From contig JBHGNT010001165.1 in NCBI GenBank assembly GCA_043228905.1, positions 1 through 11,327 of the forward strand: 11,327 nucleotides of DNA, written 5' to 3'. Source of the stretch: Azolla caroliniana. Its lineage: Eukaryota > Plantae > Polypodiophyta. The position numbers and the translations under genes are program-made. A model generated the notes under the pieces. The model was not told the origin of the DNA, did not search any database, and was given only the letters and a program-made list of their open reading frames with translations. Of the stretch, positions 1-11,327 are shown piece after piece; position 1 is the stretch's first letter, and the number at the start of each line of letters is the position of its first letter.

Positions 1-366
1 GCGTCCTTCGCCTCCTCCTAAATAAATTCACTTTCTCTAAAGTAGCCCAATGGATTGTTAACAAGTTCTACGATATACTTATCTTCAAGCCAACCAAGTA
101 CTTTAGCACCTTATTGCATACATGTTCGAACTCAACTCCAGGTCGCGTATAATCACTCTCATTGCAATCAACCATGGCTACTCCAATATTAATTAATTTT
201 GGCTTTCTTTCTATAAACTTTCGTTCCAGCCAGGGAAACGGTGAAGGATAGTGATTTACGGCATGACTGTACAGTTTAGCCGTCACCACTTGTAATTTGA
301 GTCGATAGCCAAACACGGATTATGCCCTCTACGCAGACAGAGAACCGCCCAACCTAGCTGCGCAAA

Positions 367-394
367 TTGCTTGCTTGCTTGCTTGCTTGCTTGC
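367..394. repeat. (TTGC)7 microsatellite
   Basis: Seven perfect TTGC units read directly. Confidence 0.95.
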
Positions 395-861
395 CCCCTT
401 CTTGCGGATGCGGAAGAACTTGCTTGCTGCTAAGTTTTATTAGCGCAGGTGAAGGCCTTTCCGCTGTCTGTGAGGCGGATAACGGGCAATCTCACTCATT
501 GCGCTGTTTTATTGACTTCGCCACGGCACCACTTTTTTGGCGGATAAACGGCCTTCATGCTGCCGTTAGTCGAGGCGGCCCGATGAACCAGTGCAGCAGA
601 AAAGAATTTCGGTTATAGAATGGCCGGTCTCTTTCACTTGCTTCTGATCAAAGGCCGGCAGAGAAGTAGCCGTACAGATAGCATAGGCTGCGGCCTATTC
701 TTGCAGAGAAAACAACTTCGAGAATGATAACCCGTAGGTACCGGTGGGTTCGATCAGTCCCTGGAGTTCGCTAGGTGATATCTATACGGCAAGGAGGATA
801 TGAAGCTATCCCTACGGAATCCAATCCCTGTGGTCCTAGATCGGTCCCGAAGCACTAGTCC

Positions 862-908
862 GGTACCTGCTGCAATCAGTCCCTATGGTACTTGCTGCAA
901 CCAGTCCC
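862..908. repeat. Two-copy direct repeat, 22-bp unit, 25-bp period
   Basis: GGTACCTGCTGCAATCAGTCCC (862-883) vs GGTACTTGCTGCAACCAGTCCC (887-908); two C/T differences. Confidence 0.8.
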
Positions 909-1277
909 GAACCCAAAGGTTTGCTACGCTGCCGCTGTAGGCATAGTTGGTACCGATGTTCACTGAGATTGGGAATCCCCGCTTCGTGCTGATCGTATCG
1001 TATTCTCTTCGCTTATTGCAGCTGTGGTAATCGAGGCTTTGCTTTGTATTCTCGAAGTACGAACGCTAGCTGATCGCTTCGTATCCTTTCAACCGTTGAG
1101 GAGCTGCAACTGCTTGGCGTTGTCTATGGCCATGATTGTATCGCGGTTGGTTCGGGCGGGAATCAATCAAATCGCCACTTTTCACGCGCCCGCCGGTTCA
1201 TCCCGGAGGAACCGCACAGGAGTAATTCAGACTGTTTCTCTAGTCAATTTCGCGTGACCGTAAGACGCAATTCTGCA

Positions 1278-1349
1278 AGCGGAAAAAGGGACTCGAACCC
1301 TCAACTCCAGCCTTGGCAAGGCTATACTCTACCATTAAGCTATTTCCGC
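1278..1349 (-). tRNA. trnG-GCC: tRNA-Gly (GCC), plant mitochondrial type
   Basis: Reverse complement GCGGAAATAGCTTAATGGTAGAGTATAGCCTTGCCAAGGCTGGAGTTGAGGGTTCGAGTCCCTTTTTCCGCT. It has a 7-bp acceptor stem GCGGAAA/TTTCCGC, anticodon loop TTGCCAA and T loop TTCGAGT. Confidence 0.96.
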
Positions 1350-1368
1350 CAGCGGAACCAGAGCCGAG

Positions 1369-1442
1369 TGCGGTTCTTCCCCCGTAGAGAAAGCGCTATA
1401 GCTTTCGGGGGAAGAACCGCAATGAAGACTTCATTGCGGTTC
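1369..1442. repeat. Two overlapping perfect inverted repeats
   Basis: TGCGGTTCTTCCCCCG (1369-1384)/CGGGGGAAGAACCGCA (1406-1421), and GAACCGCAATGAAG (1414-1427)/CTTCATTGCGGTTC (1429-1442). Confidence 0.9.
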
Positions 1443-1892
1443 CCTTGGAACTATTGACTTGAGACTTCGATGACTCATCGATAGGTCCATGCCCGGAGAG
1501 ATTCGAACTATCCCGGATTCGAAGTTTGGTGCTCGAGCTACAGGCACAAGTTGACCTTACAGACCGAACAGAGGCTAGTAAAATCTAACGCTTAGCTTAG
1601 AAGGTCGTAAGATCAGACCAGACTTCGCCCGGAAAACGAACGTAAAGCATTGAAAGAGCGTTGCTTAGTGGCTGGCTTTGGCCGCCTTTACGACCCAAAG
1701 ACGAATCTCCGGGTCCCAGCTTATTATCCTGCAATGTTACGGATTGACTGTTACTGGTGCTAGGTAAGGAGTTTCAGTTTTGGGCGTCACTTTCGAAATA
1801 TCTCGAGTAATGGGTTCATGTGAGTGCATGAACAATCCAACTACTCTACTAGGCTGCTTCCCGCCCTGTTTCGCAGCTTGCTCCCCTTCGGC

Positions 1893-1940
1893 GGCACGGC
1901 ACGGCACGGCACGGCACGGCACGGCACGGCACGCACGCAC
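1893..1940. repeat. (GGCAC)8(GCAC)2 microsatellite
   Basis: Read directly from the sequence. Confidence 0.95.
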
Positions 1941-2035
1941 CTGTCTTCCCGCATTCCGTCCGCTGAGCGCAAAGCGTCGACAAAGAAAGCAGCTACCTTT
2001 TCATTATTATACTGTAATCCCAGCGCAAACAAAAA

Positions 2036-2048
2036 AACTGCCATGAAT
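2036..2048 (+). promoter_or_regulatory. AACWGCCATGAWT upstream motif (rpl6 copy)
   Basis: AACTGCCATGAAT begins 57 nt before the rpl6 ACG. The same 13-mer lies upstream of atp1 and cox1. Confidence 0.6.
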
Positions 2049-2092
2049 ATCGAGAACGGAACAAGAAGCCACAACGAAATCAAGTCAAGTCT

Positions 2093-2392
2093 ACGGAAGC
2101 TTAATCCGTTTGTTCTTCGTAAACAATTGGATACAAAGTCAGTACTAACCCATAAGGCTCTGTTTCAGATTCAAAACTAGGGTTCAGCTATGAGATTTGA
2201 CTCTAGGTCACGCCTTCGGTTTGTGTTTTCCGCTTGAAACATAATATCACTCGTTGTACCGGAACGGATCCCTGAAAAGTTACTTAATCCGCTGTTAGCG
2301 TCAAAAATTGTAAACCCCCTGAAGTTCATAAAGGAAGAGGTATAAAATATTGAAATGAAATTATACGTAGAAAACAAGGAGAAAAGAAACAA
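2093..2392 (+). CDS. rpl6: Mitochondrial ribosomal protein L6 (requires RNA editing)
   Basis: Genomic frame T(M)EA*SVCSS*TIGYKVSTNP*GSVSDSKLGFSYEI*L*VT...KPPEVHKGRGIKY*NEIIRRKQGEKK matches plant mt Rpl6 (GYKASTNPQGS, KLGFSHEIRLQV, KPPEVYKGKGI). It has an ACG start, 8 internal stops at Q/R-compatible positions, and CAA at 2390-2392 as the predicted edited stop. Confidence 0.9.
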
Positions 2393-2395
2393 ATC

Positions 2396-2839
2396 GCGTC
2401 ATATATTCCAGGAACCAAATCAGTTTCCAATAAATAAGTCAGACTTGCCTCAACCTAAATCTCCGGAACTGGACCCAAAAAAGCCACTTGGGTTTGTGAT
2501 TAATCAGGTCCCGGCGATAACACTAAGGTTAGTAATCTGACTCGGCACTAAATTGACCAGATTAGCATAATAGTACGTTGAAACAATTTCCTAGTTGATT
2601 CGGAATTAAAGAGAGAAATTTAGTAATATATCAAATGATTAATTAATATCAGCCGTTACCGCGGATTCCGTCACAAAGCAGGATTGCCATTACGTGGTTA
2701 ATGAACCTACAGCAATGTTAAGATCTGTCGCAAGTCAAGAAAAGTTTCAATCAATCAACGAAAGAAGAATAATTCGTTTTTCATTCACAAAAATGAGAGA
2801 AGGCAAGACGCCAGGAAGAAAACGAAACCGAAGGAATAG
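2396..2839 (+). CDS. rps13: Mitochondrial ribosomal protein S13 (requires RNA editing)
   Basis: Frame ASYIPGT...GTGPKKA...YRGFRHKAGLPLRG**TYSNVKICRK matches Rps13 (SYILG, FGIGPKKA, YRGFRH.AGLPLRGQRTH.NAKTCRK). The Met position holds GCG and there are 10 internal stops. The end is either genomic TAG 2837-2839 or an edited CAA/CGA at 2756-2761. Confidence 0.88.
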
Positions 2840-2841
2840 AA

Positions 2842-3288
2842 ATGAAGAATACAATTATGTAAAAGCAGCCTTCTGAACACTAGTAATAGTAGCCGCGCCG
2901 CTAACAGAAATGGGGAAAACACCACTAAAAGCCAAGAAAGCACCACGGTATTGCCCATACTTAACCAACTTTTAGTAATACTTTCATTATCATAATAAAT
3001 TGCAAGGGAGATGAAAGAACAGGGTCCTCCTCAGGTTGTTCAAGAGGGTTTAAGGGTTTCCGTCGCTCGGACAAGTATGCAGCTTAAGCAACTGCGGAAC
3101 GTGTCGCGTAAGCTGCCACTTAACCCGAAATTAGGTCAGTTGAAGTGAAAATAAAAGGAATTGGTCTTGTAAGAAAGGGATTTTCGCCGAAAAGTTCAAA
3201 AGAGGGAGGTCCTGTTACTATCAGAATTCACGACGTAATCCCAATGCTACATAATGGATGCTGACCCCCTAAAAAACGTCGTGTCTAA
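2842..3288 (+). CDS. rps11: Mitochondrial ribosomal protein S11 (requires RNA editing)
   Basis: HGIAHT*PTFSNT...GFKGFRRSDKYAA*ATAE...VEVKIKGIG...IHDVIPMLHNGC*PPKKRRV* matches Rps11 (GFKGSRRS..YAAQATAE; DVTPTPHNGCRPPKKRRV). In-frame ATGs at 2842 and 2857; 12 internal stops. Confidence 0.9.
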
Positions 3289-3858
3289 ATACCACCATAG
3301 AGCTATTTGTCTCTACTCACCAACGTCAGAAGGTTTGGATTGGTCCTACAGCCCAGCAGGTCATGGAAGGCTTGGCTCGAGCAAGGCGAAGGAATAAACC
3401 CGAATAGAGCAGCGAAGCGGGGAGATGGAATGGAAAAAGTCGACTCAAATTAGAATAATTGCAGTTTAGTTAATACCTTACTCGTCTATTCGTTCATCCA
3501 ATTTCTCCATACGACAAATATCCATTTTTTTTTGCCAATCGATCGAAAGAGTCGGCTCCGCGAAAGGTAGTTGCACTGCGGGGCTCACTCTGGAATTTGA
3601 TCCTATGATTTAGAGCTATGTGGATGCCCTCCCTCCGCGTAGTCCCTCACCTTTCAGTTGTATATATCTATTTCTCTCCGTCTCTGCATAGCTACGGATA
3701 CACGGCTTTAGCGCTTCATTCACCCAGTCTATTCTGTCAAAACTTACTTTCTTTATAATGCAAACCAACACTGGGGGAAGGTCCGATCCCTCCCCTCTAT
3801 ATCAATGACATGGTTCACCTCGTCGTGAGGTTACTTCCCTTTCCCATCTCTTTCTTGC

Positions 3859-3911
3859 TAGGAACTGCCATGAATGCAGGAGACTGCCCTGGGTATAAAG
3901 TGCCGAGGAAA
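3859..3911 (+). promoter_or_regulatory. 53-bp leader element shared with cox1 upstream region
   Basis: TAGGAACTGCCATGAATGCAGGAGACTGCCCTGGGTATAAAGTGCCGAGGAAA is 50/53 identical to the reverse complement of 10601-10653. Confidence 0.8.
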
Positions 3912-3935
3912 GGGATTCGACGGAAGAGAAAGGGA

Positions 3936-4305
3936 ACGAGATTGTTTAAAGCTAGAGCAACGGAATAACCATCTACTATCTCGGAAGAAAGAATTACCAA
4001 CTATCACACCAAATTGCCAGTGGATGAGATCGGTTGAGTGGTATCGGTTGGGGATGGAATTGCACGTGTTTATGGATCGAACAAGATTCAAGCAGGAGAA
4101 ATGGTAGAATTCGCCAGCGGTGTGAAAGGAATGGCTTCGAATTCTGAGAATGAGAATGTAGGAATTGTTATATCCGGTAGTGATACCGCCATTAAAGAAG
4201 GAGATATGGTCAAGCGCACTGGATCTATTGTGGACGTTCTTGTAGGAAAGGCCATGCCGGGTTGTGTAGTTGATGCGTTAGGAGTACTCATTGATGGAAA
4301 AGGTG
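3936..4305 (+). CDS. atp1: ATP synthase F1 alpha subunit, exon 1 only
   Basis: [36 protein letters not shown]...[14 protein letters not shown]...IDGKG. Stops at 3966 and 4035 are U-to-C candidates. The start is uncertain: in-frame ACG at 3936 or 3960, or ATG at 3870. Homology ends at GGT G|GGGCG. Confidence 0.92.
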
Positions 4306-4960
4306 GGGCGGCCGTTAGATCATCTGCGGTCGAAAAAGGTTGCATACAGGCATGAGACTAACCAGAACCCGCGAAGGGAGGCCGAGACCATAGCATGTCG
4401 CAAAAGAAAGCACGATTGAAGGCAAAGCGGACGAATGAAAATCATCGTGCAGCCCGGTAGTTTGGTGAAAGATGAGGCCGAAAGCAGCAAATCGGAGTCT
4501 TTTTCGGGTGACCATGCCCTATTCGTTCGTTCGACGTGTTGCCAGATAGACGCGGATATGCTCCCTGCCTGCTATAGGCACATTATGGTCAGGCCCGATT
4601 GAGTGCCACTTCTCCCGCCCGTAAACGAAAGTTTACAGCAAGCATGAGAGCGGATTACCTATCTATTCTATTGGGGACGGAAGACTGAACGACATCCCGG
4701 CAAGCCAAGCAAAGTGGGACCTTTCAACTCTTATCTTATTATGGTCCCAACCATCCGCAGGTAAAACCGGCGAGATCTTCGGCGGGAGGAAAGCCCCGGA
4801 AAGAAGTCAGAGGGCCCATACCACCTGCCTACCCTCCTAAGGCGGAACCGGCACTTGGTGAATGCCAAGTAGAAAACGGGAAGGAGCCTATGCATTTGTC
4901 ATGCCCGGAGTTCGAAACAGAATAACGAAAAGGCAAGCAAGTTTTACCTGACTTAACTGA
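4306..4960 (+). other. 5' part of group II intron atp1i361g2 (no domain V/VI or exon 2 seen)
   Basis: Begins GGGCG (GUGYG variant) in phase 1 directly after IDGKG, matching the fern atp1i361 site. The 3' boundary given is approximate. Confidence 0.7.
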
Positions 4961-4987
4961 AAAGCCTAGAAGTGTTTGTAATGCACA

Positions 4988-5061
4988 GCATCCTTAGCTC
5001 AGTCGGATAGAGCAACAACCTTCTAAGTTGAAGGTCACAGGTTCAAGTCCTGTAGGATGCG
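4988..5061 (+). tRNA. trnR-UCU: tRNA-Arg (UCU), mitochondrial type
   Basis: GCATCCTTAGCTCAGTCGGATAGAGCAACAACCTTCTAAGTTGAAGGTCACAGGTTCAAGTCCTGTAGGATGCG. Acceptor stem GCATCCT/AGGATGC, anticodon loop CTTCTAA. Confidence 0.95.
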
Positions 5062-5215
5062 GAAAGTGCACATTAGATTATATACCTACGGAATGCTTTG
5101 CCCTTGTTCAGGGCGGGCTAGCGGGTTCTTCCTTTCAACCGAACCTGCATCATGCTTCGGTCACTTTTCGCTATATTGGTATATGGGATTACTTGCCCCT
5201 TTTCACTTCTTTTTA

Positions 5216-5228
5216 AACAGCCATGATT
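5216..5228 (+). promoter_or_regulatory. AACWGCCATGAWT upstream motif (nad4L copy)
   Basis: AACAGCCATGATT begins 66 nt before the nad4L ACG and matches the other copies at 11/13 positions. It runs into TATAAAG, a heptamer also present in the atp1/cox1 leader. Confidence 0.55.
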
Positions 5229-5281
5229 ATAAAGAACCAATCTCACTACGATTTTTATGAAACGAAGAAAGACTTTTTCTT

Positions 5282-5584
5282 ACGGATCTGGTCAAATATT
5301 TGACATTTTCCATGATTTCCTCTCTTTCAGGTATTCAGGGAATTCTCTCAAATAGAAGGAATATTACTATTATGCCGACGCTAATTGAGTTAATGTTATT
5401 GGCTGTCAATTTGAACTCTCCGGTATTTTCTGTCTATTCGGATGATATGATGGGTTAATCACTCACTTTACTAGTGTTAACGGTGGCAGTTGCGGAATTC
5501 GCAATTGGGCTGGCCATTCCGGTGGTAACTTCTCGAATTCGCGGGACCATTGCCGTGGAATTTCCTAATCGCATGAAAGGTCGA
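5282..5584 (+). CDS. nad4L: NADH dehydrogenase subunit 4L (requires RNA editing)
   Basis: T(M)[11 protein letters not shown]...NRRNI...[11 protein letters not shown]...DDMMG*...[14 protein letters not shown]...[13 protein letters not shown], 100 codons. ACG start, TAA at 5456 (predicted CAA) and terminal CGA (predicted UGA). Confidence 0.93.
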
Positions 5585-5980
5585 GCACCATTAAACTCAT
5601 TGCACTTCGTTTTTCCTTCTTGAATACGAAGTATACTTTGGCATTAAGGGAGGAGATACGATTCGAATCTCTCTTTTGAAAGCGGATTTACTGAAATCAA
5701 ACGCTTTTTTCATTCGGCCACTTCCCGCTTCGACTTTCCGAGCCAAGATTAGGGTTTATTTTGATATATGAACCCGGGCATATACGGGCTTTATGAGGTT
5801 TTTTCATAAAACGAAATACTCCCGATAGAAAAGTAGGGTCCCATTCACCTTATTCGCTTGCACCACCGGCTTGCTAGAGGCTCTACCGTTTCCGAAGTAA
5901 TAACTTTTAATATATTAAGAAGAACAAAATAGAATCACCATGGCTAATACTTACTCTTTTACAGTCTGTCAGACTTTAAA

Positions 5981-6036
5981 CGGCTTCTTTTCTTTTCTTT
6001 TCTTTTCTTTCGGGCCTCGCCCAAGAAAGAAAGCCG
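5981..6036. repeat. (TTTTC)n tract inside an imperfect inverted repeat
   Basis: CGGCTTC(TTTTC)4TTTC GGGC-CTC-GCCC AAGAAAGAAAGCCG. Confidence 0.75.
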
Positions 6037-6305
6037 GATCAAGCCAGTTATAGGCTATAAACGTAACAATTGTTATTTGGATTTTCTTATTTACACGCCT
6101 GAAGTATCAGGCAACTGTTTGAGGTCCCACGCAGCAGCAGCACGGTCTCGCTGATTTGTTTAGTCGAACGAAAAGGTGTCGCAAAAGAGTTTGATGAGGT
6201 CCAATGGCCTCGTATATTTTGCTTATTCAACACTCACTGGAAGATCCTGCTACGCTACCGAGGCTGTGGGCATTGCTAATTCTTTGCCTCTTTGGAGTTC
6301 CCCTT

Positions 6306-6306
<1 letters not shown>

Positions 6307-6346
<40 letters not shown>
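6307..6346. repeat. (TTGC)10 microsatellite
   Basis: Ten perfect units read directly. Confidence 0.95.
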
Positions 6347-7224
6347 GCGGGCGGAAGAATGGGCACATGTCATTACAGCAGCGGAAGTGAAACCGGAGAC
6401 CTGGCGGGAGATTACACCCATTACTGCAAACACTACTAACGAAAAGGTTGGGCAAGAAGACTCAACGATGAAGCGGCACAAAATAACGTAACGAGGGCTA
6501 CGAGCAGTACAACAGCTACAGGCTGTATACATTCTAACCATCCATAGTGTTGGAAGCAAAAACGACGACTATCTCAATTATTGGGGGGAAAGGGGGTATA
6601 TTTTATTTTGCAAAAAGGGGATCACGGCTTAGCCCAACTCACTGCTGGATCTTATAGTAGACCGCTTCTTCAGCCACAATGAATGCATAAATGATGCTGC
6701 AAACCAAACCACTGCTAGCCAATATCTTACGACATCCAGGCCGCAGGTCGATTGGGGGTAAACTTCTGTAGGTCATATCGTTGATTTCTCTAGCGGAAAC
6801 GATGGCATCATTTTGAGGCTATTTCAATTCGTATTAGTAGCCTTTTGATCAATTATTGGACTTTTCTTTTTCCGTAGTCGTCGCAACGACCGACAGCGGC
6901 GAATGACGGGCGGGAGTATTCTCACCAACAGCCAAGGGAAAGCCATGGCACTTCAAGCGCTCTTTCGCTATTGACCCTTGCCGCCAGACAAAACTGTAAC
7001 TACAATAAGAAGTATTTCCGAAAAGCAAGCAGCTTTGGCCTATCAGGATCCCGGCCCTTATCTTCCGCATCTTCGGCCGTTGCACCGGCCGGGAAAGTAT
7101 CCGGAATGTAGGATGATCCGCCTTGTCAGTGGCCGTTCCGCTTACGGTTATTAGCTTTGGCTAATAACTTACTAAGAGATCATCAACCTGCCTCCCTCGT
7201 ATGGCAGGGATTGACTAAAGAACT

Positions 7225-7350
7225 GGGCTTGATCTTGGCCCGGAATGAACGCTAGCAATATGCCTAACACATGCAGCAAGTTGGACGTCGTTTCTGTTCT
7301 AATTCTATGGAACAGTTGAAGACGAAGTAGCGAACGAGAAAGCTAATACG
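7225..7350 (+). pseudogene. rrnS: Degenerate fragment of the 5' end of the small-subunit rRNA gene (mt rrnS-like)
   Basis: GGGCTTGATCTTGGCCCGGAATGAACGCTAGCAATATGCCTAACACATGCAGCAAGTTGGACG...GAAGTAGCGAACG resembles GAGTTTGATCCTGGCTCAGAAYGAACGCTAGC..ATGCTTAACACATGCAAGTCGAACG...AAGTAGCGAACGGG. It has many mismatches and an insertion, and similarity stops after about 125 nt. Confidence 0.65.
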
Positions 7351-7642
7351 GAATGGATTGTCCTTCTATTTGTAGTAGTTTGTTTCGGTATTCTGGTATC
7401 TTTCCTTTGTTCTTCATTATGCGTAAAAGTTCAAGTTCTCTTCGCTGCAGGATCTGCTCGTCTTTTGCGGATGCGGACCACTTTTCTCTGCCGGTCAAGC
7501 ACCAAGCTTATCATTGGGGAGGACCCGATGATGGTACGCGGCTGAACGCCAAAGTGATTTGCGTAACCAGAACTGACAGCTAAGGGCAAGGTTACAAGCG
7601 GCGAAAAATAGGAATCAGGCATGTTCCATTCGGTGGTTCCGG

Positions 7643-8822
7643 TTGCTTAAGACTGGTTTCCCTGATAGCTGAAAGTTCTCCAAAAGTATGAAAAGCTGGA
7701 GGGCTTTATACCATCCATTCGAATGTGGTTGAATTCTATTCACCAGCCCGAGGACTTAGAGCACACTTGTTCCCACTGCTCGAAGTTTTGAAAACTACTA
7801 CAAAAGAACGAGGGATCCCCGGTACGAGAACATAAGGGCCGAAACTACTTGAGGCATTCCGTCCGACGTAAGCATCTGGATAATCAGGGATGCAACATGG
7901 CATGCCCGAAGGACCTGGGAGATGCGTGAGAGAGAGAGTCAGATTCGCTCCAAGGAAAGTAATCCAAAGATAAATTTAACCCGAAGTCTCTAGGTATTAA
8001 AGACCAGGCATTTTACCTATCCGGTAGTAGAACCCTACGAATAAAGCAGAAACAGCTCCCGTAAGAAATGCATGATAGGAATATGCAGCCACGTGATAAG
8101 TATCATATAGAGCAACGTCTATCCCGAAATTAGCCGAGACTATACCAGTAAGTCCTCCTATAGTAAACGGAAAAGTAGACCCTACTGCAAATGACATGAG
8201 TGTTTTGTATTATATTGAGCCTCCCCACATGATGGCAATCCGACTAGGAACCTTGATTCCAATAAGCACGACAATAATCATGATGGCCGCCGTGAAGTAG
8301 GCACGTGTATCCACGTCTGAGCCTACAGTAGACGTATAATAAGCCCGAGCAGTAAATCCAGGAACTCCAATACTGATCATGGCATACACCGTGCCTGAAT
8401 AACCGAAGACAGGTTTTCTGGGGAGAGTGGAGACGATATAACTAATGATACCAAGTCCTGACGGAATAAAAGTATGAACCTCTAGATAACCGGGGAGCCG
8501 AGAAGGATGCTAGTATAAGATAGGGTCCCCTCCTCCAGCAGGGTCAGAAGAGATGATATTAGAGTTTCAATCGGTTGATGACATGGTAATTGCACCCGCC
8601 GGTACGAGAGGAGGTGGTAAAGGTAGGAATGCTGTCACTGAAACGAACCGAACGGATAGGGATAATCTATGCATGGTCATTCCGGGTCCGCGCGTGTTAA
8701 GGATAATGGTTATAAAATTAATGAAACCTAAAATAAAGAAAACACCTGATAGGTAGAGACTAGAAGTGGCTAAATCAACAGCTCCTCCGGAATGACTGGT
8801 TATACTACTCAGAGGGGGATAG
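7643..8822 (-). CDS. cox1: Cytochrome c oxidase subunit 1, exon 2 (requires RNA editing)
   Basis: [18 protein letters not shown]...[11 protein letters not shown]...[10 protein letters not shown]...GGLTGIV...[15 protein letters not shown]. One frame with no net frameshift; the differences from consensus that I checked are C/T. The end is an edited CAA at 7645-7643 (524 codons from the canonical start) or genomic TAA at 7594-7592. Confidence 0.96.
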
Positions 8823-9903
8823 CACATATGTTAAATAGCCTCAGGTTGTGTTTGCCTAATGCTATACGCCATATGTCTCTGTATGGATCGGACTGTACCT
8901 TTATCTATCATCCTGTCATGAAGCCTTTCCTTTAGAGAATCCCTCAGGTCTACTCGAACTTTTCCCGATTATTCTTATGGCGGATGGCCCTTGACCGGAG
9001 CTTCAGCTCTAGTGATTTTATACGAATCGCTTTAGAAGAGCTAACTTGTACCAAGCACTGTCCCACTGTAGACAGTCTTGAATCAATAAGGGCGCGCAAG
9101 AAAGAAAAGAAAAGAAGCGGCTTCAGCATGAAGGGCGGGCGGCTGAGTAAGAATATGTGGCCTTCGTCCCATAGCCCCTGATAAAGGCCAATTCGGCCAA
9201 CCGCTTCTTCTTCTTCGGTTCGGGAAGCGCCTTGTTTTCTGCCCTTCCTGTATGAGGTCTCTCTGCCTCTATAAAGCCGGTAAGCCGATCAAGGTCAGCG
9301 GCCATACCTCCGAGATTGACACAAGTCTCTAGAAGAGTAGCACCCCTTGAATCTTTACGGATGTAGCACTTGTGCCCTATTGAGAGCTGCTGCTTTGGAT
9401 CTTTTAATACCTGATGGGCTGGCTTTACGAACTCCCTCGCAATAGAAATGCTTACTAATCAAGTATGGATATTGACCAAATATAAGAAAAAGCTAGCATC
9501 TTTCGATCTGATACACTCCCATGATCTTATGCGCCGCATTGACAGACCTTACATTAAGCATCTTCCTGACGTAGTAAAGGATCTGTAGATTGTATTTGCC
9601 TTGGGCAAGCAATAGGGAGACTCAGGTTGTACTCGCGTCTTAGAGCACGATGCTGCCTGCTGAAGCAGCTCACACCCACAAGCTATCCGCAGAGTGATAG
9701 ATATTCCGCATTGAGTCTCTGATGGGAGGGAAGATTCGCCCTCCCAGGCAGGTTGTCCCCTTGTGGGAAAGGTTTTTGCATATAGCAGTTTGGATTTTGT
9801 TGAAGGCCTGCGGCCCGGCTTAGCCTTTTTTTCTGTAGCGAGGACGTTCCTGCATCGAGCGGAATTACTGTTCCCTATGTCTCCACAGGGCACGGCCTTT
9901 TTA
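8823..9903 (-). other. Group I intron cox1i395g1 (1081 nt)
   Basis: Interrupts TGG ACG GT|C TAT CCC (WTVYPP) exactly 395 nt from the canonical start position 10298. The exon ends in U and the intron ends in G. R-like TCAGAGACTC (~9723-9714) and S-like AAGGTACAGTCC (~8901-8890) are present. Confidence 0.9.
9000..9560 (-). pseudogene. Decayed LAGLIDADG homing endonuclease remnant in the intron
   Basis: DRLTGFIEAE (~9290-9260) resembles a LAGLIDADG motif, and IFGQYPYLISKHFY (~9485-9445) resembles the FDKYPLLTSK domain end. The frame is broken; boundaries are approximate. Confidence 0.6.
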
Positions 9904-10580
9904 ACCGTCCACCCAGTGCCACTACCCACCTCTACTGAGGCTAAACTTGATGAAAGCAACAGCAAAGATGACGACAACCGAAATAGAATATTATTTAATC
10001 ATAGAAATGCCGTGTCAGGTGCACCTGTAAGAATCAGAACGAACCGGTTACCGAATCCACCTGTCATCGCCAGCGTAACCGGAAGGGATGTCGTTAAAGA
10101 AGCGTAAGCGATTATTAACACATTATAAGGTTAATGATTTCCACCAGGAATTTAATGGCCGGGTTATGCTGATTCCATACAGATTAGTACTAAGAGGCGT
10201 GTGCCCATTACTCCAGCCGTGACACCAAAGATTGAGTGTAGAGTACCTATATCTTTGTAGTTCGTAGAAAATAGCCATCTTTACACGAAACGGTTTGTAC
10301 ATGAAAGAGTCTTGGCTACTATAATCAATGTAAGGGAGATGAATCCTATTGCAAATACAATCGGAATGAAGAAATCCTAAAATCCAATAATCAGTTCCAC
10401 AACCGAAGAGACTTCTAGATCTTTCAGGATTTCTAGGCCACCCGAAAGATCGGGTAGTGTATTCTACGACAGATTGAGGAGCACCTGCGGGAACAACTCT
10501 TCGTTGTTATTTTAAAGAGTTGCGATGTCCTCGTGCAATTCGGTCTATAATCTTTCTAAGCTGTTTATGACTATGGGCAT
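9904..10580 (-). CDS. cox1: Cytochrome c oxidase subunit 1, exon 1 (conserved part 10298-9904; putative extension 10580-10299)
   Basis: [19 protein letters not shown]...[24 protein letters not shown]...[11 protein letters not shown]. The canonical Met position holds ACA, and the nearest in-frame ATG is at 10580. The conserved part is certain; the start is inferred. Confidence 0.88.
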
Positions 10581-10600
10581 GTCTTATCCAATCTGTTTCT

Positions 10601-10653
10601 TTTCCTCGGTGCTTTATACCTAGGGCAGTCTCCTGCATTCATGGCAGTTCCTA
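10601..10653 (-). promoter_or_regulatory. 53-bp leader element shared with atp1 upstream region
   Basis: Minus strand TAGGAACTGCCATGAATGCAGGAGACTGCCCTAGGTATAAAGCACCGAGGAAA, ending 20 nt before ATG 10580. Confidence 0.8.
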
Positions 10654-11327
10654 TGGTTGCAAAAACAACAAGGAGTCGGTTCCCGTATATACCCGGCTTT
10701 TCTTGTATGCTTTCGGCAAGCAAAAAAAACGCTAGCGGGCCTACCACGCTTCGCGCCTGCGTCTTTGCCAGACAGTATTTGCCAGTAGTGCCATCCCACC
10801 CGACCTGAGGATTTAGTTTGTCCCTTGCTAAAATATCTTTGAAGAACTTGTACTGATTTTCCAGGTCGGTCCTCGCGAGCGGATATGGGCCCTAGAGGAT
10901 GGTGTAGAAACTCTCTGCCCGTAAGTCGTGCCTGAAAGCGGTTCATCCGGGTGAAGCCGGCGGCGAGGAATTGACTGGTGCTGCGTTCACTGCTTGCTCG
11001 AAGGCCCGTATCCGCGCAGGCAGTAAGCAACAGATTGGTTCGTAACAAAAACAGCTTAGAAAAGAAAAAGAATAAAGTTATTTCCTATTAAACTAGTGAT
11101 TGTAAAGAAAAAAATCCTTCACAACGCCAAGGTATTTTAGCAAGACACTACATAAGACTTTCGCCCTGGATGATATATGGGTTCTCATGAGAAAGAATGG
11201 TCGGTTTCCTTTTAATGAAGTAAAATCCACACCTTGACGCCCGGAATCCCGTAACGAGTGAATGTTTATTAGGAACCGAACTGATGGGCTTTCCCTAAAG
11301 TAACACCAAAAGTCTACCTCCTTTCGT

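Follow-up and report, generated by a model that had tools for sequence, protein, structure and literature searches.

The window analyzed here is the whole 11,327-nt stretch of mitochondrial DNA from the fern Azolla caroliniana (contig JBHGNT010001165.1). It codes for an rpl6-rps13-rps11 unit, exon 1 of atp1 and nad4L on the forward strand and for cox1 on the reverse strand, and it contains the tRNA genes trnG and trnR. The features discussed below are listed in Table 1. In the ACG start codon of rpl6, C2094 appears as T in three RNA-type runs (X5, X4 and X12) and partly in X3. The product of nad4L matches Pfam Oxidored_q2 with 22.8 bits, which is below the curated cut-off of 26.1, and nad4L homologues are also matched. 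In cox1, the conserved N-terminus (RWLFSTN region) follows about 280 nt (94 codons) after the first in-frame ATG, and five in-frame stop codons (TAA or TAG), of the type removable by U-to-C editing, lie in between. Exon 2 of atp1 is found in cis in the fern contig L052, so that the idea of using a trans-spliced exon 2 as a promoter test is inapplicable. The window closes on itself in this contig.

Table 1. Coordinates of elements, shared leader blocks and start codons in the window.
Feature	Position	Strand	Description
Element copy 1	2036..2057	+	AACTGCCATGAAT + ATCGAGA + AC; before the rpl6-rps13-rps11 unit
rpl6 ACG start	2093..2095	+	57 nt from element start; C-to-U editing at 2094 gives AUG
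53-nt leader block, atp1 copy	3859..3911	+	94% identical to the cox1 copy (inverted repeat I1); holds element copy 2
Element copy 2	3863..3884	+	AACTGCCATGAAT + GCAGGAG + AC; before atp1 exon 1
Putative atp1 ACG start	3936..3938	+	73 nt from element start; sequence reading and by-eye alignment to homologues P0008 and P0013
Element copy 3	5216..5237	+	AACAGCCATGATT + ATAAAGA + AC; before nad4L
nad4L ACG start	5282..5284	+	66 nt from element start; MDLVKYLTF... after editing
First ATG in frame with cox1	10578..10580	-	69 nt from element start; presumed start codon
53-nt leader block, cox1 copy	10601..10653	-	common to atp1, 94% identical
Element copy 4	10628..10649	-	before cox1; all 22 nt as in the atp1 copy

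The window contains four exact matches to the 13-mer AACWGCCATGAWT, at 2036-2048 (+), 3863-3875 (+), 5216-5228 (+) and 10637-10649 (-). All are in sense orientation, 57-73 nt upstream of the first start codon of a protein-coding unit. Copies and distances agree with the initial annotation, which had described the motif, and so does its absence before rps13, rps11, trnG and trnR in a scan of the window. The motif is more frequent than random, as 0.01 matches are expected by chance and none of 200 dinucleotide-preserving shuffles of the window had four or more. When up to two mismatches are allowed, a single further match appears (3454, reverse strand), which is at chance level. The leaders represent three independent cases rather than four, because the atp1 and cox1 copies are part of one duplicated 53-nt block.

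The motif is real, but in its original description it was too short. It extends to a 22-nt element, AACWGCCATGAWT-RYHRRRR-AC, of which the 13-mer forms the core. Positions 14-22 match RYHRRRR-AC in all 22 distinct sites from the same and related ferns, about 14 of which were recovered without using these positions. Positions 17-20 are R in every one of the sites and are followed by AC. CATG at positions 7-10 is invariant, except for one CATA and two TATG variants; at position 7, the sole variant is C/T (AACAGCTATGATT in L028-L032). Upstream of position -4, the information content of the 22-site alignment is near zero. A hairpin (CTGC-N7-GCAG) was rejected as a shared feature, since it occurs only in leaders of the atp1/cox1 type.

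The scan was extended to related ferns (contigs from JAEIGA01, OSAE01, GUSA22, LIUQ22, ERR10900049 and GCA_013290165.1), covering about 404 kb of redundant fern mitochondrial DNA. Gene identities of the element-bearing units are based on Pfam and PDB matches. Sense-oriented elements were also found ahead of atp4, nad5 and rps2, at 57, 45 and 61 nt from the start codon or first in-frame ATG, bringing the number of such protein-coding units to seven. The rpl6 element is identical in 22/22 nt to that before atp4 in related contigs. The gene after L071:6364, considered as atp6 on the basis of "SPLE", was assigned to rps2 by Pfam. All exact copies in the 404 kb are in a leader-like context, and the core 8-mer CWGCCATG occurs only in leaders, at a universal internal 16S rRNA site and at one unexplained 12/13 site.

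No element precedes the internal cistrons rps13, rps11, rps19, rps3 and rpl16 in the window and the fern contigs. The Azolla contigs stop inside rrnL, and the region upstream of this gene is covered by two other contigs. In the fern contig L060, an exact copy lies 163 nt upstream of the 5' part of rrnL, with a tRNA-like T-arm between (one contig), while a second fern-like rrnL 5' region (L086) has no element within 370 nt upstream. As rrnL is a noncoding target, the copy in L060 is more readily explained by a signal for transcription than by one specific to mRNAs. The earlier statement that the motif precedes every protein-coding unit holds within the window. However, the only copy before rpl2 is a degenerate one (9/13), and none was found within 3.5 kb upstream of rrnS in L046. 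Apart from these two exceptions, the element stands before first cistrons (seven) and rrnL (L060) and not before internal cistrons, which is a promoter-type distribution.

It is very unlikely that the element is a signal for translation, either with its ATG as a shared start codon or start of an upstream ORF, or by positioning the ribosome. The ATG is in frame with atp1 (3870 to 3936, 66 nt) without an intervening stop, and this also applies to the atp1 orthologues in L011 (with a 6-nt indel) and L012; in species 3 (P0124), it is in frame with nad4L. Among the four window genes, however, atp1 is the only such case. For rpl6, nad4L and cox1, the ATG is out of frame (offsets of 50, 59 and 62 nt), as had been pointed out before, and the nad4L frame varies between species. 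The use as start codon or upstream ORF was rejected, since the frame differs from gene to gene and is not kept across species. A translation enhancer is argued against by the variable spacing of 45-73 nt, by the exact copy before rrnL in one fern and by a separate AxAAA-type purine box at -16 to -22, which is found in four of eight leaders (nad5, nad4L, cox1 and rpl2). For the plant mitoribosome, a purine (AxAAA) box about 19 nt before the AUG is the proposed contact of the PPR protein mS83 (10.1101/777342). The 22-mer resembles this box in being a leader element common to many plant mitochondrial mRNAs, but it starts further upstream and at variable distance.

Conservation between orthologues begins abruptly at the element. 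When atp1, nad4L, nad5 and atp4 are compared to diverged orthologues, the 60 nt upstream of the element are 23-32% identical, which corresponds to random identity, while the element itself is conserved at 19-22 of 22 positions and the downstream sequence is 88-96% identical. The atp1 orthologues in L011, L012, L067 and L085 have kept 21-22 of the 22 positions, with unalignable sequence upstream. Likewise, the nad4L orthologues in L028-L032 have kept AACAGCTATGATT after unrelated upstream sequence.

Sharp boundaries would also be produced by the break and rejoin points of a dispersed recombination repeat that has no role in expression. Alternative genome configurations break near copies of the element: the nad4L leader (copy 3) stands before rps2 in L071, a 53-nt block is shared by atp1 and cox1, and the window is self-closing in L052. 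Nevertheless, we regard such a repeat as an improbable explanation. All copies with an identifiable downstream gene are in sense orientation, 45-73 nt ahead of it (163 nt for rrnL), and 19-22 of 22 positions are kept across lineages despite randomized flanks, where neutral repeats would decay and scatter in both orientations. Rather than being the function of the element, recombination is more plausibly the route of its spread. Shared 5' leader blocks have reportedly been described for angiosperm mitochondrial genes (in work of 1992 ascribed to Pring et al. and of 2007 ascribed to Hazle and Bonen). In the ferns, too, extended upstream identity links unrelated genes, which have obtained the same block by duplication and recombination: 53 nt for atp1/cox1, 22 nt for rpl6/atp4, and about 48 nt of leader plus the upstream flank including trnR for nad4L/rps2, whose leaders differ by 4 nt. 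In contrast to the angiosperm blocks, the otherwise unrelated fern blocks all begin with one 22-nt element that is conserved between species.

The RNA evidence consists of assembled contigs of RNA runs (X3, X4, X5 and X12). For rpl6, atp1 and nad4L, RNA depth shows a stepwise increase across the element, with abundant RNA from its position or just past it. For atp1, binned depth increases about 9-fold (X4) and about 36-fold (X12) from 3710-3843 to 3844-3977. For rpl6, depth upstream of the element is near zero in X4 and X12, and edited contigs begin at 2060-2072, which is 12-24 nt past the 13-mer, in X4, X3 and X12. In the rRNA-depleted run X5, contigs cross the element at rpl6 (1824-2221) and atp1 (3577-4305); therefore, read-through RNA, or DNA in the library, exists. 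Two contig starts near nad4L were rejected as 5' ends. The X5 contig start at 5216 equals 5246 minus 30 and is an assembly-graph branch point, because the leaders of nad4L and rps2 differ by 4 nt and the first 31-mer that covers this difference starts there. The start of the X4 contig at 5253 (5283 minus 30) reflects a bubble at the presumed start-codon edit.

The initial annotation had proposed a lineage-specific mitochondrial expression signal. This is strongly supported by the distribution and orientation of the element, its conservation across species, which has a sharp 5' limit, and the steps in RNA depth. In the best explanation, mitochondrial transcription units of the Azolla-type fern and its relatives have the element at their 5' edge. 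Of the three mechanisms that had been offered, a promoter is favored over a PPR-type site at RNA 5' ends, and the arguments against the third, a translation enhancer, are given above.

A possible but less probable alternative to a promoter is that it acts at the RNA level. As part of the transcript, the 22-mer would be bound by a single dedicated protein, such as a P-class PPR protein, which would define and protect the 5' ends of many mitochondrial RNAs and might license their translation. The element is located in leaders, 45-73 nt from start codons, and RNA abundance rises at it. Its conservation sets in sharply at the first base, as it should if a protein footprint and an RNA 5' end coincided, and the C/T variant at position 7 (AACAGCTATGATT, L028-L032) would be restorable by U-to-C editing. 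PPR-bound UTR sites that stabilize transcripts are well known (PMC12548569). Several observations disagree with such a site. The edited rpl6 contigs start past the 13-mer and exclude it, one copy precedes an rRNA, which has to lose its leader, and a conserved AUG would be placed in every leader. Furthermore, the site would be common to at least eight different RNAs; PPR sites known to us are gene-specific. PPR10-type chloroplast sites and mitochondrial RPF-dependent sites define the processed 5' ends of one or two transcripts each. They share with the element the sequence specificity, the position at the 5' edge of stable RNA and conservation from the RNA end onward, but the element precedes at least eight units, rather than one or a few, and is not seen at the RNA termini in the available contigs. 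It is tempting to speculate, though this is rather unlikely, that the element acts as a cap-like common 5' tag of essentially all fern mitochondrial mRNAs and of the pre-rRNA, with one dedicated protein setting the 5' end and handing the RNA to a mitoribosome that works without Shine-Dalgarno sequences. Such a system could also couple translation to completion of the RNA editing that creates start codons.

We lean towards the element being a lineage-specific promoter that is used by the mitochondrial RNA polymerase of the phage type. This nuclear-encoded enzyme would recognize the invariant 13-mer and start transcription in or just after the purine run, resulting in short leaders of about 25-55 nt. 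Frequent recombination of the fern mitogenome would spread copies to new genes and swap the upstream contexts, and selection would retain all sequence starting with the first A of the element.

Angiosperm mitochondrial promoters of the CRTA/YRTA type (in dicots the nonanucleotide CRTAAGAGA) are recognized by the phage-type polymerases RpoTm/RpoTmp. Their CRTA core precedes AGAG or TATA, where transcription is initiated, and in vitro, the region from -15 to +4 is enough (PMC5040748). Such promoters and the fern element are both short (about 20 nt in total), occur before many independent units including rRNA, consist of a specific core and a subsequent purine-rich stretch (in angiosperms also TATA) and have copies that are carried to new genes by recombination. 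The fern sequence is, however, unrelated. As initially stated, the consensus does not resemble the CRTA/YRTA core: it has no CRTA, with CATG at the analogous place, which counts against a promoter. The leaders of atp1 and cox1 have a GGTATAAAG box 3' of the element, which was rejected as a candidate CRTA-like core, as it is not conserved in the orthologues in L011, L012 and L085. The element further differs in having 13 near-invariant positions, far stricter conservation, a distance of only 45-73 nt to start codons and no conservation upstream, and initiation at the element is proposed rather than mapped. Plant mitochondrial promoters are usually less strictly conserved and further from start codons, which also counts against this assignment. 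The same applies to the lack of a copy upstream of rrnS in L046 and of rrnL in L086, to the degenerate rpl2 copy and to the X5 contigs that cross the element. A strict short consensus that is reused across mitochondrial units is known from yeast, where the nonanucleotide promoter ATATAAGTA is read by a single-subunit polymerase. It differs from the fern element in sequence, length and lineage, and the start site has been mapped in yeast only.

The motif had not been recognized as described, and nothing comparable was found in literature searches on its sequence, on fern mitochondrial promoters and on shared leaders. No fern mitochondrial promoter or general 5' signal was found in the mitogenome and editome papers on Azolla, Haplopteris and Salviniales, and to our knowledge, none is known for any fern. 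The element is probably a still-undescribed promoter of fern mitochondria. With a strict 22-nt consensus, transcription in fern mitochondria would become open to direct tests, including tests of the specificity determinant of RpoTm. The element is also a practical landmark for annotation of hyper-edited genomes with hidden start codons. For cox1 and rps2, it points to the first AUG in frame as the start (69 nt and 61 nt past the element, respectively), which predicts long N-terminal extensions. With its own compact signal for every unit, gene expression in fern mitochondria would survive rampant recombination.

The window is fern mitochondrial DNA and carries rpl6-rps13-rps11, atp1 exon 1, trnR, nad4L, cox1 (minus strand) and trnG; ENA and JGI assemblies, probably metagenomes of the Azolla holobiont, contain near-identical contigs. 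RNA-type contigs over 1700-5700 show the two-way editing of hyper-editing ferns: they differ from the DNA at dozens of positions (C>T and T>C), which are restricted to genes. The 13-mer AACWGCCATGAWT has four exact matches in the window (0.01 expected from shuffles). As the initial annotation stated, each is in the sense of the next gene (4/4), and the distances it gave from the element to the starts of rpl6, atp1, nad4L and cox1 are correct. The rough odds that all four copies fall in a zone 45-75 nt upstream of the four first cistrons are ~1e-9, to be read as a guide only, since this zone (~124 of 22,654 strand positions) was set after the fact. The atp1 and cox1 copies sit in one duplicated 53-nt block, so the window holds three independent leaders.

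Copies of the element and the proposed start codons of the first cistrons that follow (ACG would become AUG by C-to-U editing; distances are counted from the element start)
First cistron	Element	Start codon	Distance	Remarks
rpl6	2036 (+)	ACG	57 nt	C2094 appears as T in RNA runs
atp1	3863 (+)	ACG 3936	73 nt	
nad4L	5216 (+)	ACG 5282	66 nt	
cox1	10649 (-)	ATG 10580	69 nt	first ATG in the cox1 frame
atp4	upstream, in Azolla-type contigs	in-frame ACG	57 nt	Pfam Mt_ATP-synt_B
nad5	upstream, in Azolla-type contigs	ACG	45 nt	residues 2-79 match Nad5 of plant complex I structure 7aqq
rps2	upstream, in Azolla-type contigs	first in-frame ATG	61 nt	Pfam Ribosomal_S2

Related DNA was obtained by exact-protein look-ups with ORF pieces, as homologues of atp1 and nad4L exon pieces, and by one scan of a metagenome collection with AACTGCCATGAATRYHRRRRAC, which yielded 52 stretches; roughly half of these are chance matches in bacterial contigs. 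This DNA adds atp4, nad5 and rps2 to the genes headed by the element. Ahead of the rpl2-rps19-rps3-rpl16 cluster there is just a degenerate copy, GCCTGCCATGGTA, 69 nt before the rpl2 ATG; it retains the core CTGCCATG (the chance of the 8-mer in that 31-nt zone is ~5e-4). The element is absent before internal cistrons. Aligned on the first A, 22 distinct sites (~14 of them found without constraint on positions 14-22) show little or no variation at positions 1-13, then R-Y-H-R-R-R-R at 14-20 and AC at 21-22 (22/22 sites). Position 7 varies between C and T only (AACAGCTATGATT). Information content is about zero upstream of -4, with a preference at -1 (R) and -3 (mostly A) only. In ~404 kb of fetched fern mitochondrial DNA, which is redundant, the core CWGCCATG occurs outside leaders in just two kinds of place: an internal, universally conserved small-subunit rRNA site and a single 12/13 site without explanation (L068:9336, on one of the fetched contigs).

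Some Azolla-type assemblies (contigs L038:3068, L051:2267 and L053:5291(-)) interrupt rpl6 at window position 2327. About 240 nt past the cut is a 1-mismatch element, AACTGCCATGAGT, with no recognisable gene after it, and its upstream flank (GCCCAAGCACTAT) is homologous to that of an rrnL-associated copy in the related contig L060. Another contig (L032:70-830) has an exact element and a cox1-type leader with no recognisable mitochondrial gene after them. Its opposite strand has a stretch that we take to resemble a dynein-heavy-chain fragment, and trnW-like and nad4L sequences come after this stretch; the element may be a copy orphaned next to an insert of nuclear origin. In L060 (8983-9537), an uninterrupted 184-codon ORF (MDKQLIALIKKEYPALSD...) without a Pfam match lies 70 nt downstream of an exact element whose leader is of the atp1/cox1 type. 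Because a stop-free ORF is unusual in so heavily edited a genome, it may be foreign or mobile in origin and have gained the expression signal.

Orthologous loci were anchored on the element for atp1 (four other lineages), nad4L (two), nad5 (contig L070) and atp4 (one); another nad5 contig, L037, is too near the reference to be informative for the boundary. Between orthologues, the 60 nt upstream of the element are 23-32% identical, which is the random level, while the element itself is identical at 19-22/22 positions and the sequence after it at 88-96%. The unit preserved by selection therefore starts at the first base of the element. In the downstream comparison, mostly of coding sequence, the compared lineages and the window are ~4-8% apart, a substantial distance for plant mitochondrial DNA.

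The RNA evidence consists of assembled contigs of RNA-type runs (X3, X4, X5 and X12 among them), the ends of which are not mappable to the base. Edited rpl6 contigs start at 2072 (X4, X3) and 2060 (X12). Assembly-graph artefacts do not account for these starts, since rpl6 and atp4 have a segment of just 22 nt in common, below k = 31; those at 2072, moreover, fall within reach of the first-edit bubble, which would begin at 2064. Upstream of 1968, depth is 0.7-4.5 in X4 and 0 in X12, versus 46 and 17-32 in the gene. At atp1, binned depth across 3844 rises from 154 through 1349 to 5961 (X4) and from 28 through 1019 to 2571 (X12), and at nad4L (X5) it is 80 in the upstream contig versus 438 in the gene contig. 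Thus, abundant RNA starts at or shortly after the element at rpl6, atp1 and nad4L. X5 contigs also cross the element (1824-2221 and 3577-4305), and therefore read-through RNA, or DNA in the library, exists. Apparent RNA 5' ends at 5216 and 5253 were rejected as k-mer artefacts (5246-30 and 5283-30). One X12 RNA-type contig with 71 edited positions covers rpl6, rps13 and rps11 (2168-3502), which is consistent with their co-transcription as one unit, a contig across genes being no proof of a single transcript.

In L060, the 5' part of rrnL (5457-6054, matching positions 16-564 of the Rfam LSU model) has an exact element 163 nt ahead of it, with tRNA-like T-arm sequence between the two. This contig, on which the rrnL association rests, is fern mitochondrial, as shown by two exact elements, a leader of the atp1/cox1 type and an rrnL 3' part that is 97.5-98.5% identical to the Azolla type. 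The 370 nt ahead of another fern-like rrnL 5' region (L086) lack the element, as do the 3.5 kb ahead of rrnS in L046; it is therefore widespread without being universal. The rrnL 3' part of L060 (1893-4894), with a group II intron domain V ahead of it and a ~840-nt insertion inside, sits upstream of the 5' part (5457-6495). The gene is therefore split or permuted, and would be trans-spliced, or cis-spliced around a small circle.

On balance, we lean towards the element being a promoter of the phage-type mitochondrial RNA polymerase, because one sequence recurs in strict orientation at first cistrons (and ahead of rRNA in one fern), because internal cistrons lack it, and because the edge of conservation is sharp on its 5' side. 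Its two-part build (a specific block, then a purine run), the start of rpl6 RNA contigs past the 13-mer, and the conserved AUG that would otherwise occupy every leader also argue for a promoter. The build is reminiscent of angiosperm promoters, in which the CRTA core precedes AGAG or TATA at the start site and -15 to +4 suffices (PMC5040748). By sequence, the element is outside the CRTA/YRTA family, as already remarked in the initial annotation. The main rival, an RNA-level site for a single 5'-end-defining protein, is possible, if rather doubtful: the conservation boundary and the depth steps fit it equally well, and the sole variant at position 7, C/T, is correctable by editing. A role of the 13-mer in translation, such as the enhancer also proposed initially, is unlikely. 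The spacing to the start varies from 45 to 73 nt, one copy precedes rrnL, and the ATG of the motif is indeed mostly out of frame, its frame not being conserved either. Moreover, half of the leaders have a separate AxAAA-type box at -16 to -22 (nad5, nad4L, cox1, rpl2), resembling the box proposed to contact the plant mitoribosome and standing where that model places it (10.1101/777342). Purine-rich boxes (AGAAAG, GAAAC) are found ~12-22 nt ahead of starts at 2071-2092, 3915-3935, 5262-5281 and 10581-10605(-). Recombination explains the spread of the element with its leaders (atp1/cox1, rpl6/atp4, nad4L/rps2) but leaves the retention of the element unexplained.

In an independent assembly (L052:1-5516), the window end (10774-11327) continues directly into 1-4966 (identity 100% and 99.9%), so the window either maps as a circle or has a repeat at its ends. 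Other contigs depart from it at ~4926/4966 (L001, L003, L052) and ~10828 (L002), so several genome configurations coexist. RNA contigs join atp1 exon 1, at its end (4305), to ...GALSAVERRRV. In L052, exon 2 is found in cis, ~890 nt downstream of exon 1 (L052:5750-5881; compare L015:1503-1634); in the window, the intron is broken at 4966 and trnR-nad4L follow. A ~183-nt repeat (4784-4966) has two contexts on either side, in both DNA and RNA runs; the interruption of the intron may therefore reflect an alternative product of recombination and not obligatory trans-splicing. Microsatellites are present at 367-394 and 6307-6350 ((TTGC)n) and at 1892-1931 ((CGGCA)n), just upstream of the rpl6 element. 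In one X5 contig, the latter tract is 10 nt shorter and the nearby 1860 site 4 nt shorter; this 4-nt deletion is present in X3 too.

Strict orientation, reuse at first cistrons, the conserved 5' edge and the RNA depth steps uphold the initial proposal, and we rate the element as a lineage-specific organellar expression signal. No such element is mentioned in the Azolla and Pteridium mitogenome preprint, the Haplopteris mitogenome paper, the Salviniales editome paper or the other open-access papers searched; it may have been described elsewhere. At the conserved N-terminus, cox1 (10296-10580 (-)) and rps2 (L071:6425-6650) have no start codon. In both, the first in-frame ATG comes 69 nt (cox1) or 61 nt (rps2) past the element, and editable-type TAA/TAG stops follow it. 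The regular leader length favours long N-terminal extensions; alternatively, cox1 and rps2 have far longer leaders than the other genes. In hyper-edited fern mitogenomes, the element is a practical aid to start-codon annotation.
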